Of a stretch of DNA of 64,000 nucleotides, positions 1 to 64,000 are shown piece by piece. The DNA comes from Candidatus Bathyarchaeia archaeon (GTDB lineage Archaea > Thermoproteota > Bathyarchaeia > Bathyarchaeales > Bathycorpusculaceae), in the NCBI GenBank assembly GCA_050010515.1, contig JBEKKX010000013.1, positions 1-64,000 on the forward strand, written 5' to 3'. Position numbers and translations under genes: made by a program. Numbering within the stretch: the first letter of the stretch is position 1; each line of letters starts with the position of its first letter. The notes under the pieces are model-generated. The model was not told the DNA's origin, searched no databases, and saw only the letters and a program-made list of their open reading frames with translations.

Positions 1-457
1 GACTTTTCGGTTTTGGAAAGTTGCGACTTTGTGTGGTTTTTGAGGTGATGGTTTGTTTGGTTTGGTTGCGCAGGTTATTTGTATATTTGTAATTATACAA
101 ATTTGAATTATACAGTTGGTCCCAGAGGATCATTTATACTGTTCACCTGACACATCCCTCTTTTTTTTGGGTCTTCATATGTAGAAAGGATAACGGTTTG
201 GCTCGCTGCAAAGCAAAGACGTTGACTAAGTAAGGAGGTCACATCTGTCGACTTGACTACACCACAAAACTCTTTTTCCGTTGGCAAGTCCTCGGCAAAA
301 TAGCAGGTTAACACTTACTTTTCAGAATTTCAACCATTGCTTTGGGACAAGTAAAAAATGCATGAATGAGTATACTGTAGCAGCAAATCTTGCTCTTACA
401 TAATTGTGTAAAGTCTCTCTTTTCTTTAGAAAGTATTACACCTAATAGATTGGCTCA

Positions 458-946
458 TTATATCCAGCGGCGTACTCTCTCGCAATACTGCTCATAGGCT
501 TCTCCGAAGTTTTTTCGCAATTGTTTCTCTTCAACTGGAATGACAATCCAATTGAGATAGTACACTACAAAAAGTAGTAGAATAAGAGACCAAACTAACG
601 TAAAAATCCCTGATATGCCAATAAAAATCAGGAACAGACCTATGTACATAGGGTTACGGCTGAATCGATAAGGTCCCCAAGTTATTAGCCTTGTCGAAGT
701 TTGGTTGGGGTCTGTGGTGGTGTGCTCTTTACGGAAGAGCCATTGTGCCCACGCTGCAAGAGTCACACCGACCACTAATAACAGAATACTGAGAACTTGA
801 GTGATTGTAAGTAAGACAACTGAACTGATGGTCAGGGGAACTATGAACTGGATTCCAACTCCGACTAGGTATGGAATCAAGAATACCCATGGAACAGGGA
901 TGCGCATTAGGGGATGAATTTTGCCGGAGTTATTGTTGTTGCCCAT
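458..946 (-). CDS. Isoprenylcysteine carboxyl methyltransferase/PEMT family membrane protein
   Basis: TM helices plus LITWGPYRFSRNPMY and EE..L...FG..Y..Y...VRRWI motifs. Confidence 0.9.
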   Translation of the reverse strand: MGNNNNSGKIHPLMRIPVPWVFLIPYLVGVGIQFIVPLTISSVVLLTITQVLSILLLVVGVTLAAWAQWLFRKEHTTTDPNQTSTRLITWGPYRFSRNPMYIGLFLIFIGISGIFTLVWSLILLLFVVYYLNWIVIPVEEKQLRKNFGEAYEQYCERVRRWI

Positions 947-968
947 GTGATTTACCTTAGTGAGTAAA

Positions 969-983
969 TTACTTAGTAAGTAA
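969..983. promoter_or_regulatory. Palindromic operator TTACTTA-G-TAAGTAA, likely MarR site
   Basis: Perfect 7-1-7 palindrome between divergent PEMT and MarR genes; imperfect second copy at ~952-967. Confidence 0.6.
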
Positions 984-1045
984 GATATGTTTATTATAAA
1001 CTTATTTGCTCAAATAGCAGAGAACCAGTTAAAAGAGGGAAAAAA

Positions 1046-1510
1046 ATGGCTATCGAGGAAGATTTACCGTCCGGAGTTCTCTTTGGACGAGAATTCAGTA
1101 CATCAGTAGTATTGTTTCAAGAGGCAGTAGCATCTAAACTTGGACTCAATGCCACAGACTACCGATGTTTAGAATTAATAATAAGGAAAGGCTCAATGAC
1201 AGCCAAGGTTCTTGCTGAAGAAGTAAATCTCTCAACAGGAGCCATAACCGGAATCATTGACCACCTTGAAAAAGCCGGATACGTCGAACGCCAAGCTAAC
1301 CCAAAAGACCGCAGAAGCATAATCATAAACCCACTCATAACCCACAAAGAAATACATGAAAAAATAGGAAACACAATGGAATCCTACAGAACTGCCATGA
1401 CCGAACTCTTCAAAAAATACGATGCAAAGCAAACCGCCGCAATAGTGGATTTCCTCCAAGAATTTGTTCAAATCCTCAAAGACCAAACATCAAAGCTTAA
1501 AGAAAAATAA
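1046..1510 (+). CDS. MarR family transcriptional regulator
   Basis: LGLNATDYRCL..LSTGAITGIIDHLEKAGYVER..NPKDRRS wHTH signature. Confidence 0.93.
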   Translation: MAIEEDLPSGVLFGREFSTSVVLFQEAVASKLGLNATDYRCLELIIRKGSMTAKVLAEEVNLSTGAITGIIDHLEKAGYVERQANPKDRRSIIINPLITHKEIHEKIGNTMESYRTAMTELFKKYDAKQTAAIVDFLQEFVQILKDQTSKLKEK

Positions 1511-1703
1511 CCCATCAGCCCAAAAGTAACAAAAAGTCAACGAAACAGCACAAGTTAACAAATTGGCGCACTGCTGCGCTATTTTATCGTTGGTGTATGC
1601 TATTTTTGCGTGGTTCCTTAAGGAGAAGAGCTTGGCGGAAGAAGGCGTGCTCTTGTTTGATTTAAAAGACCCTGAAAACCTCATAGAAGCTTAACCGCAG
1701 GCT

Positions 1704-1949
1704 TTATTCATCTTCGTCTTGGTGTCTGAGCTTGTCAAGCTCTGCCTTAACTTCTTCAACGGTGATATTGTCTGGACCTGTGCCTATCCAGTCCCAAAAC
1801 GAGTTTAGAGGCTTAAGTAGCAATCCCTGTTTCTTCTCGATAATAACAAAAGCTTTGCCGTCTTCTATCTTGTACTTTTTGCGTATCCAAAGGGGAATAG
1901 TAACGTGACCCTTCTTTACCACGATTACCCTGTTTTTTCTCATGCCCAC
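1704..1949 (-). CDS. AbrB/MazE/SpoVT-family antitoxin (second copy)
   Basis: KKGHVTIP..IRKKY.I..G swapped-hairpin motif; paralog of 2371..2601. Confidence 0.85.
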   Translation of the reverse strand: MGMRKNRVIVVKKGHVTIPLWIRKKYKIEDGKAFVIIEKKQGLLLKPLNSFWDWIGTGPDNITVEEVKAELDKLRHQDEDE

Positions 1950-1994
1950 TCACTGTATATTTCTAATTATACAATTTCAAATTATACTATTTTT

Positions 1995-2378
1995 TCAGAT
2001 CCATGCCGTTTGGATTTCTTTGATTTGCTTAAAGTGAGGGTCGTCTGTGATGCAGACTGCCTTAAGTACAAGTGCTGTGGCGGCAATCATGCTGTCACCC
2101 ATTGGCAATTGGTATTTATGTTTTAGTTCTGCAGAAACCTGCGCTATTTGTTCGTCAACTGGAACTACTTTAAATTCTTCCAGTATATTGGCAACCTGCG
2201 TTTTTGCGGTTTCTCGGCCTTCGCGTGATATGGCGAGATTGTAGACCTCATGAATAACCACCGCGGAAATGTATCGGTTTTTCCTCAGCTTTTCCGCTCT
2301 CATTTTGTTAAGCAGCTGTTCGTTTTTGGAATAGTAATAGTCTGCAAAAAAACGGGTATCAAAGACTGCTTTATTCAT
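1995..2378 (-). CDS. vapC: VapC PIN-domain toxin
   Basis: VFDT, ISAVVIHE, GDSMIAATA, TDDPHF acidic tetrad; start overlaps antitoxin stop. Confidence 0.92.
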   Translation of the reverse strand: MNKAVFDTRFFADYYYSKNEQLLNKMRAEKLRKNRYISAVVIHEVYNLAISREGRETAKTQVANILEEFKVVPVDEQIAQVSAELKHKYQLPMGDSMIAATALVLKAVCITDDPHFKQIKEIQTAWI

Positions 2379-2601
2379 CTTCTTGCCTGAGTTTGTCAAG
2401 TTCTTTTTTTACTTCTTCAGGTGTTCCGTATTGAGAATATGCCCCTGCCATATCCCAGAATGACTTTTTAGGCTTTAGTATGATGCTGTCTTTTGTTTCT
2501 ATCACTTCAAGGCGTGTACCTTCCTCTATCTTGAATTTTTTACGAATTCTAACTGGAATGGTGGTCTGACCTTTTTTCTTTACGACAATTTCATTTTCCA
2601 A
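2371..2601 (-). CDS. AbrB/MazE-family antitoxin (VapB)
   Basis: KKGQTTIPVRIRKKFKIEEG motif directly upstream of PIN gene. Confidence 0.88.
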   Translation of the reverse strand: MENEIVVKKKGQTTIPVRIRKKFKIEEGTRLEVIETKDSIILKPKKSFWDMAGAYSQYGTPEEVKKELDKLRQEDE

Positions 2602-2603
2602 CT

Positions 2604-2621
2604 AAGTCATCCGTATGACTT
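2604..2621. promoter_or_regulatory. Inverted repeat AAGTCAT-CCGT-ATGACTT, putative TA autorepression operator
   Basis: Perfect 7-4-7 IR immediately upstream of the antitoxin start. Confidence 0.55.
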
Positions 2622-2700
2622 TTTGTAAAGTAACACTTTTAAATATTGTGGCGCGATAGGTTACAAAGGCTTTTTAACACAGCCAAACACTTCTAAGCCA

Positions 2701-3244
2701 GTGACCCGTATGAGCCTGCTTGAAGCCAACGACTTTATCGTGAAAAAGAAAATCCTCTCAGCCCATGAGCACTATGACTTCGAAGACTTGCAGGGCAACA
2801 AGCTGGGCGAAGCTGATGGCAGCCTCGTTCAGGTTCCGCCCAAGTTTGACATCAAAGATAACCATGGCTTGGAGCTTATGCATCTGCAGGGGAAAGTGTT
2901 CTCGCTGCACAGTGAGTTTACTTTTAACGGCTCAGCCGATGAGGCGCTGGGAACAATAAAGAAGAAGATAGCCAAGCTGGTTGGGCAAGAATTCTGGGTG
3001 GAAAAAAACGGCGAAGAGTTCATGCGAATCTACGGAAACTTCAGAGCACGAGTACCAGATGGAGATCGCTGGGGTTCCAGTTGCTTCTGTTCACAAGAAA
3101 TGGGTATCTGTAAGAGACCAACTTGGAGTATCAATAACAGGAGACGTTGACCACCGAGCAGTTATTGGAGCGGTTATTGTGATAGAACACGTAGAAGTCA
3201 CAAAGAGACAATCTTCATCAGGCCCAATGAACATAAATCTTTAA
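2701..3244 (+). pseudogene. LURP-one/scramblase (Tubby C-terminal-like) protein, frameshifted near 3043
   Basis: IVKKKILS..G..KKK..IYGNF continues in another frame as EHEYQMEI..VASVHKKWVSVRD, typical of the family. Confidence 0.8.
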
Positions 3245-3292
3245 CTAGACCAAGCTAGCCGACAGAAACCAAAAAACCGAAAAGAACAAGCG
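3079..3292 (+). repeat. Direct repeat copy 1 (~214 bp; 3' end of LURP gene plus downstream)
   Basis: Near-identical to 5452..5666 (about 7 substitutions and 1 indel counted by eye). Confidence 0.95.
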
Positions 3293-3369
3293 GTTTGTTT
3301 TTTGCTTTTTTCTGATTTTTTTAAGTTGCGACTTTGTCTGGTTTTTGGCATGTGGTGGTGTGGTAGTAA

Positions 3370-4680
3370 TTACACGAAGCTTTTAACTTTGAATATTCCT
3401 TCCGAAGCTTGTCTAGCTTTTGAAACATATTTTTCTGGGCAGAAAACATAAAGCGTTCTGACTGGTATAAGGGAGGCAAATATTGGAGACTCTTCATCAA
3501 ATGAAAAGAATGAACCGTTCTTCCTTTTTACGTAAATAGGCTTTTCTTTGCTTCCAAACGTTTGTTCAAACCGTTCGTAGAGTTTTATTTTAATACTTTG
3601 AACATGAACTGTAACATATGCAGAATTGATTCCTAACTCATCTGCTATTTTATTCTCCGCATCATATGTCTGCTGTCTAGTCATTTCTCCAATCTTCTTT
3701 CTTATAATTGGGTTGTCAACGCCATCTTTAGTTAAAGGAACTACCAATGCTCTTTTCAACAGGTTTCGGTTTCTGATGTCATTGACTAAGTTCTTTGCTA
3801 AGCCGTTTGAATTTAAGAGGATTTTATGTTGAATTGAAAAATCGTCTAGTTTTAAATAGTTTTCAATGAAATCCTCAGGGCTGGCTTTAAAATCAAGTTC
3901 TTCCTTAGTAAGAACTCCCTCTTCTAATGCTAGATTTATCGATTTTATGAACATGTCATCAGCAATAAGTCGAGTATGATGTTCATAGACTTGTATATGC
4001 ATTGCATATCTAGCCAGGCGATAACTTTCTAAGGCATCCTTGCCTTTTTCTCTTATTGCTAAGTAGTCCCGTCCGGATTCCGATAACTTGCATATCATTC
4101 TAATTACACGCTCAATATCAAAAATGCCATAGGTAACTCCAGTATGATACGAATCTCTACGCAGATAATCAAGCTTGTCAACATCAAGACTGCTGGAGAT
4201 AATATCTGACCCTATCGATTCACCGTTTAATGCATCCAGAACTTCATTCTTTAAGCCTTTTACAGCATTTTTAACTTGCGGGTCATGCTCCACTATAAGT
4301 TTCGTTATATTCTCATGCGAAAAATCTTCACCGTTTATCCATCTCATTGGCTCTTCCCAGATATGGGAAAAAGGTCCTTGGCCTACATCATGCAGTAGAG
4401 CCGCGACCCTTATACCCTTCTTCTGTTTACTTGGCAATCTTAATTGCGTGCAAATTCTATCACTTAGGTAAAGAGTTCCTAGTGAATGTTCAAGCCTTGT
4501 ATGAACTGCGCTTGGATAAACGATATAGGTATGTGCCAGTTGTTTAATTCTTGATAGGCGTTGCATAGCCGTAGTATTTAGCACTGCATTTTCTGTTTGA
4601 TTTACATCAACAAAACCATAAAGCGGGCATCTTATTATCTTAGGTTCACTAATAGATGACACATTTAACCCTGATCTCAC
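3370..4680 (-). CDS. HD-superfamily phosphohydrolase, SAMHD1/YwfO-like (putative dNTPase)
   Basis: QRLSRIKQL, HTRLEHSLG, LLHDVGQGPFSH, DVDKLDYLRRD, VYEHH motifs. Confidence 0.9.
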   Translation of the reverse strand: MRSGLNVSSISEPKIIRCPLYGFVDVNQTENAVLNTTAMQRLSRIKQLAHTYIVYPSAVHTRLEHSLGTLYLSDRICTQLRLPSKQKKGIRVAALLHDVGQGPFSHIWEEPMRWINGEDFSHENITKLIVEHDPQVKNAVKGLKNEVLDALNGESIGSDIISSSLDVDKLDYLRRDSYHTGVTYGIFDIERVIRMICKLSESGRDYLAIREKGKDALESYRLARYAMHIQVYEHHTRLIADDMFIKSINLALEEGVLTKEELDFKASPEDFIENYLKLDDFSIQHKILLNSNGLAKNLVNDIRNRNLLKRALVVPLTKDGVDNPIIRKKIGEMTRQQTYDAENKIADELGINSAYVTVHVQSIKIKLYERFEQTFGSKEKPIYVKRKNGSFFSFDEESPIFASLIPVRTLYVFCPEKYVSKARQASEGIFKVKSFV

Positions 4681-5246
4681 TTTTCAGTATCCACGAGGAT
4701 CAAGTGAAGTGCTTGTAGCAGTTTGACGCCTGCTTCAACCTCACTCTGGTTAAGTTTCCAACCAAATAATTTTCCTGCATTCATCGCCTCTGTATAATTC
4801 ATCGGTTTTTCAGTTTTCTTCAGGATAAAATGGACTTTTGATGCCCAAGAAAGTGAACGATAGTTACAATTTACAATTCTACTGCATGCATTTACCACTT
4901 TGGAGATTATCCTATGTTCGGTTGGGAATTTTTTATTGATGACTTCAGCAAACTGGTGCCCGTCTGCCGTTAGGTAATAATTGTACATTGTTCTGTTTCT
5001 TACGGTTTGCCTTGCTTTTTCTACCACAAAGTCAAATTCAACCAGAGTTTGAAGGTTGGACGCAACAATGGGACTAAATGGACCGTATAAATCGGCTTCA
5101 TAGCCTGCATCCATGTTTAACTTAACGGATGATAAGTACCCGAGCTTTTGGATAGCTGTTCTTCCATCAACACCCTCAGGGCAACTGCTTAATATTGTAA
5201 TTATTAACTCTTCTATATCCACATTGCTTCCCAACGACTTTATCAC
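4677..5246 (-). CDS. YwgA/Panacea (SocA, DUF4065)-like winged-helix protein
   Basis: GRTAIQKLGYL...YGPFS...L..L...Y.Y.LT..G pattern; overlaps the HD gene. Confidence 0.7.
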   Translation of the reverse strand: MIKSLGSNVDIEELIITILSSCPEGVDGRTAIQKLGYLSSVKLNMDAGYEADLYGPFSPIVASNLQTLVEFDFVVEKARQTVRNRTMYNYYLTADGHQFAEVINKKFPTEHRIISKVVNACSRIVNCNYRSLSWASKVHFILKKTEKPMNYTEAMNAGKLFGWKLNQSEVEAGVKLLQALHLILVDTEK

Positions 5247-5451
5247 AGAATTGTGTTATTAAACTTATGCAAAGGTTTATGTCAACTTTACAAGCAATAA
5301 CTCCCAAATAGGTTAGAGACTTGCTATAATCAACCACTCAGCCTTTTGTTTTTCATGCTTCTATGCTTTTTTAATCACAGCAGGGGTATATACAAACCAA
5401 TTTTTGGCAAGGTTTTTTTAGCGGTTGCAAAGGCTTTTTAGATGAAAACAA

Positions 5452-5666
5452 AGTTGCTTCTGTTCACAAGAAATGGGTATCTGTAAGAGACCAACTTGGA
5501 GTCTCAATAACTGGAGATGTTGACCACCGAGTAGTTATTGGAGCGGTGATTGTGATAGAACACCTAGAAGTCACAAAGAGACAATCTTCATCAGGCCCAA
5601 TGAACATAAATCTTTAACTAGACCAAGCTAGCCGACAGAAACCAAAAAAACCGAAAAGAGCAAGCG
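5452..5666 (+). repeat. Direct repeat copy 2 (internally deleted duplicate of LURP gene)
   Basis: Matches 3079..3292; preceded by GGTTGCAAAGGCTTTTTA (5423-5440), matching LURP upstream GGTTACAAAGGCTTTTTA (2659-2676). Confidence 0.95.
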
Positions 5667-5669
5667 CGT

Positions 5670-6005
5670 CTATTTTTTGCGTTTGTCGCATTGGAGGACT
5701 TTGGGGCAGATTAGGCATTCTTCTTGTGTTAGCATGGTTTCTCCTGGTGCGTGTAGGAGTCCGCTGAAGTGTACGCATTTGGCTGGTGAATCGAAGACGG
5801 TGGGGTATTCGGTTGGTTTGACGCTGATTATTTTTTCGTTTTGGGTGGCTATTTCAAGTTTTGACATGCAGAAGGGGCAGGCGTAATGGGTTTGTCTGGG
5901 GATTACGGATGTGTCTGTAATGACGGTTGGTTTATCGAATAGTTTTTCGCATCCCTTGTAGGGGCATTTGAGTTTTTCTTCGTTATGTCCGTGGAAAAGC
6001 TGCAT
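5670..6005 (-). CDS. Small double zinc-finger protein
   Basis: CPYKGC..CPFC and C.H..G.L...ECLIC.K...C; RBS-like GGGAGG upstream. Confidence 0.8.
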   Translation of the reverse strand: MQLFHGHNEEKLKCPYKGCEKLFDKPTVITDTSVIPRQTHYACPFCMSKLEIATQNEKIISVKPTEYPTVFDSPAKCVHFSGLLHAPGETMLTQEECLICPKVLQCDKRKK

Positions 6006-6226
6006 GTCAATCGCCTCCCGCGTTTGTTATACATCGAGTGTAGCAATATTTAATAAACCTTTCCGCACGAAATCATGTGCTGCATAACCGCACAACACAA
6101 CTACAACAAAAAGCAAACAAAGGCAAATTTCGCTAAATGTTCATAGACTAAACGAATACCAGCACGTTCACGCACTTTTATAGCCTAAAACATGCTGCTT
6201 ACTCAGCTGGTAGAGATAACCATCTG

Positions 6227-6254
6227 AAAAGTAACCAAAGCCTCGAGCGGCTTT
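6227..6254 (-). repeat. Degenerate copy of tRNA-Thr 3' end (att-like site)
   Basis: AAAAGTAAC-caa-AGCCTCGAGCGG-CTTT vs AAAAGTAAC-tgg-AGCCTCGAGCGGgCTTT at 7284..7312. Confidence 0.7.
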
Positions 6255-6295
6255 CGTTTAATTGCCCTTCTATAAGAGGAAAAAAGGTATATACT

Positions 6296-6955
6296 TTAAC
6301 TCGGGGCTACTGCGTATTTTTCTTCAGAATAGTTGGCTGAAACTTTAACTGGTAAGATAGATTCGACGGTGACAAAAATCAGACCTCCAATAGCCGATAG
6401 GCTGATTTCCGAATTTGAAAGCTGATAGAAATCTGCAAGTCGTTCAGGAATCTTCAAAACGATGCTTTCACTGCTTTTCCTGATGGGCACAGTCTCTCTC
6501 GAAAATGCCTTCCCATTCCACTCCTCTGTTTCTTGGTAAGCAATCCCGATGGTTGACCTAGATAAGGCGTAGACAAACGCTTTTTCTCTCCAGAGGTCTA
6601 AGTTTGCCATCTCTCGCGGTATCTCAATTTGATTTGCCGGTCGTTTCTCAAAGTCTGTTGGATAAACTGTTTTGATTAGCATGCCCTTCTTCAAATTATG
6701 TTTTATTGCGGCTTTGCCTTCTGCTGTTAAGCGGTTAACGCTTCCATCTACTTTTCCGTTTGTACATGCAAGGTTCTGGGCAATTTCTGAAATTGTGATG
6801 CCTGGCTTTTTTATAATTTGTTCCAGGACTGCGGCGTCGGTTGATTGCCCCTTCTTATGCATTACGAGGGGTGCTCCTGAGAGTCTGTTCAATTTGGTCA
6901 CTTTCTCTTTGGGATAAATGCGCAAAGTTCCTAATAAGCGTTTAGAAGCTTCCAA
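6296..6955 (-). CDS. Winged-helix domain protein of unknown function
   Basis: VLEQIIKKPGITISEIAQNLACTNGKVDGSVNRL HTH; true start may be internal (MHKKG). Confidence 0.7.
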   Translation of the reverse strand: MEASKRLLGTLRIYPKEKVTKLNRLSGAPLVMHKKGQSTDAAVLEQIIKKPGITISEIAQNLACTNGKVDGSVNRLTAEGKAAIKHNLKKGMLIKTVYPTDFEKRPANQIEIPREMANLDLWREKAFVYALSRSTIGIAYQETEEWNGKAFSRETVPIRKSSESIVLKIPERLADFYQLSNSEISLSAIGGLIFVTVESILPVKVSANYSEEKYAVAPS

Positions 6956-6996
6956 ACGATTATCAAATTAACAATAAAAACCCATAGGCTCCAACT

Positions 6997-7245
6997 ATGA
7001 CCAAGGCAGTGCTAATTAGCCCCGCAGCCTACAGATGGCTACAAAGACACCGATTCGCCTCCGAAGAAGTCATAATCGGCATAATCCTAAACTGCCCAAC
7101 AAGTGAGCGCAAGTACACAGACGACAACAGATTCCAAATCACCTTTAAAAGAAGAAAAAACGGCAAATTCACAAACATCACCTTATGGGTACACGAGAGA
7201 CAAGACTCATTTTACGTCGGCAAAATACATTCAGAAAAAGCATAA
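6997..7245 (+). CDS. Small basic protein, possibly RelE/BrnT-like
   Basis: 82 aa; beta-helix start (ISPAAYRWL) and C-terminal beta strands ending KIHS. Confidence 0.5.
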   Translation: MTKAVLISPAAYRWLQRHRFASEEVIIGIILNCPTSERKYTDDNRFQITFKRRKNGKFTNITLWVHERQDSFYVGKIHSEKA

Positions 7246-7292
7246 TTCCATAACCAAGATGTTTTGCCAGAAATCCCAAATATAAAAGTAAC

Positions 7293-7369
7293 TGGAGCCT
7301 CGAGCGGGCTTTGATCCCGCGGCCTGCTGCTTACGAGGCAGCCGCTCTACCAGGCTGAGCCATCGGGGC
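7293..7369 (-). tRNA. tRNA-Thr(CGT) with encoded CCA
   Basis: GCCCCGATGGCTCAGCCTGGTAGAGCG-GCTGC-CTCGTAA-GCAGC-AGGCC-GCGGG-ATCAAAG-CCCGC-TCGAGGC-TCCA cloverleaf. Confidence 0.93.
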
Positions 7370-7682
7370 ATCCATTTGCTAATCAGTGAAACCCAAGTTT
7401 TTAAATGTTAGTAAGACCGCGCAGGTTAAGCATCAAAAATTTAGCCCTTCCCTTTCTGATTTGCCTCATTGCAGCGCAAGCATCCACTCCCCCTCCATAC
7501 TATTTACAACCAACCCTGCTAAGTAAAAAGCAACACACCCCCTCCAGCATACACTCATAAAGTTGTCTTTCACACATAAATCAAAGGCTAGAAGCCAAGC
7601 TAAACGCTTACATAAGCGTCAGTTTTAAAAGGCTTAAGCAACCTAATGTTTTAACCTGTAGTTTTAGCGGAGAGATGACTGT

Positions 7683-8708
7683 ATGGGTAACGATAAAACT
7701 GGCGGCTATCCGAACAAAACAAGCACAGACATAGGTGAACGAAAAATAATCGAAATCATCGCCCACCACCTTGAAGTTATGCCTAATTCACCCGTGCCTT
7801 TCGGAGACGACGTTGCCGCTGTCAACTTGGACGAAAAACAAGTCGCCGTGTTGAAAACAGATATGCTTGTAGGCAAAACCGACGTACCTCCAAACATGAG
7901 CCTGTGGCAAGCCGCGCGCAAAGCATTAGTTATGAACGTAAGCGATTTTGCTTCTAAAGGCGTCCAGCCCACGGCAGCTCTTGTGTCGCTCGGGTTACCC
8001 CGAGGTCTTATGCGAAAAGACATCGAAGAAATTGCCCGTGGACTCAATGCGGGAGCACGAGAATACGGCGTTTACGTTATTGGAGGCGACACAGGTGAAG
8101 CCTCAGACTTTATCATTTCAGTTTCGCTTTACGGCACAGCCGAAAAAGCAGCACTAATGCTGCGTAATGGAGCTAAGCCAGGCGATATCTTGGCTGTTAC
8201 AGGTTTCTTCGGCAAATCCGTTGCTGGCTTACGTTTGCTTTTGGATAACTATTCAGCTTCAGCGGACCTGCGTGACGTGTTGTCGGGTGCAGTTTGCATG
8301 CCTAAAGCTAGGCTAAAGGAAGGCTTAGCACTCAGCCGCTCAGGCGCAGTGTCGGCTTCCATTGATTCCAGTGACGGTTTAGCTTGGAGTCTGCATGAGA
8401 TTGGGAAAATGAGTGGCGTCGGCTTCCTAGTTAACAGTGTTCCTGTTGCTGATGAAGTTAGACGATTTGCCGAGTTTAATCATCTTGACCCTTTGGAGCT
8501 GGCGCTTTATGGCGGGGAAGAATACGAGCTTGTGGTAACAATTAAGTCTAAAGGGTGGATTGATGCCGAAGCCGCGGTTGAAGCGGTCGGCGGATGCATT
8601 TTGCCTATTGGAAAAGTCACAAAGGATACGCAGATGCTTTTGGACGTTGATGGAAAGAAACATGTTATTGAAGCTCGCGGCTGGGAGCACTTTAAGAGTA
8701 AGATTTAG
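7683..8708 (+). CDS. thiL: Thiamine-monophosphate kinase
   Basis: FGDD, KTDML, NVSDFASKG, IGGDT, IDSSDGL, GGEEYEL, GWEHF. Confidence 0.96.
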   Translation: MGNDKTGGYPNKTSTDIGERKIIEIIAHHLEVMPNSPVPFGDDVAAVNLDEKQVAVLKTDMLVGKTDVPPNMSLWQAARKALVMNVSDFASKGVQPTAALVSLGLPRGLMRKDIEEIARGLNAGAREYGVYVIGGDTGEASDFIISVSLYGTAEKAALMLRNGAKPGDILAVTGFFGKSVAGLRLLLDNYSASADLRDVLSGAVCMPKARLKEGLALSRSGAVSASIDSSDGLAWSLHEIGKMSGVGFLVNSVPVADEVRRFAEFNHLDPLELALYGGEEYELVVTIKSKGWIDAEAAVEAVGGCILPIGKVTKDTQMLLDVDGKKHVIEARGWEHFKSKI

Positions 8709-9270
8709 CTTGGCAGTCCAGCAAGTAATTGATTATTGTTATGCATGAAGCCGCTAAGTAGGGCTGTTTGCCTAAACTGATTTTTTCGCCGTACCTGAGA
8801 GCGAACACTTCTGCTTTTTTAGGCAAACCGACATGGTCACCGAGCACAAAGATAGCGTTCTCAGCAAGTTCTGTTTCAGCTATGTTTTTTCCGCCTTCTT
8901 CCAAAACATACACGCTGTGGCTTTGGGCTTGTTTTTTAAGTAATGCTTCAAAACTTGTCTTGTCAACGCTGATGCCAGGGTGGGACTTGCCTGCGATTAC
9001 TTTTCTTAGAATTTGCTGCCATGTATCCACGTCTGTTCGCACGTCATAGAGGCTGCTGCCGTCGATTTGTATGTGTAAGGGCGGATTTGGCGGACCGTTC
9101 AACATGGCATGAAAAGTTACGTCTCTGCGTATGCCATGTGAAAGGAAAAGGCTGGTAACTACGCATTCGTAGACAATGTCTAATCTTCCTGCGTCATGCA
9201 GGTTGCTGAATGCTGAGTTGGTTTTTCCCAAACGTGAGAACAAGATGAATTCTCTAGGCAAGACGGTCAC
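8692..9270 (-). CDS. trmY: tRNA (pseudouridine54-N1)-methyltransferase
   Basis: GRLDIV..LFLSHGIRRD and SPOUT FVLGDHVG..ISLG. Confidence 0.92.
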   Translation of the reverse strand: MTVLPREFILFSRLGKTNSAFSNLHDAGRLDIVYECVVTSLFLSHGIRRDVTFHAMLNGPPNPPLHIQIDGSSLYDVRTDVDTWQQILRKVIAGKSHPGISVDKTSFEALLKKQAQSHSVYVLEEGGKNIAETELAENAIFVLGDHVGLPKKAEVFALRYGEKISLGKQPYLAASCITIINYLLDCQAKSYS

Positions 9271-9336
9271 AGTTTAGTGCTATGCGAACTTTCCTTAAAG
9301 CGCTTTCCAACTAAATCTGTTCAAGCGAAAAAATTT

Positions 9337-9690
9337 TTACAGTAGACTGTTGAGTAGGACCAATAGGTTGTTTGTCACGGCTACAGCAAGGAATAATATT
9401 ATGCTAAAATAGGTAATTCTCAGTATTTGAAGCGCAATTTTGAACGATGCCGAGTTTTTGTCTGGAGATTTCATGATTGTTTTTTGTGCTAAAATAAAAA
9501 TCAAGCCCACGGAAACGGTTACTGTTAATTTTAAGATTACAAAAGCTGGAAGGTTTGAGTTGACTAAGCCTGCTATTACGGGGTTGAGTTCCCGTGTGCC
9601 ATAGTATATGGTTCCTATAACCGTGGTTAAGCAATCCATGGAGCCCATAAAGATTAGAAACAAACTTGGAAGGGTTTGTATACTCTGCAA
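9337..9690 (-). CDS. DUF5658-like small membrane protein
   Basis: D.LTT..G...G..ELNP motif and 3 TM helices. Confidence 0.75.
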   Translation of the reverse strand: MQSIQTLPSLFLIFMGSMDCLTTVIGTIYYGTRELNPVIAGLVNSNLPAFVILKLTVTVSVGLIFILAQKTIMKSPDKNSASFKIALQILRITYFSIILFLAVAVTNNLLVLLNSLL

Positions 9691-9922
9691 AAATGGTTTT
9701 TCTCCTTTCTCTATGAGAAACCGTTTTTAGCTGCGCGTTATGAAGGTGATCTTAATCGAGAATCTTCGTTTCTTACAACATTTTTTTATTAAGTTTCGCC
9801 AGAAGTCATTGCAGCTTTGTTAAAACATTAACAACATGGTAATTTTTATATCTTCACTAGTCCGAGTGAGGGGCTAGTAGAGAACGGGTAGCTTGAAAAC
9901 TATCCAAGCTTAAGCTTATTTT

Positions 9923-10330
9923 TTACATTAAAATTCTTTTAATTATCCATGAGTGAGTGGCGCTTTTTTCCATGAATACGCTTATATTGTTTTCGCCAAT
10001 GCTCATACAAAGCACTTTAACGTTTTCGCCTTCAACAAGCACGCTTTCCATTTCGCCAAGATTGAATTGTTTTCCGATTTCCTGGCAAGAATCATGGATT
10101 TGAGACGATAGAATAGCATTTTCAGTAATTTCGTCGGGTCCGGTAAAGTCTAGTATGGCTGAGGTGTTGCTTCTAAGAATGTAGCCTATGACACCTTTAA
10201 GTTTACGTATTTCAGCAAGGCTTGCGCTTAGACTCGCGAAAGCAGAGCTTTCACCATCAATGGTTGTTACGCTAACTTGGTTAGTTAATGCGGTTCCAGC
10301 GGCGTTGGCGCTTGTTTTTTGCTGCAACAA
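9923..10330 (-). CDS. Roadblock/LC7 domain protein
   Basis: EIRKLKGVIGYIL..LGEMESVLVEGEN.KVL roadblock pattern. Confidence 0.8.
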   Translation of the reverse strand: MLQQKTSANAAGTALTNQVSVTTIDGESSAFASLSASLAEIRKLKGVIGYILRSNTSAILDFTGPDEITENAILSSQIHDSCQEIGKQFNLGEMESVLVEGENVKVLCMSIGENNISVFMEKSATHSWIIKRILM

Positions 10331-11144
10331 TTTTTTCTCCTTGACTTGTGATTACTGGTTTAACTATTACGAGTTTACCTTTGCTAGTTTGCAGGGCTTG
10401 AAGTACTTTTTCTGGAAATTGTATTATGCCTTTGGCGTTATGGCTTGTTTCTTTTATGGGTTTGAATCCGCATATGATTGATTTGCCCTCTAAGGTTTCG
10501 ATATGTACCTGCGTGATTTCCTTGTCACCATAGATATCGTGCCATTTTGCGATCACTTCGCTATCTACCCGCACAATATCACAGCGAACTAGTAAACCCC
10601 CGATCTTTTCTATCATGAACTGGTTCACGGGCGGTTCCGGAAGCATCGGTTCAGAACTGAACGATGCCGACATGTCGAGGATTGATTCACTTTGCGTTGT
10701 TTGCTCATCTGGCAGAACTATTTCTTCAACCGGTTTAACTTCAGGCTTTTTGACTTGGGGTAACTCGCTGCCTGATAGTTCAGAAATTTGATCTACAAGC
10801 TTCACAACAGTTGGAACAATAACGCTGGTTAACATTTTAACCATTTTTTCGTCTGCCGCACGTGAAGAAACATTTACTAAGTAACGATTGTTCATCGATG
10901 TAATGCTTAATTGGCTATCTGCGCCTTGGATGGTTAAGGTTTCTATGTCGCCGATGTTTTCAGCTTGGTCAACTATGTCGTTGAAGGTGGCGATCAGTTT
11001 TTTGTTTTGGTCTTCAGTGGTGGTTTCGGTGCTGGCTATGATTTCGCCGTTCTTTTTGAATATGAAGGTGTTGGTTATTTCTGGGGTTATGTTTTTGAAT
11101 TCATTTATGATTGTTTGCAGTGTGGTTGAATAGGTTTCGGTCAC
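10281..11144 (-). CDS. Roadblock domain fused via linker to a beta-barrel-like C-terminal domain
   Basis: N-term EFKNITPEITNTFIFKKNGEIIAS; C-term GIIQFPEKVLQALQTSKGKLVIVKP resembles a double-psi barrel end. Confidence 0.7.
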   Translation of the reverse strand: MTETYSTTLQTIINEFKNITPEITNTFIFKKNGEIIASTETTTEDQNKKLIATFNDIVDQAENIGDIETLTIQGADSQLSITSMNNRYLVNVSSRAADEKMVKMLTSVIVPTVVKLVDQISELSGSELPQVKKPEVKPVEEIVLPDEQTTQSESILDMSASFSSEPMLPEPPVNQFMIEKIGGLLVRCDIVRVDSEVIAKWHDIYGDKEITQVHIETLEGKSIICGFKPIKETSHNAKGIIQFPEKVLQALQTSKGKLVIVKPVITSQGEKIVAAKNKRQRRWNRIN

Positions 11145-11169
11145 TTTTTGGTCCTGCCAACTCGGCGGT

Positions 11170-11598
11170 TTAGGATATTTTGAATAGGATGCGTTGTGGG
11201 ATGCCTTCGTCTTCCAGCACTAGATACTTGAGGCCTTCGGTGTCGCCAAGTTGGTCTAGCCATTTTAATGCGTCGCGCACTTTCTGTAAGACCAACAGCC
11301 GTTCTTGATGGTTCCGCACGACGGCTTCTATGGCTGTTAACTCGTGGAACGCATTAGCGTCTAAGATGATGTTTAGTGTACCCACTGTTATTTCGCCCAG
11401 GCTGTCTGCTGTGCTGGTTTTTTTCCCTGCAAGCTTCATTATAACTTCGCGAACTTTTTTTGATTTTTCCGCTAAAGTGCGGATTTCGTCTAAACGACGC
11501 AGATATTCGCCCAGTAAGCTTTTGGTTTCGGATAAATCCTTGTCTAGGTCGTCAGCTATTGCCTGTGCTGACGTATATTCTTTTAATTGGACAACCAT
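11170..11598 (-). CDS. Hypothetical coiled-coil protein
   Basis: GGAGGT RBS before MVVQLKEY; long heptad helices. Confidence 0.8.
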   Translation of the reverse strand: MVVQLKEYTSAQAIADDLDKDLSETKSLLGEYLRRLDEIRTLAEKSKKVREVIMKLAGKKTSTADSLGEITVGTLNIILDANAFHELTAIEAVVRNHQERLLVLQKVRDALKWLDQLGDTEGLKYLVLEDEGIPQRILFKIS

Positions 11599-11694
11599 GA
11601 TTTTGTACCTCCAAAAGAGGAAATAAGAGAAAGGGAAGATTGGTGGTTCGTTTTTCGCCTTACCCCCGAATTTCAAAGTCTAAAGATTATGGGC

Positions 11695-12132
11695 TTAAAG
11701 TGATGGACTGACGCTGTATGTTGCAGTGTAGGTGAGCGTATGCCCTTTAGCAGTTAGTAAGTTGAATGCGTATTGAGCACCACTAGCGAAAGTGCCGCTG
11801 GCGGCAGTAACAGTAAAGGATCCAGTAGCACCTTTAAGGATATTAGCACTAGTAACTGGTGTCAAGGTAGCAGCGTTTCCATCTATCGTTGCGCTTTGTA
11901 TCGTTACAGTGTTTGTTCCAGTATTTTGGACAGTAACGGTTACTGTAGTATTACTTGTAAAACTCACGTTTGTTATTGATGCTGATTCTGCGTTTCCCAT
12001 GAATCCAAGGGTTAATCCTCCCATCCATGCGGCTACGACGACACTGACTGCGACTGTGACGGCTATGAGTATGATTGTTGCGATTACGGGGCTTAGGGCT
12101 TTGGCGTTTTTCTTAAATTTTCTAAAGTTCAT
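11695..12132 (-). CDS. Archaeal type IV pilin (class III signal peptide)
   Basis: KKNAKA/LSPVIATIILIAVTVAV; Thr-rich beta-sandwich C-terminus. Confidence 0.92.
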   Translation of the reverse strand: MNFRKFKKNAKALSPVIATIILIAVTVAVSVVVAAWMGGLTLGFMGNAESASITNVSFTSNTTVTVTVQNTGTNTVTIQSATIDGNAATLTPVTSANILKGATGSFTVTAASGTFASGAQYAFNLLTAKGHTLTYTATYSVSPSL

Positions 12133-12350
12133 TTATTTTTTTTCTCTCCATTTTGGTTTGCTGAATGTATTCCTGTTTGTCTTAATAAATATTATGACTT
12201 AATATACAATATTATAAATCAGTCCAACACAAATACAACAAAGACGTAACCCTGACGCAATTCAACAAATAAGGCAAGAACTTGTCCAAATCAAATACAA
12301 ATTAAAAAATAAAGAAGCTAAAGATAAAAAAACTGTTGGAAACGGAGTTT

Positions 12351-12683
12351 TTAAGCTTCAAGCTCGTCGAAGAGCTCGAGAAGAAGCTTTGCTATTTTTT
12401 CGCCGGCTTCGGTTTTGAGGTAGTATTTCTTGAGCGGATCGATGCGTTCGCTTTTAGCTAAACCTAAAGATTCAATCTCGATCATCCTAGCCCTGAAAGT
12501 GCCATCGCTTAGTGTAAGTTTATTTTTGCGCATAAAATCCTTTGCCTCCTTCCATTTGCCGCGTCCAGCATGAAGCAGCAGCAGGCAGTCAATAGCGTGA
12601 TCCTTCTCAAGCATCGCTTTAATAGCGGATAACTTTGGGTCAGTTAGCACATGCTTAATCTTCTCGTCGTTATTCTTTGCCAT
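12351..12683 (-). CDS. Winged-helix (HxlR-like) regulator
   Basis: LSDGTFRARMIEIESLGLA...KYYLKTEAGEKIA. Confidence 0.75.
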   Translation of the reverse strand: MAKNNDEKIKHVLTDPKLSAIKAMLEKDHAIDCLLLLHAGRGKWKEAKDFMRKNKLTLSDGTFRARMIEIESLGLAKSERIDPLKKYYLKTEAGEKIAKLLLELFDELEA

Positions 12684-13049
12684 TTTTAAACACCTTTCAT
12701 TTGTTGTTAACCAAAATTGCGTCTTAAGCTTTTAAACTATATTACGAATCACGAAACATATCTGCAGACGCCTATCTCCCGAAATCAATTATCAACAACT
12801 CCTTTATAAATAATTACCGCGCATGCAATAAAAGGATTAGAAAAATAAGCAATATGCCTTAAAAATGGGTTTAAAATCAATAAAGCTATACAATTTTTAA
12901 AAATTAAATGACCGGGGTCAAATAAAATTAAGAGTGTTTTCTGACAACCCACCTTAAAGCCGTTGTTACGTTGCCGAAAACAAAAGACTTAACAAACCTA
13001 AACTTAACTAATAAGCCTGATAAATCACCAATCTAAAAGAGGCAAAAAA

Positions 13050-13643
13050 GTGGCTGCCAACACCCAATATGAAGTCCCAACATGGAACCAAATATACGAC
13101 ATGCTGCTTGCCCAAGCCCAAAAAATCCAAAGCGACGGCTACAAACCCGATATTATCGTTGGCATCGCACGAGGCGGGTTAGTTCCATCACGTATCTTGG
13201 CAGACCTACTAGAAACCAGGGATTTCGCAATAATCACAATAGAATATTACGTTGGCATCGCCCAGAAAAGCAAAGAGCCAGTTTTAAAGCAATGCCTCCA
13301 TACTCAACTGCCGGACAAAAAAGTCCTGTTGGTAGATGATGTTTCTGACGGTGGCAGGAGCTTGCAGCTTGCGAAAAAACATTTGCAAGAACAGGGCGCA
13401 AAGGAAATCAGAATAGCTACTATATACTGCAAACCCGGGACCATAACCAAGCCAGATTATTTTGAAAAAGAAACAAGCCACTGGATAGTTTTTCCGTGGG
13501 AAGCCAAAGAAACGATGGCAAAAATAATGCAAAAAACGGAAAGCAAACGCGCCACAAGCAAGGAAATCACAAACCTTGTAAAAGCAGGCTTGCCAAAACA
13601 GTTGGCTGAAAAATTGCTAAAAGATGACAATAGGAGCCAATAA
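13050..13643 (+). CDS. Purine phosphoribosyltransferase (Gpt/Hpt-like)
   Basis: IARGG, VLLVDDVSDGGRSL PRPP loop, WIVFPWE. Confidence 0.93.
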   Translation: MAANTQYEVPTWNQIYDMLLAQAQKIQSDGYKPDIIVGIARGGLVPSRILADLLETRDFAIITIEYYVGIAQKSKEPVLKQCLHTQLPDKKVLLVDDVSDGGRSLQLAKKHLQEQGAKEIRIATIYCKPGTITKPDYFEKETSHWIVFPWEAKETMAKIMQKTESKRATSKEITNLVKAGLPKQLAEKLLKDDNRSQ

Positions 13644-14209
13644 TGCTGTATCACCTAAAAGAATACAGTAAATACACTGAAATAACAGGGTACAGAAACA
13701 TAAAATTCGCCAGGGCAGAAGAGTTCCTGAAAGCAAACCGAAAAGAAACCCAAGAAAACATCGACATACAATTCTTTGACGCCAACTTAATCGCTACACA
13801 AGAGCACTTATACTTCGCAACACTAAACGCATTGCAAGCTTTCCGAAGCAAGACAAATATTTCTAAAAGCTTAGCCATGGAAGCAATGCTTTATGCTTCC
13901 GCGCAACGGCAAATACAAAAAGCTATCCAACGCTGCGGCATCAAGCCTGAAACCACAAGCATGGCAGTTATAATAATCGGCGAAGACCCACCCCAAATCA
14001 AAACCACGCTTCAGGCAATCAACACGTGCGTTGACGTGGAACCTGACGAGAAAGTACTAGAAATCTCAAAATTTAAGGAACATAAAATTACCGAAACCTT
14101 TCAGATTACAGACCAAGAGCTGAAGACTGTCATGAAAAACGAAAACCGAACAGAGGCAGTGGTTAACCTGGTTATCGAGCGAGTAGCCCTACTTGCAAAT
14201 CAACTCTGA
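13643..14209 (+). CDS. cgi121: KEOPS complex subunit Cgi121
   Basis: HL..A..NA...NISKSL.ME.MLYASAQRQI.KAI...GI. Confidence 0.9.
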   Translation: MLYHLKEYSKYTEITGYRNIKFARAEEFLKANRKETQENIDIQFFDANLIATQEHLYFATLNALQAFRSKTNISKSLAMEAMLYASAQRQIQKAIQRCGIKPETTSMAVIIIGEDPPQIKTTLQAINTCVDVEPDEKVLEISKFKEHKITETFQITDQELKTVMKNENRTEAVVNLVIERVALLANQL

Positions 14210-14211
14210 GC

Positions 14212-14739
14212 CTAAAGCATCTTCTCTTTAACAACCGCCAAGATATCGCTGGGTTTAAGCAGTGACACACCCGTTAAAGCTCCAAGAACCTCAATAAGCA
14301 ATATGCGGTCGGGGTTCTCAAGGTCTGCTTTGCGTTTGATATCTGATGCCGCTGCCTCGATAAGGTCTTTTGAGTGAATTGTAGTGAAGCGTTTTTCAAC
14401 CGTAACCCTGAAGGTCTCGTTCTCGCCGATTCTGGTTGCTAGCTCTGCTGCGACGCGTTTAATTTCTTCCAAATCCGTTGGTACAACCCGTTCGATGGGC
14501 AAAATTCTCAGGGCGTAGCGGAACTCGTATGGGCGCTCTTTGAGGATAGCACGCAACTTCTCTATCACGGCGCCTGGGTCCAATGATGTTTTGGCAACGA
14601 TTAAGCCTCTGATTTTGGTTTTGCTGGTTTCTGCTTGGGCATCGCCTAACTCTTCTTTAAGCAAATAGAGCAGTTCATTGCACATTGGCCGCTCGTTCCC
14701 ACGCGAAGTGGTAGCTAAAAGGTTAAAGCCATTAATCAT
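14212..14739 (-). CDS. THUMP domain RNA-binding protein (Tan1-like)
   Basis: RILPIE..ETFRVTVEKRF..ADLENPDRILLIEVLG. Confidence 0.9.
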   Translation of the reverse strand: MINGFNLLATTSRGNERPMCNELLYLLKEELGDAQAETSKTKIRGLIVAKTSLDPGAVIEKLRAILKERPYEFRYALRILPIERVVPTDLEEIKRVAAELATRIGENETFRVTVEKRFTTIHSKDLIEAAASDIKRKADLENPDRILLIEVLGALTGVSLLKPSDILAVVKEKML

Positions 14740-14860
14740 ACCAAGTTCTCTCAGAAGAGAAAGATGCAGACAGGTTATTTTTGCTTTACCTTATAATGAC
14801 AGGTTTAGCTTTTTGTCTTAGACGTTTGTGTGTGCAACAGCCTACCTCCTAGTCTACTAG

Positions 14861-14912
14861 ATGCTTCTAATATGCTTCAAATATGATTCAACATAGTTCA
14901 ACATAGACTCAA
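14861..14912. repeat. Five degenerate 10-11 bp tandem repeats (ATGCTTCAAAT/ATAGTTCAAC)
   Basis: ATGCTTCTAAT ATGCTTCAAAT ATGATTCAAC ATAGTTCAAC ATAGACTCAA. Confidence 0.65.
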
Positions 14913-15412
14913 TGTCCCGCACTTTCAACATGAATTAAGCTGTTTTACATGTCGAAGAAGCTTAGTTTTGGGTTTCTGCCAGTCTTTGCACAACAGCTTT
15001 GCTTGATATAGGGTCGTGCCAGTTGCTTTTTGTTGTTTGTCTAGTGGGTAACCGTATTTCTTCAGAATATGCTTAACCATTATCCTGAGTTTTGCTTGAA
15101 ACGTTGTCTCTTAGCGTCCAGGTTTATGCTGACGTTGTTTCTGTACTGCTTGCACAAGTTCTTTGCCATGATTTTTAGGGTTTTGTCTCCCATGACTTCC
15201 CGTAAAGCTGGTGTGTTGCTTGTAACACACCAATATTGGCGAAATCTCCACAGTCCCCCTTTTTCCTTTAACAATTGATGCTCAAACTAAGAGATTTTGA
15301 AGCGGCACTGTCCAGGTTTAGAGCTTGTTTCTCTTTTCTTTTTTTTAAGCACTGATTCTGCAAAAAGTTAAATCATGTAAGAGACAAAATGCCACTAAAC
15401 TGAGATTTAGTT

Positions 15413-16084
15413 ATGGTCGAAATTTCCAATCCAGCCTTTGAGGCAAGCATAGGGTTTCTAAGATTGAAGCTTCCTCTTAAGCATCTTGAAAGTTATGGAG
15501 TAAAGTGTCAGAGGTTTGATGGTGCAGTGATTGATGGTGAAACTGATGAACAGCCGTTCTCGGATAACCTAAAAGGTGCATACCGATTCAAGAATCATAC
15601 GACAGTTTGCTGCGGCTTCTTGGATAAAGAGTGGGTAGACATCATTGCTAGGACAGACGTATCTTCCGATAAACAGTTTGTCATTGCTGTTGAAGAACGG
15701 TTGAAAAATACGGCTCCCCCATATCATGCCTTCAACGCTGGATGTGATATGTCCCTTCTTAGCAAACTCCTGAAAAAGGACATATATTTCCATCGAGAAT
15801 TGCAGCAGTTTGAAAGGCAGAAGAAGGAGTATTTACGCCGTGATCTTGGTATACCAAATTTCGGTGATCCGTTCGGTGGTCAAGGGTTCTTGGCAGCAAA
15901 GGAATGGTCCAATTACCTAAAGACAAGAGACCTTAACTGCGTCAAGAGAATAATGGCTCATAATTTTGCCTGTGTATCCACGGAATACTGTATCCTAATG
16001 AAGAAGGGCTTCAGAGCAATTGACCTGAATTCATGCAAAATGTTCTTTGAAGGAAAAAACGACCTGATATGCAGCAACCAATAA
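15413..16084 (+). CDS. RNase H-like (DEDD/YprB-type) exonuclease-fold protein
   Basis: VIDGET (ExoI), AFNAGCD (ExoII), HNFACVSTE (ExoIII-like, Asp replaced). Confidence 0.6.
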   Translation: MVEISNPAFEASIGFLRLKLPLKHLESYGVKCQRFDGAVIDGETDEQPFSDNLKGAYRFKNHTTVCCGFLDKEWVDIIARTDVSSDKQFVIAVEERLKNTAPPYHAFNAGCDMSLLSKLLKKDIYFHRELQQFERQKKEYLRRDLGIPNFGDPFGGQGFLAAKEWSNYLKTRDLNCVKRIMAHNFACVSTEYCILMKKGFRAIDLNSCKMFFEGKNDLICSNQ

Positions 16085-16384
16085 AACCGTTGAAAAGCAT
16101 TAATCCAGTAGCTGAGATGAAGAGGCTTGGAAAAGGCGTCTTCGGAGACCCCGTTAAATACCAGAAAAAACTCCGAAAAGAATAAAAATTAAGGCTTGAG
16201 AAGCTACGGGTTTTTGTGGGTCAGCGATATTTGACGATTTCTCACAGCTTAGGGCTCGAAGCCGTCGCCTCACATCATCCCGAGACTTAAATGGGTCTTT
16301 GGAGAATTTATCTATTTTGTTGGGTAGCGCCACGAATTCCTGCCTGCTTCCTTAACATCGGAACTTACACTAATTTTGTGCTCC

Positions 16385-16436
16385 AAAATTTTAGGTCCGA
16401 ACTGCACAATAACAGGTGAAATAGCTCTTTTGTGCA
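16385..16436. repeat. Shared motif AAAATTTTAGGTCYGAACTGCACAATAA plus inverted repeat, copy 1
   Basis: 27/28 identity with 61283..61310; followed by TTGTGCA. Confidence 0.75.
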
Positions 16437-16581
16437 CAGGAAGATTAGTAGAAAAAAGGTGCACGCTGCATGTTCGATTCCCAATAATCTGCTCAAAATT
16501 AACGACATTTGACGAATCTAAACGTTTAAACTGCCGCAGGATAGGGTAGTTTTAAACGTCTTATGTGAGGTGAAAAAAGAC

Positions 16582-16650
16582 ATGATATTCGAAGAGGAAG
16601 ATGAATGGGAAGAAGGCGAAGATGAAGAATGGGAAGAAGAAGAATGGTAA
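16582..16650 (+). CDS. 22-aa acidic Trp-rich microprotein MIFEEEDEWEEGEDEEWEEEEW
   Basis: ATG..TAA with GAGGTGA 8 nt upstream, TTTTAAA further upstream and T-rich tract downstream. Confidence 0.6.
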   Translation: MIFEEEDEWEEGEDEEWEEEEW

Positions 16651-16832
16651 ACACAAACCCCTAAACTAAAATTTTAATCTTTCTTTTAAGTTAAATTTGG
16701 TCCGATTTTTGAGGTTAACTTTTTGAAAAACCGATGAAGAAAATTTGTTCTCTCAATCCACAGTTTTCAAGAGTTGACTCCTGTTTAGTAATGTTTATAG
16801 GTATAGCCTTCTGGTATATATTGTGGGTATGT

Positions 16833-17060
16833 ATGGAGCAGCAAACAGTAATCACCGTTAAGATTCCTCAAGAAATGAAGAAAAAAATGAAGCAAATCGA
16901 CGTTAATTGGAGCGAATACATCCGAGAATGCGTTCAAAAGAAAATAGACCAGGAGAAAAAGAGAGCGGCATTCGATAAGTTGGATGAAATTCGAAAACGC
17001 AGTAAGCCAACATCAACTGAAGAAATTGTAGCATGGATTCGCGAAGGCAGGGAGAGATAA
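16833..17060 (+). CDS. RHH-type VapB antitoxin
   Basis: TVITVKIP.EMK.KM...VNWSEYIR..; C-terminal WIRE.RER. Confidence 0.85.
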   Translation: MEQQTVITVKIPQEMKKKMKQIDVNWSEYIRECVQKKIDQEKKRAAFDKLDEIRKRSKPTSTEEIVAWIREGRER

Positions 17061-17061
17061 C

Positions 17062-17496
17062 TTAACGCCTCATTACATCGTCGATGCCTGTATCGTTGTT
17101 AAATGGCTGTTACCTGGTGAATCATGCCAAGAAAACGCAGACCGACTAAAAGAGGATATAAAATGTTCAAAAGCAGAAATGTTTGCTCCGTCCTTTATGA
17201 CACAAGAAGTCGCAAACGCACTGTGGGCAGCAATAAAGCTGGGAAGAATGACTCAAGAAGATGCTCAAAAAGCACTATTAAGTTCTGACGAATTGCAGAT
17301 TAATCTTTATGATTTTAACTGGATGGAAGCTTCTGGCGAACTTGCATTAGCCTGTCAACTTGACTTAACAGTTTATGATGCAGCTTATCTTTTTCTTTCT
17401 GAAAAGCTGAACGCCCAGCTAATCACTGCTGACGATAAAATGTATAAAAAAGCTAAAGGAAGCTTTAAGGTTCTTCACCTAAAGGATTATGTTTAA
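17062..17496 (+). CDS. vapC: VapC PIN toxin; canonical start missing (TTA at 17062), possibly inactivated
   Basis: In-frame YIVDACIVVKW upstream of first ATG (17179); EVANALW, YDAAYL, LITAD. Confidence 0.8.
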   Translation, partial: LTPHYIVDACIVVKWLLPGESCQENADRLKEDIKCSKAEMFAPSFMTQEVANALWAAIKLGRMTQEDAQKALLSSDELQINLYDFNWMEASGELALACQLDLTVYDAAYLFLSEKLNAQLITADDKMYKKAKGSFKVLHLKDYV

Positions 17497-17549
17497 TGTT
17501 TTCTTAGGTTCTAAATTTATAAATTACATATCTAATTCGTTATGAGACG

Positions 17550-19355
17550 TTGGCTATGACACGAATTGCGGTACTTAACCAGGATAAATGCAAAGTGAAA
17601 AAATGCAACCAAGTCTGCGTTAGCTTCTGCCCTATGGTCCGCAGCAGAGTCGAAGCCATAAGAGTTGAAGGAAACAAAGCAGTCATATCCGAAACGCTAT
17701 GCAGCGGCTGCGGAATATGCGTCAAAAAATGCCCCTTCAAAGCCATCAGCATCGTTAACCTGCCCGATGAGCTGGAGAAAGATTGCAGTCACCGTTTCAG
17801 CGAAAACAGCTTCAAACTTTTCCGTTTACCCATGCCTTCACCTGGAACGGTGCTGGGTTTGATTGGGCAAAACGGCATCGGCAAAACCACGACTCTTAAG
17901 GTTTTTTCAGGCGAAATCAAACCCAACCTTGGCAAATACGATAATCCACCTGATTGGCCTGAGATTATCCAGTACTATCGAGGGTCAAGCCTTCAAGATT
18001 ACTTCCAGAAGATGAGTGAAAAAAAACTCAAAGTCAGCAGCAAACCTCAGTACGTGGATAAGATTCCCAAAGCGGTCAGTGGAAAAGTTGGCGATTTGCT
18101 AGAAAAGGTTGATGAGAGAAAGCAGCTTGATGCGCTTTCGGAGCAGCTTGAGCTCAAAACAGTTTGGGATAGACCCTTAGAAGTGCTTAGCGGCGGAGAA
18201 CTTCAGCGTGTGGCGGTTGCTGCAGCGCTTAGCCGCGAAGCAGATGTTTACCTTTTCGATGAGCCATCAAGCTACTTGGACGTGAAGCAGAGGCTTGTTG
18301 TTGCAAAAACCATACGCAGCCTAAAAGAGCAGCAAAAAACCATAATTGTAGCCGAACATGACTTAGCCATCATTGATTACCTGTCTGACCAAATCTGCCT
18401 CTTCTACGGTGAACCCGGCGTCTACGGTGTTGTCTCACATGTGCATGGCGTCCGAACAGGCATTAACATTTACTTGCAAGGCTACATTCCCGACGAGAAC
18501 ATAATGTTCCGCAAGGAATCCATCGTTTTCCACGAGAAGCCGCCGACCTCAGGCACCAACCTAAGCGAACCACTCTTGAAATGGGACAGCATGACGAAAA
18601 CTTTCAAGGGCTTCAAACTTACCATTGAACCCGGCGAGATTAAGATAGGCGAAATCGTCGGCATCCTAGGAGCCAACGGTATCGGAAAAACCACTTTCGT
18701 AAAAATTTTGGCTGGGCTTGAAGAGACTGATGAGAAACAGAAGCTTGGCGAGTTAACCGTCAGCTACAAGCCCCAGTACATCGCATCTGACTATACAGGT
18801 ACGGTTCAAGAACTGCTCATGAGTGTGGCTAAAGAAAACTTTACATCCAGCTGGTACAAAACCGAGATTGCCCAGCCACTGAGACTTCAGGTTTTGATGG
18901 ATCGAAATGTGATGGAGCTTAGCGGTGGAGAACTGCAAAAAGTTGCCATCGCCGCCTGCCTAAGCCGCAAACCCGACCTATATCTTCTTGACGAACCAAG
19001 CGCATACTTAGACGTTGAAGAACGCCTCAACATGGCTAAAACATTGCGGCGGGTCGTTGAAGCGCATGGCATACCAGCATTCGTAGTTGAACACGACGTT
19101 GTCACCCAAGACTTCATAGCCGACCGCCTAATGGTCTTCAACGGCGAACCAGGCGTAAGCGGCTTAGCTAATCCGCCAACCAGCCTACGAAAAGGCATGA
19201 ACACCTTCCTCAAAGAAATGAACATCACCTTCCGCAGAGACTCAGTAACCATGCGACCCAGAGTAAACAAGGAAGCCTCACAAATGGACAAGTTCCAAAA
19301 AGGAATCGGCGAATACTACTACACAAAAATGAAGCCCGAAACAGCCAAAAAATAA
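17550..19355 (+). CDS. rli1: Ribosome recycling ATPase ABCE1/Rli1
   Basis: N-terminal Fe-S Cys clusters; two ABC domains with LSGGELQ and DEPS. Confidence 0.98.
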   Translation: MAMTRIAVLNQDKCKVKKCNQVCVSFCPMVRSRVEAIRVEGNKAVISETLCSGCGICVKKCPFKAISIVNLPDELEKDCSHRFSENSFKLFRLPMPSPGTVLGLIGQNGIGKTTTLKVFSGEIKPNLGKYDNPPDWPEIIQYYRGSSLQDYFQKMSEKKLKVSSKPQYVDKIPKAVSGKVGDLLEKVDERKQLDALSEQLELKTVWDRPLEVLSGGELQRVAVAAALSREADVYLFDEPSSYLDVKQRLVVAKTIRSLKEQQKTIIVAEHDLAIIDYLSDQICLFYGEPGVYGVVSHVHGVRTGINIYLQGYIPDENIMFRKESIVFHEKPPTSGTNLSEPLLKWDSMTKTFKGFKLTIEPGEIKIGEIVGILGANGIGKTTFVKILAGLEETDEKQKLGELTVSYKPQYIASDYTGTVQELLMSVAKENFTSSWYKTEIAQPLRLQVLMDRNVMELSGGELQKVAIAACLSRKPDLYLLDEPSAYLDVEERLNMAKTLRRVVEAHGIPAFVVEHDVVTQDFIADRLMVFNGEPGVSGLANPPTSLRKGMNTFLKEMNITFRRDSVTMRPRVNKEASQMDKFQKGIGEYYYTKMKPETAKK

Positions 19356-19555
19356 ATTAATATTATTTCCATCACCAGAAAGCCAAATCTCTTCTATTTA
19401 TACAAGTTTAAAGCAAAAATCACCATTTCTCAAGCCACAGCCCCTTCCAGAATCAAAGGTTTTTTCCGCAAAGTGCAGTTAACTTAAAGAACAAGCAGCA
19501 AATATACTAAACAATCTGGCAATAATAAAACAAAGATAAGTGGTGTAAGCGGGAA

Positions 19556-21082
19556 GTGGCTCAAGCAACCTTTGAAGAGATTAGCGCTTCTGATTTTTTC
19601 TATCGAAATAGAGACATTGCAGGCTTCACAAACCCGTCCAGAGCAATATTCGCGGCAATCCGTGAGTTAGTGGAGAACTCTTTGGATGCTGCTGAAAGCC
19701 AAAAAATCGTGCCGGAAATTTATGTACGCTTATCTTTCGAGGGAGAAGCCAGCAAGGATACACAAATCTACAAGCTCCGTGTAGAAGACAACGGCAGCGG
19801 AATTCAGCCTCGGTTTATTCCCTCAGCTTTCGGGCAAGTCCTCTTCGGCAGCAAATACAAACTAAAGCAGACGCGTGGCACCTTCGGTTTAGGCGGAAAA
19901 ATGGCTGTCCTTTACGGACAAATCACCACTCATCAGCCAGCCTACGTGACTTCTTGTACGGGGCAAGCGAAAATTTACAGTTTCAAATTAATGATCGACA
20001 TCCAAAGAAACCGCCCGATAATTTTAGACCGCAAAGTCCTAATCAACAATGATAATTGGCGGGGAACCATTGTCGAGTTTACTCTGGAAGGCGATTATCT
20101 TAGGGCAATGCCGAAAATTCTTGATTACCTTAAGCAAACCGCCATGGTCAACCCGTACGCGAACTTGACGTTTGTTGACCCAAAAGGCAGGCTCTACAAG
20201 TTTATCCGTGGCACCACCGATATGCCTGAACCCCCCAAAGAAACGTGTCCACATCCATACGGCGTAGACGTGGAACTGCTGCAACGTCTTATCCAAATTA
20301 CAACTTACAACAACATGGCTGAATTTTTGAAGGGGCATTTTCACCGCGTTGGCGAAATTACAGCGCAAAAATTCCTAGAATTCAGTTCATTAAATCCAAG
20401 CAAGAATCCTAAGAAGCTTTCGCATGAAGAGATTGTGCGGTTGATGCAGAACCTTAAGAAGTACAAGGATTTCTTGCCTCCAGACGCCAGTTGCCTCTCA
20501 CCCTTAGGTGAGGAACTGCTTAAAGCTGGCATTATGAAGGAGTTAAACCCTGAGTACCTTGTTGTTCACCAGCGTAAACCATCCACTTATGCGGGTCACC
20601 CCTTCATAATTGAAATGGCAATCGCTTATGGCGGTGGAGTGCCCAAACGCGGCTGCTTTGTAATTTACCGATTCGCCAACAAAATTCCCCTATTGTATGA
20701 TGAAGCAAGCGACGTTTCCTACCGAGTAATCTCAGCCATGAACTGGCGACGCTACAAGGTCGCTCCCGACATGCCCATCGCCATTGCCGTGCACATTTGC
20801 AGCACAAAAGTGCCATATAAGACAGTTGGAAAAGAATTCATCGCTGACCGACCTGAAGTACGCCGTGAAGTGGCAAATGCTCTGCGTGAGGTTGCGCGTC
20901 AATTGCAGCATTTTCTTTCTCGACAAGAGCACGTGCATATGGAGAAGAAGCGGCTGGGAATCTTCGGCAAGTACCTGCCCAAAATCGCTCAGTTCTCGAC
21001 AACGCTAGCGGGGAAAGAACGTGTGCCGGATATAGATAAGTTATTGAAGAGTGTGCAGAAGTATGGAGCAGAAGAAAGTTAA
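19556..21082 (+). CDS. top6B: DNA topoisomerase VI subunit B
   Basis: ELVENSLDA, VEDNGSG, RGTFGLG, HPYG, RFANKIPLLY. Confidence 0.98.
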   Translation: MAQATFEEISASDFFYRNRDIAGFTNPSRAIFAAIRELVENSLDAAESQKIVPEIYVRLSFEGEASKDTQIYKLRVEDNGSGIQPRFIPSAFGQVLFGSKYKLKQTRGTFGLGGKMAVLYGQITTHQPAYVTSCTGQAKIYSFKLMIDIQRNRPIILDRKVLINNDNWRGTIVEFTLEGDYLRAMPKILDYLKQTAMVNPYANLTFVDPKGRLYKFIRGTTDMPEPPKETCPHPYGVDVELLQRLIQITTYNNMAEFLKGHFHRVGEITAQKFLEFSSLNPSKNPKKLSHEEIVRLMQNLKKYKDFLPPDASCLSPLGEELLKAGIMKELNPEYLVVHQRKPSTYAGHPFIIEMAIAYGGGVPKRGCFVIYRFANKIPLLYDEASDVSYRVISAMNWRRYKVAPDMPIAIAVHICSTKVPYKTVGKEFIADRPEVRREVANALREVARQLQHFLSRQEHVHMEKKRLGIFGKYLPKIAQFSTTLAGKERVPDIDKLLKSVQKYGAEES

Positions 21083-22145
21083 GATAGTTGAAAAAAGAAA
21101 TGAAGTTATTAATGGTCTTCAGGCTTTTGGCATCCAAATCTACAATCAGCTAGACCAAGGTGTTTTCCCAACTATTAGCATGCCAAGCCGTTCCACTGAA
21201 AACATTAACTACGACCCTACGCTTCGCCAATTCATTCTTGGGGAGAAAAGCGTTAGCCGCAGTGCCCGCAATATCCGACATATCAAACCGTTCACGCAGC
21301 TTGCTTGGGCAGCAATGTTTAGCAACGAGCTTACGAGCCAACGCAAGACCAGCACGCTCAGAGATGTTTATTACTCGGCGCAAGCCTACGAGATGACCTT
21401 CACAGATCAGCAGGAAAGCAACAACATCATCACCGACCTAGAAACATTAACAGGGTTTGCCCGAGAAGACTTCAACATTTTCCCAGAAGAACGCAGCGCA
21501 ATTTTTGGCGACTTAACCATCGGCTACACCGTTCCCGGTTATGAGGGTAAAACGTTGAATTTAACCAGCCACCCAGACGGCGTGTTGATTGGTCCAGCTT
21601 TGACTTCAGCCGAATTCATGGACACAAAAGCCGACAAAGTCATCGCCATAGAGAAAGGTGCCCTGTTTACAAGATTCATCGAAGAAAACGTGCACAACAA
21701 GCACAAGGCTTTGTTGATTTCGTGCGGTGGACAAGCGCCAAGACAAACCCGAAGTTTCATCCGTCGGCTGCATGACGAGTTAGGTCTGCCTGTGTATATT
21801 TTGACTGATGGTGATCCATGGGGAATGCACATCGCTCAAGTCATTATTTCTGGCTCGGCGAATGCTGCGCACCTAAGAGAGCTAAACACGCCTGACGCTG
21901 TTTGGAGCGGAGTCTGGGCAAGCGACATAATTGAATACAAACTGCCGACTGACCCGTTGGACGAAGTGGACATTAAACGCTTATACGAGTTGCAGAAGGA
22001 TCCAAGGTACCAAAATGACCCCCTGTGGCAGAGAGAGATAAAGCTCTTTCTAAAAATAAAGAGGAAGGCTGAGCAAGAAGCTTTCAGCCGATATGGTTTA
22101 ACCTACATTGTCGATGAGTATTTGCCAACAAAGCTCAAAAGTTAA
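21063..22145 (+). CDS. top6A: DNA topoisomerase VI subunit A
   Basis: TLRDVYY catalytic Tyr, IEKG, TDGDPWG TOPRIM, KAEQEA. Confidence 0.98.
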   Translation: MEQKKVKIVEKRNEVINGLQAFGIQIYNQLDQGVFPTISMPSRSTENINYDPTLRQFILGEKSVSRSARNIRHIKPFTQLAWAAMFSNELTSQRKTSTLRDVYYSAQAYEMTFTDQQESNNIITDLETLTGFAREDFNIFPEERSAIFGDLTIGYTVPGYEGKTLNLTSHPDGVLIGPALTSAEFMDTKADKVIAIEKGALFTRFIEENVHNKHKALLISCGGQAPRQTRSFIRRLHDELGLPVYILTDGDPWGMHIAQVIISGSANAAHLRELNTPDAVWSGVWASDIIEYKLPTDPLDEVDIKRLYELQKDPRYQNDPLWQREIKLFLKIKRKAEQEAFSRYGLTYIVDEYLPTKLKS

Positions 22146-22149
22146 GTAA

Positions 22150-22596
22150 CTACATCATTGGCGCTACAATTGTCGCCTGTTTTTCGGGCTGTTTTTCTTT
22201 TTCTGGGTAAATTTTTATTGTTGCTTCATTGTTTTTCATGTCAGTCATGCCTTCAACTTTGGCTTTAGTGTTGTTTAGCCAGTTGAGCCTTGGTGAGTTT
22301 GTCATGTATGTGACTTCGCCCATGAAGTTGTTTTGTTGTCCGGTGCCTTTGCCAGTTACCATGATTACATCGCCTTCTTTGGTCATTTCCATGGCTCGAG
22401 TTTCCCACTCGTTTGTTCCATCCATCTTCATCTTGACATCAGTGGTTTCAACGTGGTTTGCATGATATTTTCCTTTAACTTCGCCACTGGAATTGTATTC
22501 TATCATTGCGCCATCTTGGCTGAATTCTTTTATGATTACAGCGTTGGTTTTCTCTTTTATTTCAGCTAACATTTCTTTCTTTTCCATTAAAAACAC
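22150..22596 (-). CDS. Hypothetical beta-barrel protein (DUF3237-like)
   Basis: All-beta pattern with T.EGD.I and TNSPRLNWLN motif. Confidence 0.6.
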   Translation of the reverse strand: MFLMEKKEMLAEIKEKTNAVIIKEFSQDGAMIEYNSSGEVKGKYHANHVETTDVKMKMDGTNEWETRAMEMTKEGDVIMVTGKGTGQQNNFMGEVTYMTNSPRLNWLNNTKAKVEGMTDMKNNEATIKIYPEKEKQPEKQATIVAPMM

Positions 22597-22820
22597 CAGT
22601 GCATAAAAACCGATGAAACGATTTATGTCTATGTGACTGTATCGTTACATCACATACTTTTTAGCGGGAAAATTAAGCCCTTGCATCTTGTAAAAATGTA
22701 TGAAAAAAGCAGACGGTTTATCAAGCCGACCTAAGGACGAAGCAAGACTTCAATATTATTAATATAAGCACAGTTTTTCTAAAGTAATGCTAGACGGGTT
22801 TATGCTGTTGCCGCTATTTT

Positions 22821-22912
22821 CTAAGTGCCCCAGATTTTAGTCACTATTTCTTTGTCTGGGTTCATTGAGGGGTCTAGTACTTCTTTGCGTATGATGCGTC
22901 CGTTTTTGTCGC
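22821..22912 (-). pseudogene. DUF2283 antitoxin-like remnant
   Basis: Translates DKNGRIIRKEVLDPS..KEIVTKI, similar to DKNGRIIGIEVLDAS..KELVTKI of 26166..26369. Confidence 0.6.
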
Positions 22913-22999
22913 AGAACTGCAGCAAACAACAAATAATTTAAAATAACCCCTCTTGTTTTAATGTAGCCATTAGCACGGAGAGACGGAGCGAAAACAACT

Positions 23000-23200
23000 G
23001 TGAGTGAAGAAGGAGACACATTCTTTGTAAACCTTGCCGAGAAATTCTTAGGATTAATGTTAATTATAATCGGGGCAATAATGATTTATCTCACAGCAAG
23101 CACGAGCGCACTTGGCGCATTCAGCTTATTCTTCGGCATCCTGAGCTTCATCATGTTAATCATCGGCCTCTTCCTGCTTCTCGTGAGGGCATCTGAATAG
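23000..23200 (+). CDS. Small two-TM membrane protein
   Basis: 66 aa with two hydrophobic helices. Confidence 0.7.
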   Translation: MSEEGDTFFVNLAEKFLGLMLIIIGAIMIYLTASTSALGAFSLFFGILSFIMLIIGLFLLLVRASE

Positions 23201-23359
23201 CGCTTTTACTCTTTTCTATCAACCGCAAGATAATAATTAGCAACAAACCCCCGTCAAGAGGCCGCAACCAAGACAATAAAAAAAACGTGTCCACCAGCAT
23301 TTATAAACCAAAAAACCCTTACACACATAGATAACTTATAGCGGAAAGTGAACTCATTT

Positions 23360-25144
23360 ATGCCCACACGCCAACCAATAGTATGCGTATTAGGACACGT
23401 AGACGCAGGAAAAACCTCGCTTCTTGACGAGCTGAGAAAAACCAGTGTACAAGCGCGTGAAGCAGGAGGAATGACTCAGCACATTGGCGCAAGCTTCTTT
23501 CCAGTTGAAACACTCAAACAACTCATTGGGCCGGGGCTTTCCAACTTTAAAACTGGCATAGAAATCCCGGGCTTACTAATCGTAGATACACCTGGGCACG
23601 AAGCATTCACGAATCTTCGGCGCAGAGGCGGAAGCGTTGCCGACATAGCGATTCTTGTAGTAGATGTCCTGAAGGGTTTTGAAGCTCAAACTTTTGAGTG
23701 CATAGAAATTCTGAAAGCTCGCAAAACCCCCTTTATCGTTGCAGTTAACAAGATTGATCGCATTCCAGGGTGGACGGCTCAGCGTGGAACGCCTTTTTTG
23801 AAGTCTTATGCTTCCCAGTCAAGTTTTGTGCGTGAAGAGTTGGATAACCGTTTGTACCACGTTATGGGCGAGTTCAGCCGATTAGGTTTTAAAACTGACC
23901 GGTTTGACCATATTCGAGACTTCACTGTCAACGTGGCTTTGGTGCCGACTAGTGCAAAAACAGGCGAAGGCTTATCGGAGCTGGTTATGGTTTTGGTTGG
24001 GTTAAGTCAGCAGTTCCTTAAGAAGCGTTTGCAGACAACTGAGGGTGCGGCTAAGGGCTCGGTGTTAGAGGTGAAGGAGGAGCCTGGTTTAGGTTTAACG
24101 TTGAACACGATTGTTTATGATGGCACATTGCGTAAGGATGATTTGATTGTTGTGGGTGGGCGAGATGGGGCAATTTCGGCTAGAGTACGAGCGATTTTGG
24201 TGCCTAAGCCGTTGGATGAGATGAGGGATCCGCGGGACAAGTTTACTTCGGTTGATTGTGTTTTTGCCAGTGCGGGTGTTAAGGTGGTTGCGCCTGGTTT
24301 GGAGGGTGCTTTGGCTGGTGCGCCGTTGTTCGCTGTGCCAGCTGGTGAAGACCCTGCGAAGTATGCTAAGCTTATCACTGAAGAGATAGGCAGAATCAGG
24401 ATTACTAAGGAGATTGAGGGTGTTATTGTTAAGGCTGACACGCTTGGCTCGTTGGAGGCGATGGCTGAAATTTTGAAGGCTAACAATGTGCAGGTGCGCA
24501 TCGCTGATGTTGGTGACATCAGTAAGCGTGACGTGATTGAGGCATCTGTAGTTAAGACGCGCGAGCCGTTGGTTGGAGCCATTTTGGCGTTTGGCGTTAG
24601 AACGTTGCCTGACGCTGAGGAGGAAGCTGCGGCTAATGGTATCCCGATTTTTAACCAGCCAATTATTTACAATTTGATTGACGCGTATTTGCAGTGGGCT
24701 AAAAACAAGCGTGAAACGAAAAGCGAGCAGGAGTTTGAGGCGTTGGTTAAGCCTGGCAAAGTTACGGTTTTGCCCAATTGCATTTTCCGCAGGGCTAAGC
24801 CAGCGATTTTTGGCGTGGAAGTGTTGGGCGGCCGTTTAAAGCCAAAGTACGGGCTTATGCGAGCTATGGACGGCAGCGATTTAGGCGAAGTTGACCAGAT
24901 TCAGGACCAAGGCAAAGCCATGCCAGAAGCTAAGGTTGGCATGCAGGTGGCAATTTCGATGGATAAGCCAATCGTGGGCAGGCACGTGTTTGAGAAGGAC
25001 GTGTTATTTGTAAAAGTGCCTGAAAAGGATGCGAAAGCGTTGTTGACGGCGCATTCAGATGATTTAACGGCTGAAGAGCAAGAAGTGCTGAAAGAATACA
25101 TAGCGCTTATGCGAAAGAAGACGCTGTTTTGGGGCGGAGTTTAG
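23360..25144 (+). CDS. infB: Translation initiation factor aIF5B (IF-2)
   Basis: RQPIV..GHVDAGKT, GMTQHIGA, DTPGHEAF, NKID, KADTLGSLEA. Confidence 0.98.
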   Translation: MPTRQPIVCVLGHVDAGKTSLLDELRKTSVQAREAGGMTQHIGASFFPVETLKQLIGPGLSNFKTGIEIPGLLIVDTPGHEAFTNLRRRGGSVADIAILVVDVLKGFEAQTFECIEILKARKTPFIVAVNKIDRIPGWTAQRGTPFLKSYASQSSFVREELDNRLYHVMGEFSRLGFKTDRFDHIRDFTVNVALVPTSAKTGEGLSELVMVLVGLSQQFLKKRLQTTEGAAKGSVLEVKEEPGLGLTLNTIVYDGTLRKDDLIVVGGRDGAISARVRAILVPKPLDEMRDPRDKFTSVDCVFASAGVKVVAPGLEGALAGAPLFAVPAGEDPAKYAKLITEEIGRIRITKEIEGVIVKADTLGSLEAMAEILKANNVQVRIADVGDISKRDVIEASVVKTREPLVGAILAFGVRTLPDAEEEAAANGIPIFNQPIIYNLIDAYLQWAKNKRETKSEQEFEALVKPGKVTVLPNCIFRRAKPAIFGVEVLGGRLKPKYGLMRAMDGSDLGEVDQIQDQGKAMPEAKVGMQVAISMDKPIVGRHVFEKDVLFVKVPEKDAKALLTAHSDDLTAEEQEVLKEYIALMRKKTLFWGGV

Positions 25145-25260
25145 CTTTTACAATTTTGTTGTTGAAATCTATAAGCTAAATTGACTCCCTTCTCCTCTTT
25201 GGAAAGCTTGTTTTGGGTTGTTTTTTTTGGTTTAGGCTTTAATTTGGGCTTAGGTTGAGG

Positions 25261-25310
25261 CTAGAAAAGGTAAAAAAAGGTAGGAAAAGGTGGAAAAAGG
25301 CGGAAAAAGG
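25261..25310. repeat. Five 10-bp tandem units ending AAAAGG
   Basis: ctagaaaagg taaaaaaagg taggaaaagg tggaaaaagg cggaaaaagg. Confidence 0.7.
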
Positions 25311-25378
25311 TGTTGTGTATGAATCAAGTTCGGAATCTAATTTGTAAATGGGAAGCCGAATTGAGTGTGAATACGCCG

Positions 25379-25975
25379 TTAGGTTTTTTCTTTGAAGCAC
25401 AACGTTAGCATACCGTCAATACAGAACGGCGACAGTTCGCCTTCGCTGTCTTGTTTTATGCATAGTTGTCTCATATCACATTTAGGGCAGATGCTGCTGC
25501 TTAGCTGGGCGGCGCTGGTTTCTAAGAGGTTGTTTTCTTTTAGGGTTTCGTAGGCAAATTTTAAGTATTTTCCTTCGGCTATGCGTGGTACTTCGTATTT
25601 GGCTGCTTCTACACCTGCTTGAATGGCAAAGTACTCGTATAGTCTTCTTGAGCCTTTTTGGGAGTTGCAGCTTTTGCATATCCAAACAAGATTCTTCTCA
25701 ACGTTAGGACCATTGAACTTTTGCGGCAGCAAATGCTCAAGCGTCAGGTTTGTAGTTGCCCCGCAGAAAATGCACTCGTTTGAATACTCCCTCTCTTTGA
25801 TGTATTCCCTAATTTCGTTCCATGAAATGCTGCCCTGCTTGAGCTGCTTGAACTTGTTCATCACAAAACCATAATCTCTCTTTCCCATGCCTGCCGAATC
25901 AGCGATAATTTTCGCGTACTGCCAATAAATGAGGTCTTTGACGCTTTTTACCACCGCTGGAGGCATTTGTTGCAC
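25379..25975 (-). CDS. HNH endonuclease with Cys-rich C-terminus
   Basis: CIFCG..LTLEHLLP..G.N..KNLV..CKSCNSQKG. Confidence 0.9.
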   Translation of the reverse strand: MQQMPPAVVKSVKDLIYWQYAKIIADSAGMGKRDYGFVMNKFKQLKQGSISWNEIREYIKEREYSNECIFCGATTNLTLEHLLPQKFNGPNVEKNLVWICKSCNSQKGSRRLYEYFAIQAGVEAAKYEVPRIAEGKYLKFAYETLKENNLLETSAAQLSSSICPKCDMRQLCIKQDSEGELSPFCIDGMLTLCFKEKT

Positions 25976-26165
25976 ACCTTAAGGATGATATCTCTTATTG
26001 GCGTCTCTTTACTTTTAGCGTTTGCTGCTAGCTTTAGCTATATCGAAAAAACTAGTGCTCGAAACTTGCGGTAAAAAAATATGATGATAAATATCTGAAA
26101 GACATCTGGAGTAATGATGAAAATAACTGTTATTACAGTTTACTGGACGAGGAGACCCTGACTTT

Positions 26166-26369
26166 ATGGTGCAAATAGAATACGATTAAAAAGCCGATGC
26201 TATGTACATCTGGCTAAGAAAAGCCAAATATGACATAAGCAAAGAACTTGCAGAAAACGTGGTCATAGACCTAGACAAAAACGGACGCATTATAGGCATA
26301 GAAGTGTTGGATGCATCAAAAAGCTTGGGCAAAGAGCTAGTAACTAAAATTGTTAATACAGAAAAATAG
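26166..26369 (+). pseudogene. DUF2283 family protein with in-frame TAA at codon 8
   Basis: MVQIEYD*KADAMYI..VVIDLDKNGRIIGIEVLDAS; upstream remnant ..ITVITVY resembles a DUF4258 end. Confidence 0.8.
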
Positions 26370-26436
26370 CTGCAACGGCTTAGAGATTAATTGTTACTTG
26401 CTTTTTCAAGTCATGACGATATTAACGATATTTTCC

Positions 26437-26730
26437 TTAGCCGCCGCCTACAGGTGGGAGAATAGCTAAAACATCGCCATCCTTAAGCTCTGTTTCTAAC
26501 CCGTTTAGTATTGATGTGCTTGTTCCGTTAACGAGAAATTGGAGGAAATTTTTTGGTTGTCCTGTTTTGCCATTGTAAACATATTCGGTGAACGGGTTTC
26601 CGTATTTTTGGGAGAGCGTTTTAAGAACCAAGTCAACCGTAACTTTTTCTTTTGCGAGGAAGGTTAAGGTTTCTTCTCTTTTGTTTATAATTTCCCGTAG
26701 ATTGGTGAAGAAGCGAACTTTAACTTCCAA
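26437..26730 (-). CDS. Ubiquitin-like SAMP/MoaD family protein
   Basis: VKVRFF..LRE..FLVNG..L.DGD.LAILPPVGGG with C-terminal diglycine. Confidence 0.93.
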   Translation of the reverse strand: MEVKVRFFTNLREIINKREETLTFLAKEKVTVDLVLKTLSQKYGNPFTEYVYNGKTGQPKNFLQFLVNGTSTSILNGLETELKDGDVLAILPPVGGG

Positions 26731-27130
26731 TGTTCTTTGGCACCGTTCACTAATGTATATCAAAATTGTGGAAATTAACTATTACGTATAACAAGAGATC
26801 ATTGTACTACCTTACGGTGACTAAATTGATGCCTTGGGGTCTTCATAAAAAACGGCCGAAGTAAACATCTAATCGCTTGTTAGAACAATCAGGCACAACA
26901 AAAGTTTATGCCAAGCAGACCCTGTGTCTCTATTATGACTCCAAAAGAAAAGAACGATTATAAAATGAGGTCGTTTAGCTCCGCGATGGGTGAAGCCAGC
27001 AGCCCAATGTATGACGAGCATGTAAAGAAGATACGCGAGCAAGAAAAAATCTAGCTTTGGCAGTCGCCGTTTTGATACCGTCAGGATTATTACGGAAAGT
27101 TAACTGTATTATACAAAGCTGGTTAGCGCT

Positions 27131-27595
27131 ATGAAAGGCTTTAGTGTGAACATCGAGAGGGCAAGCATTAACGATGCGCAAGAAATATTATCGCTTCAAA
27201 AGCTGGCTTACCAGGGCGAGGCAAAGATATACGACGACTTTAAGATTCCTCCGCTCGTTGAAAGCCTAGACGATTTGAAGGACAAATTTAAGAGCCATGT
27301 TTTTTTAAAAGCCACGGTTGATGGAAAAATCATAGGCTCAGTCAGGGTGTTACAAAAAGATGGCACTTGCTGCATTGGCAGGTTGATGGTTCACCCCGAC
27401 TTCCAGAATCGTGGCGTCGGCACTAAGCTTTTACTGGAAATAGAGCGCATGTTTTCTTGCGCAAGATTTGAGTTGTTTACAGGTGATAAGAGCGTTAAGA
27501 ATATTCACTTGTATCAGAAGCTTGGCTACTGCGTGTTCAAAGTTGAAAACCCAGCGGATAACGTAAATCTTGTATTCTTGGAAAAAATGCGTTAA
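27131..27595 (+). CDS. GNAT N-acetyltransferase
   Basis: VHPDFQNRGVGTKLL; NIHLYQKLGY. Confidence 0.93.
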   Translation: MKGFSVNIERASINDAQEILSLQKLAYQGEAKIYDDFKIPPLVESLDDLKDKFKSHVFLKATVDGKIIGSVRVLQKDGTCCIGRLMVHPDFQNRGVGTKLLLEIERMFSCARFELFTGDKSVKNIHLYQKLGYCVFKVENPADNVNLVFLEKMR

Positions 27596-27662
27596 CCATC
27601 TTGTTTATCTTTCAAGCGTATTTAATAGAACCATAATAGAAACTGCAGAAGGGTTCAAACGT

Positions 27663-28427
27663 ATGAAGTTGAGTTTGTCGAACGGGATTTTTAGCAAGTT
27701 AAGCTTAGATGGGAACTTTGTTGCTGTTAAGCAGCTTGGTTTTGAGAACATTGAGTTTAACATGAAGACCGTGAGGAAAGAGAACGACACTGTGGTTTAT
27801 GCTGCAAAAAAATTCTTGGATGCTTCTGGATTAAAGTGTTTAACTCTTCACTCAGCGACTTTGCATGTAAAAGATGAGGTTGAGGTTCACCGAGCAGTTT
27901 ACTATGGCAAAATTTCTCTTGAGTTTGCCCGAAGGCTTTCGGCGCCAATTATGACCGTGCACTCGGACATTTCAAAAAAGCTGCCGCAACCAGTCAGAGA
28001 CAGGTGCTTAGCAGAAATATTCAAGGAAATCAACGCTGATGCTAAGAGCTTGAACATTAAATTGGCTTTGGAGAACTTGTCTTATACATCGGCGGGTTTC
28101 GGCAAAAACGTTGAACAGCTTGAAGAAATCCTAAAAATCATAGATGATGGCAGCATGGGAATAACATTTGATTTTTGCCACGCCCTAGAAACAAAACAAA
28201 CAGACAACCTCCTAGAAAAATACGGCAAGCGCATCTGCAACGTTCACATGGCCAACAAATCACACCAACCCTTCACTGAGCCAAAACAAGAACTAACTTC
28301 GTTTCTTACCAAACTGCGTGATTATGAATATGATGGTCCAATAACGCTGGAGCTGGAACATAGGACTCCCATAGAACAAATCGCAAGAAGCAAAACTCTT
28401 TTTGACAATCTGCTAAAAGAATTTTAG
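27663..28427 (+). CDS. Sugar phosphate isomerase/epimerase (AP endonuclease 2 TIM barrel)
   Basis: GFENIE, LALENL, FDFCH, VH, LELE metal ligands. Confidence 0.88.
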   Translation: MKLSLSNGIFSKLSLDGNFVAVKQLGFENIEFNMKTVRKENDTVVYAAKKFLDASGLKCLTLHSATLHVKDEVEVHRAVYYGKISLEFARRLSAPIMTVHSDISKKLPQPVRDRCLAEIFKEINADAKSLNIKLALENLSYTSAGFGKNVEQLEEILKIIDDGSMGITFDFCHALETKQTDNLLEKYGKRICNVHMANKSHQPFTEPKQELTSFLTKLRDYEYDGPITLELEHRTPIEQIARSKTLFDNLLKEF

Positions 28428-28732
28428 CGCTTTTAATCCTTTTTTCCCATACCCAAAAATTTATTCTTGTTTGAACAAAGCTGCAAAAAGTTTTGGAGTG
28501 TCAGGTTAGAAATGCGTTTTTGCTTGCCTTTATAAGCGTGAGGCTTCTTAATGTAGCTGAAGAGCTTCTTTTGTTCTCTGGGCTTAACCCTGTTGAGTCA
28601 CTGATTCTTTTCGAATACAACTACAAGAAGGAAAAAAACACATGTACATTAAGAGCGGAGCATCGGCTCAGAAAGAAAATAAGCGGGAAAGTTCTCGCAA
28701 AGAACAAGTAGCGAAAACGGGGGATTCAATTT

Positions 28733-28939
28733 ATGGTTAATGTCGGTGACCAAATAAAGTGTCCTGAATGTGAAACCATAGGTTCTGTTGTTTGGGTCTC
28801 GCAAGACAAGAAGACAATGGGTGTGCAGTGCCGCATGAGCCACGGGGAAGCGAGTAGACCAGAATCCAAATTTGGCGCGACAATTGTTCCCTCAACCAAG
28901 ACTAGGAAAAACATGGTTTTCATAACGGCAGTAGGCTGA
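28733..28939 (+). CDS. Small zinc-ribbon protein
   Basis: CPEC...C..SH. Confidence 0.7.
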   Translation: MVNVGDQIKCPECETIGSVVWVSQDKKTMGVQCRMSHGEASRPESKFGATIVPSTKTRKNMVFITAVG

Positions 28940-29117
28940 TAATGACTCGACATAGATGGCTAGATGGACAACTTTTTCAGCTCCCTTTTTTTGGTTTTAG
29001 AGTCTGCCTTAGCGGCGTGGTGTGATTGGTAGTGGCGAAGAGCACGCTTCTTGGTTCCTGAATGCGTATTTTTGTGTTCCGAAACCTAAAATAAGCTGGT
29101 AACAAAATTATAGCCAT

Positions 29118-30386
29118 TTGAGGTTTAAAAGCGTGTCATCCATTATCGAGGACCTCATTGCAAGAAAAATTTTCAACAATCGCGGAGAAGAAACAATAGA
29201 AGTTGACGTAATCACCACTGGTGGTTTCGGAAGAGCGTCTGCTCCTGCAGGAAAAAGCCGCGGAAAAGCTGAAGTGGTTTATTACCCGCAAGGCGGAGTG
29301 GAGCAAGCCGTAAAAAAAGTTGAGGATTTAATCGCTCCTGAACTTGCAGGATTAAACTCTGATTTTCAAGAAGAAATTGACAATACGCTGCACGAGCTGG
29401 ACGGTAGCACAGACTTCAAAAACATCGGCGGAAACACCGCATGCGCCATCTCTTTAGCCAATGCTGAAGCAGCGGCAAACTCTCATGGTTTACTCTTATT
29501 CCAGTTTATGGGCGGAAACGCTGCAACTACGCTGCCTTATCCTCTTGGCAACTGCATAAGCGGCGGTGAACATGCAAGGGGCAAAGCACCTGACATTCAA
29601 GAGTATTTGGCGTTGCCGCATGGCGCTGAAACTTTTCTTGAAGCCCAAACAGCCAACACTCAGATTCACCGCAAAATCGGCGAAGCTTTAAAAAAGAAAA
29701 ATAGCCAGTTTAACGGTGGAAAAAGCGACGAAGGCGCATGGATAGCCAACATTGACACTGTTGACGCGTTCGACGTCATTGCTAAAGCATGTGAAGAGGT
29801 TGGTAACGAGTTGGATTTTGAATGCGGCTTTGGAATTGATGTTGCTGCTTCCTCGCTTTGGAAGCCTAAGGAAGAAAAATACGTTTACGAGACTGAAGGT
29901 AAAAAGCGTGACACAGCTGAACAGCTTGAGTTCATGCTTGAATTAATCGAGAAATATCATCTTGCTTACGTGGAAGACCCATTCCATGAGGAAGACTTTG
30001 AAAGCTTCGCCGCGTTAACTCGCAAAGCTAAAAACTGCTTGATTTGCGGGGATGATTTGTTCACAACAAATACTGAAAGGTTAAATAATGGAATAAAGAT
30101 TAACGCTGGAAACGCCATCATAATAAAAGTCAACCAGATAGGTACCCTGTCCGATGCAGCTCAAACGATTGAAACTGCACAGCGATATGGCTACGACCCA
30201 GTTGTGTCGCATCGTTCAGGAGACACATGCGATTGGCACATAGCTCATTTGGCTGTGGCTTACAAGTGCCCCCTAATCAAGACAGGTGTAGTTGAGGGCG
30301 CACGCATAGCCAAACTTAACGAGCTAATAAGGATTGAGCATTTCCTTGGTAACAGAGCCAAAATGGCTGATTTAAAAATACGCTAA
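29118..30386 (+). CDS. eno: Enolase
   Basis: GGEHA, DEG, GIDVAAS, EDPF, GDDLFTTN, IKVNQIG, SHRSG. Confidence 0.95.
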   Translation: MRFKSVSSIIEDLIARKIFNNRGEETIEVDVITTGGFGRASAPAGKSRGKAEVVYYPQGGVEQAVKKVEDLIAPELAGLNSDFQEEIDNTLHELDGSTDFKNIGGNTACAISLANAEAAANSHGLLLFQFMGGNAATTLPYPLGNCISGGEHARGKAPDIQEYLALPHGAETFLEAQTANTQIHRKIGEALKKKNSQFNGGKSDEGAWIANIDTVDAFDVIAKACEEVGNELDFECGFGIDVAASSLWKPKEEKYVYETEGKKRDTAEQLEFMLELIEKYHLAYVEDPFHEEDFESFAALTRKAKNCLICGDDLFTTNTERLNNGIKINAGNAIIIKVNQIGTLSDAAQTIETAQRYGYDPVVSHRSGDTCDWHIAHLAVAYKCPLIKTGVVEGARIAKLNELIRIEHFLGNRAKMADLKIR

Positions 30387-30401
30387 ACAGAAGATGAAAA
30401 A

Positions 30402-31106
30402 ATGTCAGAAGACGAGATAAAAGAGAATCAACCAGAAGAGGAACAACCAGCAGTAGCAGATGAGAAGTCTAAGGAAGTCCCGCCTGCAGAGGAGCTCCTC
30501 TTACCAAGAGACACCCTGCTTTCCGCAGGTATTCACATTGGAACAAGAACGAAAACCCTTGACATGGAACCCTTCATCTACCGGGTTAGACCAGACGGAT
30601 TATTCGTACTTGACGTTAAAAAAACAGACGACCGAATAAGAGTCACCGCAAAATTCCTCTCACGCTACGAGCACGCAAAAGTAGCAGTGGCGGCAACAAG
30701 GCTGTATGCTCAAGAACCAGTCAAAAAATTCTGCGAGCTAACAGGTTCAACACCGCTAATTGGCCGCTTCATCCCTGGGCAACTGTCCAATCCGCAGTAT
30801 CCAGGCAGAATTGACCCTGAAATTATACTTGTTTCAGACCCAAGAGCAGACGCACAGGCAGTAAAAGAAGCCTCAAAAGTTGGCATTCCAATCGTTGCGT
30901 TATGCAGCACAGACAACGAGTTCGCAGGCGTAGATTTAGTTATTCCCACAAACAACAAGGGCAGAAGAGCATTAGCCGTCATATTCTGGCTTCTAACAAG
31001 GCAGGTCCTTCGTGAAAGAGGCGAATTAGCCGCAGACAAAGACCCACCAGCAACCATAGAGGATTTCGAAGCGAAGGTTACACGGGAAGAAGAGGAGGAA
31101 CCCTAA
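30402..31106 (+). CDS. rps2: 30S ribosomal protein S2
   Basis: AGIHIGT, GRFIPG, DP..D.QAV.EA, IPTNNKG. Confidence 0.97.
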   Translation: MSEDEIKENQPEEEQPAVADEKSKEVPPAEELLLPRDTLLSAGIHIGTRTKTLDMEPFIYRVRPDGLFVLDVKKTDDRIRVTAKFLSRYEHAKVAVAATRLYAQEPVKKFCELTGSTPLIGRFIPGQLSNPQYPGRIDPEIILVSDPRADAQAVKEASKVGIPIVALCSTDNEFAGVDLVIPTNNKGRRALAVIFWLLTRQVLRERGELAADKDPPATIEDFEAKVTREEEEEP

Positions 31107-31110
31107 ACCG

Positions 31111-31965
31111 TTGCCGACGATTCGGCGTCCAACCGTTGCAGGTCAATTTTATAAAGGCGACGCTGAAGCGCTTAGAGCACAAATTAAAAACTGTTTCCTC
31201 CATGAGCTCGGTCCAAAAAAACTTCCCAATGTAAATTTGCATATTCACCCCCGAAACATAGTTGGCATGATTTGTCCCCACGCAGGCTACATGTATTCTG
31301 GTCCTGTGGCAGCATCAGCTTTTTACGAGTTAGCCTTGGATGGCAAACCTGACACAGTAGTGCTTATGGGTCCAAACCATACTGGTTACGGTAGCGCTTT
31401 GAGCCTAATGCGTGAAGGCGTTTGGCGTACACCGCTTGGCGACATAGAAATCGACACGGAAATGGCAAACAAGATGACCCACGAAACCAGCGTCATCGAC
31501 GTAGACGAACTCGCACACCGTTACGAACATTCTATCGAGGTTCAGTTGCCCTTTTTGCAGTTCCTCTACGGCAATGCATTCAAGATTGTGCCAATCTGTT
31601 TCTTGATGCAAGATTATGATTCTGCGGTTGAGGTCGGAAGGGCGCTTGTGGAAGTTTTAGATGCCACAAACACCGTAGTTATCGCTTCTTCTGACATGAC
31701 GCATTATGAACCAGCAAAAACAGCAGCCGCAAAAGACCAAGCTGCACTTAAAGCAGTCACAGACATGGACGCAAAACGCTTCTATGAAACCGTCGAAACA
31801 CAAAACATCACAGCATGCGGTTACGCCCCAATAACAGCCCTAATCACTTACGCGAAAGGGGTCAACGCGAAAGAAGCTAAACTCTTAAGCTACCACAACA
31901 GCGGCGACATAACAGGCGACTCTTCAAGCGTAGTAGGATATGCAGCGGTAATCTTCAGAAAGTAG
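31111..31965 (+). CDS. MEMO1 family protein (AmmeMemoRadiSam B)
   Basis: R.P.VAG.FY, PHAGY.YSG, GPNHTG, EHSIEVQLPF, SSDMTHY. Confidence 0.95.
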   Translation: MPTIRRPTVAGQFYKGDAEALRAQIKNCFLHELGPKKLPNVNLHIHPRNIVGMICPHAGYMYSGPVAASAFYELALDGKPDTVVLMGPNHTGYGSALSLMREGVWRTPLGDIEIDTEMANKMTHETSVIDVDELAHRYEHSIEVQLPFLQFLYGNAFKIVPICFLMQDYDSAVEVGRALVEVLDATNTVVIASSDMTHYEPAKTAAAKDQAALKAVTDMDAKRFYETVETQNITACGYAPITALITYAKGVNAKEAKLLSYHNSGDITGDSSSVVGYAAVIFRK

Positions 31966-32008
31966 GCGCTCAAAAAAATTTAGGCTGCCTAAATCAAAAG
32001 TTAATTGT

Positions 32009-32662
32009 TTATATTGAGTCCCATCGTGTGAGAGCTTCTTGCCGTTTCTTTTCTTCTTTAAGTTGCTGTATTTCATTGTATAACGTGATTGCTTGTGTGA
32101 ATTGTGCATCGTATTCTCTGATGATGTCTTGCATTTCTTCGCTCCAACTGAGAAGATGGGGATAACAGGGAACTGTTTGCTGACTGCCTATTGGTTGTTC
32201 AAACCAGAATTCTTTGTACGCGCCTGTGTTGCTGCTGGTGGTAACATTAAATCCAAATTTTTCCAACACTATGCCCAAGTGTCCCAGTATATGTCTTACT
32301 GCATGGTCAAGGGCTTCTGAGTACTTGTCAGCTACTTGCTTGTATTTATCAATAGGATCATGCAAATTCGGTTTTTGGTGCCACCACAATGCAGGATTAT
32401 CAAACTCGTCTCGGACTATTTTTTCAGTGTTTTTAACCAATTCGTTGACTTTAGCTTTCATATTAGCTATTTTTTCTTCACTCATCTTTAAAGTGATTTC
32501 AGGATACTTCGTGACGTATTCTTTGGCTGTTTTTCTGTACCATTTAAACGCAAAGTCTACTGTTTCTTTAGTAAATTCTATTTTAAGTTCTTCCATGCGT
32601 GAGCGAAGAGGCAAAAGCTCAGCTTCTTTCCTCTCAATCAAAATGTCTGTTGCTTCACTCAT
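32009..32662 (-). CDS. Hypothetical coiled-coil protein lying antisense within the operon
   Basis: 217-aa ORF with RBS-like GGAGG; no recognised domain. Confidence 0.75.
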   Translation of the reverse strand: MSEATDILIERKEAELLPLRSRMEELKIEFTKETVDFAFKWYRKTAKEYVTKYPEITLKMSEEKIANMKAKVNELVKNTEKIVRDEFDNPALWWHQKPNLHDPIDKYKQVADKYSEALDHAVRHILGHLGIVLEKFGFNVTTSSNTGAYKEFWFEQPIGSQQTVPCYPHLLSWSEEMQDIIREYDAQFTQAITLYNEIQQLKEEKKRQEALTRWDSI

Positions 32663-33163
32663 ACCTTGGAAACCTCCACCATCCCATTTACGAATATGTT
32701 TGCCTGCATGTTTCTATACTGCTTAACGTCATAAAAGACTTTTCAAGTATCAATTCAATCTTGCCTTTAAACTAGTGCTCTCGATTACATGCATACCCTG
32801 AGTCGGTTACTGGATGAATGGAGCCACAAAATGCATCAAGCGGAAAGTTCCTATATAACTAAGCGATTTTTGCTTCATTTTGTTACCAACATCATCTTAT
32901 ATTTTATTAGCATGTAATCTGATTTAAGCGAGAAAGGAATGCCAAGAGTTGCCAGCAAAAGTTGGGCGGTCTGGCTGCTAACATAAGATTAGGTGTCTTG
33001 CCCACCATCTTTCTATGCCTTATCCGTATTAGCGCAAGGCTTGACCTGCCTAACATTACTTTTGCCCATTAACCAAAACCTCAAGGCTTGTATTGTCTAT
33101 CCCAAGCGAAAAGAATGTTTTTATTTGGTTGGTGTAATAGCTACCTTTCAAGGTGCTACAGTA

Positions 33164-34105
33164 ATGGGTAAAGGGTCAGGTTACGGAAAAGTAATTTTGT
33201 TCGGCGAACACTTCATTGTCCATGGCGTCCCGGGCATTGTTTCCGCGATTGATTTCACAGCTGATGCGGAAGTAAAAAAAGCGTCAAAAGGAATCAACGT
33301 TAAAGATGAGAGAAAAACCGCTAAAGGTTACAGCGAAGAAAAAAGGCTCCAGCAAATCGAATCAATCGAGAGAATGATAAAAGCCATGGGCATCGACTCC
33401 AAAATTGGACTGGACATTTGGATAGGCGGAACTCTACCGGGGTTTAGTGGGTTGGGCGCTTCTGCAGCAAGCAGCGTTGCCATCGCAAGAGCCATCGCGC
33501 AAGAGCTTGACATGCAAATTTCCGATGAAAAAATTAATCAAATCGCCTATGAGGCGGAGAAAGCGTATGCTGGCAACCCCTCAGGCATCGACAACACCGC
33601 TGCAACTTACGGCGGCTTAATGTGGTTTAAAAAAGACATGGCTGGAGGACCAGACAAGATCGAAAAGTTGCATATGCGCAGACCAATCGAAATGGTCATC
33701 GGCAGCACGGGCAAAGTCGCAAACACCAAAGCGATGGTGGAAGGCGTCGCCGAACGCAAAAAGAAAAACCCAGCAAAATATGACCCAATCTTTAAGCAAG
33801 CTGAAAACGTAGTCTTCGCAGGGCGGAAGGCTCTGGAAAATTATGACCTTAAAAAAGTCGGCGAACTCATGAATGAAAACCACCGTCTGCTCCAAGAAAT
33901 CGTTGTGTCCAGCAAAGAACTCGACATGTTGGTCGATTTAGCCCGCAAGCAAGGGGCTTTTGGCGCAAAACTCACGGGCGGAGGCGGCGGAGGATGCATG
34001 GTAGCGCTGACACCTGGGAAGGATTTGCAGGGAAAAGTTCTAAGCGCCATTAAAAGCTTAGGTTTTGAAGTGCTCAGTACAAAGATAGGCGTTGAAAAAT
34101 ACTAG
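33164..34105 (+). CDS. mvk: Mevalonate kinase
   Basis: GKVILFGEH, PGFSGLGASAA, PSGID, GAKLTGGGGGG (GHMP motifs). Confidence 0.95.
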   Translation: MGKGSGYGKVILFGEHFIVHGVPGIVSAIDFTADAEVKKASKGINVKDERKTAKGYSEEKRLQQIESIERMIKAMGIDSKIGLDIWIGGTLPGFSGLGASAASSVAIARAIAQELDMQISDEKINQIAYEAEKAYAGNPSGIDNTAATYGGLMWFKKDMAGGPDKIEKLHMRRPIEMVIGSTGKVANTKAMVEGVAERKKKNPAKYDPIFKQAENVVFAGRKALENYDLKKVGELMNENHRLLQEIVVSSKELDMLVDLARKQGAFGAKLTGGGGGGCMVALTPGKDLQGKVLSAIKSLGFEVLSTKIGVEKY

Positions 34106-34116
34106 GTTGATGCAAG

Positions 34117-35427
34117 TTGGGTTTTAGAAACTTTATAGAAGGGTTGGATAAAAGCGGCGAATTAACAAGAATAAGCAAAGAAGTGTCAACCGAATATGAG
34201 TTGGCTGGCATAATAAGCGCTCTTGGCGAGAAGCCGGTTTATTTTGAGAAAGTTAAAGAGTCAAGTTATCCCGTTGTGGCAGGACTCGTATCTTCCAAAG
34301 AATTGATTGCGCGGTCGTTAGGCATACAAAAAGAACAGTTACTTCCCAAATTATCTAACGCAATAGAACATCCGGTGCCGCCGCAAGTTGTCAAAAAAGG
34401 TGAATGCCAAGAAGTAGTAGAAGGCAACGTTGACTTAACCAAACTCCCAATAATGCGGTACACTGAAAAGGATGGCGGAAAATACATTGCGTCCGCCGTT
34501 TCCATAATAAAAGACCCTGAATTCGGTACTCGGAACATGTGCTTCCATAGACTAATGCTGTTGGACAAGAACAGGTTTGTAGCCAGAATCGTTGAGAACA
34601 GGGGAACAGACACAGCCTTAAAGAAGGCTGGCGGAGAACTAGACGTTGCCATTTGCATAGGGAACTCAACTACTGCCCTTCTATCCGCAGCCACATCCAT
34701 GCCGATGGGTGTTGACGAGTTGGGCATGGCTAATGCACTTGAGGAAACAGCATTAGTGAAGTGTAAGACCATTGATCTTGAAGTGCCCAAAGCCTGCGAA
34801 ATAGTGTTAGAAGGAAGAATAACAAAGGGAAAAACGGCTGAAGGACCATTTCTGGACACAACAGGAACCATCGACCGGGTAAGACAGCAACCAATAATTG
34901 AAATTAAATGCGTCACTCACCGAGAAAAGCCAATTTATCAAACCTTACTTCCAGGAAGAAGGGAACATCAATTCTTAATGGGTATGCCCAAAGAACCTAC
35001 AATCTTCAACGAAGTGAACAAAGTCTGCGAATGCAAAGACGTTTACATAACGCCAGGCGGATGCAGTTGGCTCCATGCAATTGTGCAAATAAAGAAGAAA
35101 AACCAAGATGACGGAAAAAAAGCCATCAGCGCCGCGTTTGAAGGGCACAAATCGCTGAAGCACTGCATCATAGTGGACGACGACATAAACATCTATAATC
35201 CTCACGATGTCGAATGGGCTATCGCAACGAGATTCCAAGCGGACAAAAATGTAGTGATTTTGCCGAACCAGCCTGGGTCGTCTTTGGATCCGTCGGGAGA
35301 TTTGACTGAAGGCAAAAAGGCAACCACTTGCAAGATGGGGTTAGACGCTACAATCCCCTTTGGAAAAACGGATAAAAGCTTCACGAAAGAACAATACCAA
35401 AAAGTTGACCTTAGCAAGTTCATGTGA
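34117..35427 (+). CDS. UbiD-family decarboxylase, likely anhydromevalonate phosphate decarboxylase
   Basis: EIVLEG, EGPF.D, VEWAIATR, SLDPS; lies between mvk and acnX. Confidence 0.9.
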   Translation: MGFRNFIEGLDKSGELTRISKEVSTEYELAGIISALGEKPVYFEKVKESSYPVVAGLVSSKELIARSLGIQKEQLLPKLSNAIEHPVPPQVVKKGECQEVVEGNVDLTKLPIMRYTEKDGGKYIASAVSIIKDPEFGTRNMCFHRLMLLDKNRFVARIVENRGTDTALKKAGGELDVAICIGNSTTALLSAATSMPMGVDELGMANALEETALVKCKTIDLEVPKACEIVLEGRITKGKTAEGPFLDTTGTIDRVRQQPIIEIKCVTHREKPIYQTLLPGRREHQFLMGMPKEPTIFNEVNKVCECKDVYITPGGCSWLHAIVQIKKKNQDDGKKAISAAFEGHKSLKHCIIVDDDINIYNPHDVEWAIATRFQADKNVVILPNQPGSSLDPSGDLTEGKKATTCKMGLDATIPFGKTDKSFTKEQYQKVDLSKFM

Positions 35428-36632
35428 TTAGCATGTATCTGACAGAAAAAGAACAACGAATGCTGGATGGCGCTGAAGGCTACGCTGTACAAAAAAGCAT
35501 GGAAATACTCGTTGCCCTCGGCGACATTTACGGCGCAAAAAGCCTGATCAAAGTTGGTAGCGTCCAAGTGGCAGGCGTATCCTACAGCAACCTTGGTGAC
35601 GCCGGATTAGAATTTTTAAATGAGCTGGCAAAAGACGGCAAAGTCAAAGTCCTCACCACTCTGAACCCGGCAGGAATGGACCTGGAAAACTGGCGCAACC
35701 TTGGCATAAGCCCAGAGTTCGCTGAGAAACAAAACCTCGTAATAGACGCCTTCAAAAAAATGGGCATACTTGTCAGTTGCACATGCACACCCTACTTGAT
35801 TGGTAATTTGCCGCTTTACGGCGAGCACGTCGCATGGTCAGAAAGCTCAGCCGTTACCTTCGCGAACTCTGTGATTGGAGCAAAAACAAACAAAGAAGGC
35901 GGGCCATCCGCGCTGGCGGCAGCGTTTGTTGGCAAGACGCCATGTTATGGGTTGCATTTGGATGAAAACAGGGTACCCGACGTTCACGTGCAAGTGAAGG
36001 CGGAATTATCGAAGCTCTCGGATTGGGGGGCTCTGGGCTACGCGATTGGCAAAAAAGCCGAAAACAAAACCCCTTACATAACAGGCGTTAAAACGGCTGA
36101 TTTAGATGAACTCAAATCATTCTGCGCTTCCGTGGTAACTTATGGTGCAAAACCGCTTTTCTACATTAAAGGCATAACGCCCGCATCAGAGCAGCAAACT
36201 CAACCAAAAGAAACCGTTAGCATTGAGCAAGCCGACATCAAAAACGCTTACGACAACATCAACGACGAAGTAAGCGAAATTGAACTGGTATGTGTAGGTT
36301 GTCCGCATTGTTCAATTAACGAAATCGCCAAAGTCGCCGAGCTGCTTGCGGGCAAAAAGGTGGCTGAGGGCACGGAGTTTTGGGTTGCCACTTCAAGAAC
36401 AGCCAAACAACTAGCCGACAAACGCGGATATACCGAAGTCATCGAGGCGGCTGGCGCCAAGTTTGCATGCGACACATGCATGGCAGTTGCGCCGTTGAAG
36501 GGCAGGTTTAGGTCGTTGGCGACAACCTCGGCGAAAGGCTGCTTCTATTCAAGGCAGAACGGCATGAAAACGAAAATGGGCGGCGTGGAGGAATGTGTTG
36601 AGGCGGCGGTGACTGGAAAATGGAACAGTTAA
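35424..36632 (+). CDS. Aconitase X large subunit (phosphomevalonate dehydratase)
   Basis: CTCTPY, AWSESSA..ANS..GA.TN, GCPH, DTC. Confidence 0.92.
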   Translation: MISMYLTEKEQRMLDGAEGYAVQKSMEILVALGDIYGAKSLIKVGSVQVAGVSYSNLGDAGLEFLNELAKDGKVKVLTTLNPAGMDLENWRNLGISPEFAEKQNLVIDAFKKMGILVSCTCTPYLIGNLPLYGEHVAWSESSAVTFANSVIGAKTNKEGGPSALAAAFVGKTPCYGLHLDENRVPDVHVQVKAELSKLSDWGALGYAIGKKAENKTPYITGVKTADLDELKSFCASVVTYGAKPLFYIKGITPASEQQTQPKETVSIEQADIKNAYDNINDEVSEIELVCVGCPHCSINEIAKVAELLAGKKVAEGTEFWVATSRTAKQLADKRGYTEVIEAAGAKFACDTCMAVAPLKGRFRSLATTSAKGCFYSRQNGMKTKMGGVEECVEAAVTGKWNS

Positions 36633-37006
36633 AGGGCAGGTTAATCTCGAAAGGCAAAGGCGAAGGAGAAGCGCTCGTAACTTCCCAGCCCATTTCTTTC
36701 TATGGTGGGGTAGATCCGAACACTGGTGTTGTCATCGAGAAAGGGCATGAGTTGCAAGGGCAAAGCGTGAAGGGCAAAATTCTTGTGTTCCCAACTGGCA
36801 AAGGCTCAACAGTTGGCTCTTATACGCTGTATCGTATGAAGAAGAACGGCACTGCTCCAGCAGGCATGATTAACAAGGAATGCGAAACCGTAGTTGCTGT
36901 CGGCGCCATAATCAGCGAAATCCCCTGCGTTGACAAAATTGACATCTCTAAAATAAAGGCTGGAGATAAAGTTCGAGTAGAAAATGGCGTTATCTCCATT
37001 TTTTGA
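36620..37006 (+). CDS. Aconitase X small subunit (DUF126)
   Basis: ISFYGGVDP.TG, GKGSTVGS. Confidence 0.93.
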   Translation: MEQLKGRLISKGKGEGEALVTSQPISFYGGVDPNTGVVIEKGHELQGQSVKGKILVFPTGKGSTVGSYTLYRMKKNGTAPAGMINKECETVVAVGAIISEIPCVDKIDISKIKAGDKVRVENGVISIF

Positions 37007-37217
37007 ATTTTTGTAACAAGTTGTTGGTTCACACTAAGGTATTGGCTCATAGTTATGTAGACGTTATCTTGTCTTCTGTCAAGGTGAGTGCATAAGTAAA
37101 GTTCCAATGAAAACAACAAAACTGCAACAAATAATAAAAACTAAGGTCTAATCTTTAATTAGAATAAACAAATTCTAAATACTTTGTAACACCATTAGAA
37201 AGCAAGGCCTCAGAGTC

Positions 37218-37871
37218 ATGCAACCACTAGACAAAAGCAAAAACGATAAAGTCCATCGATATTGCTGTTCCAATCCCAATTGCAAGAAGGTCTTCTCCAA
37301 ACCTAAAATAATCAAATATTATGTTTGCCCTACCTGTCAAACAATAGTCGACTTGACTTCCGAGAATTCTCAGTTAATTACTCGAGAAAAACCTGTACTG
37401 GAAAAAAAGCAGGTAACACTGAGAAAGCAAAAAGAAAGCAAGCAAGACAAAAACCAAGAGCCGAAAGCAATAACGAGCCAACAGGCAACAACCGATAATG
37501 AATTAACATCAAAGGAAAAACCTGAAGTAAAAGAGATTTTGGAAACAGTAGAGCCGGCTCAAATGGAAGAGCCCAATATAGTAGAAATCACTGTAAACAA
37601 AAAGTCTGGCGTAATGGGCTCCGATTATGACCTGCCTTTCAGCCTGAGTACTAGCGATGAGCACCGAGAAACAGTTAAAGAACAAACGTGTCAGTCCTCG
37701 GACGTTCAATGTCCATACTATTTTGGGTACCTCAGTCAAAGAAACAAAGAAGAAGTAATACCTGAAACATGCTTCGGATGCCAAAAATCTATAGAATGCA
37801 TGATGTCCGAATCCAATAAAACCAAAGGAACCGTGGAAGAAATTAAGAAGTGGTATTCTTTCAAATTATAG
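37218..37871 (+). CDS. Double zinc-finger protein with charged linker
   Basis: CSNPNC..CPTC and CPYYFGYL..PETCFGC.KSIEC; same architecture as 5670..6005. Confidence 0.8.
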   Translation: MQPLDKSKNDKVHRYCCSNPNCKKVFSKPKIIKYYVCPTCQTIVDLTSENSQLITREKPVLEKKQVTLRKQKESKQDKNQEPKAITSQQATTDNELTSKEKPEVKEILETVEPAQMEEPNIVEITVNKKSGVMGSDYDLPFSLSTSDEHRETVKEQTCQSSDVQCPYYFGYLSQRNKEEVIPETCFGCQKSIECMMSESNKTKGTVEEIKKWYSFKL

Positions 37872-38147
37872 CTTAACAATTACGACCAAAAATTTTCATA
37901 ATTATTCACTCTTCTGTTTGTTAATTTGCATTGATTTTCTTGTTCTCGCCGATTTGATTATGCTTTTTCTGGGTTCCTTAGAATATCGGACCAAAGTCAG
38001 TGAAAAAAAATTTTGCGCATACCGCACTTTCTTTGAAAGAATCAGCTTTTTTAGTTTTACTGATGTTTAATCTGTATTAGCAATTCGTAAGAGTTAAGTT
38101 AATCCAATGAGTATCACAACTAAAGAAAAAACTGGAGGTAAAAAAAT

Positions 38148-38459
38148 ATGCCCGAGTATTTAGTCCTGCTGAAGCTGAACCCAACTAAATTAGTGGAAAC
38201 CTTAGGTGCAATAAGAAATATGGATGCTCAACCTGTTTCAGGAGTGGACCTTCTGTACAGCATGAACATTTTTGGTGCGTGGGACGTAGGGATGTGGATA
38301 AACGCTGAAGAAAGCGGTCAAGCCCTCGAGTTTGTCCAGAAAAAAATGAAGGGACTTAACGGTGTAACCGAAATATATACTTTGCCAACATTCCCACATG
38401 GAAACGGAGTTAAAAATGGAAAAAGCTCTGAAGAGCAAAAGCACCCTTTGGAAACCTAA
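38148..38459 (+). CDS. Stand-alone Lrp/AsnC ligand-binding (RAM)-like domain
   Basis: IFGAWDV...GVTEIYTL ferredoxin-like pattern; GGAGGT RBS. Confidence 0.7.
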   Translation: MPEYLVLLKLNPTKLVETLGAIRNMDAQPVSGVDLLYSMNIFGAWDVGMWINAEESGQALEFVQKKMKGLNGVTEIYTLPTFPHGNGVKNGKSSEEQKHPLET

Positions 38460-38682
38460 AGAAGACAAAAATTAGAAAGTAAAAAATGGGTTCTATAGCT
38501 CTCACCAAACTCAAAATTTCCCAGCTTTTTTGGTTTTCATTATCACAGATAAAACTTTGCTAAATTATAACTTCTAAACCTCCATTCAGTGACTAAGCAG
38601 TAACATGAAGTTTAAGAAGCAATTTGGAGTTCCGATTCATAAAAGCTAAATTTAAATTGGCTAAAAATAAGACGAAGAACAA

Positions 38683-39822
38683 GTGAAAGTAATGGAAAAT
38701 ATCGAAACTTTACCTCAGAAGGTAGTTGAAAGAAAGACTGTTATTCTAAAATCTCGCTTGGACCCTGAGAAAGCGAGACTTATTGGTGAGGACCAAAAAA
38801 CCAATCTTTTCCTCAAGTTTGGCTTTCTGAAGCCCCGATCTGATGACATTTCACTTGTAGGTTTCACTAAATACTATGAACCATTCATTGTTATCGGCGG
38901 GAAATACTTAATTGATTATTGCAAGAAACATGTATTTGAGATTAAAGTGGACAATCAAACGCAAAACGTTTTCCTTGGTGGCGAAGAGTTCAAATTCGAA
39001 CCCTTAAGCGCGGGAAAGCCTTCTAGAGTGCTGAGGCTTGTAGGTGAGGAGCATTCTCATTATGAAAATGAAACATATTTCATATTGGATAGACTAATGA
39101 GAGAAGCTAAACCAGAAAAAGTGCCATTAGCGCCTTTTGAAAATGAAATGGAAAATCTTGATAATTTTGATATGGATTTTAGAAAAGCCAGGATCTCTTT
39201 GGAAGAAGAAATAAATTTTCTTAGGTCTAAAATAGTGAAACGACCTTCAGATGCGGAGGCGATTATTAAAGAAATTTTTGAAATTACTGAACGCTTAACA
39301 ATTTACAACCCGATTTATGAGCTTTCTTTCCAAAATGTTAAGAACGCAAAAGAAGTTACTGTTCTAATTGACGGCATCACTGGCAAACTAACAATAGCTA
39401 AATTTACTAAAGTCCCAGAAAAAGTTGAGCCAACCGAAAAGGTGGCCCCAAAAAACTTTTTGAATATAAAAACTCGATTTTTTCGAGAAAATCCAGAAAA
39501 AGAAACTTTAATTGGCTCATCAATTTCAAATGAACATTTAAACAATTCGAGTCAAAATAGAACCTTAGAAAAAGAAATAAGTGCAACTCCTATTTCTGAA
39601 ACAGAACCAAAGTTTGAGGTAGAAAATGCAATCGCTTTAGCGACCGATGCATTGAAGCATTTAGGTCTTAAAGATAAGATACAACCGTTAAAAGTGTCCT
39701 TAGATGGCGAATTGCATGTGGTGGAACTAAGTCTACAAAATAAAACAGCCAAAGTGTTAGTCAACACTAAAACGAAGGAAGTTAAAGAATACGAAATTCA
39801 AGAATTAAATTCTAATTACTAA
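38683..39822 (+). CDS. Hypothetical protein, possible PepSY-like C-terminus
   Basis: 379-aa ORF; IDGITGK and VNTKTKEV beta-hairpin ends. Confidence 0.75.
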   Translation: MKVMENIETLPQKVVERKTVILKSRLDPEKARLIGEDQKTNLFLKFGFLKPRSDDISLVGFTKYYEPFIVIGGKYLIDYCKKHVFEIKVDNQTQNVFLGGEEFKFEPLSAGKPSRVLRLVGEEHSHYENETYFILDRLMREAKPEKVPLAPFENEMENLDNFDMDFRKARISLEEEINFLRSKIVKRPSDAEAIIKEIFEITERLTIYNPIYELSFQNVKNAKEVTVLIDGITGKLTIAKFTKVPEKVEPTEKVAPKNFLNIKTRFFRENPEKETLIGSSISNEHLNNSSQNRTLEKEISATPISETEPKFEVENAIALATDALKHLGLKDKIQPLKVSLDGELHVVELSLQNKTAKVLVNTKTKEVKEYEIQELNSNY

Positions 39823-40067
39823 TCTTCTTGATTTGGCTATTTGAGAATGGTGAAGTTTAGAATCGCAACACCCTGAAAAAACATGGCTTATTTGTTTTCA
39901 GTCCTCAATTTACGATGCTCAAGTGTTTCCAATTAGCATAAACGCTACACATTTTTCCAGAGAAGCTCAAAAAAAGGTTAAAAAAAATCAAAACACACAC
40001 TTGCTTTGAAATTCATAAACGTTATTAGTTTTGATGAATATTCTCCTTTACAGCCTGAGGAGTTATT

Positions 40068-40478
40068 GTGGGCTATCAAAACGATTGTCCAGAATGTAAA
40101 CGATATGAGCGAAAAGAAGCTCTGAGCATTTTTAGGGAATTATGGTCTATAGGAAATTCCCCTTTACACCGAATGTATTCTTCTTGGGACGAGCTTGAAA
40201 GAAACATTAAGGTGAAATCGGATACGGCAACCGCCATGAAGAAACATAAGATTCGGTCATGCCCCTATTGTGGTGCTAAGCAAGCCATAACCAAGCCATT
40301 AGACGGAATTTTTCCGTACCTGAATTGTGAATCATGTAAACGTCCTTTTTTCATTGAGAATAATTTGTTTGTTAGGAAACTCACAGAAGAAGAGGAAAGA
40401 GAAATTCCTGAAGCATGGATTCGAATAGTTGAAGATTTAGCCAAAAAGAAAGTTGCAGTAGTCTTAAGATTCGAATAG
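40068..40478 (+). CDS. Zinc-ribbon protein
   Basis: CPEC, CPYCG, CESC. Confidence 0.65.
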   Translation: MGYQNDCPECKRYERKEALSIFRELWSIGNSPLHRMYSSWDELERNIKVKSDTATAMKKHKIRSCPYCGAKQAITKPLDGIFPYLNCESCKRPFFIENNLFVRKLTEEEEREIPEAWIRIVEDLAKKKVAVVLRFE

Positions 40479-40653
40479 CGTAGAATAAAGAGTATGGATT
40501 GGAGAAAAAAAGAGGAAAGACTCTGTAGAAGTTGTCGTCGCCGTCATTACGGAGATGCTGACAGGTTTTGCTGAAGTCTGCCAAAATATAGTAAAGATTT
40601 TGAATCCATATCTTTAGCAAATAAACGTTATATATTTAGGAAAAACCTCTGGA

Positions 40654-41142
40654 ATGTATGATGCCAGTGAGAAAATGCGCAACAATCAAAGGCATAACCA
40701 AAGCACTGTACCTAGATTGAACGAAGAATCATTCGGTGTTGAAATGGCGGTTGGCACCGAACATTCCTTTTACAAAGTGCTGTTGGAAGCCGTTGAAGAA
40801 GCGTTTTCTTCTTTAGGTGAACTGGTAGAAGAGAAAATTTTCTGTACTTTAGAAAAGAGTTTTGGGATTAGACGGAGTGAGATTCCATACAGGATTGAGG
40901 GCTTTTCGGATGCGCTTGAGAAAATTTTTGGTCTAGGCGCTATGCACTTGGAGATTTCGGTAATAAAACGCCTCCAGAAAAAGGTTGCGACTGAATACAA
41001 GTGGGATGCCCCCGAATGGATTGTCCGGGAATTAACGTTTAGAGAATACGTCAACATGGTGAAACAAGACTTTGAACAATCAAACAGAAAACTTGGAGAG
41101 TTATCAAAGAGTGGAATCAAAGAACAACCAACCCGAAAATAA
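40654..41142 (+). CDS. DUF3227/NitrOD5-like small helical domain protein
   Basis: LLEAVEEAFSSLGE..IP..IE.FS.ALEKIFG.GA pattern. Confidence 0.6.
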   Translation: MYDASEKMRNNQRHNQSTVPRLNEESFGVEMAVGTEHSFYKVLLEAVEEAFSSLGELVEEKIFCTLEKSFGIRRSEIPYRIEGFSDALEKIFGLGAMHLEISVIKRLQKKVATEYKWDAPEWIVRELTFREYVNMVKQDFEQSNRKLGELSKSGIKEQPTRK

Positions 41143-41551
41143 GATCGTTATTTCTCCGAGCCTCGCTGATAACTACGACGCGCGCTTTAAACTACCTAAT
41201 AGTGAATAAACTATATGTTAAACTAATTTACTAAACTCAGTTTTTAAGCAAGTTAAGTAGAATTTGACAAAAGAGATAGATGTACGTGGTAAACTTAACA
41301 TTCTAAATATTCATTGATGGCAAGTCTTAGATTTGCATAGCGTAAAAAATAGCCTTAACATGGGTTGGCTTTTTAGTAAAAGTTCATATCTCTAATTTGA
41401 CCGTTGTTGCAGCAAGCAGAAAAAAAAGTGCATCAGCTCTGTGTAGCGTGTTTTATAAGCACACACTGCGAGCGAGCGTCTCAATTAAACCCTGATTTCA
41501 ACAAACCGGAAAAAAAGCTCAGCTCAAAGTAATTATACGCGCACTCAGTAC

Positions 41552-41640
41552 GAGTGTGTTGTGTTGTATGTATGTGTGTGTATGTAGGTAGGTAGTTGTG
41601 GGGTTGTAGTAGTAGTTGTATGTTGGTTGGTGGTGGATTA
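41552..41640. repeat. C-free G/T-rich low-complexity tract
   Basis: ~90 nt of GT/GTA/GGT units with no C on the + strand. Confidence 0.7.
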
Positions 41641-41729
41641 AATTTTAATTAGTTACCAATATCTCCCAAAGAGCGGGGTTTTTGTGCTGTTCTCGGTAAT
41701 GCTTTTCAATAAGTGCCATAATATCAAAG

Positions 41730-42551
41730 GTGAAGGTGCAAAGAAAGTTGAACGAGGCGAAACCAGTGATTCTAAAAATCGGCGGCTCAGCCATAACCGA
41801 CAAAACAGGGGAACTAGCCGCGAAAACAGAAGTGATAAACCGCTTAGCAGAGGAAATCAAGCGGGCGGATCTTGATAACTTGATAATTGTGCATGGCGGC
41901 GGAAGCTTTGGTCACCCGACCGCAGCGAAGTACGGCATTAAAGACGGCTACAAAAATGAGCCAACGCAAAAACTTGGCTTCGCAGAAACCCACCATGTCA
42001 TGACGGTGCTAAACGGGTTAGTTATGGATGCGCTTATTTGGCATGAAATTCCAGCCGTAAGCATCGCCCCATCATCCTGCATCATAACAGAGAACGGCAA
42101 GATCAAATGTTTTGACGAAACCGTACTCAAAGCAATGCAGAAAATGACATTTACACCTGTTATGTACGGCGACGCAGTTTTAGACGACAAATTAGGCTTC
42201 ACAATTCTCTCTGGCGACCAGCTGGTTGCTTACTTAGCAATTAAGTATAAGGCTTCAAAAATCGTGGTAGGCGTTGATACAGACGGCTTGTTTGACTGTG
42301 ACCCGAAAACTAACCCCAACGCTAAACCATACAAACACTTAACATTGGCAGAGTTAAAGCAGATTCAGCCTAAACTTGGCAAGGCTGCAGGCGCAGATGT
42401 TACAGGCGGCATGGCGGGCAAAATAGCTGAACTTATCCCCGCTATAGAGCAGGGAATTCCCGTTACAGTTACAGGCGCCACGAAAGTGTTATCTATTTAC
42501 AGAGCACTAACAGACCAAAGTGTATTAGGCACTGAAATCGAGAAGGCGTAA
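41730..42551 (+). CDS. ipk: Isopentenyl phosphate kinase
   Basis: LKIGGSAITDK, VHGGGSFGH, LSGD, DVTGGMAGK. Confidence 0.95.
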   Translation: MKVQRKLNEAKPVILKIGGSAITDKTGELAAKTEVINRLAEEIKRADLDNLIIVHGGGSFGHPTAAKYGIKDGYKNEPTQKLGFAETHHVMTVLNGLVMDALIWHEIPAVSIAPSSCIITENGKIKCFDETVLKAMQKMTFTPVMYGDAVLDDKLGFTILSGDQLVAYLAIKYKASKIVVGVDTDGLFDCDPKTNPNAKPYKHLTLAELKQIQPKLGKAAGADVTGGMAGKIAELIPAIEQGIPVTVTGATKVLSIYRALTDQSVLGTEIEKA

Positions 42552-42552
42552 G

Positions 42553-43650
42553 ATGACTGAAACCGAGAAACGAAAAGCAGAACACATAAAAATCTGCTTG
42601 GAACAAAAAGCCCAAGCACGAAAAGCCACCACAGGCTTCGAAGACATCCAACTGGTCCACCGAGCCCTGCCAGAAGTTGACAGACAAAAAATCAGCCTAT
42701 CAGCATCTTTCTTAGGCAAAAAACTCTCCGCACCCTTAATTGTTGGCGCCATGACTGGCGGGACAGAAGAAGCAACAAAAATAAATGCTTCAATTGCCGG
42801 AGCAGTGGAAAAACTTGGTTTAGGCATGGGTGTGGGAAGCCAAAGAGCAGCCATCGAAGACCAAAAACTTGAGAAGACCTATTCGATAGCACGCAAAAAA
42901 GCGCCAACCGCCTTTTTAATCGCCAACATAGGCGGAGTACAACTTGTTCACGGATACACCTTAAAAGAAGTCAAGAAAGCCGTGGAAATGATAGATGCTG
43001 ACGTAGTTGCTGTACATCTTAACGCGGTGCAGGAAGCACTTCAGCCTGAAGGACAAACCAACTTCAAAGGCGTCTTAGCCAAAATCAGCGAGATCGCAGG
43101 TGAACTTGACATGCCTGTGATTGTTAAAGAAACCGGCTGCGGCATTTCAGCGGAAGATGCAAAAGCGCTTGAAGCTGCAGGCGTAAAAGCCATCGACATC
43201 GGCGGTGTCGGCGGAACAAGTTTTGCAGCAGTTGAATATTACCGTTCAACAAGCCCAAACAACATGGGTGAAGCTTTCTGGGACTGGGGCATCCCCACAG
43301 CCGTAAGCCTCATCGAAACAACTCAGACCGTGAAGATTCCAGTGATTGCTTCCGGCGGAGTACGAAGCGGCTTAGACATAGCTAAATCTTTAGCGTTAAA
43401 CGCAAGTTTAGCCAGTGTTTCTCAGCCTGTGCTTGAAGCTGCAGTTAAAGGGGCAAAGAAAACTGAAAAATTGCTTTCTTGTTTAATTGATGAGTTGCGT
43501 AATGTTATGTTTCTTGTGGGCGCTGAGAACCTTGAATCCTTAGCGAAAGTGCCTGTGGTGGTTGCTGGTAAAACTGCGGAGTGGCTGAACATCAGAGGTT
43601 TCGACACGGTGAAGTATGCGCAGAGGAGCACGTTAACATTTGAATATTGA
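42553..43650 (+). CDS. fni: Type 2 isopentenyl-diphosphate delta-isomerase
   Basis: RKAEH, AMTGG, GVGSQR, HLNAVQEA.QPEG, VKETG, GGTSF. Confidence 0.97.
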   Translation: MTETEKRKAEHIKICLEQKAQARKATTGFEDIQLVHRALPEVDRQKISLSASFLGKKLSAPLIVGAMTGGTEEATKINASIAGAVEKLGLGMGVGSQRAAIEDQKLEKTYSIARKKAPTAFLIANIGGVQLVHGYTLKEVKKAVEMIDADVVAVHLNAVQEALQPEGQTNFKGVLAKISEIAGELDMPVIVKETGCGISAEDAKALEAAGVKAIDIGGVGGTSFAAVEYYRSTSPNNMGEAFWDWGIPTAVSLIETTQTVKIPVIASGGVRSGLDIAKSLALNASLASVSQPVLEAAVKGAKKTEKLLSCLIDELRNVMFLVGAENLESLAKVPVVVAGKTAEWLNIRGFDTVKYAQRSTLTFEY

Positions 43651-44710
43651 AAAGTTTCTTGAAGAAAAAGCACCCTTAATCGACAAAGCTATTGAAAAGT
43701 ACATTCCGCGAAACTTCAGCAAAGACGCGGTTCTTTTCAAGGTTAATCCGCCAATGTACAGTTACAACTTAGAGCCCTTAAACAAAGCAGTTGCAGAGCC
43801 CATCTGGGACATGCTGGACCGTGGTGGAAAAAGGTGGCGCCCAGCGCTTTTTTTGCTGATTTGCGAAGCGTTAGGTAAAGGCTCCGATTGCTGTTTAGAC
43901 TTCTCCATTATCCCCGAAGTTATCCATAACGGAACGCTGATTATCGACGACATTGAAGATTCCTCAAAACTGCGTCGAGGCAAGCCGTGCACATACAAAA
44001 TCTTCCAAATTGACATCGCTGTTAACGCTGGAAACGCGATGTATTATCTGCCGCTTCTTCCGTTAATGGCGCAAAAAGCAAAGCTTACACCTGAAATGCA
44101 ACGGGACATTTATGAGGTTTACGTGCAGGAAATGATTAACCTCAGCATGGGGCAAGCCATGGACATTGCGTGGCACAGGGGCATCGCAAACGCGGACAAG
44201 TTAGGCGAAGAGGATTACTTGCAGATGTGCGCTTACAAAACAGGCACTCTCGCCCGTATGGCAGCCAAAATAGCGGCTGTGCTAGTAGGCGCCAACAAGC
44301 CACTGGTGGAAAAACTTGGACGTTTCGCTGAAAGTATAGGTGTTGCCTTCCAAATGCAGGATGATATTTTGGATGTAACTGGAGTGGAGTTCGCCAAGAA
44401 GAAAGGCGGCGTTGGGCAAGATATTACTGAGGGCAAAAGAAGCTTAATGGTTATTTATACGCTGAAAAAGGCGAATAGCGCTGACAAGAAGCGGCTTATC
44501 GAAATTCTCAATATGCACACTTCCGACCAAGCCTTAAGAGATGAGGCAATAGCCTTAATGCAGAAATACAATGCCGTAGAACATGTTAAGCATACAGCAG
44601 AGCGGATTGTCGAAGAAAGCTGGAGTGAAGCTGAAAAGCTTTTACCGACACCTGAAGCTAAGGAAAAATTAAAACAGTTCGCCGAATTCTTGATTAAAAG
44701 AAACAAGTAA
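43640..44710 (+). CDS. idsA: Geranylgeranyl diphosphate synthase
   Basis: GGKRWRP, DDIED..RRG, KT, FQMQDDILD. Confidence 0.93.
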   Translation: MNIEKFLEEKAPLIDKAIEKYIPRNFSKDAVLFKVNPPMYSYNLEPLNKAVAEPIWDMLDRGGKRWRPALFLLICEALGKGSDCCLDFSIIPEVIHNGTLIIDDIEDSSKLRRGKPCTYKIFQIDIAVNAGNAMYYLPLLPLMAQKAKLTPEMQRDIYEVYVQEMINLSMGQAMDIAWHRGIANADKLGEEDYLQMCAYKTGTLARMAAKIAAVLVGANKPLVEKLGRFAESIGVAFQMQDDILDVTGVEFAKKKGGVGQDITEGKRSLMVIYTLKKANSADKKRLIEILNMHTSDQALRDEAIALMQKYNAVEHVKHTAERIVEESWSEAEKLLPTPEAKEKLKQFAEFLIKRNK

Positions 44711-44732
44711 CATTTCAGCGAGCGTAAAAAAT

Positions 44733-46484
44733 TTGGCACTTGAAAATGACACTGAACTTAAAGAGCTTATTCGCAGAGCTGCACTGCTTAATGCGGTTTC
44801 GCATGATGGCAAAGCTCAAGCAGGCGCCATGGTAGGTAAAATTCTCGGCGAAAGACAAGACCTGCGAACCAAGGTAAAAGAGCTTTCAAGCATAATCAGC
44901 ACAATCGTAAATGAAGTAAACAGCCTCTCCATTGCAGAGCAAAAAGTTATTGTGGAGAAAAATTGGCCTGAAACCCAGAAGAAAGAGAAGGCTGAAGAAA
45001 AACGACTTTCACCATTGCCTAACGCGGATAAGTATTCTCAGATAGTGACGCGGTTCTCTCCTAACCCTGACTGTGTTTTGCATTTGGGTTCAGCAAGAGC
45101 CATAATCCTGAGCCACGAGTACGCCCGCATGTACAACGGAAAATTCATTTTGCGCTTCGAAGACACAGACCCAAAAGTGAAAAGGCCGTCGCTGATATTT
45201 TATGATAGCATCCGGCAGGATTTGAAGTGGCTAGGCTGCAAAGTTGACGAGGAATACATCCAAAGCGACCGATTGCCAATTTACTACGATTACACCGAGC
45301 GGCTAATACGGGATGGAAACGCGTATGTTTGCGAGTGCCCGCCTGAAGAGTTCAAGAAAAAAACCTTAGCTAAAGAACTCTGCCCATGCCGAATCCTTTC
45401 AGCAGCTGAGAACTTGGAACGCTGGAACCGCATGCTAAGTGCCGGTTACACGGAAGGGCAAGCAGTAGTTCGCGTTAAAACTGAACTGGGGCATCCGAAC
45501 CCAGCGGTCAGAGACTGGCCAGCCCTAAGGATTATTGATACAAAGAAGTATCCGCATCCACGGGTTGGAAGCAAATACATCGTTTGGCCCCTCTACAATT
45601 TAGCCGCCGGCTTAGACGACCATTTAATGGGCATGACACACATCATCCGCGGCAAAGAACACTATACAAACATGGTTCGCCAAAAGTACATGTATGAACA
45701 TTTAGGCTGGAAGTACCCCGAAGCCATACACTACGGCAGACTAAAAATCACAGGCACTTTCCTAAGCAAATCAAAAATTATTCAAGGAATAAAAGAAGGC
45801 ATCTACGCAGGCTTTGACGACCCACGCCTAGGCACATTTGCTGCACTTAGAAGACGGGGAATCACGCCTGAAGCCATCAAGAAAATGATAATCGATGTAG
45901 GAACAAAATCAAACGATGTAACCTTGAGCTGGGAAAACCTGTACTCGTACAACCGCAAAATCCTTGACGCCACAAGCAACAGGTACTTCTTCGTGCCCGA
46001 GCCTGTGGAACTAAAAGTTTTGAGGGTGCCGAAAACTTTCCATGCCAAACTTCCTTTGCATCCGGACAAGCCTGAGCGGGGGTTTAGGGAATACACGGTG
46101 ACTCCGGAAGATGAAGAGAAAACGGTAATTTTTTTGGTTTCAAGAAAAGATGCTGAAGCGACGGAGCCAGAAAAAGTAGTTAGGCTCATGGAACTCTTCA
46201 ACGTCAAAATCGACAGCAAAACAGGCAACTCGGCGACTGCAACATTCTCAAGCGAATCCTACGAGGACGTTAGAAAAATTAAAGCCCAGCTTATCCAGTG
46301 GATACCGAAAGGCGAGGAGTTTCCATGCCAAGTGGTTATGCCAGATGCCTCAGTGACCGAGGGTTTTGCTGAGAGTGCCTGCAAAAAGTTAAAGCCAGAC
46401 GCTATAATACAGTTTGAACGCTTTGGATTCACACGCATAGATGAAGTAAACCAGAAACTAATAGCTTATTACGCTCACAAATAA
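44733..46484 (+). CDS. gltX: Glutamate--tRNA ligase
   Basis: RFSPNP..HLG, RFEDTD, IRGKEH, LSKS, QFERFGF. Confidence 0.97.
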   Translation: MALENDTELKELIRRAALLNAVSHDGKAQAGAMVGKILGERQDLRTKVKELSSIISTIVNEVNSLSIAEQKVIVEKNWPETQKKEKAEEKRLSPLPNADKYSQIVTRFSPNPDCVLHLGSARAIILSHEYARMYNGKFILRFEDTDPKVKRPSLIFYDSIRQDLKWLGCKVDEEYIQSDRLPIYYDYTERLIRDGNAYVCECPPEEFKKKTLAKELCPCRILSAAENLERWNRMLSAGYTEGQAVVRVKTELGHPNPAVRDWPALRIIDTKKYPHPRVGSKYIVWPLYNLAAGLDDHLMGMTHIIRGKEHYTNMVRQKYMYEHLGWKYPEAIHYGRLKITGTFLSKSKIIQGIKEGIYAGFDDPRLGTFAALRRRGITPEAIKKMIIDVGTKSNDVTLSWENLYSYNRKILDATSNRYFFVPEPVELKVLRVPKTFHAKLPLHPDKPERGFREYTVTPEDEEKTVIFLVSRKDAEATEPEKVVRLMELFNVKIDSKTGNSATATFSSESYEDVRKIKAQLIQWIPKGEEFPCQVVMPDASVTEGFAESACKKLKPDAIIQFERFGFTRIDEVNQKLIAYYAHK

Positions 46485-46497
46485 GAGATGAATAAAC

Positions 46498-46800
46498 ATG
46501 AAAAAACTCGATAAAGCAATAATTTGGCCAATCTACTTCGACGCTTCTAAAACTAGAAAAAAAGGACGCCGAGTCCCAAAAAACTTGGCCGTGCAATCCC
46601 CAAAAATCGCCGAACTTAAAGAAGCAGTTGACAAATTAGGCCTGAAAAACGAAGTTAACCTTGAGGCTCATTTTCCCAAAATGCATTGGGCTAAGACTGG
46701 AATGTTGCTTGTTGAAAAGAAAGAAGCAAAAGAAAAGATAATACAGAAAATTGCAAAACAATTAGTGAAGATTAAAAGCGTGCCTGCAAAACCGCAGTAA
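46498..46800 (+). CDS. srp19: Signal recognition particle protein Srp19
   Basis: IWPIYFD..KTR..GRRVPK.LAV. Confidence 0.93.
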   Translation: MKKLDKAIIWPIYFDASKTRKKGRRVPKNLAVQSPKIAELKEAVDKLGLKNEVNLEAHFPKMHWAKTGMLLVEKKEAKEKIIQKIAKQLVKIKSVPAKPQ

Positions 46801-46803
46801 AGT

Positions 46804-47199
46804 TTAGCTTTTCTCTTTAGCAGCCATTAAAACAGCGTTAATTATGCCGTCGTTGCCTGGGCGACTGGTAACTTTTGCAAGCCCCAACGTGGTTTCTATT
46901 TCTGCACCTTTAGTTATTACGCCTCTGCGGTTATAATCAACGTTAGCGCCGTTTCTAACGACTCGGGTGATTTCGGTTTTTTGTGTTTTGCCGCTTTTAG
47001 GATCGGTTACTGAAGCGTATTTATCGCTTAAAACTTTGACCTTTGTGTTGCCGCCTAAGCCTCTGGAAATTTTCCTTCTGGGTTCACCGAGAATTGTTTC
47101 TGCAGGATACCCACCTTGCTCATACTTTTTCTTTGATCTGTAAGCTCTTTTTTTGCCGCCTGTGAGTTTTCTTTTGCGTAAACTGCTATGCCAAGACAT
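46804..47199 (-). CDS. rps8e: 30S ribosomal protein S8e
   Basis: RK.TGG, GGN.K, ITKGA.I.T..G.A.VTSRPG.DG..NAV. Confidence 0.97.
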   Translation of the reverse strand: MSWHSSLRKRKLTGGKKRAYRSKKKYEQGGYPAETILGEPRRKISRGLGGNTKVKVLSDKYASVTDPKSGKTQKTEITRVVRNGANVDYNRRGVITKGAEIETTLGLAKVTSRPGNDGIINAVLMAAKEKS

Positions 47200-47393
47200 A
47201 ATCTACATTTCCCTTTTACGAATATCTAATTCGAGTAGTCAGTAAAACCGTTAATTTCCATATAAACATATCCGTTTTAAGTTTGTTCTCTTTAGCGAAA
47301 ATAATCGCTTCTTACTTCTTTTTGTTAAGAAGTTCTCTAAAGTGTTATTTAAAGAGGCGTTGGCAAGTTTTATTATGCTGATGTGGGATACTT

Positions 47394-47651
47394 ATGTTGA
47401 AAAACATGTCAACATCAAGGGTTGACCAAAGATACAGAATAGTTATTGATAAAAAAACTAGAGCAAAAACTCACATTAAAGCAGGAGACGTAGTTGTCAT
47501 TGAGCCGATTGATGACCACAGCTTCAAAGTAAATGTTTTAGACTTCACATCAGAAAAACTTGAGGACGATCCAGCATGGCAAGTTATTCATAAACCAGCC
47601 AAAATCAGAAAGTACATTCCTCCAGAAAAACTCGAAGAGACAATGGAGTAA
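47394..47651 (+). CDS. Orphan AbrB/MazE-family antitoxin
   Basis: VDQRYRIVI.K..R....IKAGD; no toxin downstream. Confidence 0.75.
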   Translation: MLKNMSTSRVDQRYRIVIDKKTRAKTHIKAGDVVVIEPIDDHSFKVNVLDFTSEKLEDDPAWQVIHKPAKIRKYIPPEKLEETME

Positions 47652-47709
47652 ACGATTTAGCCACAACAGAAAAGCGAGCGCCTCGAAAAGTTTTGATTCC
47701 GTGTAACTT

Positions 47710-47948
47710 TCAGCTTATTTTAGAAAGCAGAAGCTTTGCGGTTTCTTTCTTAGATTTTGCGAGCTCCATGAAAGCGTTTAGAAGCCCTTTCTTTGAGGCA
47801 TCAAGAATTTCAAGTGAAACAAGCTTGCCCGATTTGTCGCAGCCTACAATTACGTCATTGTCAAGCAATTCTTCATCAGCTAATGCACTTCTTTGACCTT
47901 AACAGTAAGAACATCAGCTTCAGAATCATACTTTATTATCAAAGCCAT
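47710..47948 (-). pseudogene. DUF2283 family protein, frameshifted
   Basis: MALIIKYDSEADVLTVKVKE / ALADEELLDNDVIVGCDKSGKLVSLEILDASK; apparent 1-nt loss near 47889. Confidence 0.8.
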
Positions 47949-48187
47949 CTTCCTGACCGCTTCCTTTTCAAAATGACACGCTCAAGATTACTGCTATAGA
48001 TCGCCGTTATTATAAATATATCCTCAACCTTTGGCTCGTAGATTACAGCTAAATTACGGTTTAATCTAATTGCAATGTTTCGACCATTCTCAGAATCAAA
48101 TAAGACCTCATCGGGCTTGAAAACTATGTCCTCCAATACTTCTTTTGTTATGCCCAACTGAGAGTTCTTTGTCAAACTTATCTTCAA
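47939..48187 (-). CDS. DUF4258-like toxin, possibly degenerate
   Basis: GIT...E.....PD..L.VIY....IITA..R...GRW; overlaps DUF2283 start. Confidence 0.65.
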   Translation of the reverse strand: MKISLTKNSQLGITKEVLEDIVFKPDEVLFDSENGRNIAIRLNRNLAVIYEPKVEDIFIITAIYSSNLERVILKRKRSGRWL

Positions 48188-48299
48188 TATGCTTGCTCCA
48201 TCTCACGTTCAACTTTGACAAAACCAATTAGCTCCATGTCTTTTATGTTGTACGTTTTATCTTCTATTTAAAATTTGTAATTTTACGCTGCTTTCGCAT

Positions 48300-48899
48300 T
48301 TATGTTTCTTGATAGTCCTTTAATGCGTCGCCGAAAATACGTTTTAACTCTTTCTTCATAATGCTCGCATCATGCGTTAACCCGAAGTAATCCGCAAAAT
48401 AATCAGTAGTCTTTAAAGACATTGAACGCCCGCTTCTTTCAGCCGCAATCAACCCCATATCCTTCAGCAGTTTCACGTGACCGTAAGCGTGTTGTCCCCT
48501 GACATCAATCACGCGTTTCTGAGAAACAGGCTGTCGGTAAGCGATGTAAGAGAGCGTTTTTAAGGGTCCGGAAGACAGCAGAGGTCTGTTCACAAGTTTC
48601 TTAATCAACGGTGTGAAGTCTGCTTTTACCTGCAGGACGTAACGTTCATCTTTTAACGCCAAAATTTCAAGCGCCGTGTTCCTTGCAGCATATTCTTGTA
48701 TTAGCGTGTCAGCGTATTTTTGGGCTTTCTTTTTTGAGCGGCTGCCTATGACTTGGCATAACTCGTTGAGGTCTAATGGGCGACCAGCCACGTACAGTGC
48801 AGCCTCTAACAGTGCTAAGCAATGAGCTTTCCGTTCGGCATCCTGCGCTTGCTCTGCATCAGGGTTTGAATTATCTGTTTGTTCCTTCGGCTTTTCCAA
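48300..48899 (-). CDS. scpB: Segregation/condensation protein B
   Basis: LEAALY, KTLSYIAYRQPV..RG, TT..F..YFG. Confidence 0.95.
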   Translation of the reverse strand: MEKPKEQTDNSNPDAEQAQDAERKAHCLALLEAALYVAGRPLDLNELCQVIGSRSKKKAQKYADTLIQEYAARNTALEILALKDERYVLQVKADFTPLIKKLVNRPLLSSGPLKTLSYIAYRQPVSQKRVIDVRGQHAYGHVKLLKDMGLIAAERSGRSMSLKTTDYFADYFGLTHDASIMKKELKRIFGDALKDYQET

Positions 48900-49575
48900 C
48901 GTTCAGTTCCCCCACGGCAATGTATAGTTCTTCTGTTTCTTCGTTCTGCCATAAACTTACTTTGTCATCCTGTGCTAAAAACAAGAGGTAAATAAACATT
49001 CTTAATGCTTCAATTCTAGTTGCATCTTTCGATAAGGTTGAGAAATCGATTATGCCTACACCCTTTACTTTCTCGCATAAAATTGCGTACAGCGTATCAA
49101 CCTGCAACTCAAGATCAGCGATAAACTTGTCAAACTGCGGCATCAAATCTGAAACCGATGGAAGAACAGGATGCTGCTCAACAACATGGTCAAGATGAAG
49201 CATTTTTTCACCCTTCAACACGTCGTCTAGGACTTCAAGCAAATGCTGAATGGTTGTTGAGGTTAACTCATGCCTCAATGGCAAGAACAAGGGTGGTGGA
49301 ACAAAATCCTGCGGACCTTTAGGCGGCAGGGGCGCCTCTTGCAAGGTAAGCAGCAGTTTAGACTTCATTAAGTAAATTAAAGCGGAAGAATCCAATGCGA
49401 CGCCTGAGGCTCGGAAATCAACCTTGTCTGTCCTCTCCATTTCAGTGAGAAAAGACCGTAGAAGGTAAGCTATGTTAACGTTCCACGGAGTAAGCTTCTC
49501 AAGTTTGTTTAATTCAAACAGTATGTTCCACGGCGGTCGAAGGTAAAAGGGCCTTCTGATTGGCGTTGTGGACAT
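48871..49575 (-). CDS. scpA: Segregation/condensation protein A (kleisin)
   Basis: PWNVNI..KS..LL; C-terminal F..LLFLA...V.L.Q; between smc and scpB. Confidence 0.9.
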   Translation of the reverse strand: MSTTPIRRPFYLRPPWNILFELNKLEKLTPWNVNIAYLLRSFLTEMERTDKVDFRASGVALDSSALIYLMKSKLLLTLQEAPLPPKGPQDFVPPPLFLPLRHELTSTTIQHLLEVLDDVLKGEKMLHLDHVVEQHPVLPSVSDLMPQFDKFIADLELQVDTLYAILCEKVKGVGIIDFSTLSKDATRIEALRMFIYLLFLAQDDKVSLWQNEETEELYIAVGELNVGKAEGTNR

Positions 49576-52500
49576 TTAGCTCGGTGCCTCCGCTGGGAAC
49601 TTGGCGGTCACAACATTGGAGACTCCATTGAGTTCATAGACTCCATAGACTTTCTGTGCTTTGTTAACTATTTCAGGCCGCAGGCTGATTACGATAAACT
49701 GGATTTTTCCAGCTTCCTCAAGCAGCACTTCTGCAAGCTTTGCAGCATGGAAGGCATCTAAGTGCGCATCAACCTCGTCAAGAATGTAGAATGATGCAGG
49801 CGTAAACTCTTTTAGTGAAAATATGAAGCTGACTGCTGAAACTGAACGTTCGCCACCGCTTGCCCCACTCACAATAATCGCGGGCTTATTTGGGAACTGC
49901 ACAACCATGTCTATGCCGCCAGCGAAGGGTTCATCAGGATTTTCAAGTTTTAACGTGGCTTCTCCTCCGCCAGTTAGTTTGGAAAAGTAAACTTTCATGC
50001 TGCTGTTGATTTTTTCGAAAGCGGTCATGAAAACCTTGCGTTTTTTAGCTTCAATATCATCCATGAACTGTACAATGGCTTGTTTTTCTCTTTCCAACTC
50101 ATTTAAGCGAACAGATAATTCTCTGTACCGTGAAATCTGGTCTGAGTAATGGGAAAGGGCAAGCTGGTTTATGGCGCCTATTCTCTCAAGTTCAAACTGC
50201 ATCATGCGAATGGTTGTTTCTGCTTCCTCAACCTGCTTCTGGCTTGTTTCTAAAGATTGTTCATAGCCAAACTGGCGAAGTTGGCTTTGAAGTTGCTGAA
50301 GACGAAGTTGGCTAGTTTCCATGCCCAGTTGCAGCTGGTTCAGAAGCCTTTCGGCCTGTTCATATTCTGAATCAAGCAACCGTACCTCAGCATCAATAAC
50401 ATCTATTTGTGAAGTGAACTTTTTGGATTCTTCACGTGCAGAAAAAACAGCATTTGAAAGTTCCACACGGCTTTTTTCTTGCTCATCTAGTTCTTTCCTG
50501 ATTGATTCGCGTTCCGCTTGCGCTTCAGCAACTTCTTTCTCTATTTTTCTTTGCTGTTGCTCAACCTTAGCTATCTGTATCTTGATATTTTTATAGCCGT
50601 TTCTAAGGACTCTGTCAAATTGTGATTGGTAGGTTGAAATTTCCGTTTGAGTAGAGCCTGAGTTTTGGCGAAGCGTATTTACTTCTTCCCCGAGTTTTTC
50701 CCGTTGAACCTCGAGCTCTTGAATGTGTGTCACATCAGTTTTCAATCTTAAATTGGCTATGTCTGTATGCAGTTTCTGGAGCGCTTTTTGGATAGAATTC
50801 CGCTCATTCATGTACATGCTCATGCGGCCTTTGTAAGCTGCAGCTTCGCGGTCAAGTTTGCCGCCGTATTTTTCCGTATGCCGAATGTTGAATTGTGTTC
50901 TTTTAACGCCTCGTTTAATTCTCACTATTTCCCTGTCTAAAGTGGAGATGAATTCTGAAAGCCGTGTAATTTCAATTTTACTTCGCTCAATTTCTTCTTC
51001 AAGACCAGTAATGTCAGTTCCTCTTTGAGTGAGGTGCGTCTGGAGAGCGTTTACTGCTTCGTCTAAACTTTTTAATGCATTTTCGCTTGGAATAATTGTT
51101 GAAAAATCTATTGGCGCACGGTAATAGCCGCTTTCAAAAGCACCCGGCTCATACAAGTCACCGTTAACTGTAACTGCGCGGTAGCCTTCATTTGAAAGGG
51201 CAAAGGCTGCTTTATCGTTTGAGACAACTACTGTGTCTCCGAAAACATAGTTAACAGCCATCTCAAAGGTGCTTTCATATGTCATGAAGCTTGAAAGGGC
51301 GCCTACTACGCCGTCTCGGCTGGGCGTTTCCTTGTTTTTAAGGTTGATTGCGCCTTGCAGCGGAATAATTTTTATTCTGCCCAGTTTCATGCGCCTAAGC
51401 GTTTCGGTACATGTGAAAGCTGAATCTATGTTTGCTACAACTAAAGCATCAAGCCAACCTGTTGCCGCTGCTTCTATGGCTTTCTTGTAGTTTTTATCGA
51501 TTTTTATTAGGTTGCGTAGTCTGCCGTGGATACCTGTTATTGCGCCGACAATGCCCATTTCCTCTATGCTTCTTAGAGCTCTTTCTTCAGCAGCTATGGT
51601 TGCGGCAAGGTCTCTTTGAGTAGCAAATTCAATTACGGCGTCTTTAGCTGAACTAGCTATTCTTTCTGCTTCCGTGATTTCTTTTTCAACGGTTTCTTTT
51701 TGAATTTTTTTGCGTTCGATGGTGTGTTCAAGATTTTTAAACTGGTTTTTCTGGTCCTTTTGAACCTGCTCCAGCTCAGATAGTGACTTTTCGATTTCGA
51801 GTAGGCTAGTGAGAAATCTTTCTTTTCGCACGTTTAAGTTTTTGATTCTCCCAGTGCAGAGCCTCAGTGCCGATTTGTCTTTTGTGTATTCTGAGCGTAA
51901 ATACGCAAGTCGTTTAACATTATTTGCGATTTCGGCTTCCATCGCTCGTATTTGCTGGTTGTTATCGCCGAGTCCTTCCCAAAGCTGGGCGGTTTCTTTT
52001 GCCAGCGCATCGTGTTCCAACTCTTTTTGTGCCATTTGGTCATTGATTTTTTCATGTTGACTGCGGAAAACTCGGATTTTTAAACGGTTTTCCCGTATCT
52101 CGTTTCTTATACTTTCTTGCTGATCAAGATTGTTTTCTCTTACGCGCTTTAAGCTTTCAAAGCTAGCTTGCCCAGAACTTATTTTTGTTGATAACTCAGT
52201 TAGTTTAGATTTTAGCTCGCCAATAGTTATTTGAACCTTAAGAACTTCTGAACCGCCTTCTTCAAGGTTTTCGCCGCTGAGTTTTCGCCATTCGCTTTCA
52301 ATACCATGCCGTTTTGATCTGCGCAAGTCACGTTGCTCTTTTAATTTGTCAACTCTGGCTTTAACTTTTTCAGTTTGGCTAGTTGCTTCATTAATTTTAC
52401 TGTTTAATTGCGTTATGTCGTTTGAGATTTTAACTGCTTGGAACTTTTTAGTTTCACTCTGGATGAAATTATAGCGTAAAAGTTGATTGCGTTCACGTTC

Positions 52501-53127
52501 CAAATCATCAAGGCGCTTCTGTACTTCATCTATTCTGCCCATGGCTGTGCGGATTGAAATGTCAGCAGTTCGCAGTTTTTCTTCTGCATCGGCCTTCTCC
52601 GAGTCGTACTGGGCTATTCCAACTAGGTCTTCGATGATTTTTCTGCGTTCAAGCGGGGTAATTTCTGTTAACCTAGTTATTGTGCCTTGAGGAACAATGT
52701 TCTGGCTCATACTGCTTATTGAAGCCATAGACAGAGTTTCTATAATATGCCCTCGTGACATTCTTCTGCCGTTTAAGCGGTAAACACTTTGCCCATTTTG
52801 GTAAACTTCACGTGAAATCGTAACAGTGGTTGTGTCAACCGGCATTATGCCATCAGAATTATCAAATTGAATAACAACCTTAGCCATTTTGACTTTCTCT
52901 TGCCCAGGTTTTTCTGAACCGCGAAAAATCAGTTTAGCTGCGCTTTCAGCACGGAGCCTTCTTGTGCTCAGTTCCCCAAGCGAAAAAAGCACTGCATCCA
53001 TAATGTTGGTTTTTCCACTTCCGTTTGGGCCAGTTATGGCTGTGAAGCCCTTATCTAAAGTTACCTTGATGGTCTGTGGCCCAAAAGACTTAAAGCCTTT
53101 TAACTCGATTTTTTTTATGTAGGGCAT
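49576..53127 (-). CDS. smc: Chromosome segregation protein SMC
   Basis: GFKSF, GPNGSGKTN, hinge, SGGERS, LDEVDAHLD. Confidence 0.98.
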   Translation of the reverse strand: MPYIKKIELKGFKSFGPQTIKVTLDKGFTAITGPNGSGKTNIMDAVLFSLGELSTRRLRAESAAKLIFRGSEKPGQEKVKMAKVVIQFDNSDGIMPVDTTTVTISREVYQNGQSVYRLNGRRMSRGHIIETLSMASISSMSQNIVPQGTITRLTEITPLERRKIIEDLVGIAQYDSEKADAEEKLRTADISIRTAMGRIDEVQKRLDDLERERNQLLRYNFIQSETKKFQAVKISNDITQLNSKINEATSQTEKVKARVDKLKEQRDLRRSKRHGIESEWRKLSGENLEEGGSEVLKVQITIGELKSKLTELSTKISSGQASFESLKRVRENNLDQQESIRNEIRENRLKIRVFRSQHEKINDQMAQKELEHDALAKETAQLWEGLGDNNQQIRAMEAEIANNVKRLAYLRSEYTKDKSALRLCTGRIKNLNVRKERFLTSLLEIEKSLSELEQVQKDQKNQFKNLEHTIERKKIQKETVEKEITEAERIASSAKDAVIEFATQRDLAATIAAEERALRSIEEMGIVGAITGIHGRLRNLIKIDKNYKKAIEAAATGWLDALVVANIDSAFTCTETLRRMKLGRIKIIPLQGAINLKNKETPSRDGVVGALSSFMTYESTFEMAVNYVFGDTVVVSNDKAAFALSNEGYRAVTVNGDLYEPGAFESGYYRAPIDFSTIIPSENALKSLDEAVNALQTHLTQRGTDITGLEEEIERSKIEITRLSEFISTLDREIVRIKRGVKRTQFNIRHTEKYGGKLDREAAAYKGRMSMYMNERNSIQKALQKLHTDIANLRLKTDVTHIQELEVQREKLGEEVNTLRQNSGSTQTEISTYQSQFDRVLRNGYKNIKIQIAKVEQQQRKIEKEVAEAQAERESIRKELDEQEKSRVELSNAVFSAREESKKFTSQIDVIDAEVRLLDSEYEQAERLLNQLQLGMETSQLRLQQLQSQLRQFGYEQSLETSQKQVEEAETTIRMMQFELERIGAINQLALSHYSDQISRYRELSVRLNELEREKQAIVQFMDDIEAKKRKVFMTAFEKINSSMKVYFSKLTGGGEATLKLENPDEPFAGGIDMVVQFPNKPAIIVSGASGGERSVSAVSFIFSLKEFTPASFYILDEVDAHLDAFHAAKLAEVLLEEAGKIQFIVISLRPEIVNKAQKVYGVYELNGVSNVVTAKFPAEAPS

Positions 53128-53298
53128 TTAGTCTTTATCCTCACGGTAAGCAATGTATATTATTTTATTTTAACATCTCATCAACATACGTATAAAAGCT
53201 TATAGCATTTGGTCAGAGTTTACACTTATAGATTGTAAAATCATCCTGTTTTTATCTGGAAAAATGCCAGATTTTGTGGCGCTGACTTGTGTGAGAAT

Positions 53299-54033
53299 TT
53301 ACTTCCATTTTGTCAGTATCTCCTCCCTGCGGAAAGTGGCTACGCTGAAGTAGAATAGAGCCAAATCAACAATCAGAATGGCACCGGAAATGATCAGCAG
53401 GTTACCTGTGTTGAGTGTTATCACGCCTATCTCGCCCGCGAGGTAAATGACCATAAACGGTATGAACATCAGACCCCCGATTGAGTTGGCAGACCGTACA
53501 TCACTCACTCTTGATGAGGCGATTACGCTTAATTCTATGCTCAATATTGCAGCGATGGGAATAAGGAGGAAGATAACCCCGATGCTCCAATCAGGATAGA
53601 TTAGGTAACCCAGCGTGTTAGAGGTTAATCTGTCCATGAGCACCATAAAGATTGAAAGCCCCGCCCAAGATGCCGCGATAGGCGGTATGAACGCCGCGAT
53701 GCTCTTTCCCAGCAGTATCTCTCCGTCAGTAGTAGGAGTTGCCAGAAGTGGTTCCAGGCTCTTCTCAACCTTTTCGCCTACTATGGCATAAGAGGCAATC
53801 GCGCTAGGAAGGACAGCTGCTGCAATCACGAAAAAGAACGAGAATGCGTTTAGCAGCCCTGGAAGATAAGATCCTGGGATTCCCCCATTTTTCCCTTCAG
53901 CGTAAATGATGACCAGCGGAAAAAGAACGTCGAGAAGCAGGGGGAAAAGTATAGTTCCGTAGATGATGCTTTTCTTTCTCCTGAATATCTTGAGTTCTTT
54001 TGATGCAATAATCCATGATGTACTCAGGTTCAT
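53299..54033 (-). CDS. ABC-2 type transporter permease
   Basis: GEKVEKSLEPLLATP..EILLGK; 6 TM helices. Confidence 0.92.
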   Translation of the reverse strand: MNLSTSWIIASKELKIFRRKKSIIYGTILFPLLLDVLFPLVIIYAEGKNGGIPGSYLPGLLNAFSFFFVIAAAVLPSAIASYAIVGEKVEKSLEPLLATPTTDGEILLGKSIAAFIPPIAASWAGLSIFMVLMDRLTSNTLGYLIYPDWSIGVIFLLIPIAAILSIELSVIASSRVSDVRSANSIGGLMFIPFMVIYLAGEIGVITLNTGNLLIISGAILIVDLALFYFSVATFRREEILTKWK

Positions 54034-54959
54034 TCTTTTTCCCTCACAAGTTTTAGGTACGCTTCTTCCAAACTTGAACGTGACACCGAGACAGTTTGAA
54101 CATTGCCCCCTGCCTCAACAATTGCTCGGACAATGACAGGATTTTCCTTGTATGGATCAGCGAGCTCGAACGTTAGTTTGCTCTCATCACGAGATATTTT
54201 TCCAAGCGATAGTTTCTTCAACGAATTTAGAATAACATCGTTTACTTGTTCTAACTGAATCTCGGTTCTCCTAGCACCAATCGAGTGCTCAAGGTCTTCA
54301 GGAGTTCCGATTGCCATTAACTTAGTGTTCAATATCCCAATTCGATCACAGATTCTTTGTGCCTCGTCTAGGTTGTGCGTGTTTAGAAAAATAGTCTTCT
54401 TCTCGCGTTTCAGCTCAAGAATAAATTCTCTGACTGTTTTTGCTGATTCTGGGTCGAGGTTTACAGTCGGCTCATCCATAAATAGAATTTCTGGATCATG
54501 AATGAGGGCACGCGCTATCGCAAGCTTTTGTTTCATTCCCTTGGAAAATGTTCCGGCCATAACGTCCTTCTTTTCCCATAGCCCCAACATCATGAGAAAG
54601 CGCTTAATGTTTTCCTTCCTCTGACTTTCTGTACATCTGGATAGCTTCCCGTAAAAGTCCAGGTTCTCATAAGCCGTTAAATCATCATAGAGACCCACAT
54701 TATCTGGGACTAATCCAATAATTTTTCTTATTTTTAAGGCGTCCGCCTCGTTCCCGACTTCATAGTCTGCAATTCTTGCCGTGCCGCTGGTCTTTGATAT
54801 TAAGCAACACAGCATCCTCACAGTCGTGGTTTTTCCGGCGCCGTTGGGTCCAAGAAAACCGAAAACCTCGCCCTCTTCAACATGCAAATTAAGATTTTCA
54901 ACAGCAGTTAAATTGCCAAATTTCCTTGTCAGATTTTCAGTATCAATCACTGCGGTCAC
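54030..54959 (-). CDS. ABC transporter ATP-binding protein
   Basis: GPNGAGKTT, FSKGMKQK, MDEPT, TH. Confidence 0.95.
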   Translation of the reverse strand: MTAVIDTENLTRKFGNLTAVENLNLHVEEGEVFGFLGPNGAGKTTTVRMLCCLISKTSGTARIADYEVGNEADALKIRKIIGLVPDNVGLYDDLTAYENLDFYGKLSRCTESQRKENIKRFLMMLGLWEKKDVMAGTFSKGMKQKLAIARALIHDPEILFMDEPTVNLDPESAKTVREFILELKREKKTIFLNTHNLDEAQRICDRIGILNTKLMAIGTPEDLEHSIGARRTEIQLEQVNDVILNSLKKLSLGKISRDESKLTFELADPYKENPVIVRAIVEAGGNVQTVSVSRSSLEEAYLKLVREKE

Positions 54960-55209
54960 CGAAGGATTAGCGCTATTTCCACGCTGTCTTTAGTGACTCT
55001 GAATCATTTGTTATATAAGCTTTCAAGCGGATATGATAGCTTTTTTTCCAATAAAACTAAACGGCAACATTCCGATACTATATACCACAATTCCTAGTAT
55101 ACTCAAAATGAATTCAACCTACAAGTTTAACAGGGATTACTGAAAGAATATAAACAGAAAATTAATATTAGGCGCATGTGCAAAGGTTTAGGAAACGTTG
55201 GTGGCGTAA

Positions 55210-55416
55210 ATGAGTTTTGGAACAAAAGTCTTTAGTGGTGTTCAAGAAGTGTTTATTTTAGCGTTAATGATTGTGGCTGTTTTTGGGCTTTTCTATGTTG
55301 ACATGAGCATCATGTACAAGGTTGGCATTGCAGTAATAGTGTTCTCAGTAATCTTCCTAATGACATTGGCAACTCAAATTCTAAGGCAACAAAAAGAAAC
55401 TAAGCCTGCTGCCTAA
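55210..55416 (+). CDS. Small two-TM membrane protein
   Basis: 68 aa with two hydrophobic helices. Confidence 0.7.
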   Translation: MSFGTKVFSGVQEVFILALMIVAVFGLFYVDMSIMYKVGIAVIVFSVIFLMTLATQILRQQKETKPAA

Positions 55417-55428
55417 AAATTAACGTTT

Positions 55429-55439
55429 TTTCACTTTCA
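55429..55439 (+). promoter_or_regulatory. TTTCACTTTCA, putative DNA-damage response element
   Basis: Exact match to the haloarchaeal UV-inducible motif (recalled from literature); ~40 bp upstream of TATA-like TTTAAAAA (55480) of the radA-like/polB2 operon. Confidence 0.6.
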
Positions 55440-55539
55440 CTCTACCCTCCCCTGTTCCGCAATGTCGTTTCTACGATGCTTTAAAAAGGGTTAGAAGCGT
55501 ACTTGCTGCTTCGTCTATGAACAGGGAGAGCAAAATAGA

Positions 55540-56259
55540 ATGTCTCAAAATTTAATTGTCAAACCTACAATGGCTCAACCACTATTTTCTTTAAACATGC
55601 CCGGTGTAGACGAGCTTTTTCCAGGATTTGCGCCAGGCGACTTCGCCGTGCTTTATGGGTCGCCATCAGTTATTTCGTTAACTTCTCTACTCTGCATAAG
55701 AGCGCAGTTGCCAGTGCAGCTTGGAGGCTTAGGAAGCAACGTTGTCTTTATTGACGGCGGAAACACGTTTAGACTCTACAAAATCGCCCGTTTAGCCCAA
55801 CTTCACCAGCTTAACCCAAGGCAAGTGCTTGAACGCATCTTTATTTCAAGAGCATTCACAGCTTACCAGTTAACTTCTCTTATACTTGATAAACTAGAAG
55901 AAACCATAAAAAATTACAATGCCAAACTCGTGGTCATTTCAGACATAGCAGGATTCTTTTTAGACAATGACATTCCACATGAAGAAGCCCAAAGAGTCTA
56001 CAGCCAAGTCGTCAGTTACCTTTCAAGCTTTGCGAGAAAACACCAAATCGTCCTAATCGCAACTTACCTTCCCTACTCTGACAACCGAAGAAACAGTTTA
56101 CTTCAAGAAATAACCTGCTCAAAAGCAAACACAGTATTATCCTTCAGCAAAACCACCTACACACGAGAAGTAACATTAGAGAAGCATCCATTTTTCGTTT
56201 TAGGCACCGCTGAACTTCCATCCGAAAACCTGACACTAACCGACTTCATGGGCGCTTGA
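55540..56259 (+). CDS. RadA/Rad51-like protein lacking Walker A (PolB2-associated)
   Basis: GGLGS.VVFIDGGNTF, ISRAFTAYQ; LYGSP with no GKT. Confidence 0.88.
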   Translation: MSQNLIVKPTMAQPLFSLNMPGVDELFPGFAPGDFAVLYGSPSVISLTSLLCIRAQLPVQLGGLGSNVVFIDGGNTFRLYKIARLAQLHQLNPRQVLERIFISRAFTAYQLTSLILDKLEETIKNYNAKLVVISDIAGFFLDNDIPHEEAQRVYSQVVSYLSSFARKHQIVLIATYLPYSDNRRNSLLQEITCSKANTVLSFSKTTYTREVTLEKHPFFVLGTAELPSENLTLTDFMGA

Positions 56260-56260
56260 C

Positions 56261-56533
56261 GTGGGTAAAACAGTTGAATCATACCGCATGGCAATTGAAG
56301 ACGAAATACGCCGCTGGAACGGTTTTGCAAAAGCACTCCGCAAAGAAGACAGAGAAGCCTTCGACATACTGATAGATGCATGCAGAAGCTACGCGTAAGC
56401 AGGAAGCAACGCCACTCAACCGTTACCTTTTGAACCAATGATAATGTCAATGCTGGTCTCACAGCAAATCCGCTTGCAACGGCTACAGAAGGAATTAGAT
56501 GACATCAAGCAAAAGCAGCACGGCGGCTCCTAA
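56261..56533 (+). pseudogene. PolB2-associated small helical protein (arCOG07300-like) with in-frame TAA at codon 46
   Basis: MGKTVESYR..W..F.KALR.EDREAFD.L...RSYA*AGSNA..PFEPM.MS.L; lies between radA-like and polB2. Confidence 0.8.
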
Positions 56534-58799
56534 TTGCGTTAAAGGATGGCTACTTGATGTTTACCCTTCTGACCCCGGCAAAATCGCGGTTTGGGTGATA
56601 AGCGAAAAAGGCAAAAGAATCAAGTTCACTGACACGTTTCAACCCTGCATTTACGTCTCGGGCAAACAAGACGACCTTGAACGCTTAATCAGCCGACTAT
56701 TTAGCAATCAAAAAATCGCTTCATTAAAATTCGTGCAAAAATACGCTCAAGCCACAGATACTGAAAAGTCAAGGGTACTGGAAATAACTGTTAAGGATTG
56801 CAGGCAAATTCCTTCTTTAACGCTTGAAATTTTAAGAATCGGCGATTTCTTGCGTTATGAAATTCACAATTGCGACATGCAGAATGACCGTTCATACCTT
56901 TTTAGCCGTGACTTGTTTCCGCTTGCACTTGTGGAGTTAAAAGTGACAAAATCAGGCTTGGATTACACGCTTTTGGATTCGGTTGAAAGCACTGACTACG
57001 TTATTCCTAAATTGCAGGTAATAAAGCTTGAAGTGGAAGTTGCTCAGAGAGGAATTATTGCTAATTTTGATGATGTCATCGATAAAATATGTTTAAAGCA
57101 AGAGGGCAAAGAGGAGATTGCCATTGATTACGGTGACGAAGCCACAAAGCTGCTACAGCTTGTTTACGCAATAAACGAGTTAGACCCTGACATAATCTTA
57201 ACAACCGCTGGCGACTTGTACCTTTTTCCCTACTTAATCTACAGAGCAACCGTAAACAACCTTTTAGACAAGTTCCTCTTAAGCAGAGATAACAAGCCTT
57301 TTAACCGTAAATTTTCAGCGGGCAACACCTACTTTTCCTATGGTCGCACATTTTACAGGGCAGGCACCGTGCGGTTATATGGAAGAATACACATCGATGA
57401 AAACAATACTTTCATCATAAAAGAAGCAGGTTTCGAAGGCTTCATTGAGATAGCACGAACCTGCAGAGTACCCCTACACACGGCTGCACGATTCTCGATA
57501 GGCTCAAGCATGTCTTCTATGCAGCTCTACCAAGCCATAAAAGATGACATCCTAGTGCCCCGAAACAAAAGGATTCCCGAAGCCTTCAAATCAGCCCTTG
57601 ACTTGCTCGTTGGCGACCGTGGAGACTTAATTTTTGAGCCCCGCCTAGGAGTACACAATTCGATAGGCGAATTAGACTTCTCTTCCATGTACCCAAGCCT
57701 AATGGCTAAAAACAATATTTCAGCTGAAACAGTGCTTTGCAAATGCTGCCCTGATTCGTCACTGCGGATTCCAGATTTGAATTATCATATCTGTACAAAA
57801 CGGGTTGGAATAGTGCCTAAAACTATCAATTTAGCCTTAACCAAGCGACTGCATTACAAACGCCTAAGAGACGAAACAGGCGACAAACAGCTAAAACAAG
57901 CTTACGATAGACGTCAGACAGCGTTAAAATGGATTTTAGTCACATGCTTCGGCTATTTAGGCTTTAAAAACTCAAAATTCGGCACTGTTGACGGCCACAT
58001 TGGCGTTTGCGCTTTTGGCAGAGAAGCTTTTCTTAAGGCAGCGCACATTGCTGAAGATCAAGGTTTTGAGGTTGTTCACGGTATTGTCGATTCGTTGTGG
58101 CTCAAAAAGAAAGACGCAACCATAGAAGAATACCATGACTTATGCCGACTAATTACTAAGGAAATAGGCGTTCCCATAAACTTTGAGGGCCGCTACAAAT
58201 GGGTGGCTTTTCTGCCTTCCAAACTGCACCCGCGTATTAGTGTTTTAAACCGTTATTTCGGAGTCATGGAGAACGGTAAGGTTAAAATTAGGGGCTTAGA
58301 AGTGCGGCGTAGGGATACTCCAGGGTTTATTTTTGACGCCCAAACCGAAATGATCAACGTATTAGCCTCGGCGAATAATTCAGTGGAACTTCACCGGAAA
58401 ATTCCTGAAGCATTAAAAGTTTTAAAAGCTTATAGGCAACGGTTACTTAATGGCGAAGTTCCCGTATGTGACTTAATAGTTACTAAGCATCTGTCTAAAC
58501 AGCCGAAAAACTATAAACAGCATGTTAGCCAAGTCATCGCAGCTCAGCAATTAATTAAACAAGGCGTGGAAGTTCATGCTGGCAACAACGTGAAATTCCT
58601 TTTCACTAACTCTGAAGATAAGCGGTATGACCGTAGAGTAAAAGCTTTGCAGCTTATCGAGAAAGGCGTAAACCCAGACGCGAAAAAATACTTGGTACTG
58701 CTTTATGCTTCAACCGCTAATCTGTTAAGTTTCTCAGGCTACACAACCAAAAAAGTATACGACGCAGTCAAGGGGCAGCACCAAAAAACCCTCCAATAA
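56499..58799 (+). CDS. polB2: Family B DNA polymerase, PolB2 group
   Basis: DFSSMYPS, K...VTCFGY.G, HGIVDS in place of YGDTDS, RGLE.RRRD. Confidence 0.92.
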   Translation: MTSSKSSTAAPNCVKGWLLDVYPSDPGKIAVWVISEKGKRIKFTDTFQPCIYVSGKQDDLERLISRLFSNQKIASLKFVQKYAQATDTEKSRVLEITVKDCRQIPSLTLEILRIGDFLRYEIHNCDMQNDRSYLFSRDLFPLALVELKVTKSGLDYTLLDSVESTDYVIPKLQVIKLEVEVAQRGIIANFDDVIDKICLKQEGKEEIAIDYGDEATKLLQLVYAINELDPDIILTTAGDLYLFPYLIYRATVNNLLDKFLLSRDNKPFNRKFSAGNTYFSYGRTFYRAGTVRLYGRIHIDENNTFIIKEAGFEGFIEIARTCRVPLHTAARFSIGSSMSSMQLYQAIKDDILVPRNKRIPEAFKSALDLLVGDRGDLIFEPRLGVHNSIGELDFSSMYPSLMAKNNISAETVLCKCCPDSSLRIPDLNYHICTKRVGIVPKTINLALTKRLHYKRLRDETGDKQLKQAYDRRQTALKWILVTCFGYLGFKNSKFGTVDGHIGVCAFGREAFLKAAHIAEDQGFEVVHGIVDSLWLKKKDATIEEYHDLCRLITKEIGVPINFEGRYKWVAFLPSKLHPRISVLNRYFGVMENGKVKIRGLEVRRRDTPGFIFDAQTEMINVLASANNSVELHRKIPEALKVLKAYRQRLLNGEVPVCDLIVTKHLSKQPKNYKQHVSQVIAAQQLIKQGVEVHAGNNVKFLFTNSEDKRYDRRVKALQLIEKGVNPDAKKYLVLLYASTANLLSFSGYTTKKVYDAVKGQHQKTLQ

Positions 58800-58954
58800 A
58801 AATTTTTTCTTTCTGCTCCATTTAGGCTACTATCTCGGTTAGGACTATAAGCTTGGGCTCTAGACTCCAGTTCAACTTGGCAGCCATCAACAATTCATGC
58901 TCAGCGCTCACCCATTCATGAAACTGTGAAAATGAAGTAAGCGTTTTTTCTTTT

Positions 58955-59317
58955 TCAATGGGCCACGTAATTGGTATTATTAGTCGGTACTGCGTTGAAG
59001 TGATTGTTGTGTATAGTGCATTTTTTATTTTTGCTGAGGACAGGGACTTCTTGGGGATAAAGCATTGTTTTAAGCATTATCCATGCGTCAATAAATTTTT
59101 GTCCTTCCTTGGTTGTGATGTACTTTTTTGTTTTAGGTTGCAGTTCCAGAAAATCTGATGTTTGAAGTTGCAGCAGGTAGTTCTCAAGCAACTTGAAACT
59201 TGTGTTTGTGTTGCGTAAAATGTAGGTTTTTGCCTGAGGCATTTTACATAGTTCAAGAATGTCGTACAAGACTTGCAGATGGTTTCTTCTACTCTCAAAA
59301 ATCAAAACTCTTTTCAT
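58955..59317 (-). CDS. Winged-helix regulator (HTH_45-like)
   Basis: RR..LQ..YDILE.C..P..KT.I....N.S..LL..YL..L...Y.TT.EG..F. Confidence 0.85.
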   Translation of the reverse strand: MKRVLIFESRRNHLQVLYDILELCKMPQAKTYILRNTNTSFKLLENYLLQLQTSDFLELQPKTKKYITTKEGQKFIDAWIMLKTMLYPQEVPVLSKNKKCTIHNNHFNAVPTNNTNYVAH

Positions 59318-59782
59318 GCACTCCACCGCTTGGAGGATCATTTAGCTTCATTGGCTGTTACCTCGGGTTTTGCTTGGTAATATTGCGACCAACAGTCACC
59401 GTTTGTCTGCCAGTGAGATCCATACGGTAATATGTTTGAAGTTGTTTTTAAACATTCTGCATTGGGTTATTTGCGTTTAAATAATTTCCAGACAAAGAAT
59501 ATAACTGCGGAGATGAGGAATGCTGAGTCAAGATGTTTGGGAATGATGGGAAACAAACTCATTGATTGAAAAATGTTATGAATTTTAGTGCTATACCGAT
59601 TGTTCCGCATACAAACATTATCAGCATGCAATCCTGAAAGAGTTCGATCCAGTTGCTATGAATTGTCTTCATTGTATTGCCATCCGCCGAGGGGGGATGT
59701 GCTGTTTTTCTTAATAAGAACATTATGAATCTATGCTGATGATTGTAAGTATCTTGAATTTTGCGTTTGAAGGCCAGGTTTG

Positions 59783-60433
59783 TTATGTTATTCTAGTTGC
59801 TGTTTCGATAAGAAACCCTTTTTTGCCGATTGTGTACGGCAGGCTTCTTGAAGGAACGAAGGTGCCTTTCATCTTCTTTACCATGATATCTCTATGTGTA
59901 GAATCTGATGTCCATGTTGTATTGAATAATATTACGCCGTCAGCGAAGTGCTGCATTGCAGTTTCAGCTTTTTGGTCTTGCATCCCTTCAGTTAAGAGAA
60001 GCAAGTGGTATTCTTCACTGCCTTTGTTTTGACGTGACATTGCGGGGAGCAGGTTGATGGCTTCTTCGATTTTCCGGGTTAAGAGCACTTCGGAAAGTGA
60101 ATCTATAATAATTGTTCGGTGTCCTTTCATTTCTTCAATTACGGTTTCTACCAGATTGTCGGCTTTTGCTAAGGTTTTGAACTTCCAGTTTCCAGCAGCT
60201 TCTAGCGGTGCGATATCCCAGTTGTAGGCGGCCATATCTTCTTTCACGTTGTCGGCGGTTACATTTACAGTAAAATATGTTACCCCAATCTGCTTTGCTC
60301 GCGCATAGGCGATTTGTCTGGCAAAGACTTCATTTCCCGAGCCTGGTAAGCCTGTCAGAAGTAATATTTTAGGCGGTAGACCTCCAGTTAAGAATTCGTC
60401 GAGACCTGCGATTCCTGTTTTAACAAGTTTCAT
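59783..60433 (-). CDS. KaiC/RAD55-family ATPase with degenerate Walker A
   Basis: KTGI.GLD..L.GGLP, GLPGSGNE, IIDSLS, ADGVI, V.KMKG. Confidence 0.9.
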   Translation of the reverse strand: MKLVKTGIAGLDEFLTGGLPPKILLLTGLPGSGNEVFARQIAYARAKQIGVTYFTVNVTADNVKEDMAAYNWDIAPLEAAGNWKFKTLAKADNLVETVIEEMKGHRTIIIDSLSEVLLTRKIEEAINLLPAMSRQNKGSEEYHLLLLTEGMQDQKAETAMQHFADGVILFNTTWTSDSTHRDIMVKKMKGTFVPSRSLPYTIGKKGFLIETATRIT

Positions 60434-60666
60434 GCTTGTCTTCCTTCTCTATATTTTAAACGATTTCAGTTATAACCTTTTTCAACCGCGTCAAAGGCAC
60501 AATAATCTATGGTTTTCTCCAAACTTTTATTACAGTTACTGTCAGTGCCGGCTCTTGTAAGCAATATTTCTTTGTTAGTCTTATAAGAATTCAGGTGGAA
60601 GATTGTTTCATACCGCTTTTTAAGCAAGCGCCCGAAAGTTTCCTTAAGAAAGGAGAGCTTTCTAAA

Positions 60667-60795
60667 ATGATTTTTCGTAAAATCCGTAAAAATGTGAAAG
60701 CGATTTCGCCAATAATTTCGGTGCTATTAATGATTGCCATTGCAGTCGTAGCCTCACTTGTAGTCTACGCTTGGGTAATGGGCTATGTAGGCTAA
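60667..60795 (+). CDS. Very short (42 aa) type IV pilin-like protein or truncated pilin
   Basis: RKIRKNVKA/ISPIISVLLMIAIAVVASLVVYAWVMGYVG*; GGAG RBS. Confidence 0.7.
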   Translation: MIFRKIRKNVKAISPIISVLLMIAIAVVASLVVYAWVMGYVG

Positions 60796-60806
60796 TTTGA
60801 AAAAAG

Positions 60807-60917
60807 CGCCGGGAGGGGGATTTGAACCCCCGCGGCCCCGAGAGGCCACAAGCTGCTTGGTGCTTGCCTGCGCAAACATCTCCAGGCTTGCTCCCTGCCT
60901 GGCTAGGAGACCCCGGC
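60807..60917 (-). tRNA. tRNA-Ser(GGA) with 25-nt intron at 37/38 (60855..60879)
   Basis: GCCGGGG acceptor, CAAGC-CTGGAG|intron|A-GCTTG, long variable arm, GGTTCAAATCC; BHB-like junction. Confidence 0.93.
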
Positions 60918-61282
60918 ACAAATGAAATCAACGGGAATTGAAGCTGGTTCGTAACCTTTCTCTGACTTAAGCATAATTTAAAGCTTTATCGGAATAGTGT
61001 TTGATTAAGATTATTTTTGGCTTTAGCGCTTCGTTCGAATTATGATGAATCTACATAGTTTAGTTTGCATCTACACTTGACTTGCTAGACTTTTCTAATT
61101 ATTCTTTAAAGCAAAAACTCAATTTTCTTGTTTCTAACAGCAGTCCCTTTTTCCTATTAGGATTAGGCATAAGCTTATGATTTTTTTAGTTAGCCCGTAT
61201 TTGGGCCAGCCCAAAATAGCGTTGCATCGCCGACAATTTTTTTGTAACCTTTCTTCTGGTTAGTCATATTTAAATCACCATG

Positions 61283-61335
61283 AAAATTTTAGGTCTGAAC
61301 TGCACAATAAAACCTAAAACACCTATTATTGTGCA
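61283..61335. repeat. Shared motif plus inverted repeat, copy 2
   Basis: AAAATTTTAGGTCTGAAC-TGCACAATAA-N15-TTATTGTGCA. Confidence 0.75.
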
Positions 61336-61647
61336 TATTATCATCTTAACGCCACTCGAGGCGGCGACAAAGAATCAAGCTCTGACCTTGAAGCGTTACT
61401 TGAGTTTTGGCTTTCAAGAGCTCAATCTGGGCGTTCCACGAGGTTTTTCAGAACCTTGATTGTTGTTCTTCCCTGTTAACGGTAGGGTGCTGAACGGTTT
61501 TACTGCTGTTAACTTTCGGGTGATACGAGCATGCCAATTTAACATTTTTCTATGTATTTTTCTGTTTCGAGATTTTGTCTAAAACTGCTATTTTGCAAGT
61601 AGACTCGTCCAAAATAAAATTCAATAAATTTAATAATTAAGCAAACG

Positions 61648-62006
61648 TTAGGTCGCGTGAAGCCAACCGCGCCCGCCTTTCTTAGGCTGTTGAACTTCCC
61701 GCTTCTTAGGAACATACGCCAAAGTACGCTTGTTTCTCTGAGGCTCGCGACTGGTGATTTTGGTTTTTACGAATTTTTTAACGCCTTAAAATCCCTAGTC
61801 GCATGGATAATGGTGCCACGCTCCACGTACAAAGATGCATAGTCACTAACCGAAATGCCCTCAGCTCTCTCCTTATCGTTGAAGCGCTCACTCCACAAAA
61901 GTTTCCATTCAACTTTAAGTTTCTCAACTAATTCCTTTTGCGCTTTAATTCTGCTCTCAAGAGACGCATCAACAGAAGCTTGAGGCGAATCGTTAGTAAC
62001 CTGCAA
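61648..62006 (-). pseudogene. Hypothetical protein split by a -1 frameshift at A-AAA-AAT
   Basis: ORF ..TRDFKALKNS* continues in the -1 frame as KFVKTKITS...KKGGRGWLHAT*. Confidence 0.55.
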
Positions 62007-62182
62007 TTGCCTCTCTCATTCCCTACTCACTTCTTTGTCCTCGAACTATTTAACAATTATTCTAGAACAAACATAAGCTTTTCCAAGTATTTTGGGAAAA
62101 GATAAACGGTTTTTTGTTAGACAAAGTTTTTATTCGCGTTTGAAACTTATTTTCGACCGTTAAGACAAAGGATGATTCAAAG

Positions 62183-62932
62183 ATGGCCCTACAAAAAGGA
62201 GATTTCATACTAATCAGTTATACAGCAAAAGTTAAGGAAACAAACGGAGTTTTCGACACAACATACGAAGATGTAGCCAAGAAAGAGCACCTCTATAAAG
62301 AAGGGAAAATGTATGAGCCTAAACTGGTAGTTGTAGGCGAAAGCTGGGTTCTCAAAGCCCTAGATGACAGTTTAACAACAATGGAGATAAACAAACCTGC
62401 AGCCGTTGAAATTCCACCTGACAAAGGCTTCGGGCAAAGAGACCCGGAAAAAATGAGGCGTGTGTCACTCAAACAATTGCTGGCAAAAGACATTAACCCA
62501 GTTGTTGGAGCACAGATAGAATTTCAAGGGAAAGGTGCGGTTGTGCGTTCAATGGGCGCGGGAAGAGTACTTTTAGACTTCAACCCTCCATTAGCTGGAA
62601 AAACCTTAATTTACGATGTCACAGTCAGCAGGAAACTTGAAAGCAACGAGGAAAAAATCGGCGCTCTTATCCACCGTAGAGTACCTGTGGTGGAAGAAAA
62701 CAAGTTCACACTAACCATACAAGACAAAAGCTTAACTATTGACATGCCGGAGGTAGCCTTCTATATTGAAGGCATCCAAATTGCCAAACGCGGCATTGCC
62801 CTTGACATCCAGAAATTCATCCCTGACTTGGCTGAGACAAAATTCGTTGAAGCCTTCAAAGCTGAACCCAAACCAGCACCAGCAGCAGCGACACCTGCAC
62901 CAGCACCAGAAGCACCAGCTAGCGCGCCCTAA
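62183..62932 (+). CDS. slyD: FKBP-type peptidyl-prolyl isomerase (long archaeal SlyD type)
   Basis: GDFI.I.YT, FDTT, IPP.KGFG.RD, DFNPPLAGK. Confidence 0.93.
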   Translation: MALQKGDFILISYTAKVKETNGVFDTTYEDVAKKEHLYKEGKMYEPKLVVVGESWVLKALDDSLTTMEINKPAAVEIPPDKGFGQRDPEKMRRVSLKQLLAKDINPVVGAQIEFQGKGAVVRSMGAGRVLLDFNPPLAGKTLIYDVTVSRKLESNEEKIGALIHRRVPVVEENKFTLTIQDKSLTIDMPEVAFYIEGIQIAKRGIALDIQKFIPDLAETKFVEAFKAEPKPAPAAATPAPAPEAPASAP

Positions 62933-63095
62933 AAAAGCGTTAGCAACCATTCTATCTTTTATAAACAAATTTCTACTGTGTTCAGAGCTAAGAATAAAGA
63001 TAAATCAGTCATGCTGCTATAATTATAATGTACAAGCACTCACGTTCACTATTATTCTCGCATACATGCTTCGTAGGGAGGTGAAAAAAGCAGAG

Positions 63096-63479
63096 ATGGA
63101 TCATACAATAGTTCACTTTGAAATCCCAGCCCAAGATGTAGAAAAACTGAAGCAGTTCTATGAAGAGGTTTTTGGCTGGAAAATAATCCAGTACCCTGCA
63201 CCAGAAGACTACTGGATTATACAAACTGTTCCTGTCGACTCAAACGGTATGCTGCTGAGGCCAGGAGTAAACGGTGGCATGTTTAGAAAGCAACAGCCTG
63301 AAATTAAACCTATCAACTATTTTGCTGTTGAGTCTATTAACGATTACTTAGTTAAAATTCAAAAGCTTGGTGGCAAAGTGATCTCGCCCAAACAGGAAGT
63401 TCCTAATGTTGGTTGGATAGCTGCGGCAGAAGATCCTGAAGGAAACAAGTTTGCGCTTATTCAGCCGTTACGCGTTTAG
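63096..63479 (+). CDS. VOC/glyoxalase family protein
   Basis: IVHFEIPA.D..K...FY..VFGW, GVNGG, DPEGN.F. Confidence 0.92.
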   Translation: MDHTIVHFEIPAQDVEKLKQFYEEVFGWKIIQYPAPEDYWIIQTVPVDSNGMLLRPGVNGGMFRKQQPEIKPINYFAVESINDYLVKIQKLGGKVISPKQEVPNVGWIAAAEDPEGNKFALIQPLRV

Positions 63480-63490
63480 AATTCAAGTGT

Positions 63491-64000
63491 TTAATTTATT
63501 ATTCCTGTTGCCTTTGCTGTTTTCTCGCATGCTTCGAAATTAAGATTTAACTTTTGAAGGATTGTGTAGCGTTCAGGCCTTATTTTCGCTGCTGCCTCCA
63601 ACGCTTTAACCACATCAACATCTTTAACGCCTAATTCGCTAGCAGTTGTTGGTGCACCCATCTGCTTGAGCGTATTTCTTATTCTTTGCCAGTTTGCCCT
63701 GTAAAGATAAGCGGTCAATATTGAGCCTACGCCGCATTGTTCGCCGTGCATGGCATGGTGCGAATTAAACATGTCTAGGGCGTGGCTAAACAAGTGTTCT
63801 GAACCGCTGCATGGGCGGCTGCTTCCAGCGATGCTCATGGCAACGCCGCAGCTTATCAAAGCCTCAAGAAGTACGTGTAGTCCTTCATCTTTGCGGGAGA
63901 CGATTAAGTCGGCGTTTTCAATAACCAGTTTTGCACTCATTAAGGCTAAACTGGCTGCGTATTCGCCGTAATACTCGTTTTGTTCCAGATGTGCCAGTTT
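63491..64000 (-). CDS. egsA: Glycerol-1-phosphate dehydrogenase, 5' part beyond window
   Basis: GSSRPCSGSEHLFSHALD, HGEQCG, IRPERYTIL. Confidence 0.95.
   Translation of the reverse strand, partial: KLAHLEQNEYYGEYAASLALMSAKLVIENADLIVSRKDEGLHVLLEALISCGVAMSIAGSSRPCSGSEHLFSHALDMFNSHHAMHGEQCGVGSILTAYLYRANWQRIRNTLKQMGAPTTASELGVKDVDVVKALEAAAKIRPERYTILQKLNLNFEACEKTAKATGIIN

Follow-up and report, generated by a model that had tools for sequence, protein, structure and literature searches.

The window analysed here is a 64,000-nt stretch of DNA from a Candidatus Bathyarchaeia archaeon. Two minus-strand genes, which a preliminary description had read as an overlapping two-gene operon, were both present as open reading frames: a YwgA-family gene at 4677..5246 and a HD phosphohydrolase gene of the EF1143/SAMHD1/YwfO type at 3370..4680. 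The first encodes a stand-alone protein of about 181-189 aa (candidate starts 5246, 5234 and 5222) that resembles the DarG C-terminal domain and is a putative inhibitor or sensor. The second encodes a 436-aa protein, with PF01966 and PF19276 above cut-off, as the putative dNTP triphosphohydrolase effector; a 4-nt overlap (GTGA) joins it to the 189-aa version of its partner. The pair lies between plus-strand direct repeats at 3079..3312, which holds the 3′ 54 codons of a LURP gene and its downstream region, and at 5452..5687, which holds a LURP 3′ fragment and its downstream region. The earlier estimate of ~214 bp for these repeats was about right: they align without gaps over 205 nt at 96% identity (3079-3283 / 5452-5656) and with gaps over 236 nt at 94.5% (3079-3312 / 5452-5687), at a spacing of 2,373 bp that contains the two genes only. 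No integrase match was found when the 12 ORFs of 461-7242 were compared with Pfam, in agreement with the preliminary description, and a tRNA was the sole Rfam match in 1-8000. Scanning for sigma-70 promoters gave 11 matches where 7.6 were expected, which is not informative. Between genes, at 3308..3362, lies an unstranded 55-bp element whose core is nearly palindromic; a second copy stands at window positions 4-55, 80% identical over 55 nt, and the core occurs solely at 18 and 3323. We dropped this element as a candidate module-specific recombination site or attC; its core was present in 0 of 80 fetched loci, and Rfam matched neither copy.

The gene that ends in the left repeat is a full-length LURP-one-related (YxjI-like) gene (2710..3244, plus strand; PF04525 24.9 bits, cut-off 24.5) with a frameshift near 3048. 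Its relatives are intact, 178 aa long and 87-94% identical, and the 146-aa frameshifted product is on record in 13 contigs. Upstream lies a promoter-like 18-mer (2659..2676, plus strand), which by eye is archaeal BRE/TATA-like. At up to 3 mismatches this 18-mer matches the window at 2659 and 5423 only, against a chance expectation of 0.14. The second match belongs to a promoter-region remnant of a second LURP allele (5417..5440, plus strand); it agrees with 2659-2676 at 17 of 18 positions, so that the right copy does keep the upstream 18-mer, and the remnant translates as FSGCKGFL, identical to the upstream read-through of relative P0288. The right copy thus consists of this remnant, 11 nt and the 3′ 54 codons, and both copies are decayed as had been described, the left by its frameshift and the right by internal deletion. 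Within the repeat, six codons differ, four of them synonymously and two non-synonymously, which reproduces the earlier count. The two variable residues of the left repeat (A, V) agree with the intact relative P0292 and those of the right (V, L) with the intact relatives P0286 and P0287, and this comparison supports the view that each LURP copy is akin to a different natural allele. The synonymous share, from which two diverged alleles had originally been proposed, adds modest support (P(≥4 of 6) = 0.036 versus a random-substitution share of 0.247). Eleven window neighbour queries, including LURP, matched no ORF in the 80 fetched loci, and LURP is therefore placed outside the module.

Among PDB entries, the HD protein matched 2HEK, 2Q14, EF1143 (2O6I) and fungal SAMHD1 (9MR6). 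Human SAMHD1 numbering was set on it by motif position. The metal-ligand and catalytic His/acid residues are intact (H65, H97, D98, D168, H122, H106, E109 and R62), their roles being assigned after PMC7311409; R62 corresponds to fungal SAMHD1 R61 when the structure match is read with PMC12042053. At the positions for deoxyribose selection and phosphate binding (Q47, L48, D176, Y232, R62, K169, R224), 43-47 of 47 rows retain the residue. Domains, PDB matches and the residue table confirm the SAMHD1-like assignment of the preliminary description, which relates it to a human antiviral protein, with the domain content and catalytic residues of an EF1143/SAMHD1-type enzyme, and the protein is thus predicted with good confidence to hydrolyse dNTPs to nucleoside and triphosphate, as those enzymes do. 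The guanine-effector site is not preserved: D..Q..R (fungal D34/Q39/R42) reads N35/Q40/S43, the effector Arg occurs in 0 of 38 close homologues, and Q..R is found in 18 of 44 clade rows versus 32 of 32 partner-less rows. This loss need not mean control by the partner, given that fungal SAMHD1 does not need the site for its activity (PMC12042053). Further clade-specific changes lie near the active site, at Q101, at H50, and at E233 and H228, where partner-less HDs both times carry aromatic residues; Q101 occupies the His210-equivalent position, where Gln is present in 25 of 38 close homologues and 3 of 45 GTDB clade rows.

For the partner, a single-sequence fold (pLDDT 43) was replaced by an alignment-based AF2 model (pLDDT 97.7). 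Its comparison with DarG 7YK3 gave a Foldseek E of 3e-6 and TM of 0.65 (E 4.8e-6 in another search), and a Z of 16.2 with rmsd 4.1 over 165 aligned residues, the next entry reaching Z 10.3. Residues 1-108, a winged helix, matched PadR/MarR-type regulators at Z 8.4-10.3. As modelled, the partner spans the whole fold of the toxin-binding C-terminal domain of DarG. It is not identified as DarG itself, NF048014 scoring 19.7 versus 250 bits (profile positions 189-314 only) and no macrodomain being found. A phmmer search of the PDB with the partner returned nothing below E 0.24. DarG-style ssDNA mimicry is not assured, since acidity varies among the partners: the pI is <6 in 25 of 47 and >8 in 11 of 47. 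Profile comparison with the protein at the YwgA position of Priestia (hhalign probability 98.9, 152 columns; hmmsearch E 3e-19) identifies the partner as a true, full-length YwgA homologue; 7 of 13 close homologues are called 'YwgA' by JGI, and homologues number 1651 representatives at E≤0.001. Of the name Panacea/YwgA-like given in the preliminary description, the YwgA part therefore stood, with a DarG-CTD fold, but the partner had no Pfam match to PF13274 (SocA_Panacea) above the curated cut-off. Matches to PF13274 at E≤0.01 were seen in 3 of 150 homologues (best 0.0011), and one Atlas neighbour cluster carried 13% PF13274 at score 0.88, which is a lead only. G-P is invariant in 150 of 150 homologues, within a motif that reads YGP[YF]S; the Panacea signature motif is GPV (PMC8832971). 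Predictions of the HD-partner complex scored 0.52, 0.01 and 0.00 in separate runs (median 0.01, mark 0.32) and are evidence neither way.

The preliminary description had proposed comparing the locus across genomes; of 79 GTDB HD loci, 47 keep the pair with the partner adjacent and 32 are partner-less. All 45 best-ranked loci have the partner adjacent, as do 2 whose HD gene is broken, and none of the other 32 does; the order is partner-then-HD in 46 of 47. This partner-bearing clade is mostly archaeal and includes an intact pair in the cultured methanogen Methanoculleus palmolei DSM 4273 (L035). Broken HD genes were counted in 5 of 47 loci, and none of the 46 non-edge loci has a broken partner; by a hand calculation that allows for gene length (about 0.17), this asymmetry is not significant. 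A quick HD tree of 71 rows, from which HD ORFs <330 aa were left out, largely tracks host groups, with no long-range transfer evident. Plasmid and phage collections contained no clade member (best HD matches 22-38% identity), and the sole partner match there was a haloarchaeal DUF4065 gene without an adjoining HD gene. A YwgA homologue stood beside HD in one of six plasmid-collection HD loci (Priestia; 2.5-kb flanks read).

Near-identical copies of the pair lie in unrelated flanks and have in common a stretch of only about 2.0-2.5 kb (L022/L023, 98.8% identity; L036/L037, 91%; L031/L035, 84%), and five genomes carry 2-3 copies. HD GC is below that of the flanks in 25 of 30 partner-bearing versus 4 of 17 partner-less loci, and 49 of 247 neighbours are common to several loci in the former versus 97 of 142 in the latter. 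Flanking direct repeats were found at 5 of 35 testable loci and 0 of 153 controls (0/19, 0/106 and 0/28). Control loci are bacterial/Asgard, mostly Gemmatimonadota, and redundant, so that p-values overstate independence. The repeat geometry of the window recurs in L011, L012 and the chromosome-level record L021 (OZ241884.1), that is, at three independent sites (window, L011/L012 and L021). These comparisons indicate that the YwgA-like and HD genes almost certainly form a mobile coupled pair. Integrase-free, repeat-flanked insertion is a known pattern among genes for restriction-modification (Furuta et al. 2010, PMC2853133), and in that paper long target duplications are delimited by a duplication >30 bp, an insert <20 kb and no other mobile element. 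The occupied site in the window, with a 236-bp repeat, a 2,373-bp spacing and two genes, falls within these limits. Whereas examples listed there have duplicates identical at 44-47 of 46-47 bp, window-type duplicates are 5-7% diverged and allele-like, and the cargo is without a nuclease.

Defence neighbours, hand-labelled from Pfam, were present within 4.5 kb of 23 of 47 partner-bearing loci versus 2 of 32 partner-less loci; the remaining 24 partner-bearing loci had no recognised defence neighbour. In L016, L019, L024 and L034 the pair is embedded between hmaC and hmaB, four cases that probably represent one event; according to bioRxiv 2024.01.29.577857, 7 of 9 candidates tested from the Hma-embedded setting were antiviral. 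The close Bathyarchaeia relatives L001 and L006 carry the pair among housekeeping genes, and since L006 has, in a core-gene setting, another HD gene without a partner, its housekeeping slot is already filled. From this genomic context a conflict role, in defence or addiction, appears likely. The proposal of an HD-toxin/Panacea-antitoxin or antiviral module was accordingly upheld as to its accessory and mobile nature, defence-type neighbourhoods and antitoxin-domain fold, but not as to the Panacea label, the partner lying outside PF13274.

A similar HD-Panacea pair has already been predicted computationally: PanAT T34/pT33 (HD 'YdhJ' + Panacea; Kurata 2022 Dataset S1, PMC8832971) likewise couples HD to a Panacea-superfamily gene at near-zero spacing. 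It is a predicted toxin-antitoxin whose rows, 5 accepted and 2 rejected, all come from Firmicutes and are all marked 'notest' (PMC8832971), and the term 'HD domain' is absent from the main text. The NetFlax supplements make no mention of YdhJ, HD domain, COG1078, dNTP or YwgA. As described there, T34 is toxin first and bacterial with a partner that scores as DUF4065, whereas the window clade is partner first (46/47), mostly archaeal and below PF13274 detection. YdhJ presumably equals COG1078, the family of the window HD. Bacillus ywfO-ywgA are likewise adjacent, with HD and full-length partner both homologous to the window pair, but the Bacillaceae pair has the opposite gene order and a core-gene setting. 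The Priestia genes are taken to be ywfO and ywgA from synteny; ywgA is non-essential in B. subtilis. Literature on ywfO or ywgA contained no paper on the pair, judged by title, and a wider search of openly accessible papers found none describing an HD + YwgA-like pair by title or abstract start. With DarTG the partner has in common the whole fold of the DarT-sequestering domain (7YK3), a domain that by itself sequesters DarT (PMC7003065); unlike DarTG, the window pair has neither macrodomain nor DarT, and the neighbour is an HD enzyme. The homology of DUF4065 to this domain is already recorded in PMC13621843. Like SAMHD1/EF1143, the window HD combines HD with HD_assoc_2 and retains the metal ligands, the His/acid dyad and the deoxyribose filter; it differs by N35/Q40/S43, by Gln at the His210-like position and by an obligatory partner gene. 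Prokaryotic nucleotide-depletion defences found in print use the dGTPase subfamily. Antiphage dGTPase and Clover (CloA-CloB; PMC12265719) follow the same depletion logic. Clover has two genes, the second of which restrains the hydrolase; its regulator is a nucleotidyltransferase making p3diT, whereas the window partner is DarG-CTD-like and no nucleotidyltransferase. The window HD belongs to another subfamily: PADLOC dGTPase matches residues 33-110 only (E 2e-7), and scores against the NCBIfam dGTPases stay far short of the cut-off. No PADLOC 2.0 model covers the pair.

The reading that we tentatively put forward, at a little short of an even chance, is that the pair makes up a mobile module for defence or of toxin-antitoxin-like kind, free of a recombinase, whose DarG-CTD-like protein restrains a candidate dNTPase. 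The pair moves without a recombinase of its own, as the comparisons show, and its defence or addiction role would follow from context. Fold and strict coupling suggest that the partner holds HD in check as the DarG C-terminal domain and Panacea antitoxins do, and by this analogy direct inhibition is slightly favoured. If infection or stress lifted this block, the ensuing drop in dNTP pools would bring viral replication and growth to a halt; speculatively, loss of the effector arginine may have shifted control from GTP allostery to the partner. Arrival at this locus probably involved recombination between two LURP alleles, through homology-anchored insertion or a small LURP-carrying circle, with a heteroallelic LURP duplication as the outcome, both copies being now broken. 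A more far-reaching version is possible rather than likely: an antiviral system widespread in archaea, in which a tetrameric SAMHD1/EF1143-type dNTPase is guarded by a stand-alone DarG-CTD-like sensor-antitoxin replacing GTP allostery, a bare ~2-kb unit whose homology-driven insertion duplicated a host-gene 3′ end with a foreign allele and which is kept between recombinogenic repeats by addiction.

The same Hma and defence-neighbour context would also suit a defence system whose partner is a sensor or activator, HD being silent alone and both genes needed. Panacea has been proposed often to act as a sensor (NetFlax paper, PMC10440598), the lost arginine could call for another activator, and the modelled N-terminal winged helix could bind nucleic acid. 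We nevertheless consider this arrangement unlikely: among solved structures, the nearest match over the full length is an inhibitory domain, and HD-only loss (5 versus 0) fits an inhibitor slightly better, albeit not significantly. The changes at Q101, E233, H228 and H50 might instead reflect a conflict module with another substrate, be it modified nucleotides, signalling nucleotides or the ends of nucleic acids, but retention of the deoxyribose-selecting and phosphate-binding positions speaks against this very unlikely alternative.

A nucleotide-pool enzyme with housekeeping or sanitising duties and a winged-helix regulator, drifting through accessory regions without a conflict role, would be in keeping with the Priestia pair, which is flanked by pta, rsfA and genes for a lipoate-ligase-family protein and a tautomerase, with the PadR/MarR-type matches, with an HD tree that roughly follows host groups and with the suggestion, a proposal only (PMC4993169), that YwfO is a sanitising pyrophosphohydrolase. 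The variability of the sites, the presence of several copies in one genome, low GC, embedding in Hma systems, frequent pseudogenisation and the occupied core slot of L006 all argue to the contrary, as does a DarG-CTD match well above the regulator matches, and we regard this reading as rather improbable. That mixed strains produced the flanking repeat during assembly, a reservation raised in the preliminary description, seems extremely improbable. In its favour, the sequence probably comes from a metagenome assembly, and each copy matches a different natural allele; however, the copies differ at about 13 positions, each copy has unique junctions, path switching cannot yield an internal deletion with an 11-nt filler, the geometry recurs elsewhere, and the HD protein is on 7 contigs and the frameshifted LURP on 13, the longest being 171,626 for both.

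If the defence reading is true, the EF1143 subfamily, close to SAMHD1, would have an antiviral role in archaea under a new, protein-based form of control, and a further class of client would be added for the DarG C-terminal/Panacea fold; an antiviral role would provide a prokaryotic counterpart of SAMHD1-type immunity and a function for ywfO-ywgA. The recurring heteroallelic duplications would be natural examples of integrase-free entry of small defence modules into archaeal chromosomes. With the pair intact in cultured M. palmolei, testing this would cost little.

The preliminary description had placed two overlapping genes, a Panacea/YwgA-like partner at 4677-5246 and a SAMHD1-like HD gene at 3370-4680; both ORFs were found, on the minus strand and with an overlap of 4 nt. 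A single GTDB search using the HD alignment gave 168 relatives, of which the best 80 were kept, representing 79 loci. The partner adjoined HD in 47 of these 79 (the top 45 by rank, together with L050 and L053, in which the HD gene is broken) and was absent from the remaining 32; the partnered and partner-less (control) groups were drawn from this adjacency result itself. The partner lay upstream of HD in 46 of the 47 partnered loci, which came from 41 genomes (five with 2-3 copies) of Bathyarchaeia, Nitrososphaeria, Methanomicrobiales, Methanosarcinales, Thermoplasmata and a few bacterial bins. A quick tree placed 40 partnered rows on one branch (support 86) and left L041 unresolved, and the HD tree roughly tracked host groups. 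Because near-identical copies had only the pair and short flanks in common, the moving unit is ~2 kb. Of 30 long partnered loci, 25 had an HD gene with GC below that of its surroundings, versus 4 of 17 controls, and 49 of 247 neighbours were shared between partnered loci versus 97 of 142 between controls, the controls in both cases being phylogenetically unmatched and redundant. HD was broken in 5/47 partnered loci and the partner in 0/46 non-edge loci, which is a trend only.

The window looks like Bathyarchaeia chromosome, as its LURP protein and its HD protein each have their nearest named relatives in Bathyarchaeia. The leftmost part of the window is variable and carries PEMT, MarR, a solo AbrB, a vapBC-type pair, the HD/partner locus and tRNA-Thr (7293-7369). 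GC was 0.377 in the pair versus 0.427 over 7683-64000. Intact 178-aa LURP proteins were 87-94% identical but the nearest other HD cluster and the nearest partner only 75% and 73%, which fits a pair that is accessory in this lineage.

The HD protein scored above the Pfam cut-off for PF01966 and PF19276, and its closest structures (2HEK, 2Q14, EF1143 and SAMHD1) bore out its earlier description as SAMHD1-like; dGTPases were not its closest family in the profile comparison. Metal ligands H65/H97/D98/D168 and second-metal H122, the H106/E109 pair, R62, K169 and R224, and sugar-selecting Q47/L48/D176/Y232 were present and conserved across the clade. Roles of these residues were taken from PMC7311409, and human SAMHD1 numbering was assigned by motif position. 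Q101 takes the place of the His210-like residue. The guanine-effector triad, D34/Q39/R42 in a fungal protein (PMC12042053), reads N35/Q40/S43 in the window HD. Among the loci drawn from the best 80 of 168 relatives, the effector Q..R persisted in 18 of the 44 partnered ones that could be scored versus 32 of 32 unpartnered ones, and it was present in 0 of 38 close homologues.

The suggested Panacea assignment of the partner was not borne out by Pfam, in which Panacea did not match it and matched 3 of 150 homologues weakly; its fold is that of a DarG domain over its full length. An alignment-based model (pLDDT 97.7) matched the 7YK3 DarG chain throughout (Foldseek E 3e-6, Z 16.2, rmsd 4.1, 165 residues), and the next-best structures were winged-helix regulators covering the first ~105 residues only (Z ≤10.3). 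The family has 1,651 representatives at E≤0.001 and an invariant GP within YGP[YF]S. The DarG C-terminal domain by itself binds and neutralises DarT (PMC7003065) and is described as an ssDNA mimic (PMC10760071). In the ESM Atlas, the partner fold also resembled a section of type I restriction specificity (S) subunits of 624 aa (TM 0.78 by query), hinting that partner-type domains may be fused into restriction systems.

The direct repeats around the pair, first put at ~214 bp, were confirmed as 236 nt, 94.5% identical, with a spacing of 2,373. The split of four synonymous to two non-synonymous coding differences between the LURP copies was reproduced (P = 0.036 under random substitution), and the idea of two diverged alleles gained from comparison with LURP-type proteins of relatives. 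The two amino-acid differences each occur as natural polymorphisms: P0292 agrees with the left copy and P0286/P0287 with the right. The DNA preceding the right copy translates FSGCKGFL, the exact upstream read-through of the LURP gene of another relative, P0288. These relatives are better evidence for two alleles than the 4:2 split, and because of these matches we read the right copy as a LURP promoter remnant plus the 3′ end of a second allele. The architecture matches the ‘insertion with long target duplication’ known from restriction-modification genes (PMC2853133), and on this account it marks mobile conflict cassettes in general rather than a dedicated mobility system. Unlike in that case, the copies here represent diverged alleles, a sign of recombination between strains; the repeat is unlikely to be an assembly artefact. 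The route would be homology-facilitated illegitimate recombination (described in PMC5361080) or small-circle integration. The P0288 gene has its frameshift close to the codon affected in the left copy (window ~3048), though into a different frame, which suggests a slippage hot spot; P0289 is frameshifted further on.

Elsewhere, direct repeats (at least 80 nt and 70%, within 1.5 kb) were sought where both flanks of the locus reached at least 800 nt. With these post hoc thresholds, chosen after a first look at the locus repeats, they were found at 5/35 partnered loci versus 0/19 control loci, 0/106 same-contig segments and 0/28 window segments. Coding sequence was duplicated in L011 (371 bp, 93.5%), L021 (302 bp, 94.7%; a chromosome-level record) and L042 (286 bp, 74.5%), and the repeats of L036 and L037 were intergenic. 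With 3-kb flanks, L012 yielded a 1,043-bp repeat whose permease carried 48 synonymous and 6 non-synonymous differences. The window, L011/L012 and L021 share one geometry: the longer copy of the host gene is convergent with HD, and a 5′-truncated duplicate lies upstream of the partner. L042 is arranged differently. The L002 pair sits between a tRNA and a copy of the tRNA 3′ end, and that of L006 follows tRNA-Glu and, by eye, an apparent integrase fragment. In L012 the ABC permease 3′ end has left a third remnant, of 58 bp (3937-3994), immediately after HD, which suggests serial cassette accretion at one gene end.

Neighbours within 4.5 kb were surveyed by a Pfam scan of 300 representatives of 491 families plus 89 control representatives, labelled by hand. 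Defence-type genes occurred at 23/47 partnered versus 2/32 partner-less loci and insertion sequences at 10 versus 1, the controls being phylogenetically unmatched and redundant; at about half of the partnered loci no defence neighbour was seen within 4.5 kb. Among 60 neighbours chosen by hand, PADLOC recognised Hma, HEC-01, HEC-02, DrmA, restriction-modification and PDC genes. At four loci, probably through one event, hmaC and hmaB flank the pair, which has the same orientation; genes embedded at this place were antiviral in 7 of 9 tests (bioRxiv 2024.01.29.577857).

These results establish the coupling, mobility, fold, residues and context of the pair, and comparative data provide good circumstantial evidence for a defence role. 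HD would hydrolyse dNTPs, the partner would restrain it, infection would release it, and addiction or selection would keep the pair between its repeats. Alternatively, HD may act on a non-dNTP substrate, to be weighed against its conserved sugar-selecting residues, or the partner may be a sensor or activator of HD, to be weighed against its likeness to a neutralising DarG domain. HD may also be a housekeeping enzyme with the partner as regulator: the homologous HD and partner of Bacillus ywfO-ywgA are a core-gene pair, and the window partner is a full-length homologue of the gene after HD in the Priestia core locus. The Priestia genes presumably occupy the ywfO-ywgA position, the names following synteny. 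Set beside this are the accessory character and defence neighbours of the archaeal pair. The pair has a forerunner in kind: Dataset S1 of Kurata et al. 2022 contains a predicted HD (YdhJ)-Panacea cluster, T34, toxin-first and from five thermophilic Firmicutes. The literature searched yielded no description of an archaeal partner-first clade or of a test of any such pair. The archaeal pair adds to an already predicted HD-Panacea kind, the partner-first archaeal clade being the new part.

Several minor observations were made. In L008 a cytidine/dCMP deaminase-family gene (11318-11725) lies directly 3′ of HD in the same orientation and may be a second arm of nucleotide depletion. L024 5841-16905, from an Ignavibacteria bin and carrying Hma and the pair, is ~90% identical over 11 kb to L034 (Methanoperedens), with a near-identical HD; the contig was probably misbinned, but may instead reflect a cross-domain transfer. 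In the window, 24 nt of the tRNA-Thr 3′ end recur at 88% (6227-6250 / 7284-7307) and enclose ~1 kb that holds a winged-helix gene (6296-6955) and an 82-aa ORF (6997-7245) and looks like a decayed tRNA-integrated element. An 88% repeat (80-113 / 1954-1987) resembles an AbrB operator/promoter; of its two copies, one lies ahead of the solo AbrB gene (1704-1949) and the other has no AbrB ORF alongside. A PIN toxin is flanked by two AbrB genes with 66% DNA identity. An intergenic element of 55 bp, nearly palindromic at its core, occurs at 4-55 and 3308-3362; the core was absent from the 80 other loci searched, and a related A-rich motif lies 3′ of both LURP copies. An HNH-like ORF, recognised by eye, stands alone amid housekeeping genes at 25379-25975.
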